The translations under genes and the position numbers were made by a program. Below are positions 1 through 64,000 of a stretch of DNA of 64,000 nt, in pieces. The stretch covers positions 730 to 64,729 of the forward strand of contig JAEDMR010000001.1 of NCBI GenBank assembly GCA_016302925.1. Reading direction: 5' to 3'. The DNA is from Bacillota bacterium. Lineage in GTDB: Bacteria; Bacillota; Clostridia; Peptostreptococcales; Anaerovoracaceae. Below the pieces are notes generated by a model that was given only the letters and a program-made list of their open reading frames with translations, searched no databases and had not been told where the DNA came from. Every line of letters starts with the position of its first letter. Position 1 is the first letter of the stretch.

Positions 1-379
1 TCATTCTGGTTTCCAGATCCGATGCAAGACTTTCCAGATCGCTGTAATCCGTCTTTTCCAGCATAACGGACATCCCCAGTTTCTCACTGGCAGAAAAGCC
101 GAAGTCGAAGTTTGCCTCCATATCTTCCGCATCATAATCGCTTTCGTCGATATCACTGGCGTCTTCATTTACTTTTTCATCGTAACTTCCTTCTTTCACT
201 TCCTCATCACTGGTTTCATCTTCATTATCCGCACCCTCGCTGTTCCCATCGGAAACGGAGGTGCCATCGCCATCCTGCGACTGATCTGCGTCATCCTTAT
301 TCCCGCAGCCAAAAGCTGCAAACGTCAGCAGAAAAATCAGCAGAAGTGCTGTCACTTTTTTTAACCTGATATTTTTCAT
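1..379 (-). CDS. Acidic putative lipoprotein (3' end cut by window edge)
   Basis: Absent from the ORF track because it runs off the edge. The reverse-strand ATG at 379 is preceded by AAGGAG. Translation MKNIRLKKVTALLLIFLLTFAAFGCGNKDDADQSQDG... gives a signal peptide with a Cys lipobox, then a D/E/S-rich tail. Confidence 0.6.
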   Translation of the reverse strand, partial: MKNIRLKKVTALLLIFLLTFAAFGCGNKDDADQSQDGDGTSVSDGNSEGADNEDETSDEEVKEGSYDEKVNEDASDIDESDYDAEDMEANFDFGFSASEKLGMSVMLEKTDYSDLESLASDLETRM

Positions 380-471
380 GGGGATAATCTCCTTGTCTTC
401 ATTTGTATTTTGCTTTCTTTTTTAGAGTATACCATAAAACCTTGTGTTTTTGGTGAAAAAAATGCATACTT

Positions 472-1617
472 TTATTTCTTCCGCCTGCATCCAAGCTCAC
501 ATACCGCGTCTGCCAGTGCATCCATATCCGACGGGCAGTTGTAAGGCCCTACGCTGACCCGTACTGCTCCCTGCTTCCATGTGCCGATGGTCTTATGAGC
601 CAGTCCTGCGCAGTGGAAACCGCCCCGGACTGCGATGCCGTATCGGCTGCTGAGAAGGTCCGTCACTTCCTCTGCCTGATATCCTTCCAGATTAAACAGT
701 GTGATTCCTGTCTTTCGCGAAGGCTCCGGTCCATACATCCTTACAAACGGCATTTCCGACAGCCGATCTTCCAGTCTGCAGATTAATTCCTCTTCATAAC
801 AGCCGATCACTTCTACACCGATTTTCTGCACATAGGCTGCGGAATACCCCAGCCCGATGATTGCCGGTGCATTGATTGTTCCTGCCTCGAATCCTTCCGG
901 ATATTCACCGGGCTGCACTCTGCTTTTGGACTCCGTTCCGGTTCCTCCCTGCAGCAGCGGCCGCAGTTTCACACCTTCCCTGACATAAAGACCGCCCGTT
1001 CCCTGCGGCCCCAGAAGTCCTTTATGGCCCGGAAACGCCAGCAGATCCGCATGAAGCTTTTTCACATCCAGATCCATACTTCCTGCTCCCTGGGCACCGT
1101 CCACCAGAAAGAGAATTCCCTTTCGTCTGCAGATATCTCCAATCTCCTCCAGCGGCATCTTCGTGCCGGTCACATTGGACGCCGCCGTGACCGCCACCAT
1201 TCGGGTATTGGGACGCAGCGCTTTCTCCACATCGCTCCCGTTCAGGAATCCCTCACGGTCTGCCTGCACCACCGTCTGCGTAATTCCCTTCCGTTCCAGA
1301 AATTTCAGAGGACGCAGCACCGAATTGTGTTCCATGGATGTGGTCACCACATGATCCCCTTCCTTCAGTACGCCCCGGATTGCCATGTTCAGAGCTTCCG
1401 TTGTATTCTTGGTAAACAGCAGCCGTGATCCGTCTTCGATGTGGAAGATCTGCGCCACCGCCTGTCGTGCATGATAGACTTCTTCCCCCGTTTTCAGAGA
1501 CATCTGATGGCCGGAACGCCCGGGATTGCCGCAGTACTTCAGCATGCATTCCTCCATTGCCAGAGCCATGCCCCTCGGTTTGGGAAACGATGTGGCCCCG
1601 TTATCTAGATAAATCAT
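472..1617 (-). CDS. Class V aminotransferase / cysteine desulfurase family protein
   Basis: ORF 472..1650. The start is placed at MIYLDNGATSFPKP (ATG 1617), which has a GGGGG RBS 6 nt upstream. The N-terminus and the HKGLLGPQGTGGLY (PLP-Lys region) motif are typical of this family. Confidence 0.8.
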   Translation of the reverse strand: MIYLDNGATSFPKPRGMALAMEECMLKYCGNPGRSGHQMSLKTGEEVYHARQAVAQIFHIEDGSRLLFTKNTTEALNMAIRGVLKEGDHVVTTSMEHNSVLRPLKFLERKGITQTVVQADREGFLNGSDVEKALRPNTRMVAVTAASNVTGTKMPLEEIGDICRRKGILFLVDGAQGAGSMDLDVKKLHADLLAFPGHKGLLGPQGTGGLYVREGVKLRPLLQGGTGTESKSRVQPGEYPEGFEAGTINAPAIIGLGYSAAYVQKIGVEVIGCYEEELICRLEDRLSEMPFVRMYGPEPSRKTGITLFNLEGYQAEEVTDLLSSRYGIAVRGGFHCAGLAHKTIGTWKQGAVRVSVGPYNCPSDMDALADAVCELGCRRKK

Positions 1618-1723
1618 CTCGTACCCCCTGAAAGGAAAAATAGAGGGCATTCCTGCCCTCTACATACTATGCGTTTCCCGCAAAATATTTCCTCCCGGTT
1701 TTTCATGCCGGCTCTCACTTTTT

Positions 1724-2440
1724 TCATTCTCCGTGGCTGACCAGACCGCTGCCGCTGATTGGTATGGCATCTCCGCCCAGTGCAGGTTTACTGTGCATCA
1801 GTGCTTTAAACACATCTTTGAAGCGGGCCAGCATTTCCCGCACTTCCCGGTATGTGCTTCCGAAATAACCCCTCTGGTCTGATGCCACGCCGCATACCGT
1901 AAGTCCCAGCTTCTTTCCGATATACAGAGCCCTGTACTGATGATATTCCTGGGTCACCACGATGACCCGCTCTGCACCGAAGATGCTCCCTGCCCGGTAC
2001 ATGGAATCATAGGTGCTGAACCCTGCATGATCGCAGAATATATCCTCCGAAGGAACGCCTGCTTCTTTGGCATAGTTCAGCATGACATGAATCTCGTTAT
2101 GCTCCACCTGTCCGTTATCCCCGCTGAGAAGAAGCTTTGGTGCAATACCCAGATTGTACAGCTCGATTCCCACGTCGAGACGGTCCTTCAGCATGGGGCT
2201 TGGTGTTTCCTTATCTTTGATCCCGGCTCCCAGAACCAGGATGCAGTCCGCATCGAAATCCGCAAGCTGCTGCTGCGTTACCTGACTAAGGGATACTTCT
2301 CCGGTAACAATACAGGCAATATTCTCCGCTGTGCTCCGTTTCACACTGTTGCTGACACAGAATACAGTCAGCACTGCCAGAATCCCTATGATAAGCAAAA
2401 CCAAAACAATCCGGAGAAAAAAACGCTTAATCCCTTGCAT
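1724..2440 (-). CDS. SanA/YdcF (DUF218) family membrane-anchored protein
   Basis: One N-terminal TM helix, then ILVLGAGIKD...SPMLKDRLDVGIELY...LLLSGDNG...NEIHVM, which matches the DUF218/SanA pattern. Confidence 0.7.
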   Translation of the reverse strand: MQGIKRFFLRIVLVLLIIGILAVLTVFCVSNSVKRSTAENIACIVTGEVSLSQVTQQQLADFDADCILVLGAGIKDKETPSPMLKDRLDVGIELYNLGIAPKLLLSGDNGQVEHNEIHVMLNYAKEAGVPSEDIFCDHAGFSTYDSMYRAGSIFGAERVIVVTQEYHQYRALYIGKKLGLTVCGVASDQRGYFGSTYREVREMLARFKDVFKALMHSKPALGGDAIPISGSGLVSHGE

Positions 2441-2975
2441 CCTCTTCCCATTCCTCTCTGATAATGGAAAACATCAGGTTGTCCCTGTCCGTTCCATCAT
2501 AAATGTGATAACCCTTCCGCTGGCGGCCCTCATATTGGAATCCGCACTTTTCGATAACGCGCTGAGACCGGCGGTTTTCCGGTCCGGTGCAGATTGCCAG
2601 AACTGCAAGCCCAAGCTCACGGAACGCATAATCTATCACTGCACATGCCGCTTCCGTCATATATCCCTTTCCCCAGCTTTCTTCCGCCAGGGAATATCCC
2701 ATCTCCATACTCCTGACGTCCTCTCTCCTGCGGTCCGGTTCCAGGCCGATACTGCCGATGATCCTGCCGGTTTCCTTTTCCCGGATGGCCCATACCTCGT
2801 GGGGCAGAAACAGTTCTTCTATAATCTTTTTAGATTCCTCACGGCTTTCATGGGGCTTCCATCCCGCATTAGGACCTACATTCGGATTTTTTGCGTAGGC
2901 ATACAGACCGTCGATATCCTCATCGGACAGATTCCATCCGGTCAGAATCAGTCTTTCTGTCTCCAGTGTTTTCAC
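2427..2975 (-). CDS. GNAT family N-acetyltransferase (RimJ/RimL-like)
   Basis: 182 aa with the typical RimJ-like layout (ETERLIL...W...; GYMTEA...A...A; QRVIEKCGF). Confidence 0.75.
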   Translation of the reverse strand: MKTLETERLILTGWNLSDEDIDGLYAYAKNPNVGPNAGWKPHESREESKKIIEELFLPHEVWAIREKETGRIIGSIGLEPDRRREDVRSMEMGYSLAEESWGKGYMTEAACAVIDYAFRELGLAVLAICTGPENRRSQRVIEKCGFQYEGRQRKGYHIYDGTDRDNLMFSIIREEWEEDARD

Positions 2976-4342
2976 AGCTTTTCCACCTCCCCGGTCTTAT
3001 AACCGAACATACAGATAAACAGGCATAGAGCCACACTTCCCAGCAGCGGATCCACCGGCGACCACACCAGATTGCTGAAAAGCATTACTGCAGGCCCGCA
3101 TACCATGGAGGCCAGTACCGGCCCTCTTCGGAATCTTCCTTTGCAGAACAGCGCCAGGGTGAGAGGAATAAATACCACCGTACCGCGAAGTCCCATGGAC
3201 AGGAATCCCAGGTCATTAATCAGGGCGCCCGGAATCATGACAGCTACCAGACCGGCGAAAGACAGCACCCCCAGGATACACAGACGCATGGATATGATGT
3301 GGGCTTTTCCGTGGTGCAGAGATGGAGCCAGCCGCCCGGCGATATCCCGGATAAAGATTGTGGATACACCCAGGGCCAGTCCTCCTCCTCCTGTGACTAC
3401 TGTGATAAGCAAGGCCCCAAGCCCGATTCCTCCCAACACTGGCGGCAGGTTTTCCAGAAGAAATACGGGGAACGCTTCCGCTGGGTTTGAAAGATCCGTT
3501 CCCCTCATGAAAAGTCCAACCACCATACCGGTAAATCCTACGGGAATGCAGATAAGACAGCTGATCAGAGCTGCCTTTTTGGCCACATGATAGTTTTTTG
3601 CGGACCATACAGCCTGCGCATACGTCTGGGTCGACAGTACGCCCAGGATGGCTGACATGCAGTTGGACAGATCTCTGCCCACGCCCCGGCTGAACAGATC
3701 TGAAAGATGAAGTTCCAGCGTTCCTCCCGTGGCCACCGGACCTCCGGATTTCACGAAGCAAAGGATCACGCAGACTGCAGAGGTCAGAAGGAGAAGCGCC
3801 ACTTTCACGATGCCGCCCATTTCCGCACCCCATGCGCCGCCGAACACCACATAGCAGCACATCAGCAGGACGGACAGGATCGCCGCACTCCAGAGCTGCA
3901 GTCCGGTCAAAGCCATCATAAGTGCGCTGGACGCCACAACATTTGAAATGATACTGACCAGGATTCCGATGGAGCAGAGGATCGATCCCATATACTCCGC
4001 TGTTTCGCCGTACTCCTTTCGGATCACTTCCAGAAGGGTCACATCCCTCCTCCTGCGAAGCGGTGCTACATAAATCAGGCACAGGACAAGAGCTCCCAGC
4101 CCGGCTCCCACAGTAAACCAGACTGCCGACAGCCCGTAGGTATAGGACAGCTGTGCGGTCCCGATGGTGCACTGTCCTCCAATCAGCGATCCGAGAAGAA
4201 GGCCGCTTACCATAAAAATCGAACCTTTCCCGCCTCCTGTATCAAAATCCGCGGCGTTCTTCACCTTGTTTACAGAGTAGACTCCCACACCGATGAGTAC
4301 AGAGAGTGCAATAACGATTCCAATAAAATGCCCTGTTTCCAT
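2972..4342 (-). CDS. Sodium:solute symporter family transporter
   Basis: 456-aa polytopic membrane protein. The N-terminal GGGKGSIFMVSGLLLGSLIGGQCTIGTAQLSYTYGLSAVW resembles the SSS family. Its stop overlaps the downstream GNAT start. Confidence 0.6.
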   Translation of the reverse strand: METGHFIGIVIALSVLIGVGVYSVNKVKNAADFDTGGGKGSIFMVSGLLLGSLIGGQCTIGTAQLSYTYGLSAVWFTVGAGLGALVLCLIYVAPLRRRRDVTLLEVIRKEYGETAEYMGSILCSIGILVSIISNVVASSALMMALTGLQLWSAAILSVLLMCCYVVFGGAWGAEMGGIVKVALLLLTSAVCVILCFVKSGGPVATGGTLELHLSDLFSRGVGRDLSNCMSAILGVLSTQTYAQAVWSAKNYHVAKKAALISCLICIPVGFTGMVVGLFMRGTDLSNPAEAFPVFLLENLPPVLGGIGLGALLITVVTGGGGLALGVSTIFIRDIAGRLAPSLHHGKAHIISMRLCILGVLSFAGLVAVMIPGALINDLGFLSMGLRGTVVFIPLTLALFCKGRFRRGPVLASMVCGPAVMLFSNLVWSPVDPLLGSVALCLFICMFGYKTGEVEKL

Positions 4343-4394
4343 TTCCTCTTTTTCCTACTTTTCTTCTGTGTTTTCTGCCTTTTCCTACAGATAC

Positions 4395-6452
4395 TTATTC
4401 TGTTGTACTTAAGATTTCATTGCTTTTGGTTTCTATCTGGCTGACCTTCATATTCGGTGCATCCTCCGGATCCACATCTTCCAGGAGTCCCAGCACGTTT
4501 TTCCCCAGATAGATGGTGGATAGTTCCTTTCCATCCAGCGTCACCTTACTGTACTGGTTGAAGTTCTCACCTTTGATATAGTACTTTTCTCCGATCTTCA
4601 CCACATCGGTGATCTTTATGGTATTGACGCCCATCTTCAGATCCGTCGCGCTGAACGGATTCGTTCCTCCGTAGATATAATTTTTTCCATAAAGCATGTC
4701 ATATCCCAGTGCCTTCAGATCCTGTAGATAGGTTTCGCTGTTGCTGTGATTCAGCTGATAAGTGAAGGTCGTTCCCACTTCCATGCCAATCTGATCCATC
4801 ACATGTGCTGCCAGCTGGTATGCATGCAGGTCCTCATCATCCTTCGGCAGATCGCAGTTGGACCAGATGATATATTCCGTGCCGTACAGGTTGTGGTTTT
4901 TCAGATCCTGTTCTTCCACTTCGATGGCCGGAATATGGTCTCCGTACATGACCAGAATCACCGGTTCCTCATACTTCGCCAGGGTATCGGTCAGTTCTTT
5001 GATAAACTGATCCATCTCATAGACCTGGTTTACATAATATTCCCACTTCCACTTCAGTTCCTCCGACGGTGCCTCAAGCACCTGTATGGCCGGATTCTGA
5101 AGAACCTGCTCTGTCGGGTACTTGCCGTGTCCCTGCACGGAAATCGTATAGATCATATCATGGCTTTCCGTGGATTTGAGTGCATCGGTAATGCATTCTG
5201 TCAGCACCCTGTCCTTCGCCCAGTTTTTCGGCGTCTTTACCACGTTGTTCATATATTCAATACTGGTAAACGTATCGAAGCCGATATTGGCAAATACCGT
5301 ATTTCGGTTATAGAACACCGCACGGTGATTGTGAATCGCGTGGGTGCTGTAGCCCAGACTCTTCAGATCGAAGGCCAGGCTTTCGGCAGGCTTGTCCTTC
5401 AAAACCGCTTTGTATGGATATTCTCCCGGTCCAAAGAACTTCACTGACAGCCCGGTGAGCACCTCGAATTCCACGTTGGCCGTTCCTGCTCCGCAGGCCG
5501 GTACCGTAAGCTCTCCGCTGGAATACTGCTCCGCCAGTGCGCGGAAGTTAGGACAGGCGTCCCCGGACAGTTTCAGATATTCCACAGTAGAAGGGTCAAT
5601 GAACGACTCCAGCTGCAGGAACAGAATGTTCGGATACTCCTCATCCACATCTTTGTCTTCCAGGAGCATTACCTCATCTTCTCCCAGTTCATCCTCATTG
5701 AAAATTTCTTTGATATTTTTCTCGTTATAACCGGACGGCTTACTGATCCCCGTATTGAGCCAGGTGTTGATGAAGCAGTACACTACACCGTAATCCCGAT
5801 ATGCATACGCAAGGTTTCCGAAGAATGTTTCCACCTTGCCGATTTTCACCATAAACGAAGTGGCGCCGAAGCACATGGCAATCATCAGAATCACCACTAC
5901 CAGATTCCGTTTCCACTTGAGAGTCCCCTTCTTTTTCGGTCCCTTGACAAACAGCAGAACCAGCCCTGTCAGCGCCAGCAGTATCCCTGCTCCGATCAGA
6001 ATAATCTCAGTCTTCGACATGTATGTGGTGACAATGGTTGCTCCGTCCTCCAGATTACTCAGATCCTTCACGGTAAACGGTGTCATGCGCTGGGTCAGGA
6101 TCACGCCGTTGACGATGCCGATGGTCATCCAGAAGATGCTGATGATGGTAAATACGAAAGTCCGTCGCCGAAACACGGATGCCACCAGCAGCGAGCTGAA
6201 AATCAGCAGGGCGTTGTAGCAGAAGACCAGCGGATGTCCCGCCATGAACTGGACACCACCCCAGATGGATGTGGTAGGATACCTGCCAAGTGTCTCAATA
6301 ATCAGATTCAGAAACAGTGCCCATATCACTGCGAAGGCAAAGCTGTTGTGTATAAATTTCTCGAAAAACGTATGCCGGTTCATGGTTTCCACTTCATGGA
6401 TGGTTTGCTCAATCTGCCGGTCCAGCTTCTCAAACTTATTAAATTTTTCCAT
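4395..6452 (-). CDS. LTA synthase family protein (membrane sulfatase-fold, LtaS-like)
   Basis: 685 aa: about 5 N-terminal TM helices plus an extracellular sulfatase domain (NILFLQLESF..., GTANVEFEVLTG, MYGDHIP). Confidence 0.8.
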   Translation of the reverse strand: MEKFNKFEKLDRQIEQTIHEVETMNRHTFFEKFIHNSFAFAVIWALFLNLIIETLGRYPTTSIWGGVQFMAGHPLVFCYNALLIFSSLLVASVFRRRTFVFTIISIFWMTIGIVNGVILTQRMTPFTVKDLSNLEDGATIVTTYMSKTEIILIGAGILLALTGLVLLFVKGPKKKGTLKWKRNLVVVILMIAMCFGATSFMVKIGKVETFFGNLAYAYRDYGVVYCFINTWLNTGISKPSGYNEKNIKEIFNEDELGEDEVMLLEDKDVDEEYPNILFLQLESFIDPSTVEYLKLSGDACPNFRALAEQYSSGELTVPACGAGTANVEFEVLTGLSVKFFGPGEYPYKAVLKDKPAESLAFDLKSLGYSTHAIHNHRAVFYNRNTVFANIGFDTFTSIEYMNNVVKTPKNWAKDRVLTECITDALKSTESHDMIYTISVQGHGKYPTEQVLQNPAIQVLEAPSEELKWKWEYYVNQVYEMDQFIKELTDTLAKYEEPVILVMYGDHIPAIEVEEQDLKNHNLYGTEYIIWSNCDLPKDDEDLHAYQLAAHVMDQIGMEVGTTFTYQLNHSNSETYLQDLKALGYDMLYGKNYIYGGTNPFSATDLKMGVNTIKITDVVKIGEKYYIKGENFNQYSKVTLDGKELSTIYLGKNVLGLLEDVDPEDAPNMKVSQIETKSNEILSTTE

Positions 6453-6489
6453 TTTTTCTCCCCTGTTTTTGCTTTTGTGCTCCCTGATC

Positions 6490-7356
6490 TCAAACCTCTC
6501 TTTTTTTCAGTTCATTGGCTATGACCGCAAACTCATTCAGGTCCAGCGTCTCAGCCCGTCTGCTGCTGTCTATGCCGCATGCCTCCAGAACCTGTGATGC
6601 CAGTTCCTTTCCCACGCCATCGATTCCTGTCAGAGAATTGGCCAGCGTTTTTCTTCTCTGTCCGAATCCGGCTTTGATGCATGCCATAAAAAGGTTACGG
6701 TCCGTCACTTCCACCGGTTTTTCTTTCCTGAGTGTCAACTTCAGCACCGCTGAGTCCACATTTGGCTGTGGAATAAACACATCCCGCGGCACATTCACCA
6801 CGATCTCCGGCTGACAGTAATACTGCACCGCAGCAGAAATGGCACCGTAAGTCTTCTTCCCCGGAGAAGACTGAATCCGTTCAGCGACCTCTTTCTGCAT
6901 CATCACGGTAATGCTTTCTGCTTCTACCCCATCCTCCAGCAGCTTCATGATGATGGGGGTTGTAATATAGTACGGAAGATTCCCCAGAATTTTCACCTGC
7001 CTGATTCCATGCTTTCTTTCTTCCGCAATCAACTGATTCACATCCGTTTTCAGAATGTCCTGATTCAGAATTTCCACATTGGGGCAATCTGCCAGCGTCT
7101 CCGCCAGAATCGGCAGCAGCTTCTTATCGATTTCCACGGCGATGACTTTTTTCGCCTTTTGTGCTGCTTCCCATGTGATGACCCCAAGCCCCGGTCCGAT
7201 CTCGATTACCAGGTCCTCCGGACCGATATCTGCGCCCTCAATGATCTGATCAATAATGGCCTTGTCAGTCAGGAAATTCTGTCCCAGGCTTTTGCTCGTA
7301 TGAAAGCCGTAACGCTTTCTGATCTCGTTCACCGTAGATGGTGCGTATAATTTCAT
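6490..7356 (-). CDS. rsmA: 16S rRNA (adenine1518/1519-N6)-dimethyltransferase
   Basis: ORF 6490..7395. The start is placed at MKLYAPST (ATG 7356), just after the rnmV stop. Motifs: SLGQNFL and VIEIGPGLGVIT (SAM site). Confidence 0.93.
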   Translation of the reverse strand: MKLYAPSTVNEIRKRYGFHTSKSLGQNFLTDKAIIDQIIEGADIGPEDLVIEIGPGLGVITWEAAQKAKKVIAVEIDKKLLPILAETLADCPNVEILNQDILKTDVNQLIAEERKHGIRQVKILGNLPYYITTPIIMKLLEDGVEAESITVMMQKEVAERIQSSPGKKTYGAISAAVQYYCQPEIVVNVPRDVFIPQPNVDSAVLKLTLRKEKPVEVTDRNLFMACIKAGFGQRRKTLANSLTGIDGVGKELASQVLEACGIDSSRRAETLDLNEFAVIANELKKREV

Positions 7357-7357
7357 T

Positions 7358-7912
7358 CTATTTTCCTGCCTCTGTCTCTTTTCGTTTCTTCTCAAAATCC
7401 TCCCGGCTGATGTGAAACTGGTTCAGCTTTTTCAGGAATGCCCGGCCGTTTCCGTAGCCGATTCCCAGGGCTGCGCCAAGGATCTGCCTCCGCTCTCTGG
7501 AATCGCTGCGGCCGAGCAGACCTGCTGCATACAGGTCTGCTTCCGTAAATTCTTCCCGCTCCTGCCGGTCTGTATAATGTGCCATGGCAATGGCTGCAGC
7601 AATATCTTCCGGGCTGGCATTTTCAATGCCGATGTCCCCTTTTTTCTCTGCAGCCTTTCTGGTTAGAAAGGCCTGGCGGCTTTCCGGAAACCGCTCCGTT
7701 ACCTTTCGCCGTATCTCCTCGCCACTGTGATCCGGGTCTGTAAAAATAATCAGCCCCTTCTCCGCATATGCTTTTTCCATCAGCTCCCATGTTTCTTTGC
7801 GAATGCCGAAGCCGTGGGTCTCAATGGTCATTCCGTCGATGGCACGAAGGACCGCATTGGTATCATCCCTTCCTTCTACGACAATGACCTCCTGTATTTT
7901 CAGTTTCTCCAT
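7358..7912 (-). CDS. rnmV: Ribonuclease M5 (Toprim)
   Basis: Start MEKLKIQEVIVVEGRDDTNAV, plus the Toprim DPDHSGEEIR motif. The rnmV-rsmA pairing is conserved synteny. Confidence 0.88.
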   Translation of the reverse strand: MEKLKIQEVIVVEGRDDTNAVLRAIDGMTIETHGFGIRKETWELMEKAYAEKGLIIFTDPDHSGEEIRRKVTERFPESRQAFLTRKAAEKKGDIGIENASPEDIAAAIAMAHYTDRQEREEFTEADLYAAGLLGRSDSRERRQILGAALGIGYGNGRAFLKKLNQFHISREDFEKKRKETEAGK

Positions 7913-7913
7913 A

Positions 7914-8378
7914 TCATTCTTCGCTCTCTTTTTTATTCTCCTTCTGAAGATGGAAGTCGTCAGGAAAATAAAAGACCAGCTCATTGGGCCGGATCAGCTT
8001 CAGTTCGCGCCGTGCCTTTTCTTCAATATATTCGTCCGTATTTACATTTTCCAGTTCCACCGTCAGTTCTTCCTTGATCTGCTCCAGTTTCTGATTTTCC
8101 TTCTGTAAATCCGCTTCCCGTCCTTTCAGGTCATAAATATTCTTAACGGAAATTCCTACAACAAGCAGAAATACAGTACAGACTGCCAGTCCTGTAATCC
8201 TGACCCAGCTGATTTTTCTTCTCTTTTTCTTATTTTCTGCATTCTCTGCGGAAGCTTCTGCTTCTTCTTGCTGTCTTCGACCGCTTTTTTTCTCTCTCCG
8301 CTCTCTCTGTGCACCGGATATGTCCAGTACCCGATGATTTTTCTCGAATTCCCGCAGCCTGCTCCCTTTCTTTGCCAT
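7914..8378 (-). CDS. divIC: Septum formation initiator family protein (FtsB/DivIC)
   Basis: Basic N-tail, one TM helix (ISWVRITGLAVCTVFLLVVGI), a coiled coil, and the C-terminal motif YIEEKARRELKLIRPNE. An AGGGGAG RBS precedes ATG 8378. Confidence 0.8.
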   Translation of the reverse strand: MAKKGSRLREFEKNHRVLDISGAQRERREKKSGRRQQEEAEASAENAENKKKRRKISWVRITGLAVCTVFLLVVGISVKNIYDLKGREADLQKENQKLEQIKEELTVELENVNTDEYIEEKARRELKLIRPNELVFYFPDDFHLQKENKKESEE

Positions 8379-8706
8379 ATTCTTTCTCCCCTTCTTTCGT
8401 ACTCACTTGCTTTTTCCAAATCCAAAGTCCCGCAAAATAACTTGCGATCCCCTGCATTGTTATCTTTCCTTCGCTGCTGTAAAACAGAAATATGCTGCTG
8501 CACCAGCCGATCAGAAGCAATCCTGTCACCTCTGTCATTCCGGACAGAATCCTGTATACCCGGCATTTCATCGTAACGTCCGGGGAGTCTGTTTTGCGAA
8601 GTAGTTCCGCCAGTCTCGCAAACAGCTCGTACACCAGTCCTGCAGCCATGCCGCCGCAGACCATGAGACCCATGGCACCAAGCTGTTCCTGAATCAGCTC
8701 CGTCAT
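8230..8706 (-). CDS. yabQ: Spore cortex biosynthesis protein YabQ
   Basis: Start MTELIQEQLGAMGLMV overlaps the yabP stop by 4 nt (ATGA). It is a small multi-TM protein in yabP-yabQ-divIC synteny. Its charged tail overlaps divIC out of frame. Confidence 0.7.
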   Translation of the reverse strand: MTELIQEQLGAMGLMVCGGMAAGLVYELFARLAELLRKTDSPDVTMKCRVYRILSGMTEVTGLLLIGWCSSIFLFYSSEGKITMQGIASYFAGLWIWKKQVSTKEGEKEYGKEREQAAGIREKSSGTGHIRCTERAEREKKRSKTARRSRSFRRECRK

Positions 8707-8966
8707 TTCCGGGCAGTCCTTCCGAACAGCTTTTTCTTTTCTTTGATTTTTCGGTCGGTATAACTGAGAGAACAAATCTCTCCGGTGATCACCAGCAGCC
8801 CCTGCTCCAGATCCAGTTTTTCAATATTCAGATCGTGACCGGTAATTTCCAGACCGCCCTCTTTCAGATTTGCCCACAGCGTTTCTTCGTCGAAGGCATC
8901 CACATCTGCTACCAGAGTAATGGTCATCCGCTGTCTGTTATCAATGGTAATATGATGATTTTCCAT
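8703..8966 (-). CDS. yabP: Sporulation protein YabP
   Basis: Start MENHHITIDNRQRMTI (ATG 8966, AGGAGG RBS). YabP signature: ITGVxxVxxFDEE-like DVDAFDEETLWANL...LEITGHDLNIEKLDL. Confidence 0.85.
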   Translation of the reverse strand: MENHHITIDNRQRMTITLVADVDAFDEETLWANLKEGGLEITGHDLNIEKLDLEQGLLVITGEICSLSYTDRKIKEKKKLFGRTARK

Positions 8967-9071
8967 ATGCGTCCTCCTGTTTTCTCCTCTGCTTTCTGTA
9001 TTATACCTGCAGGGGATCTGGTAAGAGTATATGGAAAAGCAGGCCTGTTCAGAACTGACCTGCATCGTGTG

Positions 9072-10667
9072 TTATACGTAGTTGGATGGGTTCACGTTCA
9101 CGCCGTTTTTCTTGATTTCAAAGTGGCAGTGCGGTCCCGTGCTTCTGCCCGTATTTCCTACCAGAGCAATGGTCTCGCCCTGGAATACTTTCTGGCCCAC
9201 GTTCACATTAAGCTGGCTGCAGTGTGCATACAGAGTGGTGAATCCGCCGCCGTGATCGATAATGACGGTATAACCGTAGCTGTAATACCAGCCGGCATAT
9301 GTCACGGTTCCGCCATCCGCTGCATGAATCGGTGTTCCGATGCTGCAGGATAGGTCGATACCGTAATGCATCCGGCCCCACCGATAGCCGTATCCGGAGT
9401 ATACCGCCACATTGACCGGACGGATAAATGTTCCGGTTCCTTTTTTCGGCGGTACCTTCTTCGTTCCCTTTACTACAATCTTGTTCACCGGTTCTGTAAT
9501 GACTTTTTCTTTCAGAACTTCCTTTTCTACGATTTTTCCGTTATGCCGTGTGATTCTGGCTGTGATTCTGGCTTTTCCGTTTTTACCTGCGCGTGTCACA
9601 TACTCTTCGCCTTCATAGTAACTGCTGGATTCCTTGTATTCCGTTTCGTATTTAATTTTCTCCGCATAGGTGGATACTTCCACTGTCTCTACGGTAAGCA
9701 GCGGTACTTCCTGTGATATGACGAATTTATCACCTACATGAAGGGTATCGTTTTCATCCAGATCGTCATTCATGGACTGCAGTTCCTTCAGACTGACGTC
9801 CAGTTTCTCGCAGATACCGGATAATGTATCTCCGGCAACCACTTCATAGGTAACCTCCTGCTGTCCGCCGCTCTTGATCTTATTATAGGCTGCGTTTTTG
9901 CTGGTTACATTGGCCAGAGACGTATTATATGGTTCAATTTCAATTTCCTCTGCGAAACCTGCATATTCATACTCCACATTGTCGTCATTCTCCAAGTAGT
10001 TATCCAGAACCTTGTCCAGGACTTCCTCTGCAATCTTTTCACTTTCCACGACAGCAAGAAGCTCGCCATCCGCATAGATGGCATATGCCTGTGCCTGAAT
10101 ATCACCCATATATGTGAACCGTTTCAGCACGGTATCCGCATCATCAATTTCCTTTCCATAGGAAAAAACCGGTGTAAATGTAATATCTGTTTCCGGATTG
10201 ATGGTAATGCTGGAACCATATTCCTGCGTCAGCTCTTCACTGACCAGATCCAGAATCTCCAGCACATCCTGCTGATCTCTGACGAGACCCAGCGTTCTTC
10301 CGTTATATGCATATTCGTAATCGGTTACCAGTGCGAACGTGGCTATGATGGCAGTTCCTCCGATAAGTGCTATCATGAACAGCTTGATCAGTTCACGACG
10401 ATAGTCGTGAAGCTTCATTCTTCCATCGTGTACTTTTCTGGCAGCAAGAATAAAAGTCTTGCCTGCAATCCAGTCGATGATATCGGCTGTATTATCAAAC
10501 AGTTTCACCGCACCCGCTGCCACATCGATAATCAGTTCTCCGCCGTCCCCGGCAATTTCGCCGACTTCATCGAGAATCTCATCCGTTACGTTGATTAGTC
10601 CTGCACCCAGATCTATAAACAGATCCCGGTCCTTCCTCTGTGGTTTTTTCAGTTTGATTTTTGCCAT
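9072..10667 (-). CDS. Membrane-anchored LysM + G5 + M23 peptidoglycan DD-metalloendopeptidase
   Basis: Start is placed at MAKIKLKK. Domains seen: one TM helix, LysM (YEVVAGDTLSGICEKLDVSLKELQSMN), G5 (TRAGKNGKARITARITRHNGKIVEKEV), and M23 (HYGIDL...GTPIHAADGGTV...HCHFEI). Confidence 0.88.
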   Translation of the reverse strand: MAKIKLKKPQRKDRDLFIDLGAGLINVTDEILDEVGEIAGDGGELIIDVAAGAVKLFDNTADIIDWIAGKTFILAARKVHDGRMKLHDYRRELIKLFMIALIGGTAIIATFALVTDYEYAYNGRTLGLVRDQQDVLEILDLVSEELTQEYGSSITINPETDITFTPVFSYGKEIDDADTVLKRFTYMGDIQAQAYAIYADGELLAVVESEKIAEEVLDKVLDNYLENDDNVEYEYAGFAEEIEIEPYNTSLANVTSKNAAYNKIKSGGQQEVTYEVVAGDTLSGICEKLDVSLKELQSMNDDLDENDTLHVGDKFVISQEVPLLTVETVEVSTYAEKIKYETEYKESSSYYEGEEYVTRAGKNGKARITARITRHNGKIVEKEVLKEKVITEPVNKIVVKGTKKVPPKKGTGTFIRPVNVAVYSGYGYRWGRMHYGIDLSCSIGTPIHAADGGTVTYAGWYYSYGYTVIIDHGGGFTTLYAHCSQLNVNVGQKVFQGETIALVGNTGRSTGPHCHFEIKKNGVNVNPSNYV

Positions 10668-11932
10668 ATTTCTGCCTCTTCTGTTCTCTTTCCTGTGCAG
10701 GTGCACCGGCGTCCGTCCTCGGTTATTCCGGTATCTCTGCAGATTTCGCAGGAATACTTTAAGTCAGTATAGTCAATGGGAAAATCGTTTTCCGTAAGAA
10801 GAACGGCCCGCTCACTTTCCAGCTCCTTCATCTGACGCCGTATGTCTTCGATGTCACTTCGTTTTCCTCCGGAAAGAAGGCTGCGTGAAATATTGCTGCC
10901 CATTTCTGCAAGCATTCTGTCAATCTGCTCGATGCGCGGCAGCTTTTTATAAACCAGTTCCTTTCTTTCCTGCGCTTCCTTTTCTTCCTTCTTTCGAAGG
11001 AATTCGTAGTATCTATTGAGTATAGTCTGTGTGACTGTTATTTTCTTATTTACGTCTCTTCCTTCTTTTCTGGCTTCCTGATACCAGTTTTCCAGTATTT
11101 TATTTACATACCGAAGGTTGGGATTGGAAATGGACACGGTTCGTCCGCATGCCTCCAGCACTCTTTCCAGGCTGAAATGCATTTCATCAAACCAGCGGTT
11201 CATCAGCTCCTTCTCAGCTTCTGTTGCACTTCGATTCATCCCCAGAGACTGAAGGATTCTCTTCTGCATTCCAAATCGCTGATCCATTTCATCCAGATAT
11301 TTCTGTACATCTTCTTTTGTCTGAAATCCCTGCTCGGTCCATTGCATCACGACTCTGGAAATGTATTTTACATTGCTTTTTCCACGGTTCACACAGTAAC
11401 TGTAAGCCTGCCTGATGACTTCCGGCTTCGTGCCCAGATCCGTCAGCCAGCTGTGAATCTCCTGTGCCTCCACCGTGCTTATAGTACGCCCCGTAATCCT
11501 CTGAATATCTGCAAGGAGCGATTTCACATCCTGATTCTGCAGCAGTTCATCGTTTTCCTCTCCATAGGATTCTGTTTCCTCCTGCTCTGCTGTCAGCGGA
11601 CTTCTGTACATCTGCTCCCTCAGATGCAAAAACTCCACGTCATAGTTCAGTCGGCAGGCGTTTTCCTTCTCTTCAAAACGGGGATGCTTTTTCACAACCC
11701 CCATATCCGCCCAGTAAGTCCATGCCTGATCCACCTGATCCAATGACAAGCACAACTGGCGGGCCAGGGTTTCATGACTCATTTCTTCCCTCTGCTGCGC
11801 ATACATAAATCCGAACAGGTAGACCTTCACGTGGTCCCCCGGCGCACCCGGCATATATTCATTCAGAAAAATATTTTCAATTTCGCTTGTCAGAAGATAA
11901 AAATCCTTTATCTTTCCCTTGATATAATTCAT
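10649..11932 (-). CDS. DnaD/DnaB-type replication co-loader with C-terminal coiled coil and Cys-rich tail
   Basis: Two YxxxIxxxW DDBH2-type motifs (KYISRVVMQW, RYVNKILENW). These are followed by a K/E coiled coil and YSCEICRDTG...RRCTC. A GGAGG RBS is present. Confidence 0.7.
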   Translation of the reverse strand: MNYIKGKIKDFYLLTSEIENIFLNEYMPGAPGDHVKVYLFGFMYAQQREEMSHETLARQLCLSLDQVDQAWTYWADMGVVKKHPRFEEKENACRLNYDVEFLHLREQMYRSPLTAEQEETESYGEENDELLQNQDVKSLLADIQRITGRTISTVEAQEIHSWLTDLGTKPEVIRQAYSYCVNRGKSNVKYISRVVMQWTEQGFQTKEDVQKYLDEMDQRFGMQKRILQSLGMNRSATEAEKELMNRWFDEMHFSLERVLEACGRTVSISNPNLRYVNKILENWYQEARKEGRDVNKKITVTQTILNRYYEFLRKKEEKEAQERKELVYKKLPRIEQIDRMLAEMGSNISRSLLSGGKRSDIEDIRRQMKELESERAVLLTENDFPIDYTDLKYSCEICRDTGITEDGRRCTCTGKRTEEAEIWQKSN

Positions 11933-11950
11933 GTAGGGCCTCCGTCAGCT

Positions 11951-12142
11951 TTATTCTGTCGCCTCATTCAGCGCTGCCAGAAGGCATTCCAATCTGACGC
12001 CGTGTCCTTTTGCTGCCTCTTCCAGAGTTTCACTTTCCGCTCCCGGACAGCCTGCGCATGTCAGCAGAAATTTTTCGAACACCCGGCCATACTGCTGCCC
12101 CATATTCAGAACTTCAATAACGGTCATCTCTTTCGTAATCAT
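11951..12142 (-). CDS. DUF1858 / hybrid-cluster-protein-associated redox disulfide domain protein
   Basis: 63 aa: MTVIEVLNMG...FEKFLLTCAGCPGAESETLEEAAKGHG, including the CxGC motif. An AGGAG RBS is present. Confidence 0.65.
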   Translation of the reverse strand: MITKEMTVIEVLNMGQQYGRVFEKFLLTCAGCPGAESETLEEAAKGHGVRLECLLAALNEATE

Positions 12143-12175
12143 CGCTGCTGCTCCTTTCCGCTTGCGCTTTCCGAT

Positions 12176-13495
12176 TTACAGTGCTTTATCGCTGAATTTC
12201 GTGTATCGTTCAACCCACGTCAGTTCTACTTTATCCGTAGGTCCACTTCTGTGCTTGGCTACATTTACTTCGCAGATTCCGTGTTTGTCGCTGTTATCCG
12301 GATTGTAATAGTCGTCCCTGTAAAGGAAGATGACAATATCCGCATCCTGTTCTATGGAACCGGATTCCCGCAGATCGGATAGAATCGGCCGGTGATCCTG
12401 CCGAAGCTCCGGAGCCCGTGACAGCTGAGACAGAACAATGACCGGACAGTCCATCTCTCTGGCCAGCAGCTTCAAATGTCTGGAAATTGCCGAAATCTCC
12501 TGCTGACGGCTGTCCGCTTTTCCGTCAAACTGCATCAGCTGCAAATAGTCAATCACCACCAGATCCAGTCCGTGCTCCGCTTTCAGTCGGCGGCATTTAT
12601 TTCGCATTTCCATAATAGAAATGCCCGGTGTATCATCGATAAATATTTTCGAGCTGTGAAGCTCATCCAAGGCCATATTCAGTCGGTCCCAATCCTTACG
12701 GTCCAAGGTTCCGGTTTTCAGCTTCTGCATCTCTACTCTGGCCTGTATGGCAAGGAGCCGCTGTCCCAGCTGCTCCTTCGACATTTCCAGACTGAAAATC
12801 AGTACGGAAGATCCTGCCTTTACTGCCGTCTGCTGTGCGATGTTCAGTGCAAAGGCAGTTTTTCCCATAGCCGGCCGTGCTGCCAGTATGATCAGATCCG
12901 AACGATGAAGTCCCGATGTCAGTTCGTCCAGATCCTTGAACCCTGTAGGAATTCCTACTACTTTACCTTGATTCTTTGATGCCGCATCAATGATTTCCAC
13001 ATTTTTCAGCAATATATCCTGTATCTGGGTGTAATCGTTTTTCTGACGCTTCTGACCAATCTGAAAAATTCCCGCTTCTGCGAAGTTCAGGACTTCCTTC
13101 GCTTCATCCTTCCCTTCGTAGCCCTTGTTCATGATTTCTTCGGCTGTATTGATCAGCTGACGGAGAGCTGCTTTTTCGGAAACGATTTTCGCATATTCTC
13201 CTGCATTTACGGTAGACGGCACTGCTGTTGTGAGTGTCGCGATATATGCTCTGCCTCCCACCATGTCCAGTGCTTTCTTTTTTTTCAGTGTTTCACACAC
13301 CGTCAGCATGTCTACCGGTGAATTTTCTCTGTACAGATCCATGATTGCCTTGTAAATCTCCCGATGATTTTCGTTATAAAAATCATCGGCAGTTACTTCT
13401 TCAATCACATCATACAGTGCGTCTTTGCTGAGCATGGACGCACCGAGTGCGCACCGCTCCGCTTCCTCATTATGGGGCGGGATCCGTTCTACCAT
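12176..13495 (-). CDS. dnaB: Replicative DNA helicase
   Basis: 439 aa: PPHNEEAERCALG, Walker A ARPAMGKTAFALN, IDYLQLM, SQLSRAPE. rplI-dnaB synteny. Confidence 0.97.
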   Translation of the reverse strand: MVERIPPHNEEAERCALGASMLSKDALYDVIEEVTADDFYNENHREIYKAIMDLYRENSPVDMLTVCETLKKKKALDMVGGRAYIATLTTAVPSTVNAGEYAKIVSEKAALRQLINTAEEIMNKGYEGKDEAKEVLNFAEAGIFQIGQKRQKNDYTQIQDILLKNVEIIDAASKNQGKVVGIPTGFKDLDELTSGLHRSDLIILAARPAMGKTAFALNIAQQTAVKAGSSVLIFSLEMSKEQLGQRLLAIQARVEMQKLKTGTLDRKDWDRLNMALDELHSSKIFIDDTPGISIMEMRNKCRRLKAEHGLDLVVIDYLQLMQFDGKADSRQQEISAISRHLKLLAREMDCPVIVLSQLSRAPELRQDHRPILSDLRESGSIEQDADIVIFLYRDDYYNPDNSDKHGICEVNVAKHRSGPTDKVELTWVERYTKFSDKAL

Positions 13496-13540
13496 AGCCT
13501 TACTCCATTCTGTTTACCGATTCCGGTTTCATCTGTTTTC

Positions 13541-13987
13541 CTATTCTGCTACAATGATTACCTTCAGTGTCGTAGTGACCTCCGGATACAGTTTCATTGC
13601 GACTTCCATTTCACCGGTCTGTTTAATCGGGCTGTCCAGCTGGATTTTTTTCTTGTCCACGGTCAGCTTATGCTGTGCCTTCAGTGCATCTGCAATATCC
13701 TTTGATGTTATGGATCCGAAAATTCTGCCGCCGTCCCCTGCTTTTGTTTTTATCGTTACGGATAGTGTCTTGATTTTCTCTGCCTGTGCCTGTGCAGCTG
13801 CTTTTTCTTCTGCTTTCTTTTCTGCAGCGATGGCTTTCTGTTTCTCCAGGCTTCGAACATTTCCTTCCGTGGCTTCGGTCGCCCAGCCTCTCGGGATCAG
13901 CATGTTTCTTGCGTATCCGTCGCTGACCTTCACCACATCTCCGGCTTTTCCGGTTCCCTTTATATCTCTGTTAAGAATTACTACCAT
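13541..13987 (-). CDS. rplI: 50S ribosomal protein L9
   Basis: MVVILNRDIKGTGKAGDVVKVSDGYARNMLIPRGWA is the canonical L9 N-terminus. Confidence 0.97.
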   Translation of the reverse strand: MVVILNRDIKGTGKAGDVVKVSDGYARNMLIPRGWATEATEGNVRSLEKQKAIAAEKKAEEKAAAQAQAEKIKTLSVTIKTKAGDGGRIFGSITSKDIADALKAQHKLTVDKKKIQLDSPIKQTGEMEVAMKLYPEVTTTLKVIIVAE

Positions 13988-15767
13988 TTAACATTTCCTC
14001 CATGATTTTAATAATTATTTCTGCCGCTTCTTTTTTCGGCATATCTACCTGTGCAGCAGCTGTAGTCAGATGTCCCCCGCCGCCAAATTTCTCCATTGCC
14101 ACCTGTACATTGACTGCGCCCATGGATCTTGCGCTGATTACAGTCCTTCCTTCTCCATTGACGCCGATGACAAACGAGGCTTTTACTCCTTTCACGGTCA
14201 GCAGCTGATCCGCTACCTGCGCACAAATGACCTGTTCATCTGCATGGGGTTGATCGCATATCGACAGTGCCACACCGTTTTCAAGAAATTTTGCAGAAGC
14301 CAGTGCTTCCGCATTGATCCGGAAGCTAAGCACATCCTTCTGGAAAAACCGCTTTACCTCTGTGGTATCTGCACCCTGCCGTCTGAGCCATGCCGCTGCT
14401 TCAAAGGTTCGTACACCTGTTTTCATGGCAAACCCGTTTGTATCTACGGTCATTCCGGCCAGAAGGGCTTCTGCTTCCAGCTTCACTAGGCTTTTTTTAC
14501 TTGCCATGTACTGCAGAATTTCTGCCACCAGTTCACATGTGGATGATGCGTACGACTCCATATACGCAAGCGTAGGATTCTCGATGAATTCTTCCATCTT
14601 TCGATGATGGTCGATTACAACGATTTTATCGGTCATCTCCAGCAGCTTCGGGCATTGGGTCATGCTGGGACGGTGGGTATCCAGAACAATAATCAGGCTT
14701 TCTCCATCTACCTGACTCAAGGCTTTTTCACTGGTAATCAGCTGATAGTTCTCACTCTGCCTTGCCTGCAGATAAATGCTCTGCAGTGCTTCGTTATATT
14801 CATCTATGACAATACTCGCCTTTTTCTCGAAAAGTTCGCAGAACCGTGAAATGCCAAGGGCTGCACCAAAGCAGTCCATATCCGGATTCTGATGTCCCAT
14901 GATAAAGACCTTTCCTGCCTGCACCACAAGCCGCTTCAATGCATGACCGACAATTTTCGATTTCCCCTTGTTGCTCTTTTCTACTGTCTGCAGCTTTCCG
15001 CCGTAGTACTCGATCTTCAGGTTCCGTTTCACTACAGCCTGATCTCCGCCACGCCCCAGTGCCAGATCCAGAGCCGCATCCGCATACTCTTCTGTCTGTG
15101 ATGGATTTCTGCCTCCTACCCCTACACCTATACTGAGGCTCGCAGGAAAGTCCGCTCCGGTCTCCACATTCCGGATTTCATCCAGAATATCAAATTTATT
15201 ACTGATAAGACGTTCCAGATACTGCTGCTCAAACCATACCACATATGCGTTGTTTCTCACCTGGTTGACAGACGCATTGACTTTTCCGCACCATCGGCGG
15301 ATCAACCTGTCAATTTCACTGGAAAGAATCAGTCTCTTTTCTGTGCTCGTGCTTGAGACCAGTTCATCATAATTGTCCACCTGAATTTTAGCCATGCATA
15401 TTTTTTCGTTATTATATCTGTCTTTCAGATCCTCAAGCCCTGTTACATCATTAAAGACAATGGTCAGATCGCCATCATCCTCACCCTTCACGTCAGAGCC
15501 CTTCTGCAGCATGAGACGAAATATCTTGTCATTTCGCTTCAGCAGCGGATGCTGATCCTTTTCGGCTGCCTCATACAGATCTGCCGCACGAATCCCGGTC
15601 AGGGCGAAAATATCGCCGCCTCCGATTCCGTCATAGAGGAATACCTCGCCGATCCTGCTGTTGGCTTCCACAACTTTTCCCAGCCTGTTAATAATGCAGA
15701 CAGGCATCGGAATATATGAAGAAATGATCTTTTCAAGTCTCCGTTCAGACATGGTTTCCTCCTCCAT
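13971..15767 (-). CDS. DHH/DHHA1 phosphoesterase with PAS-like and degenerate GGDEF-like regions (GdpP-like, no TM segment)
   Basis: HQNPDMDCFGAA (DHH motif I), VLDTHRP, VIDHHR, and C-terminal GGGHLTTAAAQ (DHHA1). It occupies the yybT position upstream of rplI. The true start may be MSERR (15752), which follows GGAGGAGG. Confidence 0.8.
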   Translation of the reverse strand: MEEETMSERRLEKIISSYIPMPVCIINRLGKVVEANSRIGEVFLYDGIGGGDIFALTGIRAADLYEAAEKDQHPLLKRNDKIFRLMLQKGSDVKGEDDGDLTIVFNDVTGLEDLKDRYNNEKICMAKIQVDNYDELVSSTSTEKRLILSSEIDRLIRRWCGKVNASVNQVRNNAYVVWFEQQYLERLISNKFDILDEIRNVETGADFPASLSIGVGVGGRNPSQTEEYADAALDLALGRGGDQAVVKRNLKIEYYGGKLQTVEKSNKGKSKIVGHALKRLVVQAGKVFIMGHQNPDMDCFGAALGISRFCELFEKKASIVIDEYNEALQSIYLQARQSENYQLITSEKALSQVDGESLIIVLDTHRPSMTQCPKLLEMTDKIVVIDHHRKMEEFIENPTLAYMESYASSTCELVAEILQYMASKKSLVKLEAEALLAGMTVDTNGFAMKTGVRTFEAAAWLRRQGADTTEVKRFFQKDVLSFRINAEALASAKFLENGVALSICDQPHADEQVICAQVADQLLTVKGVKASFVIGVNGEGRTVISARSMGAVNVQVAMEKFGGGGHLTTAAAQVDMPKKEAAEIIIKIMEEMLNGSNS

Positions 15768-15918
15768 TTATTATATCATACCCGGCCTTTCTCCTCCGTG
15801 TTGATTCTGTGATAATCCTGCCACAAAACTTTTTGCAGGCGGTTTCCTTTTTCGAAAGGCACTTCTATATATTCTACCACATTTTCTTTTGTTTTTCATC
15901 TACAAGATGTAGTAGGAT

Positions 15919-16452
15919 TTATCGAATTTCCAACTTTCCTCCACATTTGCCGCATCGGTATCTGTCAGTATTTACCACAAGTGGACATCGACGTTTTCTT
16001 GTTATTTCCATTCCACAGTTCATGCATACGATTCTGTAATGAATCTCTTCTCTGCTCCCGGGATCCTTCAGGCCGAAAGATTCATACCGTGAAGATGGCT
16101 CTATTTCATACCCATACTTTTGATTCAGCTTCCCTGCATATTGTTTCCACCGTTTTCCGTGGTTCATGCATCCATAACAGGTGTGAATCAGTTCATGCAG
16201 CAAAACGGTTTCTATTGCTCTGTCGTCTGCGTTCATCATTCTTCCGCTGATTTCAATCTCGAACTTTGGATTCATTTTTTTCACTCCCTGCACTTTTCTG
16301 CAGCTTCCGAACCGACTTCGTATTCCGTCATTGATTTTTAACCCGATAATTCCTTCAGAAACAGGAATTTTTTCACTTCGAAGCACTTCCCTGCATTTCT
16401 CCAGCAGATGTTCGGCTCTTTCCTGCCTTTTTTTCTCTTCGATTTTATTCAT
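15919..16452 (-). CDS. SprT-like zinc metalloprotease-domain protein with C-terminal zinc ribbon
   Basis: HELIH zinc motif (LLHELIHTCYG), plus CMNCG...CGKCGG. Confidence 0.6.
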   Translation of the reverse strand: MNKIEEKKRQERAEHLLEKCREVLRSEKIPVSEGIIGLKINDGIRSRFGSCRKVQGVKKMNPKFEIEISGRMMNADDRAIETVLLHELIHTCYGCMNHGKRWKQYAGKLNQKYGYEIEPSSRYESFGLKDPGSREEIHYRIVCMNCGMEITRKRRCPLVVNTDRYRCGKCGGKLEIR

Positions 16453-16494
16453 TTACCTCTTCTCCGTATGTATCGGCTCTGTTTCATTACTGTC

Positions 16495-16526
16495 GAAAAG
16501 AGGGTCTCTTTCCGGAGACCCTCTGT
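16495..16526 (-). terminator. Rho-independent terminator after the DUF1294 gene
   Basis: Perfect 10-bp stem AGAGGGTCTC/GAGACCCTCT (16499-16508 / 16515-16524), followed on the minus strand by TTTTC. Confidence 0.75.
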
Positions 16527-16539
16527 TATTCTATTTACT

Positions 16540-16824
16540 TTACATCAGATATCCTATCAAGATGCATACTGCCAGATTGAACACCAAGGCCACCGGAACC
16601 AGAATTCGGAACTTCCACTTTTTCGTCTTGTGATGAAAGACCAGCATTCCTGCACCGCTTCCCGCAGCTCCCATGACAAAGGCTGATATAAGAAGAGTTT
16701 TTTCACTGATCCGTTTTTTTCCTTTTACTGCTTTTCTTTTATCCAGCCCCATCTGAAAAAAGGTAATCAGATTCCATATAGCCAGGAGCACTATTACCCA
16801 TAACAAAGGTTTCATGTGAAACAT
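16540..16824 (-). CDS. DUF1294 small membrane protein
   Basis: LDKRKAVKGKKRISEKTLL...GAAGSGAGMLVFHHKTKKWKF is the typical DUF1294 pattern. Confidence 0.75.
   Translation of the reverse strand: MFHMKPLLWVIVLLAIWNLITFFQMGLDKRKAVKGKKRISEKTLLISAFVMGAAGSGAGMLVFHHKTKKWKFRILVPVALVFNLAVCILIGYLM
16808..16823. promoter_or_regulatory. parS-like site (2 mismatches)
   Basis: GGTTTCATGTGAAACA compared with the palindromic consensus TGTTTCACGTGAAACA. It lies 8 nt beyond the spo0J stop and overlaps the DUF1294 start codon. Confidence 0.55.
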
Positions 16825-16830
16825 CTCCCT

Positions 16831-17733
16831 CTATCCCAGTTTTTTCAACAGTTCAATGAGTCGATTCAATTCATCCCTGCTAAAGCACTCTATTTCTATT
16901 TTTCCTTTTTTTCCTTTTTCAACGATGCTCACTTTCGTTCCAAGTATCGTTTTCAGTTCCTCCTCCACACGAAGCGTGTCTGGATTTTTTTGTTTCTGTA
17001 AAGGTTTCTTTTTCGGTGCTTTTCCCAGTTCACTGACCAGCTTTTCTGTCTGCCGGACAGAAAGACCTTCTTCTATGATTTTATCACACAGCTGGCGCTG
17101 CAGGTTTCCATCCTCTACAGTAATCAGTGTTCTTCCATGTCCGGCAGTAAGCTCTCCTTCTGATACCTTCAAACGTATATGATCAGGCAGCTTCAAAAGT
17201 CGAAGAGAATTCGTGATATACGGTCTGCTTTTTCCCACACTCTTCGAAACCTGCTCCTGCGTCAGTCCAAATGTGCTGATCATCTGATGCAGTCCCTCTG
17301 CTTCTTCAATGGGATTCAGATCCTCTCTCTGCATATTTTCTATAATTGCGATAAGCATGTTTTGCTCGTCACTCAGTTCCCGGAGCAGGCATGGTACTTC
17401 CGACAGTCCGGCTTTCATGGCCGCACGCCATCTTCTTTCACCGGCTACGATTTCATAGCCTTTCTGTTTCTTTCTTACGACAATCGGTTGTATTATACCG
17501 TGTTCGCGGATGGAATCTGCCAGTTCTTCTATTTTTTCTTCCGGGAATGTCTTTCTTGGCTGGTTCACATTGGGCATGATTTCGTGGATACCGATATAGT
17601 TCACTCTGTCTTCTGCCGGAATATCCGCTATGCCCTTCTCATCTTTTTTCTCTTCTTCCGGAGCAGTGACCGGCACATCCGCAAACAATGCATCCAATCC
17701 TCTGCCTAGTCCTCCCTTTTTTGCTGCTGCCAT
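16831..17733 (-). CDS. spo0J: Chromosome partitioning protein ParB/Spo0J
   Basis: NPNQPRKTF, IIQPIVVRK...YEIVAGERRWRAA, and an HTH (QEQVSKSVGKSRPYITNSLRLLKLP). Confidence 0.95.
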   Translation of the reverse strand: MAAAKKGGLGRGLDALFADVPVTAPEEEKKDEKGIADIPAEDRVNYIGIHEIMPNVNQPRKTFPEEKIEELADSIREHGIIQPIVVRKKQKGYEIVAGERRWRAAMKAGLSEVPCLLRELSDEQNMLIAIIENMQREDLNPIEEAEGLHQMISTFGLTQEQVSKSVGKSRPYITNSLRLLKLPDHIRLKVSEGELTAGHGRTLITVEDGNLQRQLCDKIIEEGLSVRQTEKLVSELGKAPKKKPLQKQKNPDTLRVEEELKTILGTKVSIVEKGKKGKIEIECFSRDELNRLIELLKKLG

Positions 17734-17734
17734 T

Positions 17735-18505
17735 CTACTCTTCCTCCAGCTCTAAGAATTCTTCCGCAAAATCCATATATGCTTCTGCACCCTTGGATTT
17801 CGGATCATATTCTGTAATCGGCATTCCATAGCTCGGTGCTTCTGCCAATCTGACGTTTCTTGGAATAACCGTGGAGTATACTTTTCCTCCGAAATATTTT
17901 TTCACTTCCTGTACCACCTGCAGCGACAGGTTTGTTCTTCCGTCAAACATGCTAAGGATTACACCCTGAACGGTCAGTTTTGGATTCAGGCTTTTCTTTA
18001 CCAGCTCTATGGTACTTACCAGCTGGCTTACTCCTTCCAGTGCATAAAATTCGCACTGAATCGGAATCAGCACACTGTCCACTGCAGTCAGCGAGTTAAT
18101 AGTCAGCAGTCCAAGTGACGGTGGGCAATCGATAAAAATATAGTCATACATATGACGAATCTTATCAAGCCCTTTCTTCAGGGAAATCTCTCTTCCCTTC
18201 ATCTGTACCAGTTCAACCTCTGCACCTGCCAGATCCACGCTTGCCGGAATCAAATCCAGATTTTCCACAGTTGTCTGGATGATAGCTTCTCTCGGATCAA
18301 AATTTTGATCTACCAGAATATTATAAACCGTTTTTTCCAGATTTTTTTTCGATATTCCGATACCACTGGTGGTATTCCCCTGCGGGTCGATATCCAATAT
18401 AAGTACTTTCTTCCCTTTGATTGCCAGGCAAGCTGCCAGGTTGATATTTGTTGTTGTTTTCCCTACTCCGCCCTTTTGATTAAATATTGCAATTGCTTTT
18501 CCCAA
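17735..18505 (-). CDS. soj: Chromosome partitioning ATPase ParA/Soj
   Basis: Deviant Walker A (AIFNQKGGVGKTTT). ParA family, located immediately upstream of spo0J. Confidence 0.95.
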   Translation of the reverse strand: MGKAIAIFNQKGGVGKTTTNINLAACLAIKGKKVLILDIDPQGNTTSGIGISKKNLEKTVYNILVDQNFDPREAIIQTTVENLDLIPASVDLAGAEVELVQMKGREISLKKGLDKIRHMYDYIFIDCPPSLGLLTINSLTAVDSVLIPIQCEFYALEGVSQLVSTIELVKKSLNPKLTVQGVILSMFDGRTNLSLQVVQEVKKYFGGKVYSTVIPRNVRLAEAPSYGMPITEYDPKSKGAEAYMDFAEEFLELEEE

Positions 18506-18589
18506 AGTAGTCGTCCCTCCTGTTTAAATTGTCTAATTGCTGACAGGTAATATTATATAATACTTTCAGATTTATTTCTACTGATTTTG

Positions 18590-18631
18590 AAAAAAAGACC
18601 GATGTTTCACGTGAAACATCGGTCTTTTTTT
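18590..18631. terminator. Bidirectional Rho-independent terminator built on a 30-bp perfect palindrome
   Basis: A7-AGACCGATGTTTCAC|GTGAAACATCGGTCT-T7. It closes noc, and the last noc codons (..DRCFT*) lie in the right arm. Confidence 0.8.
18603..18618. promoter_or_regulatory. parS centromere site (perfect palindrome)
   Basis: TGTTTCACGTGAAACA matches the Firmicute parS consensus TGTTNCACGTGAAACA at 16/16 positions. It lies between noc and soj. Confidence 0.85.
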
Positions 18632-19503
18632 GGTATGGTAATTTTTAATTCAAGTACATCCCCCTTATCCTCCTGAGAAAAAATGGCATTATTTTCCATT
18701 TCTTTTATCTGCAGAAAAGCCTTGCGGATTGTGTTCACATAAATCTTATAACTGATATAGTTTACTTTATTTTTTTTACGATTCTGCTCCTCCTGTCCTG
18801 ACAGCAGATCCTCCACGAGTTTTTCAGTCTGTTTGACATTCAGATTATTTTTTATGACCCGGGAAATCACTTTTCTTCTGTCTGATTCACCATGAATACG
18901 AAGAAGGGCTCGCGCATGACGCTCTGTAAGCCTGTGCTCTGTCAATATTTCCTGAATATCATCAGGCAGCGAGAGAATGCGGATTTTGTTGGAGATCGTG
19001 GACTGCTGCTTGCCGACTTTCTGTGCGATTTCACTCTGCGTCAGACCGAAATCATCCATCAGCTTCTTATAAGCACGTGCCTCTTCCAGATAGTCCAGAT
19101 TTTCTCTCTGCACATTTTCCACCAGTGCAACCAGTGCAGCCTCTTCTTCCTCCATACTCCGTACGATAGAAGGAATGGCGGCAAGTCCGGCCAGACAAGC
19201 TGCACGATATCTCCGCTCACCGGCTATTACTAAAAAATTACCGTCCAAAGCGGGTCTGACGAGAATCGGCTGAAGAACGCCATAATCACGTATGGAAGAA
19301 GCAAGCTGTGTCAGCTCTTCTTCACGAAAAATTTTTCGGGGCTGCTCCGGATTCAGAAAAATCTGATGGATCGGAATTTGAACCACTTCCTGCTTCAAAG
19401 AAGCTTTTTCCTGCTCCGCTGCCTTCGACTCGAGAACAGATGGCGGGGCACTCCGCGACGTACCGAACAATCCTCCGGATTTCTTTCCCAGCAATTCTAA
19501 CAT
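18607..19503 (-). CDS. noc: Nucleoid occlusion protein / ParB paralog
   Basis: Start is placed at MLELLGKK (ATG 19503, AGGGGGA RBS). ParB box NPEQPRK, VLQPILVRP...VIAGERRYRAA. It occupies the rsmG-noc-soj-spo0J position. Confidence 0.85.
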   Translation of the reverse strand: MLELLGKKSGGLFGTSRSAPPSVLESKAAEQEKASLKQEVVQIPIHQIFLNPEQPRKIFREEELTQLASSIRDYGVLQPILVRPALDGNFLVIAGERRYRAACLAGLAAIPSIVRSMEEEEAALVALVENVQRENLDYLEEARAYKKLMDDFGLTQSEIAQKVGKQQSTISNKIRILSLPDDIQEILTEHRLTERHARALLRIHGESDRRKVISRVIKNNLNVKQTEKLVEDLLSGQEEQNRKKNKVNYISYKIYVNTIRKAFLQIKEMENNAIFSQEDKGDVLELKITIPKKDRCFT

Positions 19504-19636
19504 AATTCTTCCCCCTTTTTTCTCCGGTCTTTCTATAGAAACACCTGTACACACTTCTCAGGGAAATCATATCATTTCCCGCAGTACCTGTGTTGTTTTT
19601 TTTCTGCCAAGAAAAAAAGAAAGCCCCCTGTTTTCG

Positions 19637-20347
19637 CTATTTCAGGGGGTCTTTCGACGGGGTTCCGGCTTTTCTGGGATATTTCGCCGGCGTATTTCTT
19701 ATTTTTTTTATGAACAAAATCCGATGATCCAAACCATACCGGTTCAGAGGAGCCGATTCTACCCGTTCCAGCTGCCCGCCCAGCAGAAAAATTGCTTTTT
19801 TAGCCTGGTCAATTTCTTCCTCTGCATCCGGACCTTTATAGGCAAAAAGATACCCGCCCTGCCGGATGAAAGGAAGGCAGTATTCTGACAGGGTTGCCAG
19901 GTTTGCAACCGCCCTGGAAACACAAAGATCATACTTCTCGCGATGTGCTTTGTTTCTGGCCAGTTCCTCTGCACGGGCATGGACTGTGGAAACATTTCGG
20001 ATTCCGATGGAAGACGTCAGTTCGTCGATAATATTCAGACGTTTTTTCAGAGAATCCATCAGAATAAACTGCTTTTCCGGTGAAACAACGGCAAGTGGAA
20101 CACCCGGGAAACCACCGCCCGTTCCCACATCGATGATTTTATTCGCAGACTGATATTCGGGAAATCCGCAGCAAAGCACAGAATCCAGCAAATGTTTAAT
20201 AATGAATTCATCCCGGTCTGTGATGGCAGTCAGATTCACCTTTTCATTCCAGGAAAGGACACCTTCCATATACTGTTCCAGCTGCCGTGCCATCTCAGGG
20301 GAACAGGAAACACCCACAGCATCGAACGCTTCTTTTATCTGCAACAT
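19637..20347 (-). CDS. rsmG: 16S rRNA (guanine527-N7)-methyltransferase
   Basis: [25 protein letters not shown]. Synteny after mnmG. Confidence 0.95.
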
Positions 20348-22230
20348 GACTGACCCTTTCTTCTCTGTTTCTCCAGATATACCTGAAGTACATTGATGTC
20401 TGCAGGGGAAACACCGCTGATGCGGGATGCCTGTCCGACCGATTCAGGCTGAATCTGGTTCAGCTTCTGCACCGCTTCAATTCGCAGACCTTCGATGAGA
20501 CTGTAATCGAAATGCTGAGGCAGTTTACGGTTTTCCAGCTTCTTATACCGTTCAATCTGCGCCATCTGCTTCTGAATATATCCTTCATATTTAATTTGAA
20601 CTTCAAGCTGTGTCACTTCGTGGTAAGACAGCATCGGTCTGGTTTCATCATCGATTTCCGCCAGATCTGTATAAGATATCTGAGGACGACGGAGAAGTTC
20701 TGCCATGGAAACACGATTCTGCAGTGGAGAGGTTCCCCGGGCAATGAGGAAATCATTTGCTTCCTTCGGACCTACCAGCTTCTCCTCCAGACGGGACGCT
20801 TCTTTGGCTACCGCATTTTTCTTCGCCAGATAACGAGAATATCTTTCCTTAGTTGCCAGTCCAATACAGTAACTTTTTTCCGTAAGCCTCTGATCCGCAT
20901 TATCCTGCCTCAGAACCAGCCTGTATTCAGCTCTGCTGGTCATAATCCGATAAGGCTCATTGGTACCTTTGGACACCAAATCGTCGATGAGAACGCCGAT
21001 ATAAGCCTCGTCTCTTCCAAGAATCAGTGGATTTTTTCCGGAAATTTTCAGTGCAGCGTTGATTCCGGCCATCAGGCCCTGTGCGGCTGCCTCTTCATAC
21101 CCGGAACTTCCGTTGAACTGCCCGGCACAAAACAGGTTTTCAATATAACGATATTCCAGATTCAGCTGCAGATCCTGCGGATCAATGCAGTCGTATTCTA
21201 TGGCGTATGCCGGCCGAACAATACGCAGATTCTCCAGACCGGGTATGGTTCTGTAGAATGCCAGCTGTACATCTTCCGGCAAGCTGGAACTCATTCCCTG
21301 TATGTACATTTCATCTGTATCCAGTCCCTCCGGTTCGATAAACAGCTGATGCCTTTCCTTATCTGCAAACCGGTTCACCTTATCCTCGATGGATGGACAG
21401 TACCGCGGACCGATTCCCTCAATCTGACCGCCGAAAAGTGCAGACCGGTGGAAATTGGCACGGATTACATTATGTGTTTCCTCGTTGGTATAAGTCAGCC
21501 AGCAGGAAACCTGATTTTCACCAATTGAATCATTCATGAAAGAGAAAGGAACGATTTTCTCATCTCCCTTCTGTTCCTGCATCTTCGTGTAGTCCAGACT
21601 CTGGCCCAGGCATCTGGCAGGGGTTCCGGTCTTGAACCGGCGCAGCTTCATGCCATGTTTTTTCAGATTATCTGCCAGATCATTGGATGGAGCCAGTCCG
21701 TTCGGACCGCTTTCAAATGCGCTGTCACCGATAAAAATTTTTCCCCGAAGAAAGGTTCCAGTGGCGAGGATGACAGCTTTCGCCCTATACCAGGTATGGG
21801 TTCTTGTTTCAATCCCGCATACTTTACCATCTTCTACAATCAGATCCGTGACTTCCATCTGCCGCATATCCAGATGATCCGTATGCTCGATGGTCTTTTT
21901 CATTTCCAGGTGGTATCTGTTCTTGTCAGCCTGCGCCCGCAAAGAATGCACTGCCGGCCCTTTGGCTGTATTGAGCATCTTGCTCTGGATAAAGGTTTTA
22001 TCAATATTTTTTCCCATTTCTCCGCCCAGGGCATCAATTTCCCGGACAAGATGTCCCTTTCCGGTTCCTCCGATGGATGGGTTGCAGGGCATCATAGCCA
22101 CTGCTTCCAGATTCATGGAGCATAGAAGGGTTTCTTTTCCCATTCTCGCACATGCCAGTGCCGCTTCACAGCCGGCATGTCCGGCACCGATGACAATGAC
22201 ATCGTATTCCCCCATAAAAAGATGTTCCAT
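20335..22230 (-). CDS. mnmG: tRNA uridine 5-carboxymethylaminomethyl modification enzyme MnmG
   Basis: [27 protein letters not shown]. 631 aa. Confidence 0.97.
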
Positions 22231-22273
22231 ATTTCACTCCTTCTATATCATCGATCTGTATGATCTGACTGTA

Positions 22274-23635
22274 TTATTTACCCAGACAGAATCTTGAAAA
22301 CACTTCGTTGATGACATCACCGGACACGGTTTCGCCAACGATCTCTCCCAGAAGTTCGTAAGCCCGGTTTACGTCAATCTCAAGAAATTCCAGCGGCTGA
22401 CGAATCTGGGCCATGGAAATTGCATCCGTGACCGAAGAGACTGCCTGTTCCAGCAGATTCTTATGACGCACACTGGTCACCAGCACACTGTTCTTCTGAT
22501 TCAACTTCCCCCCGTAAACCAGATCCGCGATGGCATCTTCAATCTCTGTGATGCCCTTCTCTTCTTTCAGAGAAGCTTCTATAACAACTGCAGACGGAAT
22601 ACGCTGCCTGAGAGAATCGGATGTAATCTTCTGCGGAAGATCCACCTTGTTCAGTATTACAATTGCCTGCCGGTCCCCCAGATGAGAAAGTATCTCTTCA
22701 TCCTCAGAATCCAGGTTTCTGCTGCCATCCACCATGAAAAGAACAAGGTCTGACTGATTAAATGATTCCTTACTCTTTTCAATCCCGATTTTTTCGATGA
22801 TATCCTCCGTCTGGCGGATTCCTGCTGTATCTGTCAGTTTCACAGGAATGTTTCGAATAGAAAGCATCTCTTCAATGGTATCTCTGGTGGTTCCGGGAAT
22901 CTCTGTCACGATGGCGCGGGTCTCCCGGAGCAGAGCATTCATCAGTGAAGACTTCCCTACATTGGGTTTCCCAATAATGGAAACGGACAGTCCCTCCCGA
23001 ATCATTCTCCCTGTATCTGCCGTGGAAAGCAGTGAAGATATTTGATCTTTCGTCTGAACCAGACCCGACAAAAGATTTTCATAGGTCAGTTCCTCGATAT
23101 CTTCATCGGGATAATCAATGTTCACCGTGATATTAACCAGAAGATCCAGAAGGTGTGCACGGATTTCACGAACAACATTTCCTAACTTGCCCTCCAGCTG
23201 GCCCAATGCAACATCGAAAGAAGCATCTGACTTTGCGCGGATCAGATCGATCACAGCTTCGGCCTGAGAAAGATCTAATCTCCCGTTGAGAAATGCACGC
23301 TTGGTAAATTCCCCGGGTTCCGCAAGGCGTGCACCGTTTCGAAGCACCAGCGATAGGATTTTGCGAAGTGATACGATGCTTCCATGACACTGAATTTCCA
23401 CCACATTCTCCGTTGTATAAGAATGTGGACCTTTCATATAGACGGCCATAACCTCATCGATGCAGTCGCCGGTGAAATTGTCATAAACATGTCCATATGT
23501 GAGGACCTTATCCTCTGTTTTTCGTCCCCGGAATATCTTCTGAAGAATCGGCAGAGCATCCTCCCCACTGATTCTGACAATGCCGATGCCTCCTTCTCCC
23601 AATGCCGTGGCAATGGCAGCAATGGTATCTTCCAT
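22274..23635 (-). CDS. mnmE: tRNA modification GTPase MnmE
   Basis: DTIAAIATA..GGIGIVRISG, G1 GKPNVGKSS, and the C-terminal CLGK. Confidence 0.97.
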   Translation of the reverse strand: MEDTIAAIATALGEGGIGIVRISGEDALPILQKIFRGRKTEDKVLTYGHVYDNFTGDCIDEVMAVYMKGPHSYTTENVVEIQCHGSIVSLRKILSLVLRNGARLAEPGEFTKRAFLNGRLDLSQAEAVIDLIRAKSDASFDVALGQLEGKLGNVVREIRAHLLDLLVNITVNIDYPDEDIEELTYENLLSGLVQTKDQISSLLSTADTGRMIREGLSVSIIGKPNVGKSSLMNALLRETRAIVTEIPGTTRDTIEEMLSIRNIPVKLTDTAGIRQTEDIIEKIGIEKSKESFNQSDLVLFMVDGSRNLDSEDEEILSHLGDRQAIVILNKVDLPQKITSDSLRQRIPSAVVIEASLKEEKGITEIEDAIADLVYGGKLNQKNSVLVTSVRHKNLLEQAVSSVTDAISMAQIRQPLEFLEIDVNRAYELLGEIVGETVSGDVINEVFSRFCLGK

Positions 23636-23661
23636 AACCTTCTCCTTCAGTATCTTCTCAA

Positions 23662-23696
23662 GAATAAAACAGCCCGCTCTAAAAAAAGCGGGTTGT
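23662..23696 (-). terminator. Rho-independent terminator after jag
   Basis: Stem AACCCGCT/AGCGGGCT on the minus strand (23671-23678 / 23687-23694), followed by GTTTTATTCTT. Confidence 0.6.
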
Positions 23697-23703
23697 ATTC
23701 CAA

Positions 23704-24621
23704 TTATTTTAATTCAATGATAACCCGTCTGTATGGGTCCTGACCCTCACTCTTCGTAGTGACATAAGGGTGGTTCTGCAGTGTGGCGTGAATCACTTTC
23801 CGCTCATACGGATTCATAGGTTCCAGTTTCACACTTCTTCTGGTTTTCACGACCTTGTTGGCAAGGCGGATTGCCAGCATTTCCAGAGTCTTTTCTCTCT
23901 TGGTACGGTAATTTTCCGCATCCACGACAACTCTGGTGTATTTTTCCTGATCCTTATTAACAACCAGGCTGGTCAGATACTGAATGGCATCCAGCGTCTG
24001 GCCGCGTTTTCCGATAATTGTACCGGAATCTTTACCCTGAATGTCGATGTACAGGGCATCGCCGCCTTCCTTCGCGGTAATATCCAGAGAAAGACCCATC
24101 TGCTCGGTCACTTCTGCAAGGAAATCCAGTGCGATGTGATTTTCGCATACGGTCAGTTCCTCATCCGGAACCCTTGCAATTACAGGCTCAATTGGTTCAT
24201 GGAATTCTTTTAATTCCCTGTCCCGACGCTCTTTTCTCGGTTTATTATTCCGGCTGTTTCTGTCTTTTCTGTTATTATTATTGCGTTTCGGCGATGATGT
24301 TCTGTTCTCCGGTTCATTTGAAGTCTGTGTCTTCTTCTGTTTCTCAGTACGCACAGGCTTCTCGGTTATTTCCTTCTTTTCGGAAATTTCTGTCTTCGGT
24401 GCTTCCTTTGCAGCAGGTGCTTCCTGCTTCTTTTCTTCCACCTTAACAGGCTTTTTCTTTTCAACTCTTACTTTTGCAAGTTTGGAACCGATACCGAAAA
24501 AACCTCTTGAAGGTTCTTCCAGGACTGTCACATCGACTTCGTCTATTGTAAGCTGCAGATCGTCCAGCGCCAGTTTCACGGCAGTATCGACGTCTGTGCC
24601 CCATTTTTCAGAATAATCCAT
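23704..24621 (-). CDS. jag: RNA-binding protein Jag/KhpB (Jag_N + KH + R3H) with long K/E/N-rich linker
   Basis: Start MDYSEKWGTDVDTAVKLAL (GGAGG RBS). C-terminal KH/R3H region: IIGKRGQTLDAIQYL...LEPMNPYERKVIH. Confidence 0.9.
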   Translation of the reverse strand: MDYSEKWGTDVDTAVKLALDDLQLTIDEVDVTVLEEPSRGFFGIGSKLAKVRVEKKKPVKVEEKKQEAPAAKEAPKTEISEKKEITEKPVRTEKQKKTQTSNEPENRTSSPKRNNNNRKDRNSRNNKPRKERRDRELKEFHEPIEPVIARVPDEELTVCENHIALDFLAEVTEQMGLSLDITAKEGGDALYIDIQGKDSGTIIGKRGQTLDAIQYLTSLVVNKDQEKYTRVVVDAENYRTKREKTLEMLAIRLANKVVKTRRSVKLEPMNPYERKVIHATLQNHPYVTTKSEGQDPYRRVIIELK

Positions 24622-24645
24622 ATTAATTCTGTTCCTCCAATGCAC

Positions 24646-25380
24646 TTATGCTCTTGCCTTGCTTTTTTTCTTTCCCTTCGGTGCTTCTTCTTCGTTCATC
24701 TTTTTTTTCAGCTGGTTAAAGCGGATATTATAGAATATCTGAATCACCTGGCTGAAGAACCAGTAAATTGCCAGACCGGCCGGATAGCTTCTGGCCATCA
24801 GCAGAATAGTAACCGGGAAGACGTACTGCATCATCTTATTCATTACATTCATCTGCTGCATGGAAGGATTGTTTCCGCCGTTCAGATTATTCTTCTGATT
24901 CATGGTGAAGGAAATATATGTGGCAATACCTGCCGCAACAGGCAGGATCCACTTGTCAGGCTGCGCCAGGTCCTTGATCCAAAGGAAAGGTTCGTGAATC
25001 GCAAACAGCATCATGTCTGCTTTATCCATGTTGCTGAAATAAACCATCGGATTTCTGAGCAGTGCGAACAGAGCCATAATGATGAACATCTGAATCACCA
25101 TCGGCAGGCAGCCGGCAGACATGCTGACACCTTCCTGCTTGTAAAGCTCCTGGAGCTTTTCATTCATCATCATCTGATCTTTCGCATACTTCTGCTGAAT
25201 TTCCTTAATCTTCGGATTGAGTTTGGACATTTTCGCAGTTGACATGATCTGCTTCGCATAAAGCGGATATAAACAGAGCTTAACGACCAGGGTAACAATA
25301 ATCAGGGAAATTCCATAGTTACCGATCAGCTCATATAACCACATAAGCAGATAACCCATTGGTTGCGCTAATAATCTCAT
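24646..25380 (-). CDS. yidC: Membrane protein insertase YidC/OxaA (short Firmicute form)
   Basis: LIIVTLVVKLCLYPL...MSKLNPKIKEIQQKY..., polytopic. A GGAGG RBS is present. Confidence 0.92.
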   Translation of the reverse strand: MRLLAQPMGYLLMWLYELIGNYGISLIIVTLVVKLCLYPLYAKQIMSTAKMSKLNPKIKEIQQKYAKDQMMMNEKLQELYKQEGVSMSAGCLPMVIQMFIIMALFALLRNPMVYFSNMDKADMMLFAIHEPFLWIKDLAQPDKWILPVAAGIATYISFTMNQKNNLNGGNNPSMQQMNVMNKMMQYVFPVTILLMARSYPAGLAIYWFFSQVIQIFYNIRFNQLKKKMNEEEAPKGKKKSKARA

Positions 25381-25392
25381 TCAATTCCTCCA

Positions 25393-25623
25393 TTATTCCA
25401 AAGGGTCGTAGCCCCCCTCATGCCAGGGGTGACACTTCAGAATCCGTTTGATTCCTAAGTAAGTGCCCTTGATTGCTCCGTATTTTTCTACAGCCTGTAT
25501 AAAATATACCGAGCAGGTGGGCGTAAACCGGCAGGTAGGTGGAAATAAAGGAGAAATACAAATCTGATAAAATCTCACCAGACCTATCAGGATCTTTTTA
25601 AAAAAAGAACTCACGTATTTCAT
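25393..25623 (-). CDS. yidD: Membrane protein insertion efficiency factor YidD
   Basis: Start is placed at MKYVSSFF. Signature: [22 protein letters not shown]...[11 protein letters not shown]. Confidence 0.92.
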
Positions 25624-25967
25624 TATTTCTTTATTACTCCGGCTCGTTTCATCGCAGAAAGAAGAGATTTCTCCACTTCCGCACACTTCTTTCCGGAAAT
25701 GGTGTTTCTGGCGATAATGATAAAATCATAATGCGCATGCTGCGGAAGTTTTTCCGCCAGATGACGGTAGCTTTCCTTCATAAGCCGTCTCGCCCTGTTT
25801 CTTTTCACACTGTTTCCGACTTTTTTACTTGCTAAAAAACCTGTCCTATTGTAAACAAGCCCGTTAGGCCGATAAAACAGCACCACGAACCTGTCACCCA
25901 CAGATTTTCCGCGATTGTAAATCGACTGAAAATCTGTTTTTTTTCGCAAAACATTTCTTTTCAGCAT
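25623..25967 (-). CDS. rnpA: Ribonuclease P protein component
   Basis: 114 aa, basic. [14 protein letters not shown]..., [12 protein letters not shown] (RNR motif). Follows rpmH. Confidence 0.93.
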
Positions 25968-26013
25968 GTTTCCTCTTTTCGAGCGTTTACTGCTCTCTCA
26001 AAGCATAAGGAAA

Positions 26014-26148
26014 TTAAGCAGTTAATTTCTTTCTGCCTCTTGCTCTTCTTCTCTTCAGAACGTTTCTGCCATTCTTGGTGGACATTCTCTTTCTGAAGCC
26101 GTGTTCCTTCATTCTCTGCCGTTTCTTAGGCTGTAAAGTCATTTTCAT
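26014..26148 (-). CDS. rpmH: 50S ribosomal protein L34
   Basis: Start is placed at [44 protein letters not shown], giving the canonical 44-aa length. Confidence 0.95.
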
Positions 26149-26208
26149 ATTGGTTGTTCTCCCTTCTAAAATAATAAGCTCGTGTGCATCTAAATTCCAA
26201 TGGCACAC

Positions 26209-26532
26209 AGATACCTAAGTAGTATACTTCAAAAATTTTTAATTGTCAATGAAATTATTATTTCTAAGTATTCACATTTACGATTTCCACGTATGTTAAA
26301 AATATAGAAATACATCCACATATTATGATTCAGCTGCATCGGAATAAAAATTTCAAACGGCTGAAAATACAATAAAAAAAGACGATTCTACTTATGCACA
26401 ATTTTATCCTCAACCCATGGATAAAAATCTAAAAAAATATATTTCGTTTTCCATGTAATTCATACTTGCTTGTGGATAACTATTTTTGTACAATAAGAAT
26501 ATATCATTTAGAAAAAGAAGTGAAGGTTTCAT
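26209..26532. promoter_or_regulatory. oriC part 1: AT-rich rpmH-dnaA spacer with DnaA-box cluster and dnaA promoter
   Basis: One perfect box TGTGGATAA (26471-26479, complement of TTATCCACA). One-mismatch boxes: TTATGCACA (26392-26400) and TTATCCTCA (26404-26412). Two-mismatch boxes: 26268-26276, 26312-26320 and 26416-26424. Candidate promoter TTGCTT(26466)-17-TACAAT(26489) overlaps the perfect box. Confidence 0.85.
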
Positions 26533-27924
26533 ATGAACAAAAATGAAAAAACGACAAAGGCATTAAAAGAAGAACTTCAAAAGCTGACTACCGCTGTCAG
26601 TTTCAATACCTGGCTTCAGCCTCTGGAAGTATTTCAGATTGACAGTGATCTGAAAATAGCATATATCGGCGTAAAGCGTTCCGGTGGAATCGATGTAGAC
26701 TTCATCCTGAATATTATCAGAACCAGATACATTCAGGTCATTGAAGACTGCCTAGAAACAGTACTTCATGACCGATACAGGGCAGTGATCAAGGAAATGG
26801 ATGAATTTCTGAAGGAATCGCCGGCAGAAAAATCAAAACCGGACCCGGAACCCGAACCTGATTCTTCTGTTACGCCTGTTTCAAAAATGGGAATGGAAAA
26901 AATCTTTAATCCAAGATATAATTTTGATAATTTCGTGGTGGGAAACAGCAATAAATACGCCCATGCAGCAGCACTGGCTGTGGCAGAATCCCCATCCGAG
27001 GCATATAACCCGCTGTTTATCTACGGCGGATCCGGACTTGGAAAAACCCATCTGATGCATGCCATCGGTATCTATCTGCTGGAACATAATCCGGGACTGA
27101 ATGTACTTTATGTTTCTTCCGAAATGTTTACCAATGAACTGATTCGTGCACTGCGTGAAAACAAAATCAGCGAATTTAAAAATAAATACCGTAAAGTGGA
27201 TGTGATGCTGATTGATGACATTCAATTCATGGAGGGAAAAGACAGTACCCAGGAGGAATTCTTCCATACATTCAATACCCTTTACGATTCCAATAAACAG
27301 ATCATCATTTCCAGTGACAGGGCACCAAACAAGCTGGTAAATCTGGAGGACAGGCTGCGAAGCCGTTTCCAGTGGAATCTGATTGCCGACATTCAGCCGC
27401 CGGATTACGAAACAAGAGTTGCCATACTGACGAAAAAAGCGGAAAACATGAACATCGCAGTGGATGATGATCTGTATGATGTCATCTGTCTGATTGCAGA
27501 GAAAATCAAAGATAATATCCGGGAACTGGAAGGAGCTTTCACACGAATCGTATCCTTCTCGCAGCTTCTTGGAGAGAAAGCAGATAAAAATTTCGCCAGA
27601 AGAACACTGAAAGACATCCTTACAGATGGAGATATCAAGGTCACACCGGAAAAAATAAAAAAATACATATGTAAACACTATTCCATCAAAATGGCAGATC
27701 TGGAATCATCCAAGAAACAGAACAGCATCGCTTATCCAAGGCAGGTTGCCATGTATCTGATCCGGGAAATGACAGATTATTCTCTTCCGAAGATCGGACA
27801 GATGTTTGGAGGAAAACATTATACCACTGTCATGTATGCCTGTGATAAAATTGAAGGAGAAATGAAAGCAGATCCTTCTTTCGCCCAGCGGATCGAACAG
27901 ATGAAAGATGAGATTATGGATTAA
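26533..27924 (+). CDS. dnaA: Chromosomal replication initiator protein DnaA
   Basis: 463 aa: NPLFIYGGSGLGKTHLMHA, IDDIQF, and C-terminal domain IV (YPRQVAMYLIREMT...IGQMFGGKHYTTVMYA). Confidence 0.98.
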   Translation: MNKNEKTTKALKEELQKLTTAVSFNTWLQPLEVFQIDSDLKIAYIGVKRSGGIDVDFILNIIRTRYIQVIEDCLETVLHDRYRAVIKEMDEFLKESPAEKSKPDPEPEPDSSVTPVSKMGMEKIFNPRYNFDNFVVGNSNKYAHAAALAVAESPSEAYNPLFIYGGSGLGKTHLMHAIGIYLLEHNPGLNVLYVSSEMFTNELIRALRENKISEFKNKYRKVDVMLIDDIQFMEGKDSTQEEFFHTFNTLYDSNKQIIISSDRAPNKLVNLEDRLRSRFQWNLIADIQPPDYETRVAILTKKAENMNIAVDDDLYDVICLIAEKIKDNIRELEGAFTRIVSFSQLLGEKADKNFARRTLKDILTDGDIKVTPEKIKKYICKHYSIKMADLESSKKQNSIAYPRQVAMYLIREMTDYSLPKIGQMFGGKHYTTVMYACDKIEGEMKADPSFAQRIEQMKDEIMD

Positions 27925-28078
27925 AACAGTAAGGAATATCCCTTTATCCACTCTTCTGAAACAATAACTTTTTCAGGGTTTTCAGGGAATCTGAAAGTTA
28001 TCCACAGAATCCACAGCCCCTACTACTATTACTACTATAAAAGAATATAAATAAAGAATAACAGACCGGAGGATCAAA
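27925..28078. promoter_or_regulatory. oriC part 2: DnaA boxes + GC clamp + DnaA-trio-like repeats + AT-rich unwinding tract
   Basis: TTATCCACT (27944-27952), then tandem TTATCCACA (27998-28006) and GAATCCACA (28007-28015). GCCCC follows, then CTACTACTATTACTACTA (28020-28037), then AAAAGAATATAAATAAAGAATAA. Confidence 0.8.
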
Positions 28079-29197
28079 ATGAAATTTTCATGTAATCAGC
28101 AGGCTTTATCAAGAGCCTTAAATATCGTTTCCAAAGCAGTAACATCGAGAACCACCATTCCAATTCTGAAAGGTATCCTCCTTCGGGTGGACGAAAACGG
28201 TAGTCTGACCATGTCTGCATCAGACCTTGACCTGAGCATTGAAAAAAAACTTGCGGTTGAAAATTTTGTTCCGGGAGAAACGGTAGTATTCGCCAAACTG
28301 TTCGGAGATATTATAAGAAAGCTTCCAAACGATAGGATTACCATTGAATATGAAGATGGAAAGGTTACAATTCGGTGTGCCAGCTCCGAGTTTAATATTA
28401 TAGGCATGCCGGCAGATGAATTTCCGAATCTGAATATGCCGGAGGAAGCAGATGATCAGATCCTGTTCAGTAAAGATGTGCTGAAGGAAATGATACGAAA
28501 AACGTCTTTTGCAGCCAGTATCGATGAATCTCGCGGTGTGATTACCGGTGTGCTGGTGGAAATGGAAGAAGAAAGCCTGAATATGGTGGCACTTGACGGA
28601 TTCCGTATGGCTATAGCCAGAGAGAATATGAAGAATAAAGAAAAAGAAAGCATTGTGATTCCTGCGAAGATTTTCGGAGAAATCAGCAAGATCATCAGTG
28701 AAACGGAAATGGAAGAAAATGACCAGATTCGTCTTTATATCAATGATAAACGTGCTATTTTCCTGATGGAAGATATCCGCGTAGTGCTTCGTCTTCTGGA
28801 AGGAGAATTTGTGAAATACAGGGATATTCTGCCGAAGGATAGCAAAACCAGGATTGTGGTAAACAGAAGTGATTTTCTGAACAGTATAGAGCGAGCGTCC
28901 CTTCTTGCAAAGGTTGGAAAAAATAATCTGATCAAACTGGATATGAAAGAAAACAACATGGAAATCACATCCAAATCGGAAGAAGGAAATGTAAAGGAAG
29001 ATGTGATCATTTCCAAAGAAGGGAATGATTTAATCATAGGCTTTAATTCCAAATATCTGATGGACGTATTGAAAGTCATCGATGATGAGGAAATCGTCAT
29101 GTTATTTAACAGCAGCATCAGCCCTTGCCTGGTAAAACCGATATCCGGAAACCGGTTTGAGTACCTGATATTGCCTGTAAGAATTACAAATAATTAA
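28079..29197 (+). CDS. dnaN: DNA polymerase III beta sliding clamp
   Basis: 372 aa. MKFSCNQQALSRALNIVSKAV..RTTIPILKGILL, and C-terminal LILPVRI. Confidence 0.97.
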   Translation: MKFSCNQQALSRALNIVSKAVTSRTTIPILKGILLRVDENGSLTMSASDLDLSIEKKLAVENFVPGETVVFAKLFGDIIRKLPNDRITIEYEDGKVTIRCASSEFNIIGMPADEFPNLNMPEEADDQILFSKDVLKEMIRKTSFAASIDESRGVITGVLVEMEEESLNMVALDGFRMAIARENMKNKEKESIVIPAKIFGEISKIISETEMEENDQIRLYINDKRAIFLMEDIRVVLRLLEGEFVKYRDILPKDSKTRIVVNRSDFLNSIERASLLAKVGKNNLIKLDMKENNMEITSKSEEGNVKEDVIISKEGNDLIIGFNSKYLMDVLKVIDDEEIVMLFNSSISPCLVKPISGNRFEYLILPVRITNN

Positions 29198-29199
29198 AT

Positions 29200-30321
29200 A
29201 TGTATATCAAAGAAATCGAACTTTACAATTTCAGAAATTATGAAGAACTGCATTTGGAATTTCATAAAAATGTGAATCTGATTCTGGGGAATAATGCCCA
29301 GGGAAAGACCAACCTTCTGGAATCCATTTATCTGTGTTCCATGGGAAAATCCTTTCGTACCGGCAGAGACAGCGATCTGATCCGGTTCGGTTCGGAATTT
29401 GCAAGAGTAAAAGCTGAGGCAAAGAAAGAATACTATGATACTTCTGTGGAACTGATTTACAGCCGGAACGGAGGAAAATCCGCCAGGCTGGACGGGAACA
29501 GGATTCGAAAAGCTTCGGAACTTCTGGAGAATCTTTATATGGTCATTTTTTCACCGGAAGATCTGAAGATTGTGAAGGAAGAGCCGGAAAAAAGAAGAAG
29601 ATTCATAGACAGAGAGCTTTGTCAGCTGAAACCCAGGTATTATGAAGCCTTCAGCAATTATAAAAAAGTTCTGCTTCAGCGAAACGCATATCTGAAAGAA
29701 GAATCTGTGGATCCTTCCATATTGGATCTTTGGGACATGCAGCTGGCCAGATACGGTGCGCAGATCATGGTGATGCGGAAAGAATTCGTGGAAAAGCTGC
29801 GGGATATCAGTCAGGTGATTCATCAATCCATAACAAACGGAAAGGAAACGCTGAATCTCAAATATGTACCAAATGTATCTGTTTCTGCCACAGCAGAAGA
29901 AACAGAAGAAGAGTATTATCAGGTGATACGCGGAAGCTTTGAGAATGATTTCAGACAGCGAACCACTACAAGAGGACCGCATAAGGATGATGTGGAATTT
30001 TTCATTGATGCTATCAGTGTGCGGAGTTTCGGTTCCCAGGGACAGCAGAGAACCTCTGCTCTTTCGGTAAAGCTGGCTGAACTTTCGCTTATCAAAGAGG
30101 AAACCGGAGAAGATGCCATTTTGCTTCTGGATGATGTGATGAGTGAGCTGGATCTGCAGCGGCAGGAATTTCTGATCAAATCCCTTTCGGATATTCAGAT
30201 GTTTATCACTACGACGGAAATACCGGAAAAGCTTATGGAAACGCTTCCGCCGGGAAAGACCTTCTATGTGAAAGAAGGAAATGTAACAGAAAAGGAGAAA
30301 GAAAATGAACCCAGTATATGA
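29200..30321 (+). CDS. recF: DNA replication and repair protein RecF
   Basis: MYIKEIELYNFRNYE...ILGNNAQGKTNLLE (Walker A), SQGQQRT (signature), LLLDDVMSELD. Confidence 0.97.
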   Translation: MYIKEIELYNFRNYEELHLEFHKNVNLILGNNAQGKTNLLESIYLCSMGKSFRTGRDSDLIRFGSEFARVKAEAKKEYYDTSVELIYSRNGGKSARLDGNRIRKASELLENLYMVIFSPEDLKIVKEEPEKRRRFIDRELCQLKPRYYEAFSNYKKVLLQRNAYLKEESVDPSILDLWDMQLARYGAQIMVMRKEFVEKLRDISQVIHQSITNGKETLNLKYVPNVSVSATAEETEEEYYQVIRGSFENDFRQRTTTRGPHKDDVEFFIDAISVRSFGSQGQQRTSALSVKLAELSLIKEETGEDAILLLDDVMSELDLQRQEFLIKSLSDIQMFITTTEIPEKLMETLPPGKTFYVKEGNVTEKEKENEPSI

Positions 30322-31156
30322 GAAACTATTAAGATGTTATGAAAGCATACAGAAGAAATTTGATTTCAGTAAATTCCGCCCGGAAGTTGCCATTGTTCTG
30401 GGATCCGGACTGGGAGACTATGCACAGGATATACAGATAGCAGGGGAAGTGGATTACCATGAGATCGAAGAATTTCCTGTATCCACAGTTCCGGGACACG
30501 CAGGTAAATTTATTTTCGGTTATGTGGAAGATGTTCCGGTGGTCTGCATGAAGGGACGCATCCATTATTATGAAGGATATCCGATCACGGATGTGGTTCT
30601 TCCGATTCGTCTCATGAAGCTGATGGGTGCGAAGGTTTTGTTTCTGACCAATGCGTCCGGCGGAATCAATCCATCCTTTGAAGCCGGCGACTTTATGATG
30701 ATTACAGACCAGATATCCATGTTCGCACCAAACCCGCTGATTGGTGCAAATATTGATGAACTTGGTGTTCGTTTCCCGGATATGAGCCATGTTTATGATC
30801 CGGCTCTGCAGAAGTGTATAAAAAAAGCGGCAGAGAAAAATCACATCAAGCTGCAGAAAGGTGTTTATGCACAGGCTACCGGTCCGTCCTTTGAATCTCC
30901 TGCAGAAATTAAAATGCTTCATACTCTGGGTGCAGATGCAGTAGGCATGTCCACTGTGGTGGAAGCCATAGCTGCAAATCACATGGGTATGAAAATCTGC
31001 GGAATTTCTTTCGTCAGCAATCCGGCGGCAGGAATCAGCCAGACACCGCTGACCCACGAGGAGGTACAGGAAGCAGCCAATCAGGCAGCGCCGAAATTCC
31101 GCCAGCTGGTCACCGCATCGGTGAAAGAAATCAAAGAAATCCTGCAGGAAAAATAG
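30305..31156 (+). CDS. punA: Purine nucleoside phosphorylase (trimeric PNP/PunA type)
   Basis: VAIVLGSGLG, VPGHAGKFIFG, GRIHYYEG, LTNASGG, GPSFESPAE, MSTVVEA. It overlaps the recF 3' end by 17 nt. Confidence 0.9.
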   Translation: MNPVYEKLLRCYESIQKKFDFSKFRPEVAIVLGSGLGDYAQDIQIAGEVDYHEIEEFPVSTVPGHAGKFIFGYVEDVPVVCMKGRIHYYEGYPITDVVLPIRLMKLMGAKVLFLTNASGGINPSFEAGDFMMITDQISMFAPNPLIGANIDELGVRFPDMSHVYDPALQKCIKKAAEKNHIKLQKGVYAQATGPSFESPAEIKMLHTLGADAVGMSTVVEAIAANHMGMKICGISFVSNPAAGISQTPLTHEEVQEAANQAAPKFRQLVTASVKEIKEILQEK

Positions 31157-31242
31157 AGTGCGGAAGTGCGGATTTTGTCGAATCATTACTTTTAGCATAA
31201 GAATGATATAACCTTGATACTTTTTATATAGTAAATAAAACG

Positions 31243-31270
31243 AAAATCGCCCCTGTGGGCGATTTTTTTT
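31243..31270 (+). terminator. Rho-independent terminator after punA
   Basis: ATCGCCC-ctgt-GGGCGAT followed by T8. Confidence 0.8.
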
Positions 31271-31298
31271 ATGATTTTGATAAAAACTTTAATAACAG

Positions 31299-31327
31299 TT
31301 GAATTTCAGCAGAAAAAGTGATATACT
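31299..31327 (+). promoter_or_regulatory. Sigma-A-type promoter for gyrB-gyrA
   Basis: TTGAAT (31299-31304), 17-nt spacer, TATACT (31322-31327). Confidence 0.6.
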
Positions 31328-31395
31328 ATTCGAAATGAGTTTCAGTTAAAATATGCCCTGCAGAGGGGTTTTCTTATGTGATAGTTTTTTTATGA

Positions 31396-33330
<1,935 letters not shown>

Positions 33331-33348
33331 GAAAGGAGGGCATAAAGC

Positions 33349-35853
33349 ATGGATACATTTTTAGAAGATCAGCGCATGAAACAGCATGAAATTCATGATG
33401 AAATGAAAAATTCCTACATCGACTATGCTATGAGCGTCATTGTAGGACGTGCCCTTCCGGACGTGAGGGACGGTCTGAAACCGGTACACAGAAGAATTCT
33501 CTACGGCATGAGCGAGCTTGGCGTTACGCCGGACAAGCCGCATAAAAAATCAGCCCGTATTGTCGGTGAAGTCATGGGTAAATATCACCCTCACGGCGAC
33601 TCTTCAATTTACGATGCCATGGTTCGTCTGGCACAGCCGTTTAATATCCGCTATCCGCTGGTAGACGGTCACGGCAACTTCGGTTCTGTGGACGGAGACG
33701 GTGCTGCCGCCATGCGTTATACGGAAGCCAGAATGACGCCGCTGGCACTGCAGATGCTGCGGGATATCGAAAAGGAAACGGTGGATTTCGATCCGAACTT
33801 TGACGGAGAGGAAGAAGAACCGCGTGTTCTGCCGGCCAGATTCCCGAATCTGCTAGTAAACGGTTCAAACGGTATCGCCGTAGGTATGGCCACATCCATC
33901 CCGCCGCATAATCTGGGAGAAGTGATCGACGCTTCCGTAGAACTGATCGACAACCCGGATGCTACGGTAGATGATTTGCTGAAGCATGTAAAGGGTCCTG
34001 ATTTTCCGACCGGCGCCATGATTATGGGTAAAACGCCGATGAAGGAGGCATACCGGACAGGACAGGGAAAGGTTTTGGTCCGTTCTGTATCTGAAATCGA
34101 GGAACTGTCCCATGGAAAACAGCAGATTGTGGTGACGGAAATTCCGTATCAGGTCAATAAGGCCAGACTGATCGAAAAAATTGCAGAGATGGTAAAGGAT
34201 AAGAAGGTGGACGGTATTTCTGCCATTCGGGATGAATCCAACCGGAAAGGCATGCGAATCGTCATCGAACTGAAAAAGGATGCCAATGCCAACATCATCC
34301 TCAACCGGCTGTATAAACATACCCAGCTGCAGGACAGTGTTTCCATGATCATGCTGGCTCTGGTGGATGGAAAGCCGAAGATCTGCAATCTGAAGGATAT
34401 GCTGGTGGAATACCTGAAGCACCAGAAAGAAGTTGTCACCAGAAGAACCATTTACGATAAAAAGAAAGCAGAAGCCAGAGCACACATCCTGGAAGGATTG
34501 CGGATTGCTCTGGATAACATCGATGAAATCATAAAGATCATCCGTACCAGCTACAATGATGCGAAGGAAAGGCTCATGGAACGGTTCTCCCTTTCGGAGA
34601 TTCAGGCCCAGGCCATTCTGGACATGCAGCTGAGACGTCTGCAGGGTCTGGAAAAAGAGAAAATCGAAAACGAATATCAGGAACTGCTGAAAAAAATCTC
34701 GTACTATAATGAGCTGCTGGCCGACGTCCACAAGCTGATGGGTGTAATCAAAGACGAGCTGCTGGAAATCAAGGATAAGTGGGGCGATAAGCGCCGTACC
34801 AAAATCAAGGCGGATGCACAGGAAATCGATGAAGAAGACCTGATCCAAGAAGAAAACGTCTGCATCACCCTGACCCATCTGGGCTACGTGAAGAGAGTGC
34901 CTGTAGACACCTACCGTGCACAGAAGCGGGGCGGCAAGGGAATCACAGGTCTGACTACCAAAGAAAACGACTTCGTGAAGGATCTGATCATGACCTCCAC
35001 CCATCACTATCTGATGTTCTTTACCAATACCGGCAAAGCACACAAGATCAAGGCTTACGAAATTCCTGAGGCTGCCAGAACGGCCAAAGGTATTCCGATT
35101 GTCAACTTCCTGAATCTGATGTCCAGAGAAAGAGTCACAGCAGTAATTCCGATCCGGGAATTCTCCGAAGACCAGTATCTCATCGGCGTCACCAAGCAGG
35201 GTATTATTAAAAAGACGTCCTTATCAAACTTTGATACAAACCGGAAGACCGGCCTGATTGCCATGAATCTGAAGGATGGGGATGAACTCATCGGCATCCA
35301 GCAGACCACCGGCAGAAACAATGTCATCATCGTGACGAAACACGGCAAGTGCATCTGCTTCTCCGAAGATGATGTACGTCCGATGGGCAGAATTGCCGGC
35401 GGCGTCCGTGCCATCAATCTGGAAAAGGACGACGAAGTGGTATCCATGCAGCTTGTGGAACCGGGACAGGAACTGCTGGTGGTGACCAGAAACGGCTACG
35501 GAAAGCGGACCAGAGTGGAAGATTATAAGATTCAGGTTCGCGGCGGCAAGGGACTTCTGACCTACGATAAGGCCAAGTTCAAGAAGACCGGAGAGCTGGT
35601 GGGTGCTATGGTGGTCAGCGAAGATGATGATATCATGCTGATCAATTCCGACGGCATCATCATCCGTATGAAGGCCAGCGAAGTATCCAGACTGGGTCGG
35701 GCAACCCAGGGTGTGAAGATCATGAGCGTCAATGAAGATGCCAATATCATCGCACTGGCGAAGGTTGCCAGAGACGATTCCATCGAAGAGAAGGAAGAAA
35801 GTCAGGAAAACCAGACGATAAATGACGACGGTCAGGAACAGATGAAGCTGTAG
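33349..35853 (+). CDS. gyrA: DNA gyrase subunit A
   Basis: 834 aa: [44 protein letters not shown] (QRDR), and C-terminal beta-pinwheel repeats. Confidence 0.98.
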
Positions 35854-35888
35854 AAGTACCTGAGAAGTATCTGAAATAAAAGAAGAAT

Positions 35889-35926
35889 TATCTCCGGAGA
35901 CAGAAATATTGTTTCCGGAGATTTTC
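35889..35926 (+). terminator. Rho-independent terminator after gyrA
   Basis: ATCTCCGGAGAC...GTTTCCGGAGAT stem, followed by TTTTC. Confidence 0.8.
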
Positions 35927-35927
35927 A

Positions 35928-35956
35928 TTTACGAAACTTCATTTTTCATGTATAAT
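35928..35956 (+). promoter_or_regulatory. Sigma-A-type promoter for the anti-sigma/sigma/trpS unit
   Basis: TTTACG (35928-35933), 17-nt spacer, TATAAT (35951-35956). Confidence 0.6.
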
Positions 35957-35987
35957 GATTGCGTATACAACGAAAGGAAGTGTCAGA

Positions 35988-36389
35988 ATGGCAGACAGAA
36001 TTAAATTCATGATTCCGGGAAAGCCCGCTTATCTTACCATGGTAAGGCTGGCAATCGGTTCCATCGCCGATATGTCGGGGTTTGATATCGAAGAAATTGA
36101 GGATATAAAAACCGCTGTGAGCGAAGCATGCAAAAATATATCATGTCATGGTCTCTCCGGTTTTGCCGAAGAATACACAGTGGAATGTGTGGCAGAGGAA
36201 GGCAGAATGGAAATCTATGTGACAGATAACAGCGATGGTCATATATTGGAAAAAGTGGCGAAACCATGTCTGGATTGCCCGAATGAAGGAAACCTGGGTG
36301 TATTTGTGATTCGGTCACTGATGAATGAGATAGAGCTGATTGACAGTGCCCAGGGTAAAAAAACAATCAGAATGGTGAAATATAAATGA
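35988..36389 (+). CDS. Anti-sigma factor, SpoIIAB/RsbW-like HATPase_c serine kinase fold
   Basis: Start is placed at MADRIKF (RBS GAAAGGAAG). N-box-like TAVSEACKNISCHG, G1-like VTDNSDGHI, G2-like GNLGVFVIRSLMNE. Its stop overlaps the sigma gene start (ATGA). Confidence 0.65.
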   Translation: MADRIKFMIPGKPAYLTMVRLAIGSIADMSGFDIEEIEDIKTAVSEACKNISCHGLSGFAEEYTVECVAEEGRMEIYVTDNSDGHILEKVAKPCLDCPNEGNLGVFVIRSLMNEIELIDSAQGKKTIRMVKYK

Positions 36390-37117
36390 CATCCGATCTT
36401 TTTAAAGAATATGCAAAAAACCCAACCATTGAGCTAAGAAATCAGCTGGTGGAAGAAAATCTGTATATGGTAGACATACTGATCCGAAAGTATCTGGGAA
36501 AAGGGGTGGATTACGATGACCTTTATCAGGTGGGGGCCCTTGCACTGGTTTCTGCAGTAGAACGGTTTGACCCTGAGAAAGGCTTCGAGTTTAAAAGCTT
36601 TGCCACGCCTACCATTCTCGGAGAAATCAAAAAGTATTTCAGAGACAAGCAGTGGAGCCTGAAAGTGCCGAGACGGATGAAGGAAATCTCCTCGAAAGTC
36701 CAGGAAGTTAAGGATCAGCTGACGACCAGTCTGGGCCGTGCCCCAACGCTGGAAGAAATATCAGAGCATACCGGATTTTCGCATGAGCAGATTATGCAGG
36801 CCATGGAAAGTGCCAAGGCTTATGGAACTTTTTCTCTGGACAGTGCCGGAAACAGCCTGGGGGATGACGGCGAGGAAAATCTTCTGGAAAAGTATGTGGG
36901 GTTCGAGGAAATCGGTTACGAACGGATTGAGATCAACGAGATTATCACAACCGTTCTGGAAAAGCTCAGTGATACATACCGTTATGTATTCAGAGAACGG
37001 TTTCTGTTTAATAAATCACAGTCGGAAATCGCGCAGGCACTGGGCGTTTCCCAGATGACCGTCTCCCGCGCGGAAAAAGCCATTGTGGAACGGTTTAAGA
37101 AAGAAATGAATCGATAG
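36386..37117 (+). CDS. RNA polymerase sigma factor, SigB/SigF/SigG subfamily
   Basis: Region 2 (DLYQVGALALVSAVERFDPEKGFEFKSFATPTILGEIKKYFRD), region 3, and region 4 HTH (SQSEIAQALGVSQMTVSRAEK). Confidence 0.88.
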   Translation: MTSDLFKEYAKNPTIELRNQLVEENLYMVDILIRKYLGKGVDYDDLYQVGALALVSAVERFDPEKGFEFKSFATPTILGEIKKYFRDKQWSLKVPRRMKEISSKVQEVKDQLTTSLGRAPTLEEISEHTGFSHEQIMQAMESAKAYGTFSLDSAGNSLGDDGEENLLEKYVGFEEIGYERIEINEIITTVLEKLSDTYRYVFRERFLFNKSQSEIAQALGVSQMTVSRAEKAIVERFKKEMNR

Positions 37118-37158
37118 ACCGGAGAAACCGGCCCAAATCGAAGGAGGAAAAATAGAGT

Positions 37159-38145
37159 ATGAAACGAGTTTTTTCCGGCGTACAGCCGACAGGAAACATT
37201 CACCTGGGAAATTATCTGGGTGCGCTGAAGCAGTTCGTGGAGCTGCAGGATGATCATGAATGCATTTACTGTATTGTGGACGAGCATGCCATCACCGTGC
37301 CGCAGGATCCGAAAGCCCTGCGGGAGCATATTCTGGATGTGGCAGCCCTGTATCTGGCGGTGGGGGTAGATCCGAAAAAATCCATCGTCTTCGTGCAGTC
37401 GGATGTTCCGGGTCATGCGGAACTGGGATGGGTGCTGACCTGCCAGTCCTATACCGGCGAGCTGTCCAGAATGACCCAGTTCAAGGATAAAAGCAAGAAT
37501 AAAGAGTCTGCACCGACCGGTCTGTTCACCTATCCGGTGCTGATGGCTGCCGACATTCTGCTGTATGATACAGACATCGTTCCGGTGGGCAACGATCAGA
37601 AGCAGCATATTGAGCTGTGCCGCGACATTGCGACCCGGGTAAACAACAAGTACAAGAAAACTTTCGTCATTCCGGAGGGCCGTTATCTGAAGGAAGGCGC
37701 TCGTATCATGGCCCTGGATGATCCAACGAAAAAGATGAGCAAGAGCGCAGAGAACATCCACTCACGGATTTCCCTTCTGGACGATCCTGCCAAGATTAAA
37801 AAATCCATCATGAAGGCCACCACCGATTCCGATGGCGTAGTGAAATTCGACGTGGAAAACAAGCCGGGCATCAGCAATCTGCTGAACATCTACAGCGTGC
37901 TGTCGGGAATCTCCGTGGAAGATCTGGAAGCGAAATACGAGGGAAAAGGATACGGCGACTTCAAGAAAGATCTGGTGGAAGTCACCGTGGAAGCACTGGC
38001 TCCAATCCGCAGCCGGTACGAAGAAATCCGTCATTCTGAAGAACTGATTGAGATTCTGAAGGACGGTGCCCAGCGCGCTGATGCCATTGCACAGAAAACC
38101 ATGGCAAGAGTGAAGGATCACTTCGGTCTGGGTCTGGGAAGATAA
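37159..38145 (+). CDS. trpS: Tryptophan--tRNA ligase
   Basis: FSGVQPTGNIHLGNYLGA (HIGH region), KMSKS, 328 aa. Confidence 0.97.
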   Translation: MKRVFSGVQPTGNIHLGNYLGALKQFVELQDDHECIYCIVDEHAITVPQDPKALREHILDVAALYLAVGVDPKKSIVFVQSDVPGHAELGWVLTCQSYTGELSRMTQFKDKSKNKESAPTGLFTYPVLMAADILLYDTDIVPVGNDQKQHIELCRDIATRVNNKYKKTFVIPEGRYLKEGARIMALDDPTKKMSKSAENIHSRISLLDDPAKIKKSIMKATTDSDGVVKFDVENKPGISNLLNIYSVLSGISVEDLEAKYEGKGYGDFKKDLVEVTVEALAPIRSRYEEIRHSEELIEILKDGAQRADAIAQKTMARVKDHFGLGLGR

Positions 38146-38151
38146 AATCTG

Positions 38152-38205
38152 AAAAAACCTCCGTTTGCACAGGCAGAAAACCGTGTGCATCCGGAGGTTG
38201 TTTTT
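38152..38205. terminator. Bidirectional terminator between convergent trpS and plsC-like gene
   Basis: A6-ACCTCCG..TGCACA..TGTGCA..CGGAGGT-TGTTTTT compound hairpin. Confidence 0.75.
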
Positions 38206-39031
38206 ATTCGTGATCCATTTCCTTGTGATCCATTTCCTGCAGCTCTGCCACTCCCTGACGAACGATCTCCTCCACCTGCTGCGGAAGTTCCGCCAGCTGA
38301 TGACGGTCCATGCCGGCTGTTTCAATGGGAGGGTGGACCAGAAATTCCATGGAGTGATGCTTTGTCAGCACGCCCTGATCCTCGAAGATGTGATACCCTC
38401 TGTTGAGAGAAATCGGAACGATGGGAACCCGTGCTTTTGTAGCAAGCTTGAAGCTTCCCGGCTTAAATGCAGCCATCTGACTGCCATGGCTCCTGGTACC
38501 TTCCGGGAAAATCACGAGAGAAAACCCCTGCTTCAGATAGTCGGCCCCTTCGTTGATGGTGGCCAGAGACGATCTGGCATCTCCGCGGTGAATGAAGATG
38601 CCGCGGATCCGCTTCACCCATTTGCCGAAAACGGGAATCTTCTCCAGGGTATCCTTGGCGATATAGGCCAGCTGGTGGTTTCTGACGCAGCACATGAAAG
38701 CCAGAATATCTGCATAGGACTGATGATTGGCGATGTAGACAGCAGGCCCGCTCTGCGGGAGATTCTCGGGATGGATCACGTTGAAGGAAAGATCCAGACT
38801 CTCCGACACATAAGAAGAAAAGTCATATACAGCCTCCTTGATATATTGCTGCTCCTTTTCCAGTTCTCCGGCCGCCCGGGCGCCGTCGATGAGATGATTA
38901 TATTTTCTTACTTTCAGCAGGCCTCTGGCAATGACAGAAAAGCCCGGAATATTTGCGATAATTTTCACAGTGCTTGTTCCTCCGATGCGTATTTGATAGT
39001 ATTGTAACACAAAACCGGTAGCAGTTTCCAC
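38204..39031 (-). CDS. plsC: 1-acyl-sn-glycerol-3-phosphate acyltransferase family protein
   Basis: HX4D motif ANHQSYADI and VIFPEGTRS. Confidence 0.85.
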   Translation of the reverse strand: METATGFVLQYYQIRIGGTSTVKIIANIPGFSVIARGLLKVRKYNHLIDGARAAGELEKEQQYIKEAVYDFSSYVSESLDLSFNVIHPENLPQSGPAVYIANHQSYADILAFMCCVRNHQLAYIAKDTLEKIPVFGKWVKRIRGIFIHRGDARSSLATINEGADYLKQGFSLVIFPEGTRSHGSQMAAFKPGSFKLATKARVPIVPISLNRGYHIFEDQGVLTKHHSMEFLVHPPIETAGMDRHQLAELPQQVEEIVRQGVAELQEMDHKEMDHE

Positions 39032-39086
39032 AGAAAACGTGTATAATAAAAGTAATATCTGAAAGAAAGAAAACAGGAGTCAACAG

Positions 39087-39761
39087 ATGGAAAATCGTAA
39101 AATGGAAATAAAAAAGAAAAAATACAGTTTCATGCTGGCAGCGGCATTGCTGCTGTTTGCAGCAGCAGCGTATATCAGCTGGCAGGTGGGGTCTGTCTAT
39201 GACTGCGGCGTGAGCCCTCTGGACCGGTGTGTACAGGACTGGTTCTTTTCGCTCAGAAGTCAGTGGCTGAACGATATCGTCATTCCCCTGACCCATACTT
39301 CGGATACCATCACCATTGTGGTGCTTTGCATCATACTGGTGCTCTCTCCGGTTCCGGGAAGAAAGAAATACGGTCTTCCGGTAACACTGGCAGCTCTCAG
39401 CGGACTTGCTATCTATAAACCCATGAAGCATCTGTTTCTGCGGCCGCGGCCGGATGTGTCGCTCCATCTGGTGGAGCAGGGAGGCTTTTCGTTTCCCAGC
39501 GGCCATTCTGTGACTTCGGTAATCGTGTTCGGACTGCTCTTTTATCTGATCCGAAAGAACTGCAATCGTCCGGTGCTGCGAAATGTTCTGTCTGGACTCT
39601 GCCTGATGCTGGCGGTGCTGGTGGGTCCGAGCCGGATCTACGTGGGCGTTCACTGGCCGACAGACGTGCTGGCAGGCTGGTGTATCGGCGGCGGTGTTCT
39701 TTTGATCTTTCTGATGATTCTAGAAATGTGGGATGAGCGGAAAATCCGCAGAAAGGAATAG
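39087..39761 (+). CDS. PAP2 family phosphatase (undecaprenyl-diphosphatase-like)
   Basis: KxxxxxxRP (KHLFLRPRPD), PSGHS, SRIYVGVHWPTD. Polytopic. Confidence 0.85.
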   Translation: MENRKMEIKKKKYSFMLAAALLLFAAAAYISWQVGSVYDCGVSPLDRCVQDWFFSLRSQWLNDIVIPLTHTSDTITIVVLCIILVLSPVPGRKKYGLPVTLAALSGLAIYKPMKHLFLRPRPDVSLHLVEQGGFSFPSGHSVTSVIVFGLLFYLIRKNCNRPVLRNVLSGLCLMLAVLVGPSRIYVGVHWPTDVLAGWCIGGGVLLIFLMILEMWDERKIRRKE

Positions 39762-39772
39762 GAGGACGGCAG

Positions 39773-40939
39773 ATGGGATTGACAGTAAAAGATCTATTCG
39801 ATCTGAATATTATGAAAAATTTTAAACTGGTAGCCGGTGCCGGCGGACTGGACAGGCCGATCACCAGAACGGAAATTCTGGATTTCGAGTTTGTGCAGGG
39901 CGTGGGAATGGACAGAGACCGTATCTTTGAAGGAGAAAGCATAGCAATTTCCAGCCTTCTGTTTGCCAAGGACAATCCTGTTTTGATACTGGATACGGTC
40001 ATGCGTCTCTATGAGCTGAACGTCAGCTGTTTCGCCTATAAGCCGGTATTTATCAATGAACTCCCGGAAGAAGTGCTTCGCTTTGCCGACAGCAACGATT
40101 TTCCAATTCTGAAGTTCGGCGGTGATGAATTTTTCGAAGACGTGGTGCTTCAGGTGACCAACGAGCTGAATCGCGAAAATGACATTCTGGCCATAGAAAA
40201 CGATCTGGAAAAAGTTCTGGATAAAGAAATGAACCAGAAGGAGGAACTGAAATTCTGCCGCAGAATCAATCCGAACCTGAAACAATTCATCAGTGTTGTC
40301 GCAGTCTGGGATGAAACACGGGAGCCGGAAGAAATCGAAACGCTGGTACGCCAGCACCTGGATTCCGGCCGCCTGCGGAGAAAAACGGCCCTCTGCAAAT
40401 TCCGGCGGGGCTATTTTATCATTCTCAGTCAGGACGAACCGGAAGAAAGCCGGTTTGCCGCCCTGTTGGAGGACCTTTGCATTCAGCTGGGTCTGGACAG
40501 AAAGAACTTCCGTATGGGATTCAGCACCATCAAGCGGATGGAAGAAGATTTCGGCCGCTGCATCCGGGAAGCCTTCTGGGCATGCATCGTGGCACGGATG
40601 GAAGAAACCCCGTCACGGCGCTATGAAGAGATGGGGATTTACCGATTCATCGTACCGGAAATTAACTCACCGAATATGAAAGCATATATGGAAGAGTATC
40701 TGAAACCCGTCCTGAAGCCGGAAGAAAGAGAACTGCTGCATACAGCCACAGCGTATGTTTTTTGCAGCGGGGACGTGGTAAAGACGGCGGAGCGTCTGTT
40801 CTGCCATAAAAATACAGTGCGGTACCGGCTGGCAAAAATTCAGGAGATGGTGGATCCGAAAAGCAACGATAAAGCATTCTACGAAAGCTTGTCCATTGCC
40901 ATTCGGATTTACATGCTGACGAAATTCAACCGCTGGTAA
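39773..40939 (+). CDS. PucR family transcriptional regulator
   Basis: N-terminal PucR-like LVAGAGGLDRPIT, and C-terminal HTH (TAERLFCHKNTVRYRLAKIQEM). Confidence 0.65.
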   Translation: MGLTVKDLFDLNIMKNFKLVAGAGGLDRPITRTEILDFEFVQGVGMDRDRIFEGESIAISSLLFAKDNPVLILDTVMRLYELNVSCFAYKPVFINELPEEVLRFADSNDFPILKFGGDEFFEDVVLQVTNELNRENDILAIENDLEKVLDKEMNQKEELKFCRRINPNLKQFISVVAVWDETREPEEIETLVRQHLDSGRLRRKTALCKFRRGYFIILSQDEPEESRFAALLEDLCIQLGLDRKNFRMGFSTIKRMEEDFGRCIREAFWACIVARMEETPSRRYEEMGIYRFIVPEINSPNMKAYMEEYLKPVLKPEERELLHTATAYVFCSGDVVKTAERLFCHKNTVRYRLAKIQEMVDPKSNDKAFYESLSIAIRIYMLTKFNRW

Positions 40940-40978
40940 CGAGGCGAGGAGAGAGAAGAGAAAAACAGACCGGGAACG

Positions 40979-41020
40979 AAAAAAGGACGTGAATTGTATT
41001 TTGTACAAAACACGTCCTTT
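40979..41020. terminator. Hairpin terminator between convergent PucR-like and DUF2148 genes
   Basis: AGGACGTG..TTGTA..TACAA..CACGTCCT. A6 lies on the left, giving a strong T-run for the minus strand. The T-tract on the right is weaker. Confidence 0.65.
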
Positions 41021-41105
41021 ATGTTTGTCTGTCATCATAAGGAAAAACGCTGAACGGCCTGCTATAATAGAGATACAAGCCACACAACAACTTAATTTTT
41101 TATCC

Positions 41106-41654
41106 TTAACGCAGCACGGCACCCGGGTTTCTGTCGAAGTAGATGCTCTTGGATTCTGCACCCAGCGGAATTCCGTAGCAGACCTTTACCTCCTTGGAGA
41201 GCAGACCTGCTTTCAGAGCCCCCTTGCCGGCTGAGTACATGACACGATTGTCAATGCGGTGATCTGCTGCAACGGAAACGGCAGAACCGATGGCAATCCC
41301 CAGGTCGGTCAGATTGAACACACAGTTTGTACCGGCCTTTTTCATTTCTCCGCAGTTTTCGAACCCGCACATATGGCAGCTTGAAAGACCAAACGGGGTG
41401 CTGCGGCAGCCGATGATGACCACACAGTGGCTGTTGTCCACATTCCCGGCATCCCGGATAATAAACTCTTCCTCATATTCCGCTCCCAGCTGCCGCATGG
41501 CTTCTGCCAGAAGATCCTTTTCTTTTCCGGTCACGATGCAGGCTTCTACCGTATCTTTCCCGCTCCCCTTCGGTGCTGTTTTCGCAGCAGTTACCATCAG
41601 ATCTGCAACCTGCAGACAGGCATCCCGCTCTGCTTCTTTCATGGTTTTCAGCAT
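41106..41654 (-). CDS. DUF2148 ferredoxin-like domain protein
   Basis: VTAAKTAPKGSGKD...CHMCGFENCGE...NLTDLGIAIGSAV, recalled as the DUF2148 pattern. Confidence 0.55.
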   Translation of the reverse strand: MLKTMKEAERDACLQVADLMVTAAKTAPKGSGKDTVEACIVTGKEKDLLAEAMRQLGAEYEEEFIIRDAGNVDNSHCVVIIGCRSTPFGLSSCHMCGFENCGEMKKAGTNCVFNLTDLGIAIGSAVSVAADHRIDNRVMYSAGKGALKAGLLSKEVKVCYGIPLGAESKSIYFDRNPGAVLR

Positions 41655-41804
41655 AATTTCCCCTCCTCACCGGACTTTTTCATTCCGTACTCTATCACCA
41701 TATTTTATCACAAACCGGAACCCACTTGCAACCAGCACCGGATTGTAATAAAATAAAGAAAAAGGCAAGGAGATTTGTCACGGATTTTCAGGAAGGATGA
41801 TAGA

Positions 41805-42740
41805 ATGGATAAGGCAATGAAAAAACCAGTATTAGTGATCATGGCAGCCGGCATGGGAAGCCGGTTCGGCGGTCTGAAGCAGATTGAGCCGGTGGGAAGC
41901 GAAGGGGAAATCATCCTGGACTTTTCGATGTATGATGCCATGATGGCGGGATTTGAAAAAGCAGTTTTTATCATAAAAAAAGAAAATGAGGAAGCATTCC
42001 GCAGCCTGATCGACCGGCGAGCAGGGCGGTTCTTGGAAGTGGAATATGCATTTCAGGAGCTTGCGGATCTGCCGGAGGGCTATGAAGTACCTGCAGGCCG
42101 TGAGAAGCCGTGGGGAACCGGTCATGCTGTGCTGGCGGCAAGACATGTGGTGGACGGACCGTTTGCTGTCATCAATGCAGACGATTACTATGGGCCTGGT
42201 GCGTTTCAGAGCATGTATTCCTTCCTGGAACAGGCAGAAGATACAGACAAATATCAATACTGCATGGTAGGATATCCACTGGAAAACACCCTGACAGAAA
42301 ACGGTTATGTTTCCCGGGGAATCTGTGAGACGACAGCCTCAGGCATGCTGGAGAAAATTACGGAAAGAACCCGAATCCAGTGGCAGGACGAAGAAATCGT
42401 ATATGAAGATGAAAGCAGTCAGCCGGGATTCGCGAAGCTGACTCGCGGTACCACGGTTTCCATGAATTTCTGGGGCTTCACACCTTCCATGATGAAGGAG
42501 CTGGAAGCAGGATTTCCGTCGTTTCTCGACATCGCACTGCAGGAAAACCCGATGAAGGGCGAATACTTCCTGCCGGGGGTGGTGGATCGGCTGATCCGGG
42601 AAGGTAAAGCACAGGTCAGAGTGCTTCGTTCACAGGACCGGTGGTTTGGTGTCACCTATAAGGAAGACAAACAGCAGGTTGTCGATGCCCTGCAATCTAT
42701 GAAGGATAAGGGAGAATATCCGGAAAAATTATGGAAATAA
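41805..42740 (+). CDS. Sugar-phosphate nucleotidyltransferase family protein
   Basis: Start is placed at MDKAMKKPV (ORF opens at 41775 with TTG). N-terminal VLVIMAAGMGSRFGGLKQ is the NTP_transferase G-loop. Confidence 0.6.
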   Translation: MDKAMKKPVLVIMAAGMGSRFGGLKQIEPVGSEGEIILDFSMYDAMMAGFEKAVFIIKKENEEAFRSLIDRRAGRFLEVEYAFQELADLPEGYEVPAGREKPWGTGHAVLAARHVVDGPFAVINADDYYGPGAFQSMYSFLEQAEDTDKYQYCMVGYPLENTLTENGYVSRGICETTASGMLEKITERTRIQWQDEEIVYEDESSQPGFAKLTRGTTVSMNFWGFTPSMMKELEAGFPSFLDIALQENPMKGEYFLPGVVDRLIREGKAQVRVLRSQDRWFGVTYKEDKQQVVDALQSMKDKGEYPEKLWK

Positions 42741-42764
42741 GTTCATGCAGTGAGGTGAACGACC

Positions 42765-43856
42765 ATGAAGAAACAAACAGCAGCAAGACGTTTTGTTTCC
42801 GCTTTTCTGGCGATTCCCATGATGCTGACGGCAATCACACTGACAGGCTGCAGCGAGGACAAGCCGTATGATATACACCTGCAGGATTATGTGAAGGTGG
42901 GAGAATACAAAGGACTTCCCTATACAGATTTTGACATCCGCGTCACGGAAAAAGAAATTCAGGAAGAAGTGGAAAAGGTTCTGCAGAAATACAGCATTCA
43001 GACAGAGCGGACAGAAGGCCCTCTGGAAGAAGGCGATTGTGCAAGCATCCAGTATAAACTGGAAGTGGACGGAAGCAAGCTGAACGGTGCCGCTTTCCAG
43101 TATTACACCGTGCAGGTGGGAAAAGAAGTGATTCTGGAAGATATCGACAAGGCACTGGTGGGAAAAGAAGCAGGAGAGACATTTGAAGTGCAGACCACGT
43201 TCCCGGAAGATTTCGAGATGAACAGCCATATGGCCGGTAAAGAAGCATTATTTACCATCACGGTAAACAAGATTTTCGACGTGACACTTCCGGTGCTGGA
43301 TGATGAATTTGTTTCCGAAAATCTGGGATTTGAAACAGCGGATGCCTATCTGGAGGATCTGGAAGCAGATCTTTATGATCAGAAACAGAAGGATGCCAGA
43401 TACCAGGCCGGCGAAGAAATCTGGGCAAGGGTGCTGGAAAGCTCCGAAGTGCTGAAATATCCGGAAAGCGAAGTGAAGAAAAAGCAGACCGCCCTGACAG
43501 AAAGCTTTCGTATCATATGTGAAAAATACGGAACAACGCTGGAGGAAGCACTTCATTCCATCTTGAAAACCGATGAATCTGCCTTCATGGAAAACATTCG
43601 GACCAGTGCCGAGAATGCGGTGAAAGAGGAAATGATTCTTTACTCCATTGCCAGAGAGAACGATCTGGAAATGACCCCACAGGAGCAGCAGGAATACCTG
43701 GATAAGGTTCTTGCAGAAAACGGGATCACAGCCAGAGAATTCAAGGAAAAATACTCCGCTTCCATTGAAGAATACGCAGAAGAAAGCGGAATCATGACTT
43801 CCCTGCTTTACGAGAGGGTCTTCGATTTCCTGGTGGAAAACGGGGTTGCAGAATAA
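42765..43856 (+). CDS. Lipoprotein with trigger-factor-like FKBP PPIase and C-terminal chaperone domains
   Basis: Signal peptide with lipobox LTLTGC. TF-like PPIase segment: EGDCASIQYKLEVDGSKLNG...VQVGKEV...LVGKEAGETFEVQTTFPEDF...AGKEALFTITVNKI. No ribosome-binding TF N-domain is present. Confidence 0.65.
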   Translation: MKKQTAARRFVSAFLAIPMMLTAITLTGCSEDKPYDIHLQDYVKVGEYKGLPYTDFDIRVTEKEIQEEVEKVLQKYSIQTERTEGPLEEGDCASIQYKLEVDGSKLNGAAFQYYTVQVGKEVILEDIDKALVGKEAGETFEVQTTFPEDFEMNSHMAGKEALFTITVNKIFDVTLPVLDDEFVSENLGFETADAYLEDLEADLYDQKQKDARYQAGEEIWARVLESSEVLKYPESEVKKKQTALTESFRIICEKYGTTLEEALHSILKTDESAFMENIRTSAENAVKEEMILYSIARENDLEMTPQEQQEYLDKVLAENGITAREFKEKYSASIEEYAEESGIMTSLLYERVFDFLVENGVAE

Positions 43857-43876
43857 AAAAATAGGGAGAAGTATTC

Positions 43877-45127
43877 ATGCAGACAATGCAGTATCACAAG
43901 ATTCTCAGTCGGGGCGGCGAAATTGAAGACAGGCTCCGGCAGTTGGGAAACGTTTCCCATACAGAAGGCGTGCCGGGGATCTGGCGTGCCATCCATACCG
44001 ACACAGATCACTGCGCAAAATCCATTCTCCGGGACTGGCTTACGGATGCGGGTCTTTCGGTATCCGAGGATGCGTTCGGAAATCTCTATGGTCGCCTTGA
44101 AGGGCAGGTTGCAGAGACCATTCTGGCCGGCTCCCATGTGGATACGGTGAAAAACGGCGGGCTGTATGACGGCGCCTGCGGTGTGGTCACAGCCATCAGT
44201 GCAGTGAAAGCCCTCTGTGAGGCCGGGTGGAAACCATATTATTCGGTGGAGATTGTAGGAATCGAGGAAGAAGAAGGAAGCCGGTTTGATCTTTCCTATC
44301 CGGGAAGCAATGCCATCATCGGAGGTCTCAGTCAGGAGGACCTGGAAATCAGAGATGAAGACGGCATCTCCCTGCGCCAGGCCATGGTGGAACGGGGATT
44401 CGATCCATCAAAGCTTCCGTCGGCAGACCGCCGGGGACAGGTCCGGGAATACATTGAGCTGCATGTGGAGCAGGGCGAAGTTTTGGACCGGGAAAATATC
44501 CCCATTGGCATAGTGGAAAATATCACCGGCATGGTTATGTTTTCGGTGTCCATCCTGGGTGAGCAGAACCATGCGGGAACCACACCGATGTATCTGCGAA
44601 AAGACCCTGTGGTGAAAACTGCAGAGCTGATTCTGCGGCTGACGGAGCGAATCAGGCAGATTTCGGATCGGGGTGTCATTACCTTCGGAGAAATGAAGGT
44701 CCATCCCGGTGTATCCAACGTGATTCCGGGACAGGTGGACTTTTCCATCGACCTGCGGGATGGAGACCGGCAGGCGCTGCTGGAAGAAGAGCAGGCCGTG
44801 AAGGAGATCATCCTGAACGCACAGCAGGATGGATTCGGCGTGGAACTGGAGATGTACAGTCACGAGAATCCGGTGCCCCTGAGCCGGGAAATGACCGCAT
44901 CTCTTCAGGAAGCGGCAGAAGAAGCTGAGATACCATACAAACGGATGAACAGCGGTGCGGGCCACGATGCCATGATTATCGGGCGGGTCATTCCGACGGC
45001 TATGATCTTCATCCCAAGTCAGGACGGCATCAGCCATTCCCCGAAGGAATACACCCGGCCGGAAGACCTTTCCCGGGGCTGCGAGATTCTGGGGCGGCTG
45101 CTGGTAAAGCGAGCGGGCGGATTTTGA
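43877..45127 (+). CDS. M20-family Zn-dependent amidase (allantoate / N-carbamoyl-amino-acid amidohydrolase type)
   Basis: GNLYGRLEG...ILAGSHVDTVKNGGLYDGACGV, EEEGSRF, GAGHDA, IFIPSQDGISHSPKE. Confidence 0.7.
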   Translation: MQTMQYHKILSRGGEIEDRLRQLGNVSHTEGVPGIWRAIHTDTDHCAKSILRDWLTDAGLSVSEDAFGNLYGRLEGQVAETILAGSHVDTVKNGGLYDGACGVVTAISAVKALCEAGWKPYYSVEIVGIEEEEGSRFDLSYPGSNAIIGGLSQEDLEIRDEDGISLRQAMVERGFDPSKLPSADRRGQVREYIELHVEQGEVLDRENIPIGIVENITGMVMFSVSILGEQNHAGTTPMYLRKDPVVKTAELILRLTERIRQISDRGVITFGEMKVHPGVSNVIPGQVDFSIDLRDGDRQALLEEEQAVKEIILNAQQDGFGVELEMYSHENPVPLSREMTASLQEAAEEAEIPYKRMNSGAGHDAMIIGRVIPTAMIFIPSQDGISHSPKEYTRPEDLSRGCEILGRLLVKRAGGF

Positions 45128-45169
45128 GAAAAAAAGAAAGAAAAAGGGATGAAAAAAGTAAAATAGTCC

Positions 45170-45198
45170 TTGCATTTTGCAGAAAATACAGATATAAT
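45170..45198 (+). promoter_or_regulatory. Sigma-A-type promoter for rpsF-ssb-rpsR
   Basis: TTGCAT (45170-45175), 17-nt spacer, TATAAT (45193-45198). Confidence 0.7.
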
Positions 45199-45276
45199 AA
45201 TTGGGCATGAGTTTACATGCGAAATCTCTGCGACAGGTTGGGCTGTCGCCATTTAGTCCACAGGGAGGTGAAACAA

Positions 45277-45564
45277 ATGATTAATTACGAAGTTATGTTC
45301 ATTATCGATCCTGCTTTAGAAGATGCGGCCAAGGATGCAACAGTAGAAAACGTTCAGACGATCATTGCTGCGGATGGTGGAGTTGAAAAAGTAGAAGTTC
45401 TGGGCATGAGAAAGCTTGCTTATCCAATCGATAAGAAGGAAGAAGGATACTACGTAGTAGTTGAATTCAAGGGCAATCCGACCCTGCCTTACGAGCTGAA
45501 CAGAAAGCTGAAGATTTCTGACAACGTAATCAGACACATCATCATCAACAAGGATGAAAAATAA
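45277..45564 (+). CDS. rpsF: 30S ribosomal protein S6
   Basis: Start is placed at MINYEVMFIIDP (GGGAGG RBS). ORF track opens at 45217. Confidence 0.95.
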   Translation: MINYEVMFIIDPALEDAAKDATVENVQTIIAADGGVEKVEVLGMRKLAYPIDKKEEGYYVVVEFKGNPTLPYELNRKLKISDNVIRHIIINKDEK

Positions 45565-45578
45565 GAACGAGGTGTAAT

Positions 45579-46007
45579 ATGAACAGTGTTGTATTGATCG
45601 GAAGACTGACAAGAGATCCTGAAGTCCGTTATTCTGCCGGAACACAGATGGCAATCTGCAGATTTTCTGTAGCGATTGACAGACCGCCGAGACAGAATGG
45701 CGAAAAGCAGACTGACTTTCCAAGCGTCGTAGTATTCGGCAAGCAGGCTGAAAACTGCGAAAGATATCTGGCGAAAGGCAGACTGGTGGGAATTCAGGGC
45801 AGATTGCAGACCGGAAGCTATACCAATAAGGATGGCGCAACCGTTTACACCACAGATGTCGTAGCTGACAGAGTAGAATTTTTGGAATGGGGCGACAGAA
45901 ACGAACGGCAGGCAGCAAGACCTGCTGCACAGAGTTCTGCACCGGCAGGCGGTTTCGATGCCGCACCGGAAGGATTCTCCGCAATTGACGAAGATATCCC
46001 GTTCTAA
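45579..46007 (+). CDS. ssb: Single-stranded DNA-binding protein
   Basis: [18 protein letters not shown]..., OB fold, and the C-terminal acidic tip DEDIPF. Confidence 0.96.
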
Positions 46008-46020
46008 GAGAAAGGAGAGA

Positions 46021-46263
46021 ATGACCATGATGGATAAGAGACGTGGCGGTGGCATGAGAAGAAAGAAAGTATGCCAGTTCTGCGCGGATAAGACCGAAAG
46101 AATCGACTACAAGGATGTAGAAAAGCTGAGAAAGTACGTGACCGAAAGAGGCAAGATCCTGCCGAAGAGAATCACTGGTACCTGCGCGATGCACCAGAGA
46201 GAAGTCACCACAGCAATCAAGAGAGCAAGAATCGTTGCTCTGCTGCCTTATGTAGCTGACTAA
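46021..46263 (+). CDS. rpsR: 30S ribosomal protein S18
   Basis: Start is placed at ATG 46021 after [55 protein letters not shown]. Confidence 0.95.
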
Positions 46264-46292
46264 TTGAACGTCAATTAAACAGAAACAGAATA

Positions 46293-46335
46293 AAAGTCCT
46301 CAGACCATTGGAAAAGATGGTTTGGGGACTTTTTT
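46293..46335. terminator. Bidirectional terminator between rpsR and the STAND NTPase gene
   Basis: AGTCCTCAGACCAT / ATGGTTTGGGGACT stem (two G-U wobbles), followed by T6. An A/T run lies on the other side. Confidence 0.75.
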
Positions 46336-46351
46336 AGTCCTTGCATGCCTA

Positions 46352-48472
46352 TTACTCTTTTTCTGTCAGATGATCCATGATCTTTTGAATCCAATTCTCC
46401 TCGTAAGGGTAATCACGCTGCAGGTGGATCAATATCTTTTCGTATATGGAAAACGCCTCTGCTGATTTCTTCTCCAGGGCAAGCACATCCGCCAAAATTT
46501 CAAGCTGGGAAAGAGAATCCTTATACTTTTCACCTCGATACAGGAGTGCGGACTGTACATTCTCGCGGGCTGCTTTTTCCGCCTCCGCCAGCCGATTTTC
46601 ATCGATCAGAAGTGCGATCTGCAGCTCCTTGAAGGCTGTTTTTCGATAACCCAGATCTTCCCGGCTTTTCATCCATGTTTCGATGGTCGCATAGAGTTCT
46701 CTGGAAATAGCAATGCGCCCCTCGCGCAGCGCATGTTTTGCTTCTTCCAGCAAAACATAGTTCTGCTTCATCGAAAACCGCTGCTTCTGGAACGCAGGGA
46801 GGTCTTTGTCATCCATCTGCAGAATGGCCTCCACAATCTGCAGACACTCGGCCGCATATTTGTTCCGGGCAACTGGGTCCTGGCGGTGGCTGTATTCCTT
46901 TGCAAGCTTAGCGCAGGCGGAACTGAGCTGGTCCATCACTTCAAAGGTTCGTGGCGTCACCGCCTTCAGCAGTTCATATCCCTTTTGATACCACATAAGC
47001 GCATGATCGTGATCCATATGGTTATGATAGACAGCTGCCACCCGGAGGGCTTCTCTTCCCGGAAGAACATGGTTGGGACCATAATAATTCATAACGGCTT
47101 CGTAGACTTTTACGGCATAGGGCAGCGCTTCTTCATAATATCCCTGAACCCACAGAAAGGTAACAATCTCCTCGAAAGCGGTGGCCAGCCATGGGGCAGG
47201 GTCCGGAAACGTCTCATAGACAGCAAACACATGCGGCTCCAGGATCCGGTTCTCCTCATAGGTGCGGTTCCATGTACAGATCCCGATATCATCTCCGTAC
47301 ATATACTTCTCGAAGCCACGCAGCAGACGACTGCAGTTGATACATGTTGGCGGCATGATACGCCTGACGGCCTCGGCGATCAGAGGATGTACACGGAGAA
47401 GGAGACGGGCTTCTGTCTCTCTGCCCGGATCTTCCGGGGAATGTTCCGTCGTTTTTCCCAATACAAGAACATCCATCAAAAGATAATTCCGAAGCGACCG
47501 GAGTGTATGTTCCGATGCGCCGGATATCTGGAGAAACAGATCTTTTTCCATTCCCTGCGGTGCAAGAACGGACAAATACAACAGGGTTTCCCATTCAGCT
47601 TTTTTCAACCGGAAAGAGGAAAGCAGGGAAGTAATGTGGGATCCGTTGCCGGGAGGTCCGGACAGTTCTCCATAGGAAGCCTGGACGGATGCCATTTTGA
47701 TGCTTAATGTGTGGCCTTCCACCTGATAACCGTACTGCAGAAGCTGTTCTGTTTTTTCCGGTTCCAGTCTGCCGGAACAGGTTTGAATCAGTTTTGGCCA
47801 GTATTCCGGGGGCAGGGCGTTGACCAGAAGCTTTTCCTTTTCCGGCACGATTTCATAGTTTACTCTTGTGGTTATGATCTTATCGCAGGAAAGCTCCAGA
47901 AACTGACGAAGGTCCTTATCTGCGGGCATATTCATATTATCGATCACGATCAGAATTTTTTTCTTTTCACTGATTTTTTGCAGGGCACGGAGCTTTTCCC
48001 GATAATACTGCCGCAGCACAGGATACCTTTTCCGGTCATACCGCAGGCCGGAAATGGGAACGGAAGAATCATCACAGACAGCCTGGAGGATCCCCCTGTC
48101 GGTTACGATGTAAAGGACATGATCATACGCAAGGTGATATCTGGCGAGATATGCAAGAGCAATCGCCGTTTTTCCGATGCCGCCGATGCCCTGCAGCAAG
48201 GCGGTGTGAAAAGAGGCAAGCATGTCATGGACAGCGGCAAGCTCTTCTTCCCGCCCGATCAGAGGGAAGGAAGCGGAAGGCAGAGCGGTATCCATGATTT
48301 TGAAATGCCTGTGTTCCAGAAAGCAGGTGTATTCCTCTTTCCAGGTCTCCCAGGCAGCTTTTTCGGCTTCCGGAGAGGAAAATCCGGGCGGGGTGTCCGC
48401 GTATTTTTTCTGCAGCAGAAGCTGGTGCTTTTTCCATAGCAAAAGCTGCTCCTGATAGTTAAAATCTTTCAT
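46352..48472 (-). CDS. NB-ARC/STAND P-loop NTPase with C-terminal TPR-like array, no effector domain
   Basis: LIGREEEL..GIGGIGKT (Walker A), ILIVIDNM (Walker B), KIITTR, GHTLSIKMA, then about 270 aa of helical repeats. Confidence 0.75.
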   Translation of the reverse strand: MKDFNYQEQLLLWKKHQLLLQKKYADTPPGFSSPEAEKAAWETWKEEYTCFLEHRHFKIMDTALPSASFPLIGREEELAAVHDMLASFHTALLQGIGGIGKTAIALAYLARYHLAYDHVLYIVTDRGILQAVCDDSSVPISGLRYDRKRYPVLRQYYREKLRALQKISEKKKILIVIDNMNMPADKDLRQFLELSCDKIITTRVNYEIVPEKEKLLVNALPPEYWPKLIQTCSGRLEPEKTEQLLQYGYQVEGHTLSIKMASVQASYGELSGPPGNGSHITSLLSSFRLKKAEWETLLYLSVLAPQGMEKDLFLQISGASEHTLRSLRNYLLMDVLVLGKTTEHSPEDPGRETEARLLLRVHPLIAEAVRRIMPPTCINCSRLLRGFEKYMYGDDIGICTWNRTYEENRILEPHVFAVYETFPDPAPWLATAFEEIVTFLWVQGYYEEALPYAVKVYEAVMNYYGPNHVLPGREALRVAAVYHNHMDHDHALMWYQKGYELLKAVTPRTFEVMDQLSSACAKLAKEYSHRQDPVARNKYAAECLQIVEAILQMDDKDLPAFQKQRFSMKQNYVLLEEAKHALREGRIAISRELYATIETWMKSREDLGYRKTAFKELQIALLIDENRLAEAEKAARENVQSALLYRGEKYKDSLSQLEILADVLALEKKSAEAFSIYEKILIHLQRDYPYEENWIQKIMDHLTEKE

Positions 48473-48475
48473 GGT

Positions 48476-49402
48476 TCAGGTCTCTTTCTTTTCCAGCGTT
48501 TTAAAATAGAATGGACGAAGCCTGTTCTGCCCCTGCGCACACAGATACTGATCGGTATAACGGAAGGCTTCCTGAAGCCATCTGCGGCATTCTTCCGGAC
48601 TTTTATGAAGGCAGCGGTCCCTGTACAGAGCAAGGATCTGCAGCAGCATGGCGTCGAAACGCTCTCCGCTGGTCAGCGTATGTTCCGCACGCAGCGGGCA
48701 GTATCCAAAAGAGGATAAATACAGATTGATTACCCGTTCATTGAGAAAGGGGATGCACATGATCAGGATATGCCGGATCATGGTTTTCCGCGGGATCTCC
48801 CCGAAAAGCTTCATATTCTTCAACAATTCGGAGCCGTAGGAGATACTGGTCATACGGCTGATTTGACGGGTATCGGATTCGGCAGACCGGAAGGTATATT
48901 CACAGGCCTGGCTGAAGTAGATATGCCGCAGGCTGGGAAGCGGATCCTCTGAGAAAATTCCGTATTTTCTCCGTTCCATCGGATGAAGTTTGCACAGATA
49001 TTCCTGAATCATCGTGTCCATGATTCTGCGCCGCTCCTGGTAGAGCGGGCTGTCAGCATCGGATGCATCAAAGACCAGATCACTTCGGTCCGCATAGACC
49101 TGCAGCAGATACTGCTGATCTTCACCGCTCAGTTCCAGTGCTTTTCCGAACATCAGAACCTGCTTCCGGTCAGAAGGGACATGATGTCCGGTTCGCCAGA
49201 ATCGAACCTTTGTAATTTGTGAATCCTGCTCCGGCAGAGCAGCATACATTTTTTCATATAGAAGCATATCGGCATCTCTTTTTGTGGTCAGACCGTTCTT
49301 CTTCATAAAAAGGAGATACTGCTTCTGCAGCCATTGCACTTCCGGTCTGACATCAAGCGATTTCAAAAGGATGTCATCCAGAATTCTTTTCAGTTCATCC
49401 AT
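48476..49402 (-). CDS. Hypothetical protein with two degenerate XRE/HTH_31-like motifs
   Basis: 308 aa. WRTGHHVPSDRKQVLMFGKALELSGEDQQYLL and GEIPRKTMIRHILIMCIPFLNERVINLYLSSFGYCPL resemble the G..P.r..l..la.aL.l...e...LL..aGy.P tail of XRE-type HTH domains. Its stop lies 3 nt from the STAND start. Confidence 0.45.
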   Translation of the reverse strand: MDELKRILDDILLKSLDVRPEVQWLQKQYLLFMKKNGLTTKRDADMLLYEKMYAALPEQDSQITKVRFWRTGHHVPSDRKQVLMFGKALELSGEDQQYLLQVYADRSDLVFDASDADSPLYQERRRIMDTMIQEYLCKLHPMERRKYGIFSEDPLPSLRHIYFSQACEYTFRSAESDTRQISRMTSISYGSELLKNMKLFGEIPRKTMIRHILIMCIPFLNERVINLYLSSFGYCPLRAEHTLTSGERFDAMLLQILALYRDRCLHKSPEECRRWLQEAFRYTDQYLCAQGQNRLRPFYFKTLEKKET

Positions 49403-49444
49403 CGGTATTGTTCCTTTGATTCATGATTTATGATACGAGTATCA

Positions 49445-50788
49445 TTATGTTTTTTGCAGTTTGTGACGCATGAAGCGCCGATAGCGGAGAATCGCAGCGA
49501 AACCTGCTCCGATCCTGCTGAGTGCAAGCCCCAGGCAGACGGCAAGATAGCCTATCCGGGGAATCAGCGAAGCCATGGCAATGTTGATCGTCATTTCGAT
49601 AAAGCCGAAGAAAGGCATGGCCCGGTAATCTCCCATGGATTGCAGAGAATATCGCAGAATGACCAGTGCGGTGAGAAACGGATAGGACACAACGATGATC
49701 CGCATCTGAAAGATTCCTGCCTGAACGGCTTGGAGAGAAGCGCCATCTCCTGCCAGTCCGCGGATCATAGCAGGAGCAAACGCCAGGGACACGATTACAA
49801 TCAGCAGACAAACAGGCAGAGAACGACGATAGAGTCGGCGAACATAATCATGAACCATGCGGTAGTCGCCGCGGCCCGCATTTTGTCCAACGATCACAAC
49901 GGCTGCCGTTCCGTATACGCTGAGCAGTTCTGTGAACAGGGAGGTATACTGATCGGAATAGGCATCTCCGGCAAGCAGGTCGGCAAGCAGATTGTTTTCC
50001 ATCCGCTGCATGAAAAAAGAACCGATGGACAGGAACAGGAACAGAAGGCCCTTGGAACAGCCGTTGATCAGAGTATCCAGATAATGCGCCCTTTGTATGG
50101 CAAATGGGGAAAGAAAGGAGATCCGGCCGCCGGATAGCTTCCCCAAAAACCAGGCAAGGACCAGGACCTGCCACAGATTGTTGATCAGCATGGCAAGCGC
50201 CGGGGCGGTAATTCCCGTATGCAGGCCGGCAATCAGGAAAATAACCAGAAAAGTCTGCACCACAACGCCTGCCATGGATAACATGGCCGGGACAGCGCTG
50301 TTTCCCATTCCCTGAATGGTACTGATCAGGATCAGCTTCAGATAAAGAAGTCCCGCGCCCAAAAGGATGACCCGGAAATAGGCGGTCGCATCCGACATCA
50401 GCGCTTCCGGAATATTGGCCTGCTGCAGGATGATTTCGGAGAACAGAGGAAAGGACAGACAAAGGACACCCATGGCTGACGTCAGATATACTGCGCCCCA
50501 GAATCCCTGACGGATTTCTTCCGGATCATCGGAGCCGATACAGCGGGAAAGGCGTACGCCAAATCCACTGACAACGGCCGCAAACATGGAATTGATGATG
50601 GACACACATCCGGAACATGCACCGGTCACTGCCACCGCGTTCTGACTCAGATATCTGCTGATGACTGCCGTATTCACCATGGCATAGATACATTGGAATC
50701 CTGCGGAAAGGAAGAAGGGAAACAGAAACCATCGCAGTTCCTGGTTTCCGATTCTCTGTGTGAAATCAAGCTGTCGGAATCGTTTCAT
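49445..50788 (-). CDS. MATE family efflux transporter
   Basis: Start is placed at MKRFRQLDF (GGAGAA RBS); the ORF opens at 50857. It has 12-TM-like hydrophobicity and N-terminal LRWFLFPFFLSAGFQCIYAMVNTAVISR, typical of the MATE family. Confidence 0.8.
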   Translation of the reverse strand: MKRFRQLDFTQRIGNQELRWFLFPFFLSAGFQCIYAMVNTAVISRYLSQNAVAVTGACSGCVSIINSMFAAVVSGFGVRLSRCIGSDDPEEIRQGFWGAVYLTSAMGVLCLSFPLFSEIILQQANIPEALMSDATAYFRVILLGAGLLYLKLILISTIQGMGNSAVPAMLSMAGVVVQTFLVIFLIAGLHTGITAPALAMLINNLWQVLVLAWFLGKLSGGRISFLSPFAIQRAHYLDTLINGCSKGLLFLFLSIGSFFMQRMENNLLADLLAGDAYSDQYTSLFTELLSVYGTAAVVIVGQNAGRGDYRMVHDYVRRLYRRSLPVCLLIVIVSLAFAPAMIRGLAGDGASLQAVQAGIFQMRIIVVSYPFLTALVILRYSLQSMGDYRAMPFFGFIEMTINIAMASLIPRIGYLAVCLGLALSRIGAGFAAILRYRRFMRHKLQKT

Positions 50789-50873
50789 TTGACATTCTCC
50801 GTATGGTTCATAATCAATGGTCTGTGTACAAACTGGATTACAGGATAATTTAAACATAAAAGCAACATCAGAG

Positions 50874-50919
50874 CAAGCAAGTAAATTTTAACATTTAATT
50901 GTTAACTTTCACTTGCTTG
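50874..50919. promoter_or_regulatory. Nested palindrome in the divergent MATE / Sel1-island control region
   Basis: Outer arms CAAGCAAGT (50874-50882) / ACTTGCTTG (50911-50919). Inner arms TTAACA (50888-50893) / TGTTAA (50900-50905). The right outer arm overlaps candidate -35 TTGACG (50917-50922), which sits 17 nt upstream of TAAAAC (50940-50945). Confidence 0.5.
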
Positions 50920-50994
50920 ACGGTAGGAAAACGGAATGCTAAAACAAAAATGTATAAGACTATCAAAAATATCTTCTAGGCAAGGAGGCACTGA

Positions 50995-52542
50995 ATGTTA
51001 ATTGTAATTATCTTAGTCCTTGTTGGCGTTCTCGTTTTTTTGAAAATGAAGAAGGACAGAGCGGCTGACGCCCGTTTTCTGCAGGAAGAGACGGCGTGGG
51101 AACAACAAGTGGCGGCGCGGAAAAAAGATGGGGAACCGAAGGTATGCACGAAAATGCCGTCTCTTGAAGGAAAAGGCAAAACCGTTATCGGGCCGGATGG
51201 AAAAAACTATCCGAAAACAGTTTTGGAGAAAAATTATTATGGCGTCATCCGGGATTTTTTCCGAGAGGATGCAGAGGATTACGCACATGCAAAATACGAA
51301 TGCAGTCCGCTGTTCTGTATGGCTGCAATGGAATATTATATCCTGGAATATTTTTATGGAAGTTTCGACTGGGGGAAACCTGAAACACTGACCAGAGAAT
51401 ATGTGGAAAAAGGCATTTCCTGTATTTATGAGGTGGCAGAAAATTATGCATATCCGGCCATGCAGGATAACGATATGATTCAGGCACAGCATTATTCTGT
51501 ACGGAGAACGGCAGATAAAACGCGTGCCATGGCGGGCAATGGTTACTATAAAAATGTATACGAGATCCCTGTCAATATGGATAAAGCGTTGAATTTCTAC
51601 AGAATGCCGGAGAAACTGCGTGAGAAATATCCGGATTATGTGGGGCAGGCAGGCAAGGACTGTGTCATTACCATGGTAAAATGCTGGCTCCAAACGGCGC
51701 ATATTTATTCTGCCCGGCAGGAGGCAGAGAAGGCAAAAAAGCTTTACAGTCAGGTATATCAGATGGCAGTCCGCTTTTCTCTTGATGATATGATTATGGA
51801 GCTGATCCATGCTTTAACATCAGGGTATCCCAGAAATCCGGCAGACTATCAGGATCATGCATATAACATTTTAGCAGATTGGGCCTGCAACAGCGACCTG
51901 GGACTTGCTATGTATGAAGAATATGTACTTCATATAAATGGGCTGGACAAGACCCGAATGGCAAAGAGTCCTGAAGAGGCCGTCAAGCTGTATCGGGAAC
52001 AGGCAGAAAGCAATCACTATGCTGCTTATCTGCTTGGTCAGGCAACGCTATTCGGCTACGGAACCGAAAAGAATGAGGCGTATGGACACAAGATGATAGA
52101 GATTGCGGCAGAAAATGGCTGTATCTCTGCTCTGTTTGCATTGATTCAGCTTTCTGCGGAAAGCAGAGAAGAATCAAAGAAATGGCAGTCCGATTTCGAG
52201 AAGACGGTTGCCGTTGTTGTGGCAGTAAGCAGTTCTGTGCGAGACGTACTAAAGCAGAGTGGAAAGGATGTAACGAAACAGCGTTTTGCGGAGATAGAAC
52301 GCAGTCTTGCGGAAGCGGAACGAAAACAGCAGACGGAAGCAGCAGTGGATACACAGGAAACAAAGGAGGGCTTCACTTTCCCTGTCGCTTTCTGCGACGA
52401 AAATATGAATCGCTGGGAACGGGGAGATGTTTTGTTGGGCGTTGCCCTGTATCAGTGTATGAGTACGGGAGAAATCAGAAATCTGGATCAGCGAGATATC
52501 CGGCGGCTTGAAAGAACCACGGGAATGCAGATTGAGTATTGA
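50995..52542 (+). CDS. N-terminally membrane-anchored Sel1-like repeat protein
   Basis: MLIVIILVLVGVLVFL TM helix followed by KMKKDR. Sel1-like unit: EEAVKLYREQAESNHYAAYLLGQATLFGYGTEKNEAYGHKMIEIAAENG. AAGGAGG RBS. Confidence 0.65.
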   Translation: MLIVIILVLVGVLVFLKMKKDRAADARFLQEETAWEQQVAARKKDGEPKVCTKMPSLEGKGKTVIGPDGKNYPKTVLEKNYYGVIRDFFREDAEDYAHAKYECSPLFCMAAMEYYILEYFYGSFDWGKPETLTREYVEKGISCIYEVAENYAYPAMQDNDMIQAQHYSVRRTADKTRAMAGNGYYKNVYEIPVNMDKALNFYRMPEKLREKYPDYVGQAGKDCVITMVKCWLQTAHIYSARQEAEKAKKLYSQVYQMAVRFSLDDMIMELIHALTSGYPRNPADYQDHAYNILADWACNSDLGLAMYEEYVLHINGLDKTRMAKSPEEAVKLYREQAESNHYAAYLLGQATLFGYGTEKNEAYGHKMIEIAAENGCISALFALIQLSAESREESKKWQSDFEKTVAVVVAVSSSVRDVLKQSGKDVTKQRFAEIERSLAEAERKQQTEAAVDTQETKEGFTFPVAFCDENMNRWERGDVLLGVALYQCMSTGEIRNLDQRDIRRLERTTGMQIEY

Positions 52543-52558
52543 GAAAGGAGATTTCCAC

Positions 52559-53836
52559 ATGAAAAAGACAAAAAGTATTCTAAGTATACTGCTCAGCGTT
52601 CTGCTGATTCTGACAGTGTTGCCGATGGCATCTGCACCTGCATTTGCCGTTGAAACGACAAATAGTCAGGATGGCAACTGGGGGATTTATGCGGATTATA
52701 ACAAAAATACATGTACAATTTACGGGTATTACGGCAGCGAAGCCAACCTGAAGATACCTTCTAAAATCGATGGACTGAAAGTGACCAAAATCCAGCTGTC
52801 CACAGGCGGCAGTCCTTGGACAAACAATTACACAAACCGCAATTCGATTGTAACAATCGAAGTACCGGATACCATAACAGAGCTTGGATATGCATCCTTT
52901 GCGAATCTGCCGAATCTGAAATCCGTGAGCATTCCATCTTCTGTGAAAACTTTTGGAGCCAGCCTTTTCGCCTGGTCCACATCTCTGGAGGAGTTTACGA
53001 TTCCCAAAAATATGAAGGAAATTCCAAACGGAATGTTTAGCAGCTGTACTTCACTAAAGAATGTGACCATCCACAGCGGAGTCACGGCCTTAGGCGAAGG
53101 CGCTTTCGCCGGATGTACATCCCTGAAGACGATCAAGCTTCCGTCTAAGCTGAAAACGATCGGGGAAAGGTGTTTTGGCACCTCCAGTGCAGACTGGTGC
53201 GGACTGGAAAGTATCTCTATTCCGAATTCTGTGACCTCCATAGGATGTTATGCCTTTAACCTCTGCAAAAATCTGACCGAGGTGAAGATGTCCACAAGGA
53301 TAGAAGAAATCGGAAGTAATGCTTTTAGTGAATGTGAAAATCTGAAATCCATCACGATCCCATCCAGCTGCAAGAAAATAGAATACGGGGTCTTCGATGA
53401 CTGTGACAGCCTGACTACCGTGGTCTTCAGAAGCGATCTGAAACTGCCGTCTTACAGCTCACCGCTTCATGCCTCTTCTCTTTTAACCGTATATTCTGCT
53501 TCCTCCGAAAAGGCTGTCAGAGAATACTGTTCTGAAAAAGGAATACGCTGGAAATCACTGAATCCGCCGAAACTGACCAGCAAGAAACGGACAGCGACGA
53601 CGGCCACCCTGAAGTGGAGTTCTGTTTCCGGCGCTGTGGGCTACAAAGTATACATGAAGACCGGAACCGGTTCCTACAAGCTGATGAAAACTACTACCGA
53701 CCTCAGCTATAAAGCCACCGGCCTGAAAAAAGGCGTCACCTACCGGTTCTATGTGACCACCCTGAAAGAAGACGACCTGGGTCAGAATATTGAAAGCAAG
53801 GGCTCATCCGTATATAAAACATATCTGAAAAAATAA
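52559..53836 (+). CDS. Secreted BspA-type leucine-rich repeat protein with C-terminal FN3 domain (paralog 1)
   Basis: Start MKKTKSILSILLSVLLILTVLPMASAPAFA (signal peptide, AAAGGAG RBS). Repeated ..IP.SV..IG..AF..C..L..I.. units (LRR_5 type). FN3-like tail: ATLKWSSVSGAVGYKVY...TYRFYV. Confidence 0.8.
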   Translation: MKKTKSILSILLSVLLILTVLPMASAPAFAVETTNSQDGNWGIYADYNKNTCTIYGYYGSEANLKIPSKIDGLKVTKIQLSTGGSPWTNNYTNRNSIVTIEVPDTITELGYASFANLPNLKSVSIPSSVKTFGASLFAWSTSLEEFTIPKNMKEIPNGMFSSCTSLKNVTIHSGVTALGEGAFAGCTSLKTIKLPSKLKTIGERCFGTSSADWCGLESISIPNSVTSIGCYAFNLCKNLTEVKMSTRIEEIGSNAFSECENLKSITIPSSCKKIEYGVFDDCDSLTTVVFRSDLKLPSYSSPLHASSLLTVYSASSEKAVREYCSEKGIRWKSLNPPKLTSKKRTATTATLKWSSVSGAVGYKVYMKTGTGSYKLMKTTTDLSYKATGLKKGVTYRFYVTTLKEDDLGQNIESKGSSVYKTYLKK

Positions 53837-53897
53837 TTGCGGATGGCATAACAAAATGTGCCATGTACGTAACGGAGGGCGAGTATCATGAAGAAAA
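53834..53897 (+). repeat. Conserved structured intercistronic leader, copy A
   Basis: The 52-nt core at 53846-53897 is 48/52 identical to 57842-57893. Hairpin ATGGCA/TGCCAT (53843-53848 / 53859-53864) has a TAACAAA-containing loop and is followed by GTACG..ACGGAGG..CGAGTATC-ATGAAGAAAA. Confidence 0.7.
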
Positions 53898-55174
53898 GCA
53901 AATTAGAAAGGAAAACATTGATGAAAAAGATGAAAAAAACACTTTGTCTCCTGCTCATGTTCATGGTTGCCGCAATGGCATTTCCAACGGTGAGCTTTGG
54001 TGCAAACGAAATCGTAAGCCAGGACGGAAACTGGCGTTACATCCCGGATTATAACAAGGATACCTGCACAGTCATCGGCTACTACGGCTCTGATGCGGAC
54101 GTGTCCATTCCATCCGTTGTGGATGATCTGAAGGTGACCAGACTGGATTTTCAATTTCAGGTGGCTGCACCGCATAACCGGTGGATGAACCCGGAACCTG
54201 TCGTCAGCATTACAATCCCGAACACAGTAACTTCATTGGGAAATTTCTGCTTTGCCGAACTGCCGAATCTGAAGAAGATCACAATCCCTTCTTCTGTGAA
54301 AGAATTTGGAAAAGGTCTTTTCGACTGGTGCACCTCATTAGAGGAATTCACAATACCGGCAAATATGAAGGAAATTCCTTCGGAGACGTTTGAAAACTGC
54401 ACCTCTCTGTCGAAGGTAACCATCCATTCCAAGGTGACCAGTATCGGATATTCAGCATTCGCTGGTTGTACTTCCCTAAAGCAGATCAAGCTGCCTTCAG
54501 GCCTTAAGAGCATCGGAGGACAATGCTTCTTCGGCAGCGGTCTGGAAAGTCTTTCAATACCGAATACCGTATCCGATCTGGGTGGAGGTATCTGTGACTA
54601 TTGCACAAATCTGACTTCTGTCAAGTTTACGACCAATGCGAATGTCAAGGAATTGCCGTATAACAGTTTTTACCGCTGCTCGAATCTTAAGACGATCACC
54701 ATCCCGTCCAATATCAAGTCCATGTACTCCGGTTTTAGTGAATGTCCGAATCTGACAACGGTAATTGTCCGCAATGATAACCTTGATATCATCGGCGGTC
54801 TTGAGCAGACTGCAGTACTTACAGCATACTCTTCCTCAAAGGCAACCAAACTGAGAGAATACTGCTCGAAAAAAGGCATCCGCTGGAAACCACTGGATCC
54901 GCCGACATGGATTAGCAAGAAGCGGACAGATACAACAGCATCCCTGAAGTGGAAGTCCGTTACAGATGCTGTGGGCTATAAAGTCTATAAAAAGACCGGT
55001 TCCGGCTCCTATAAGCTGCTGAAGACCGTTACCGGCACAAGCTATAAGGCAACGGGTCTGAAGAAAGGCACCACTTACAGATTCTATGTAACAACGCTGA
55101 AAGAGGATGCTCTGGGCAATCTGATCGAAAGCAAGGGCTCATCCGTATATAAAACATATCTGAAAAAAAGCTGA
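53888..55174 (+). CDS. Secreted BspA-type leucine-rich repeat protein with C-terminal FN3 domain (paralog 2)
   Basis: Signal peptide MKKTLCLLLMFMVAAMAFPTVSFG. Same LRR_5 + FN3 layout as 52559..53836. The last ~39 nt (GSSVYKTYLKK) are identical to paralog 1. Confidence 0.8.
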   Translation: MKKSKLERKTLMKKMKKTLCLLLMFMVAAMAFPTVSFGANEIVSQDGNWRYIPDYNKDTCTVIGYYGSDADVSIPSVVDDLKVTRLDFQFQVAAPHNRWMNPEPVVSITIPNTVTSLGNFCFAELPNLKKITIPSSVKEFGKGLFDWCTSLEEFTIPANMKEIPSETFENCTSLSKVTIHSKVTSIGYSAFAGCTSLKQIKLPSGLKSIGGQCFFGSGLESLSIPNTVSDLGGGICDYCTNLTSVKFTTNANVKELPYNSFYRCSNLKTITIPSNIKSMYSGFSECPNLTTVIVRNDNLDIIGGLEQTAVLTAYSSSKATKLREYCSKKGIRWKPLDPPTWISKKRTDTTASLKWKSVTDAVGYKVYKKTGSGSYKLLKTVTGTSYKATGLKKGTTYRFYVTTLKEDALGNLIESKGSSVYKTYLKKS

Positions 55175-55196
55175 GAGTGAAAGGAATAATACAGGA

Positions 55197-55913
55197 ATGT
55201 TACGCGGATTATTTGGTCGAAAAGCACTCTCAAAAGAGACTGTATCCAATGACACGGAAAAGAATCATCCTCCGGTCAAGTCGATCAGTGAAATGAAGAA
55301 CCTGGAAGAAATACAACAATATTATGATATGGTTTGCAAGATCGAAGATCCGGCAGTCCGCGCCAGGGAACTTCAACCGTTTGCCGAAGCCGGGTTCCAT
55401 CAGGCTATGCTCAAGCTGGCACTGGCAAATGAAGCGTGCGGAAAAACGGAGGAAGTTTTCACATGGCTGAAAAAAGCCGCAGAAGCGGGAAATTATGCTG
55501 CGTATTATGAATGGGGAATCCGAACGCTGCAGGGGGCTGCAGAATTGGCAAAGCAGCAGGGATATACGGATGAGAGCCTTTTAAGAGCCGGTTTAAGCCA
55601 GCTGTGCGATGCGGCAGGCGGCGGCGTGCAAAAGGCAGTACAGGCTTTGACTGCGTATAACCATGCGGAACGGGAAGAGGCGGCGCAGGTGATTCAGCCT
55701 GTTCTGGATGAAAATCTGAAAGAATGGGCGCAAATTCTGGATGAGAATGATACTCTGGCGCATGCGCAGTATACCAAAGGGCTCTGGTATTTTTACGGGG
55801 TAGGATACGCCCAGGACCTGGACAAAGCCAGAGAGTGGCTGCAGAAAGCTGCGGCCCAGGGACACCAGGATGCAAGAGATCTTCTGGAGAATCCGCTTCT
55901 GGCAGAATTTTAG
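55197..55913 (+). CDS. Sel1-like repeat protein, no signal peptide
   Basis: WLKKAAEAGNYAAYYEWG and GLWYFYGVGYAQDLDKAREWLQKAAAQGHQDA are canonical Sel1 units. Confidence 0.7.
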   Translation: MLRGLFGRKALSKETVSNDTEKNHPPVKSISEMKNLEEIQQYYDMVCKIEDPAVRARELQPFAEAGFHQAMLKLALANEACGKTEEVFTWLKKAAEAGNYAAYYEWGIRTLQGAAELAKQQGYTDESLLRAGLSQLCDAAGGGVQKAVQALTAYNHAEREEAAQVIQPVLDENLKEWAQILDENDTLAHAQYTKGLWYFYGVGYAQDLDKAREWLQKAAAQGHQDARDLLENPLLAEF

Positions 55914-55930
55914 ATTGGAAGGTGAAAATC

Positions 55931-56905
55931 ATGGGATTTTTTGATAAGAGAAGTGCACAGGAAAAAGAATTTGACAAGGCGCTGAAAGCAGCACTGGCAA
56001 AACCAAATGAAAAGACGTTCGGGAGTCTAGAATCAGCCTGCCGAAATTATGCGCCGGGATGGCAAGGATGGCTTCTTATGGGATTATGCTATGACTGCGG
56101 CGCAGGCGTGACCAGGGACGCTGCAAAGGCGGCAGAATATCATGCGCAAGCGAAGCAGTGTGGGGATAACTGGGCGTTAGGCTTTTATGCATACTACGAG
56201 CGGTCTGCCGGAAATATTTACATGGAGGATCTGACCGAACGTGCGCTGGCCTGCAGACGGATGGGAACGGCCGCCATGTATTTCGTCGATACCTGTGAGC
56301 AGCATCTTTCCAAGGGTGTTTCGGACAGCGATATCGAATTTTTCCGTTCGATCTACAGTAAAGTCGATACCGGCGGTTTATTGCGATCCAGCGATGAGCA
56401 GCTTCAGGTGTTCGTACACGAAAGCCCGTTTACCAACTGGATTGCCGCGACGGCCGCTTTCAAAAACGGGAAGGGCAATGCACAGGATGTGCAGCTGTTC
56501 TCGAAAGAATTTTTTAAACAGGTCAAGGCTATACAGAAAAGAAATTCAGATACTATTTCTTCGGCATATGCAGATTCCTGGCTCTATGTGGCAGGTGCAG
56601 CACTTTTGTTTGCCGGCAGCTACGGTGGCTTTGTCTATGATTTTTCCGATGATGACCAAAGAAACCGGATCCGAAAAGGCTTTCATATGATGTGGCAGGC
56701 TGCGGATCGCGGAAACGTGGCTGCGATGTACCTTTTGGCCGATATGGCGGATGATAAGGACTATCTGTCGTTAATCATTGACAGTTCCACCCATAGCGAC
56801 AATCTGATTACGCTGGCATCCCTGCTTTCTATTGCCGAGGAAAAGGGGCATGCAGGAGCAAAGGCGAAGTTAGAAGAATTGATGAAACTGATGGCAAAAC
56901 TGTAA
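55931..56905 (+). CDS. Sel1-like/TPR-like repeat protein, no signal peptide
   Basis: Start is placed at MGFFDKRSAQ (ORF opens at 55835, inside the previous gene). LLMGLCYDCGAGVTRDAAKAAEYHAQAKQCGD and MMWQAADRGNVAAMYLLADM. Confidence 0.55.
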   Translation: MGFFDKRSAQEKEFDKALKAALAKPNEKTFGSLESACRNYAPGWQGWLLMGLCYDCGAGVTRDAAKAAEYHAQAKQCGDNWALGFYAYYERSAGNIYMEDLTERALACRRMGTAAMYFVDTCEQHLSKGVSDSDIEFFRSIYSKVDTGGLLRSSDEQLQVFVHESPFTNWIAATAAFKNGKGNAQDVQLFSKEFFKQVKAIQKRNSDTISSAYADSWLYVAGAALLFAGSYGGFVYDFSDDDQRNRIRKGFHMMWQAADRGNVAAMYLLADMADDKDYLSLIIDSSTHSDNLITLASLLSIAEEKGHAGAKAKLEELMKLMAKL

Positions 56906-56912
56906 GAACGAT

Positions 56913-57821
56913 ATGTTTGGAAGAAAAGTATCAATACGGAACGGCTTTTATATGGAAATGGACGATATTTCGACAGAGCGGAAGGGTGACCGGCTGTGTC
57001 TTTGCCAGAACGCGGAGGAAATGCATGTGAGTGAGTTTCTGCAGCTTCTGCGTGACAAGGATTCCTTCTTGCCGGTCTACCTTGACCGGAATACGCTGGC
57101 GGGAAATCCTGTCAGCCGTCTGCAAAGCCGTATCATTTTTCAGGGAAAGCAGGAAAAGATACCGAACCAGCTGAAAAAACCTGTGCGCCCGGATATACAG
57201 GGCCCGGGAACGTTCGAGAGGGAGCAGATGGAGCGGGATATCCGTGCCATTAAAGATACGCTGGAACGTGAACTTCGTGCTATTGACCGGCAGCAGGATT
57301 TTATGGACCGGTTTGCAAATGGTGGTTTTTTCACAGATGAAGAACAGATGTATATGGGAAGGATGGATGGAAATGCCTATGTGGATTCCAGAAACTTTCG
57401 GGAATATCTGAAGCAGGAGAAAATCGAAAAGGCGAATCGCGCCATTTCCCAGCGGCGCTATGCCGTTGAGCAGCAGGAGAAGCGCGCCAGAGAGGCACAG
57501 GAACGTTATGAAACGCTTGTCGCTGCTTATGAAAGGCAGGAGCGCCGCCAGAATCAGATTACGCTTATGCGCTGCGGGATGGCAGTCTATCAAAAGAACA
57601 AGCTGGTCAGTCTTTTGGTGCTGCGAGAGAAGCATCCGGTTTGGCATCTCTATGGACCTGACGGGATCAGCCTGACTGATCTGTCGGGAACAATTTACGA
57701 AGTAGAAGTTCTGGGAGAGAAAAAACCAGATGAAAAGCCGCTTCTGGAATACATGGAGGAGGCGTATGGTGAACTGCTCCCTTCCGATTTTGACTTTCGG
57801 AAAATGAGAGAGAAATTATGA
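56913..57821 (+). CDS. Hypothetical coiled-coil protein
   Basis: 302-aa ORF 8 nt after the previous stop. The central R/E/Q-rich heptad-like segment is RAISQRRYAVEQQEKRAREAQERYETLVAAYERQERRQ. I recognise no family. Confidence 0.45.
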   Translation: MFGRKVSIRNGFYMEMDDISTERKGDRLCLCQNAEEMHVSEFLQLLRDKDSFLPVYLDRNTLAGNPVSRLQSRIIFQGKQEKIPNQLKKPVRPDIQGPGTFEREQMERDIRAIKDTLERELRAIDRQQDFMDRFANGGFFTDEEQMYMGRMDGNAYVDSRNFREYLKQEKIEKANRAISQRRYAVEQQEKRAREAQERYETLVAAYERQERRQNQITLMRCGMAVYQKNKLVSLLVLREKHPVWHLYGPDGISLTDLSGTIYEVEVLGEKKPDEKPLLEYMEEAYGELLPSDFDFRKMREKL

Positions 57822-57826
57822 TATCG

Positions 57827-57893
57827 TAATTGGCGCATTAAGCATAACAAAATGCGCCATGTACGCGACGGAGGACGAGTATCATGAAGAAAA
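57827..57893 (+). repeat. Conserved structured intercistronic leader, copy B
   Basis: Core 57842-57893. Hairpin TGGCGCAT/ATGCGCCA (57831-57838 / 57852-57859). The T-to-C change in the 3' arm relative to copy A pairs with a different 5' arm. Confidence 0.7.
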
Positions 57894-58741
57894 AAAGAAT
57901 AAGTGTCTGGATGGCTATGACGTCTTTCGTTCTTGTACTGATTCTCAGCCTGACAGCCTGTGGAGGGAATAACAGCGAAACGGTATCAGACGTAAAAAGC
58001 GAAAGTAGTGAAACACAGGAACAGACAGACGCTCTCACCTTGGCAGATGGGGAGGCAAAGCTAATCTATGCGAAGGACAGTTACGCGGTCGCGGCGTTTC
58101 ATGGGCCAGACGGCGATATTGCCGCAAGTTTTTGTGATGCGGATGGCAATATAATTGGTGGTATGGTCGGATACGCTCACCCAAGTGATGGATGGACATT
58201 GATTATCTCAAAGGAATTTCCCAATGGCTACGATTACAGTGGAATTGGGGTAAGCATTACAGATTACGACGCAGAGAAGACAGAAGACGACACCTATCCA
58301 ACGCAGGATTACCGCAACATGGAGCAGATGACGGAAGAAGAAATGAAAGCCATCGGCCTGGATTTTCTTGACGGACATTGCTGCATCGTCGGAGACGGAA
58401 AGACAACCTATAATGGCAATTCGTTTGGTTTGACGTTCGGGATAAACTGGATGGATGATTACTATTTTACATCCTTCAGAGAGTTAGATGGCTTTGCTGA
58501 CCGTTTTTCCTATTTTGCAGGGGACGGAACGCCGCTTGCCGAATATTTTGAAGGATATTCCACGCTGGAGATCACCACGATGATCAATATGTTTGACGTG
58601 ATGTTGCTGCAGGACGGTGATACAGGAGACAAAGAGAAGAATGAAAAGATGTGCGATGCGCTGCGGGCATGCGAGCCATATCTGATTTATACCGGACTTG
58701 ACGGCACAGAACAGAAATTTGATTTGCTTACGGAACAGTAA
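57884..58741 (+). CDS. Hypothetical lipoprotein
   Basis: MKKKRISVWMAMTSFVLVLILSLTACGGNN (lipobox LTAC). The mature part is acidic and D/G/Y-rich. I recognise no family. Confidence 0.6.
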   Translation: MKKKRISVWMAMTSFVLVLILSLTACGGNNSETVSDVKSESSETQEQTDALTLADGEAKLIYAKDSYAVAAFHGPDGDIAASFCDADGNIIGGMVGYAHPSDGWTLIISKEFPNGYDYSGIGVSITDYDAEKTEDDTYPTQDYRNMEQMTEEEMKAIGLDFLDGHCCIVGDGKTTYNGNSFGLTFGINWMDDYYFTSFRELDGFADRFSYFAGDGTPLAEYFEGYSTLEITTMINMFDVMLLQDGDTGDKEKNEKMCDALRACEPYLIYTGLDGTEQKFDLLTEQ

Positions 58742-58861
58742 ATATTCTTGCTCCTGTCAACTTTTCTGCAACTTTCTTCCCGGAATGTTGTTTGAAATCA
58801 GGTTCTGTGGTATAGTATACAGGAGAGTTAGACACAACTAATAGAGCAGGAGATGAGATAG

Positions 58862-61210
58862 ATGACATTACGAGAACTGGAGATCGGCAGCACCGCGCGG
58901 ATTTTGGCGGTAGGCGGGGAAGGAAGCCTGCGGCAGCATTTTCTGGATATGGGCGTGATTCCCGGCGCAGAAATCAAACTGATGAAGCTGGCACCCATGG
59001 GAGATCCCATGGAGTTCAGAATCCACGGCTATGAGCTGACGCTGCGGCTTGCCGATGCCGAAAAGATCGAGATCGAAGAAATCAAAGACGTACATAGAGA
59101 ACAGACAGCAGAGAAACATGCCCGAAGCACCGAGAAATCCCACCACCCGGGCCTGGGAGAAGGCGGCATCTACCATGTGAAGACGGGCGAAAATCCCCTT
59201 CCGGCAGGACAGACCATTACCTTCGCTCTGGCAGGAAATCAGAACTGCGGCAAGACCACCCTGTTCAACCAGCTGACCGGTTCCAACCAGCATGTGGGAA
59301 ACTTCCCCGGCGTGACCGTAGACCGGAAAGACGGGGTGATCAGGGGACACGAGAACACTCTGGTGACTGACCTGCCGGGGATCTATTCCATGTCCCCCTA
59401 TACCAGTGAGGAAATTGTCACACGCCAGTTCGTGCTGGAAGAAAAGCCAAAGGGCATCATTAATATTGTCGATGCCACCAATATTGAACGAAACCTGTAC
59501 CTGACCATGCAGCTGATGGAACTGGACATTCCGATGGTGCTGGCCCTGAATATGATGGACGAAGTGCGGGAAAACGGCGGCTCCATTCACGTGAATAAAA
59601 TGGAAGAAATGCTGGGCATCCCGGTGATTCCCATTGCAGCAGCGAAAAATGAAGGGATCCAGGAGCTGATCGACCATGCGATCCACGTGGCACAGTACCA
59701 GGAAAAACCCGGCCGGGCCGACTTCTGTGATCCGGATGACCACGACGGCGCGGTGCACCGGTGCCTCCATGCCATCATGCATCTGATTGAAGACCATGCC
59801 CGCCACGAGGGCATTCCGCTCCGGTTTGCCGCCAGCAAGCTGGCGGAAGGCGACCGGCAGATGCTGGATCGTCTCAGACTGGATGACAATGAAAAGGAAA
59901 TGCTGGAGCATATCATCAAGCAGATGGAAGAAGAGCGGGGCATGGACCACGCCGCTGCCATGGCAGATATGCGGTTTGCATTCATTCAGCAGGTTTGCGA
60001 TGCCACCGTGGTCAAGCCGCGGGAGAGCAAAGAGCACGCCCGCAGCCAGAAGATCGACCGGATCCTCACCGGAAGATTCACTGCGATTCCTGCCTTCGTG
60101 GGCATTATGGGCCTGGTGTTCTGGCTTACCTTCGGCGTCATCGGCGCATGGCTTTCGGATCTGCTGGACCTGGGCATCACGGCCCTGACCAATCTGATGG
60201 ACGCCGGTCTCACCTCCTACGGCATCAACCCAGTGGTTCATTCTCTGATCATTGACGGAATTTTCAATGGGGTGGGCAGCGTCCTCAGCTTCCTGCCGAC
60301 CATCGTCACCTTGTTTTTCTTCCTGTCCATTCTGGAAGACAGCGGGTACATGGCCCGTGTGGCCTTCGTCATGGACAAACTTCTCCGCAAAATCGGACTT
60401 TCCGGACGGAGTATCGTGCCCATGCTGGTAGGCTTCGGCTGTACGGTACCGGGTGTCATGGCAAGCCGGACTCTGCCGTCGGAGCGTGACCGAAAGATGA
60501 CAATCCTTCTGACGCCGTTCATGAGCTGCTCCGCCAAGCTGCCGATTTACGGCTTCTTTTCCATGGCTTTCTTCCCGGACTGCAGTACGTTGGTGATGAT
60601 CTTACTGTATTTCACCGGAATCCTGGTGGGCATTCTGTTTGCCCTGCTGATGCGAGGTACCTTCTTCCGCGGGGAACCGGTGCCGTTTGTCATGGAACTG
60701 CCCAATTACCGGCTGCCCGGCCTGAAAAATGTGGGCCAGTTGCTGTGGGAAAAGGCCAGGGACTTCCTGCAGAGAGCCTTTACAGTCATTTTCGTGGCTA
60801 CCATTATCATCTGGTTTCTGCAGACCTTTGACAGCCGGCTCAACGTGGTGCAGGATTCCCAGGGAAGTCTGCTGGCCCTGGCTGCGGGTCTCATCAGTCC
60901 GATTTTCGCACCGCTGGGCTTCGGTGACTGGAGGATTTCCACGGCACTGATCACAGGCTTCATGGCCAAGGAAAGCGTGGTTTCCACCCTGACGGTTCTT
61001 CTGGGAGGAAGCGACCTGACAACCCTTCTGACGCCGCTGGCTGCCGCGTCTCTGCTGGTGTTCTGTCTTCTTTACACCCCTTGTGTGGCAGCGATCTCTT
61101 CCATTAAGAGAGAGCTGGGCGGCAAATGGGCAGCGGGCGTGGTGGTACTGCAGTGCGCCATTGCATGGCTGTGCGCCCTGGTCGTATATTTCCTGGGAAG
61201 TCTTCTGTAG
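58862..61210 (+). CDS. feoB: Ferrous iron transporter, FeoA-FeoB fusion
   Basis: N-terminal FeoA SH3-like domain (ARILAVGGEGSLRQHFLDMGVIPGAEIKL). FeoB G domain (ALAGNQNCGKTTLFNQLTG, DLPGIYS) and a polytopic C-terminal domain. Confidence 0.93.
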   Translation: MTLRELEIGSTARILAVGGEGSLRQHFLDMGVIPGAEIKLMKLAPMGDPMEFRIHGYELTLRLADAEKIEIEEIKDVHREQTAEKHARSTEKSHHPGLGEGGIYHVKTGENPLPAGQTITFALAGNQNCGKTTLFNQLTGSNQHVGNFPGVTVDRKDGVIRGHENTLVTDLPGIYSMSPYTSEEIVTRQFVLEEKPKGIINIVDATNIERNLYLTMQLMELDIPMVLALNMMDEVRENGGSIHVNKMEEMLGIPVIPIAAAKNEGIQELIDHAIHVAQYQEKPGRADFCDPDDHDGAVHRCLHAIMHLIEDHARHEGIPLRFAASKLAEGDRQMLDRLRLDDNEKEMLEHIIKQMEEERGMDHAAAMADMRFAFIQQVCDATVVKPRESKEHARSQKIDRILTGRFTAIPAFVGIMGLVFWLTFGVIGAWLSDLLDLGITALTNLMDAGLTSYGINPVVHSLIIDGIFNGVGSVLSFLPTIVTLFFFLSILEDSGYMARVAFVMDKLLRKIGLSGRSIVPMLVGFGCTVPGVMASRTLPSERDRKMTILLTPFMSCSAKLPIYGFFSMAFFPDCSTLVMILLYFTGILVGILFALLMRGTFFRGEPVPFVMELPNYRLPGLKNVGQLLWEKARDFLQRAFTVIFVATIIIWFLQTFDSRLNVVQDSQGSLLALAAGLISPIFAPLGFGDWRISTALITGFMAKESVVSTLTVLLGGSDLTTLLTPLAAASLLVFCLLYTPCVAAISSIKRELGGKWAAGVVVLQCAIAWLCALVVYFLGSLL

Positions 61211-61216
61211 AAACCG

Positions 61217-61245
61217 TTGCAATAAACCCGGTTTGAAGATATAAT
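61217..61245 (+). promoter_or_regulatory. Near-consensus sigma-A promoter for the M20D amidohydrolase gene
   Basis: TTGCAA (61217-61222), 17-nt spacer, TATAAT (61240-61245). Confidence 0.7.
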
Positions 61246-61303
61246 CAGAGTATACGAGTATACAGGCTTTCAGGGGAACCTGAAGCGGGAGGAGAAGTTC
61301 ATA

Positions 61304-62512
61304 ATGATGGAAGAAAAAGTAAAACAACTGATTGCAGAATATTTCGATGAAATCGTGGCGATCCGCCGGGATTTTCACCAACATCCGGAACTGTCCGAGC
61401 AGGAAGAAAGAACCATGACGAAGATCAGTGAATATCTGACTGCATGGGGCATCCCGAACGAAACCAACATCGGCGGTCACGGCGTAGTGGGCATTATTGA
61501 GGGAAAGGCCCCTGCAGGCGACAGCCGCAAGTATGAAGCGGTGGGGATCCGCGCAGATATCGATGCGCTTCCGATTCAGGAAGAAGTAGACTGCCCGTAT
61601 AAATCCGTGAACGACGGCGTGATGCATGCCTGCGGTCACGATATGCACGCTGCCATGCTGCTGGGAAGCGCAAAAATTCTGAAAACACTGGAAAACGAGT
61701 TCAGAGGTACCGTGAAACTGTTCTTCCAGCCTGCAGAAGAAACGGTAGGAGGCGCAGACCAGATGATTCAGGATGGCTGCATGGAAAACCCACAGGTGGG
61801 TGCTGTTCTTGCGTTTCACGTGGCACCGTATCTGCCGACCGGAACCATTGAATTCCGCCGGGGAAAGATGAACGCAGCAACCTGTGATCTGCAGATCGAG
61901 GTGGAAGGCGTATCCTGCCATGGCGCACATCCGGAAGGCGGCGTGGACGCCATTGTAGCAGCGTCTCAGATTGTAACTGCATTTCAGAGCATTCTCAGCC
62001 GGAATCTGGCACCGACCAACGCAGGAATCATTACGGTGGGCCAGTTCCACGCAGGCACCAAGGACAACATCGTAGCGGGAAGTGCACACCTGTCCGGCAC
62101 CATCCGTGCACTGGATCCGGATACCATGAAGACCCTGAAGCGGAGAATCACCGAAACAGCAGAAGGTATCGCTGCCGGTTATGGCGCCAAAGCCCATGTG
62201 CAGCTGACAGACGGCTATCCTTCCCTGATTAACAGTGATGAAGTCTGCGAGGAAATGGAAGCACTGGCAGAAAGGCTGCTGGGAAAAGAGATGATGCACT
62301 TCATGCCGGAGCCGAGCCTGGGAGCCGACGACTTCGCCTTCTTCACCCAGCGGTGCGACGGTCTTTATATGAATGTAGGCACTAATTCCGGCAAAGAAGA
62401 AATGCCGCAGAACATTCACAGCGAATATTATCATCCGGACGAAGATGCCATGAAGAACGGCATCCTGATGGAAGTACTGGGAACCCTGCAGCTGCTGGAA
62501 AAAGCCGAGTAA
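61304..62512 (+). CDS. M20D family amidohydrolase (N-acyl-L-amino acid amidohydrolase / hippurate hydrolase type)
   Basis: IRRDFHQHPELSEQE, RADIDALPIQE, HACGHDMH, FQPAEE. Confidence 0.88.
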   Translation: MMEEKVKQLIAEYFDEIVAIRRDFHQHPELSEQEERTMTKISEYLTAWGIPNETNIGGHGVVGIIEGKAPAGDSRKYEAVGIRADIDALPIQEEVDCPYKSVNDGVMHACGHDMHAAMLLGSAKILKTLENEFRGTVKLFFQPAEETVGGADQMIQDGCMENPQVGAVLAFHVAPYLPTGTIEFRRGKMNAATCDLQIEVEGVSCHGAHPEGGVDAIVAASQIVTAFQSILSRNLAPTNAGIITVGQFHAGTKDNIVAGSAHLSGTIRALDPDTMKTLKRRITETAEGIAAGYGAKAHVQLTDGYPSLINSDEVCEEMEALAERLLGKEMMHFMPEPSLGADDFAFFTQRCDGLYMNVGTNSGKEEMPQNIHSEYYHPDEDAMKNGILMEVLGTLQLLEKAE

Positions 62513-62570
62513 TACCTGTGAGGATCCTTTTGATCAAACACGAAAAAATAACACCTACATCGAAAAACAG

Positions 62571-62609
62571 AGCACTTACAGTGGATATGATTGCTGCAAG
62601 TGCTTTTTT
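62571..62609 (+). terminator. Rho-independent terminator after the M20D gene
   Basis: AGCACTTACAG / CTGCAAGTGCT stem (one mismatch), followed by T6. Confidence 0.75.
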
Positions 62610-62649
62610 CAATACATGGAAATCTCCTACATCGGAAATAACCAAAATA

Positions 62650-62703
62650 ACCATGGTGATTTTAGCCTTTCGCTTGCATGGGATCACCATGGTATTATAT
62701 AAT
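62650..62703 (+). promoter_or_regulatory. Candidate promoter with an 11-bp inverted repeat bracketing the -35 box
   Basis: ACCATGGTGAT (62650-62660) and ATCACCATGGT (62683-62693). TTGCAT (62674-62679), 18-nt spacer, TATAAT (62698-62703). Confidence 0.5.
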
Positions 62704-62774
62704 TATTCAATTAAGGATAATAATCTGAAGAACCGTCTATGGTGCGCACAGGGACTTATCGGAGGAGTCGTAAG

Positions 62775-64000
62775 ATGTTTCAAAAGGAGACAGTGCTGAG
62801 AAAACTGCAAAAAATCCTGTCCGGAAAGGGAAACAAACTGTTTGAGAATCAGGTTTGCTTTTATAATGCGATTTTCGGCATGACAAATCCGGAAGCATTC
62901 CAGGAGGAAATGGCTGCGTATATGCGGACAGCAGAACACAAGAAGCAGAAAGATCCAAAAATGCAGGGTATCGAGATGTTTTTCAAAAATGGACTGGATA
63001 AAAGCTCCAGCAATATCGGAAAGCATATCAATGACTGTCCGGGTATGGGCATCCCTAAATTCCACTGCATCCACTATGCACAGTCTGAGCTGAAAAGTGA
63101 GATCTGCAGGCGACTTGAGGCGGTAATCCGGTACAGTGCAATCCGCCGCAATACGAATCTTAACGATCTGTTCCTGCGGCTGAAGACAGAGCTCTCCTAC
63201 GCATCAGGAATCTTAGCCCGGGCTGAAACAGCGGACGAGATGCTGCTGGCCTCCATCCTGTACGAGATTGTGCAGACGCATTTGGAAGAAAGACGCAATC
63301 CTGAAGAATCCGGGGAGGAAATGCCGTTTGGAAAGGTCAGCATGAAGCGGCAGATCGAGGAGTATTACCTGACCTGCGACTGCTATGAATTCACCAGCAT
63401 CGATTACTTTTTTGCTCTGCGGCGCATGGCAGGACAGAATGTGATTGCCTGCAGCAATCTGGCGGGCTTCTATTATGTGGGCATGGAATTCGTGGTAAAA
63501 AATTTAGCTGGTGGACCCCATGGAAAGTATGTGGTAGAGCGCAATCTGGAGCAGGCAGCTCATTACTTCAAGCAGGCGGCATCCAGCCAACCACCTTATG
63601 CCCCAGCGCTGTATTCCTATGGACATATGCTTCTTCATGGGGATACCGGCGATCTGACCGAAAAACAGCGGATGGAGGAGTCGGAGCGTTATTTTCGGCT
63701 GGCGGCCGAGCAGAAGTTTCACCACGCGGTGAGTGGTTTAGGTGATCTGGCCCTGCTGCGGGCGGAAAAGTTGTTGAAACAACCCGGGGTAGAAAGGCGG
63801 TTCCAAGAGATTGTAGCGGAACTGGCTACCGCGATCGGTTATTTTGACCAGGCGGAGCGAATGGGTTCCTTTTGGGGGCCCATCAAAGCAGCGCAGTTTC
63901 TGGACAACCCTGTTTACGAACCGTACCGAAAGCAGGCGTTGGCCAAGGCTGGTCTGACCGGAGAGCAGACTGCTCGCACCAGGTGGAAGCGGGCGGTAGC
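62775..64000 (+). CDS. Sel1-like repeat protein (3' end cut by window edge)
   Basis: Absent from the ORF track because it runs off the edge. ATG 62775 follows GGAGGA, and hand translation is open to position 64000. NLAGFYYVGMEF...NLEQAAHYFKQAASSQPPYAPALYSYGHMLLHG and ESERYFRLAAEQKFHHAVSGLGDL are Sel1-type units. Confidence 0.65.
   Translation, partial: MFQKETVLRKLQKILSGKGNKLFENQVCFYNAIFGMTNPEAFQEEMAAYMRTAEHKKQKDPKMQGIEMFFKNGLDKSSSNIGKHINDCPGMGIPKFHCIHYAQSELKSEICRRLEAVIRYSAIRRNTNLNDLFLRLKTELSYASGILARAETADEMLLASILYEIVQTHLEERRNPEESGEEMPFGKVSMKRQIEEYYLTCDCYEFTSIDYFFALRRMAGQNVIACSNLAGFYYVGMEFVVKNLAGGPHGKYVVERNLEQAAHYFKQAASSQPPYAPALYSYGHMLLHGDTGDLTEKQRMEESERYFRLAAEQKFHHAVSGLGDLALLRAEKLLKQPGVERRFQEIVAELATAIGYFDQAERMGSFWGPIKAAQFLDNPVYEPYRKQALAKAGLTGEQTARTRWKRAV

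Follow-up and report, generated by a model that had tools for sequence, protein, structure and literature searches.

STAND ATPases have been described in two roles, as switches for immunity or cell death and as bacterial activators made of a single chain, such as MalT, AfsR, and GutR. A 706-aa member encoded in the 64,000-nucleotide stretch of DNA analyzed here (the window) raises the question of how such a switch could act when its own chain carries no output domain. An earlier note on this sequence had described the protein, which we call A2, as a STAND/NB-ARC NTPase with a TPR array, had proposed that its output is supplied in trans by the translationally coupled upstream gene (here A1), and had left open whether the pair is a regulator or an Avs-type system. 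The features of the locus are collected in Table 1.

Table 1. Coordinates of the STAND gene, its neighbors, and their promoters in the window
Feature	Position	Strand	Evidence
STAND NTPase A2, 706 aa: N-terminal hairpin, NB-ARC-like NOD, winged helix, TPR sensor	46352..48472	-	ORF, alignment, profiles, AF2, Foldseek
A2 residues 1-69, conserved two-helix hairpin (H6-23, H34-55)	48266..48472	-	Alignment and secondary structure
A2 residues 70-372, NOD	47357..48265	-	Motifs, alignment, AF2 model, Foldseek
A2 residues 373-706, arm and TPR-like sensor array	46355..47356	-	TPR_12, helices, structural matches
Partner A1, 308 aa, all-helical; inferred output (DNA-binding) subunit	48476..49402	-	
A1 residues ~20-103, predicted XRE-like helix-turn-helix region	49094..49345	-	Invariant columns, AF2 helices, Foldseek
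MATE-family transporter (MatE), first operon gene	49445..50788	-	PF01554 2.8e-22, TIGR00797 4.3e-24
Box 1 TGTTAAAATTTAC, facing MatE-A1-STAND	50881..50893	-	PWM 34.3 bits, 30-promoter alignment
Box 1 promoter: -35 TTGCTC, 17-nt spacer with TG, -10 TTAAAT	50871-50876 (-35), 50848-50853 (-10)		
Box 2 TGTTAACTTTCAC, facing Sel1-like gene	50900..50912	+	PWM 19.5 bits, inverted repeat, alignment
Box 2 promoter: -35 TTGACG, 17-nt spacer with TG, -10 TAAAAC	50917-50922 (-35), 50940-50945 (-10)		
Sel1-like 515-aa protein, N-terminal TM helix and Sel1/TPR-like repeats	50995..52542	+ (divergent)	Weak Sel1 and AlgK_TPR matches
Shared cassette: bidirectional promoter, MatE, A1, STAND	46363..50968	.	blastn of close loci against the window

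Identity and architecture of A2

The motifs named in the earlier note were all found where it had placed them: the Walker A motif GIGGIGKT (nt 48167-48193, translated as QGIGGIGKT), the Walker B segment ILIVIDNM (nt 47933-47956), and KIITTR, GHTLSIKMA, and LLYLSVLAPQG. In an alignment of 28 A2 family members sharing 30-93% identity, the columns without any variation coincide exactly with the hallmarks of STAND proteins, including G95, G97, G98, G100, and K101 of Walker A, G73-R74 (within LIGREEEL), D178 of Walker B, R203 in the TTR of sensor I/RNBS-B, and G253-H254-x-L256 at the GLPL position, which reads GHTL and not GLPL. At the MHD position, H362-P363 is invariant and lies at the end of the winged helix, after a beta hairpin (E334-338/E356-360). 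The residue following D178 is Asn in the clade of the window protein (IDN) and Asp (DD) in relatives of 30-36% identity; judging from the sequence, A2 probably retains nucleotide binding with this Asn, and its hydrolysis may be slowed.

Profile searches were weak for the window protein by itself, with AAA_16 (1.2e-6) and TPR_12 (2.6e-6, residues 429-503) both slightly below their gathering scores, nSTAND3 at 0.015, and no match to Pfam NB-ARC (PF00931) at E<=1; NCBIfam returned the FxSxx_TPR N-terminal NTPase at 1.6e-17. The NB-ARC profile was matched by 21 of the 28 relatives at E<=1e-3 (best, 2.8e-9), and relatives fused to A1 score 27.9 bits (L058/L063) and 34.3 bits against a gathering cutoff of 23.5. 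Searching PDB sequences with the family profile recovered PH0952 (8e-11), Sr35, Roq1, AfsR, and Apaf-1. The AF2 model of A2 (pLDDT 89.1, pTM 0.80) has an NB-ARC-like NOD, a winged helix, and a TPR region, and Foldseek ranked PH0952 first (3.2e-13, probability 1.00), with plant resistosomes (G10/Sr35/NRC), RPP1, CED-4, Apaf-1, Avs3, and Avs5 as further matches, all at probability 1.00. The modeled TPR array of approximately 300 aa comprises ∼14 helices (residues 405 to 705), and the TPR region also matches kinesin-light-chain, APC, and consensus-TPR proteins in the profile and Foldseek comparisons. The STAND/NB-ARC and TPR assignment is thus borne out by the family alignment, the AF2 model, and Foldseek, and A2 is indeed a STAND ATPase of the NB-ARC type whose sensor is a TPR array.

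The earlier statement that A2 has no output domain in cis also holds, in that only the 69-aa hairpin precedes the NOD, nothing follows the TPR array, and the chain has no DNA-binding domain. The hairpin is nevertheless conserved, with Y24, T27, P28, and G30 invariant among the 28 sequences (loop KYxDTPPGF), and it is retained between the partner and the NOD in natural A1-STAND fusions. We infer that it is a candidate docking or linker element for A1.

The partner protein A1

The stop codon of A1 (TGA) is followed 3 nt downstream by the ATG of the STAND gene in the same frame. When metagenomic loci were retrieved independently, from the STAND side, each of the 7 full-length STAND relatives had A1 as its immediate upstream neighbor, compared to none of 64 generic NB-ARC loci. 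In several lineages, A1 is fused in frame to the N terminus of the STAND (L058, L063, P0191, P0226, P0196, and P0236), giving proteins of ∼990-1030 aa (987 aa in P0191 and 999 aa in P0226) in which A1 holds the N-terminal effector position. The coupled gene spacing, the 7/7 linkage, and these fusions agree with an output provided in trans and support the view of A1 as a detached N-terminal output domain of A2. Two other candidate fusions, a sigma-TM N terminus joined to the C-terminal half of A1 (P0237) and a STAND N terminus joined to A1 (L052), are single cases that look like deletions or assembly chimeras and were set aside.

Among 80 genome loci found through A1, the A1, STAND, and MatE genes occur in six orders (MatE-A1-A2, A1-MatE-A2, A1-A2-MatE, MatE-A2-A1, A2-MatE-A1, and A2-A1), with MatE present in only slightly more than half of the STAND-type clusters. 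We take the functional unit to comprise at least three genes, MatE-A1-STAND, together with the bidirectional promoter. The A1 family is not exclusive to STANDs, since one subclade pairs instead with a membrane-anchored ECF-sigma-like protein, an arrangement that has no clear place in a split-STAND model.

A1 belongs to a family of 152 representatives (clusters at 50% identity) among 1.84 billion proteins, and every source name seen for it is "hypothetical protein." HMMER searches of the 1.84 billion representatives recovered only the A1 family and its fusions and no remote annotated relatives. The A1 protein of the window had no Pfam, NCBIfam, PHROG, or PADLOC match; Pfam searches of 38 A1 members returned noise only, with no HTH family (HTH_3, HTH_31, or HTH_19) at E<=1, and the A1 profile gave no HTH link among PDB sequences, the single match being a spurious lipocalin (E 0.24). 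Comparison by hhalign with an XRE alignment drawn from the loci gave a probability of <1%, which is a weak test because the template held only 7 sequences, and hhalign of the N-terminal against the C-terminal half of A1 found no internal duplication.

The AF2 model of A1 (pLDDT 91.4) has helices at residues 20-35, 41-53, 60-71, 79-88, and 93-103, and this region includes one of two invariant motifs, K-x-R-x-W-R-T-G-x-x-x-P-x-x-R (residues 65 to 79), the second being GEIPRKTMIRH. Local Foldseek matches in two independent libraries are overwhelmingly XRE HTH domains, including P22 c2, DdrO, ClgR, and many phage HTH_XRE proteins, and cover 65-79 columns at an rmsd of 2.7-3.5 Å and a TM(target) of 0.55-0.62 (probability 0.6-0.89), with every E-value >0.1. 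The model therefore suggests that A1 contains an XRE-like HTH fold, seen by structure only, which would occupy residues ∼20 to 103, and we regard A1 as probably a new, predicted DNA-binding module.

The RNPP/Rgg regulators (ComR, Rgg2, and PrgX) resemble A1 in length (∼300 aa) and layout, with an N-terminal XRE-like HTH followed by an all-helical domain, and they top its whole-chain Foldseek list (E 0.18-4). At a TM of ∼0.18 and an rmsd of 15-21 Å, with no sequence similarity, this is not a fold match, and A1 differs from RNPP proteins in relying on a separate STAND or sigma-like partner and apparently not on peptide binding of its own.

The promoter box and the shared cassette

A conserved box, TGTTAAAnTTTAC, precedes A1 operons and abuts a sigma-A-type promoter with a TTGc -35, a 17-nt spacer, and a TG-extended TAnnnT -10. 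It was detected by a k-mer/PWM approach that replaced a generic palindrome finder, whose output was noisy because the start codons are guessed. There are 44 exact TTAAAnTTTAC sites with common flanks, and an alignment of 30 diverse promoters has invariant G10, T11-T12, A13-A14, C21, T23, T27, and G28. Of 72 A1 loci, 50 have the box ahead of the gene that opens the cluster, as do 36 of the 46 STAND-type loci; the other 22 of 72 A1 clusters have no match at the threshold used. The PWM gave 139 matches in 1.25 Mb versus none on either strand of 600 kb of shuffled sequence, and 428 kb of NB-ARC loci without A1 contained 5 weak matches. Seven loci held out of PWM building yielded 7 matches in 53 kb, and the four strongest of these (in L085, L086, and L087) were checked and lie immediately upstream of MatE/A1 or just past the STAND. 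The fixed geometry of these boxes beside the -35 of their targets tracks the A1-STAND system, and we consider them putative, dedicated binding sites.

Because the box accompanies STAND-type and sigma-type partners alike, the protein in common is A1, and no other protein is shared by all of the box-carrying clusters. The same co-occurrence would fit another box-recognizing factor, with A1-STAND serving as a signaling or scaffold pair that acts elsewhere, for example on the MATE pump, a sigma factor, or an envelope process. Sequence methods (Pfam, PDB profile, and hhalign) detect no HTH signal in A1, the subclade with a membrane-anchored ECF-sigma-like partner hints at a protein-protein function, and GEIPRKTMIRH has no assigned role. 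However, the XRE-like fold was recovered repeatedly, A1 sits in fusions at the N-terminal effector position held by the DNA-binding domains of PH0952, AfsR, and GutR, and its invariant motifs are paralleled by an invariant box, and we consider a separate box-reading regulator quite improbable.

In the window, the two boxes are oppositely oriented and 6 bp apart, and jointly they make a 46-bp palindrome (50874-50919). A palindrome over divergent promoters could also be an operator from which ligand-activated STAND removes or sequesters an XRE-type repressor, A1, leading to derepression. Derepression is the usual logic of efflux-pump regulators, and stand-alone XRE proteins and pump regulators are mostly repressors. 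The palindrome also overlaps a promoter-like GTGAAA-16-TAAAAT with a TG extension, which would make the boxes operator-like and repressive; this element was the first promoter guess, from a consensus scan of the window, and was set aside for the comparative promoter architecture. Against repression, the 30 divergent promoters place the box at a constant position immediately before a weak TTGc -35, which a 17-nt spacer separates from an extended -10, and this is typical activator geometry; in addition, most loci have one box or a second copy 6 to ∼47 bp away and not an operator over the core promoter, and the known STAND regulators MalT, AfsR, and GutR are activators. A repressor role is unlikely on this evidence, and we retain activation as the preferred reading.

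MatE probably starts at the ATG at 50788, which has GGAGAA 8 nt before it; the ATG listed for this gene, at 50857, falls within the promoter. On the other side, Sel1-like genes recur downstream of boxes, and homologues of the window Sel1-like protein adjoin the cassette in four loci (L004, L012, L014, and L026), and this gene is likely a second target of the box. Nucleotide similarity of ∼89-91% to genomes of other families begins and ends at 46363/50968 by blastn, GC skew is ∼0 within these limits versus +0.15 in the flanks, and in some genomes the cassette adjoins a MobA/MobL relaxase. From these sequence comparisons, the 4.6-kb cassette is shared among different families of gut Clostridia at ∼90% nucleotide identity and appears to be horizontally transferred. 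Plasmid and phage collections gave no match for the cassette or A1, and no riboswitch or leader RNA was found in the cassette at E<=0.3.

Proposed mechanism and relation to known STAND proteins

We lean toward a STAND transcription activator that is split in two and controls an efflux cassette, in which A2 is the sensor and switch subunit and A1 is the detached output. In this scheme, the XRE-like HTH of A1 would contact the box, where A1 probably sits as a dimer on the near-palindrome TGT(T)AAA-n-TTTACA, and A1 would dock on the STAND, possibly through the 69-aa hairpin. The TPR sensor would read a cytoplasmic ligand, plausibly a pump substrate or other xenobiotic, that lifts STAND autoinhibition and allows ADP/ATP exchange and oligomerization, as in MalT, GutR, AfsR, and PH0952. 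The oligomer could then gather A1 units at the boxes (∼-52 to -40) and activate both promoters, turning on expression of the MATE exporter, the envelope protein, and A1-STAND as well. With Asn in place of the second acidic residue of Walker B, ATP hydrolysis may be slow, and the ON state would then be long-lived.

STAND regulators with an N-terminal DNA-binding output are already established, and A1-STAND is an extension of them and not a new category. Among solved structures, the nearest relative is PH0952 of Pyrococcus horikoshii (PDB 6mfv), for which a role as a transcription factor has been predicted (PMC6468293). It is the best match to A2 by both sequence and structure, and although identity is only ∼15%, both proteins have an NBD-HD-WHD NOD, an arm, and a TPR sensor; PH0952 differs in carrying a putative ArsR-like DNA-binding domain in cis at its N terminus, where here the proposed output is a protein of its own, 308 aa long, from a family that is unannotated and unrelated to that domain. 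Streptomyces AfsR (SARP-NOD-TPR) shares the NB-ARC-type NOD and TPR with weak profile matches, and its N-terminal DNA-binding domain acts at a box adjoining or overlapping the weak -35 of a housekeeping-sigma promoter (PMC10936776). AfsR carries its SARP (an OmpR-type wHTH plus BTAD) in cis, recognizes direct repeats centered at -29.5, and is controlled by phosphorylation, whereas for A1-STAND the predicted fold is XRE-like, the output would act in trans, and a single near-palindromic box lies at ∼-46.

GutR of Bacillus subtilis is a Firmicute protein with an HTH, an NTPase, and TPRs, and its domain order is reproduced by the natural A1-STAND fusions, which would thus have a DNA-binding domain on the STAND chain itself provided that A1 is such a domain. 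GutR and MalT have been cited as non-immune STAND regulators (PMC13581612). Both GutR and Escherichia coli MalT resemble the logic proposed here in their small-molecule inducer, ATP binding, oligomerization, and activation of transport or catabolic operons. They differ in being single polypeptides with catabolic operon targets in place of a MATE exporter, and the DNA-binding domain of MalT is C-terminal and of the LuxR type, with no detectable homology to A1.

Avs (AVAST) proteins likewise combine a STAND NOD with a TPR-like sensor, and the A2 model matches Avs3 (1.9e-7) and Avs5 (3.4e-6). An Avs-like two-gene antiphage system, in which the TPR senses a phage protein and oligomerization frees A1 as a new effector of toxicity or abortive infection, would be in keeping with this architecture and structural likeness, with a horizontally mobile cassette beside a relaxase in some genomes, and with the TIR or kinase effectors borne by the nearest outgroup NB-ARC proteins. 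But the Avs proteins have killing effectors such as nucleases, proteases, or SIR2 domains, whereas Pfam found no nuclease, TIR, SIR2, or protease domain in A2 or A1, and A1 lacks the features of an enzyme or a pore former and, in its modeled HTH-like fold, looks DNA-binding. The STAND, A1, MatE, and Sel1-like proteins matched no PADLOC family and nothing meaningful in PHROGs, no neighboring defense genes were seen within the window, and the family is conservative in sequence (89-98% identity across hosts) and not diversifying. The pair is also tightly linked with a MATE pump and with a regulon defined by its own promoter box, and on all of these grounds a defense function is very unlikely. Of the two options left open by the earlier note, a regulator is thus favored, by the HTH-like fold of A1, the tracking of A1 by the box, and the likeness to PH0952, and the Avs-type option is disfavored by the empty PADLOC and PHROGs results.

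More tentatively, and in our view less likely than not, A1 could be a hitherto undescribed and portable output module for transcription in gut Clostridia, linking the TGTTAAAnTTTAC promoter class to interchangeable sensors, with MatE-A1-STAND as a self-contained, spreading "sense-and-pump" cassette. The sensors would be cytoplasmic NB-ARC/TPR STANDs, split or fused, or, in one derived clade, an ECF-sigma-like protein that is anchored in the membrane and exposes a large extracellular domain, and the cassette would turn on efflux and envelope proteins when the TPR senses a host, dietary, or drug molecule. If so, it would be the first known case of a STAND regulator that works through a DNA-binding subunit able to detach.

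If correct, the split-activator reading would assign a function to the unannotated A1 family and to the sharply defined promoter box of many Lachnospiraceae and related genomes, and the natural split version, with its fused relatives as controls, would offer a direct way to study how NOD oligomerization reaches a DNA-binding module. The version in the window is a regulator plus MATE-pump cassette that is ∼90% identical across families of human and animal gut anaerobes, and if what its TPRs sense is a drug or a compound from bile or the diet, it would be a mobile inducible efflux determinant.

The 706-aa STAND protein and its relatives

The 706-aa protein (STAND) belongs to the clade of NB-ARC-type STAND NTPases. 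Its translation reads QGIGGIGKT and ILIVIDNM at exactly the nucleotide ranges that an earlier note had assigned to Walker A (48167-48193) and Walker B (47933-47956). Profile support from this one sequence is marginal: AAA_16 (1.2e-6) and TPR_12 (2.6e-6) both fall slightly under their Pfam gathering scores, Pfam NB-ARC gives no match, nSTAND3 is matched at 0.015, and the NCBIfam FxSxx_TPR NB-ARC-like N-terminus matches residues 70-221 at 1.6e-17. We recovered 44 full-length or near-full-length relatives (~640-725 aa, down to 30% identity), with PF00931 present in the distant ones and an NB-ARC match in 21 of 28 aligned members. Columns invariant across these 28 include Walker A, Walker B Asp178, TTR Arg203, Gly253-His254 and His362-Pro363 at the MHD position; the second acidic residue of Walker B is Asn in the clade of the window protein. 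The family profile retrieves the TPR-sensor STAND PH0952 (8e-11), plant NLRs, AfsR and Apaf-1 from PDB sequences, and the AF2 model (pLDDT 89) matches PH0952 (3.2e-13), resistosomes, Avs3, CED-4, Apaf-1 and Avs5 with a probability of 1.00. Taken together, the alignment, profile and structural evidence removes the doubt left by the weak single-protein profiles and confirms the earlier STAND/NB-ARC assignment.

Residues 1-69 are conserved as a helical hairpin whose loop, KYxDTPPGF, is invariant. The window protein belongs to no known defence family, and we regard an Avs-like defence system, the alternative raised by the Avs3 and Avs5 matches, as very improbable.

Features of the window discussed here (ORFs for STAND, A1, MatE and the divergent Sel1-like protein are from the ORF list)
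Feature	Position	Strand	Remark
STAND	46352-48472	-	706 aa
A1, partner protein	48476-49402	-	308 aa; upstream of STAND
MatE, as listed	49445-50857	-	470 aa; upstream of STAND
Palindrome	50874-50919		46 bp; MatE/Sel1-like intergenic region
Box 1	50881-50893	-	faces MatE; -35 TTGCTC, -10 TTAAAT
Box 2	50900-50912	+	faces Sel1-like gene; -35 TTGACG, -10 TAAAAC
Sel1-like protein	50995-52542	+	515 aa; divergent
BspA-type surface protein	52508-53836	+
BspA-type surface protein	53888-55174	+
Sel1-repeat protein	55197-55913	+
DnaA	26533-27924

A partner family linked and fused to STAND

Searches of Pfam, NCBIfam, PADLOC and PHROGs found nothing for A1, the protein encoded directly upstream of STAND. Its family comprises 196 clusters at 90% identity, those with a source name all being called "hypothetical protein." A search of 1.84 billion proteins gave 152 family representatives at 50% identity and no annotated distant relative. 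The family is small and tight, with two invariant motifs, K-x-R-x-W-R-T-G-x-x-x-P-x-x-R (residues 65-79) and G-x-I-P-R-x-x-M-x-R (residues 201-210).

The earlier note had proposed that the output of STAND is supplied in trans by this upstream gene. We assessed the linkage from the A1 side, with HMMs of both families across 80 genome loci, and from the STAND side, in a metagenome scan. STAND adjoins A1 in most of the 80 A1-retrieved loci, often together with a MatE gene, in the orders MatE-A1-A2, A1-MatE-A2, A1-A2-MatE, MatE-A2-A1, A2-MatE-A1 and A2-A1 (A2 being STAND), and the persistence of linkage through shuffled gene orders argues for functional coupling. In the metagenome scan A1 lies directly upstream in 7/7 loci with a full-length STAND family member versus 0/64 with generic NB-ARC proteins; the closest outgroups instead have cis-encoded effectors, of the kinase or TIR type. 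A1 is also fused in frame to the STAND N-terminus in two loci (L058 and L063) and in the proteins P0191, P0226, P0196 and P0236, with the 69-aa hairpin between the two parts. A1 thus holds the canonical effector position, which, with the 7/7 linkage, supports output in trans.

The A1 stop codon (TGA) is followed 3 nt on by the STAND ATG in the same frame. In the clade of the window and some others the genes are divided in this way, by TGA and one codon (48473-48478 in the window; also L004, L024, L026, L055 and L086), and they overlap out of frame in other loci. Given the natural fusions, the two genes seem to have been split or fused recently at this same-frame junction, and read-through yielding a fused protein is conceivable. 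Some loci pair two STAND paralogues with a single A1 (A1-MatE-A2-A2 and A1-A2(short)-MatE-A2; L015:12243-16527 and L027:2398-7254), which suggests that several sensors may share one output subunit. Two chimeras, one case each, are probably deletions or assembly artefacts: an ORF at L052:1185-3113 joining the STAND N-terminus (to ~residue 272) to A1 from ~residue 45, and P0237, in which a sigma-TM N-terminus is joined to the C-terminal two thirds of A1.

The predicted A1 structure is all-helical (pLDDT 91.4, pTM 0.90). A whole-chain structural search returned no significant match, the best being the RNPP regulators ComR, Rgg2 and PrgX (E 0.18-4, TM ~0.18). Local matches in PDB and BFVD were overwhelmingly XRE-type HTH domains, among them P22 c2 on operator DNA, DdrO, ClgR and many phage HTH_XRE proteins (65-79 columns, rmsd ~3 Å, TM(target) ~0.6, probability up to 0.89). 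The invariant RxWRTG...P..R stretch may correspond to the recognition helix of an XRE-type domain together with the turn after it. Profile tests of A1 at the sequence level gave no sign of an HTH. An XRE-like DNA-binding fold is, on the basis of the model, likely, and we consider it improbable that A1 does not bind DNA.

A promoter box shared by A1 clusters

Each arm of the palindrome between MatE and the Sel1-like gene is one copy of a box, TGTTAAAnTTTAC, found by searching the loci; the palindrome is kept in close relatives, and in L068 compensating changes affect both outer arms. Exact TTAAAnTTTAC sites number 44 in 1.25 Mb, with the same flanks in nearly all, and a 27-nt PWM gives 139 matches in the loci and window versus 0 in 600 kb of shuffled sequence (both strands). 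An alignment of 30 diverse sites has the fixed layout AAAATGTTAAAnTTTAC-nTGnTTGc-17 nt-(TG)nTAnnnT, placing the box at approximately -52 to -40, where it abuts a sigma-A-type -35 element and an extended -10. The box precedes the first A1-cluster gene in 50 of 72 loci (36/46 of STAND type); the first ORF past it is A1 at 34 sites, MatE at 14 and a sigma-like gene at 10, and the remaining sites precede Sel1-like repeat proteins or a variety of membrane and surface proteins. Among loci left out of PWM building, the 7 metagenome A1+STAND loci contain 7 matches in 53 kb, and the four strongest that we checked (L085, L086, L087) closely precede MatE/A1 or closely follow STAND; NB-ARC loci without A1 contain 5 weak matches in 428 kb. 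The window has exactly two matches, both at the cassette formed by the bidirectional promoter, MatE, A1 and STAND, and the position of the box 1 promoter points to the ATG at 50788 as the real start of MatE.

Where A1 seemed to be alone, the gene directly upstream encodes a 590-700-aa protein with ECF-type sigma regions (Sigma70_r2 and r4), a TM helix and a large extracellular region (L049:7809-9836, L064:2008-4113, L072:7793-9880, L083:6405-8180 and ~10 more). The A1 sequences of this type form one clade nested among STAND-associated A1 in an NJ tree, and the box precedes these operons too. All box-bearing clusters therefore have A1, and no other protein, in common; this is the main argument that the box is read by A1 and not by STAND or the sigma-like protein.

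Additional boxes occur directly past STAND or on divergent neighbours (L017:12823, L018:3117, L020:9392, L021:3235, L086:8036, L087:6888), with 4-6 each in L075 and L076. They precede Sel1-like repeat, small membrane, radical-SAM, Hsp70-like and large surface proteins, indicating a regulon larger and more varied than an efflux pump. In the window, three closely spaced genes of the same orientation come after the Sel1-like gene: two encode paralogous BspA-type surface proteins with LRR and fibronectin-III repeats, the third another Sel1-repeat protein. These genes may be on the box 2 transcript, and if the BspA-type genes are, surface proteins would be part of the output.

Genomic setting and proposed function

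Core proteins identify the window as part of an Anaerovoracaceae MAG. Cumulative GC skew turns at DnaA, with a minimum near 26-27 kb where gene orientation also flips, and the surroundings (about 16-36 kb) are the chromosomal origin region. The cassette lies ~20 kb from oriC, transcribed head-on to replication and against its otherwise co-directional neighbours, with a local GC skew of ~0. Synteny with a related MAG (L004) extends over 15 kb, and nucleotide similarity of 89-91% starts and stops at 46363 and 50968 in Allofournierella massiliensis An912 (Oscillospiraceae), Subdoligranulum, Oscillibacter and other bins. A MobA/MobL relaxase lies near the cassette in L001-L003; none of the plasmid or phage records carries the cassette.

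In the cultured isolate An912 (L006:10928-13078) one in-frame stop divides STAND into ORFs 10928-12763 and 12767-13078, which could reflect a pseudogene, a sequencing error or a read-through site. A variant at L003:1653-4028 has lost MatE and most of A1: the 57 aa that remain of A1 lie between the adjoining relaxase gene and an intact STAND, and no box is present upstream. A 281-aa protein whose N-terminus is a canonical HTH_3/HTH_31 domain (L001:11097-11942; also L002 and L003) is encoded just past the relaxase-linked cassettes; the window lacks it and has rpsR-ssb-rpsF at that place.

The reading best supported by our analysis is that a putative split STAND activator controls the cassette. 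We hypothesize that A1 binds the box and that the STAND TPR domain senses a cytoplasmic ligand, upon which STAND would swap ADP for ATP and oligomerise; the oligomer would assemble or activate A1 at the divergent promoters and so induce the regulator along with the MATE pump and the Sel1-like envelope protein. A variant in which the A1-STAND regulator acts as a repressor and induction is by derepression seems rather unlikely. The NOD switch is established for MalT, GutR, AfsR and PH0952 (PMC6468293, PMC10936776, PMC13581612), and the principle behind the A1-STAND system is not new. The proposed activator would work like these proteins but lacks their defining feature, a DNA-binding domain in cis, and A1, as a putative DNA-binding family, has no detectable relation to theirs. 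The system is compact and clean and lends itself to experiments, having a defined candidate operator and occurring naturally both split and fused; it may be relevant to inducible efflux in gut anaerobes.
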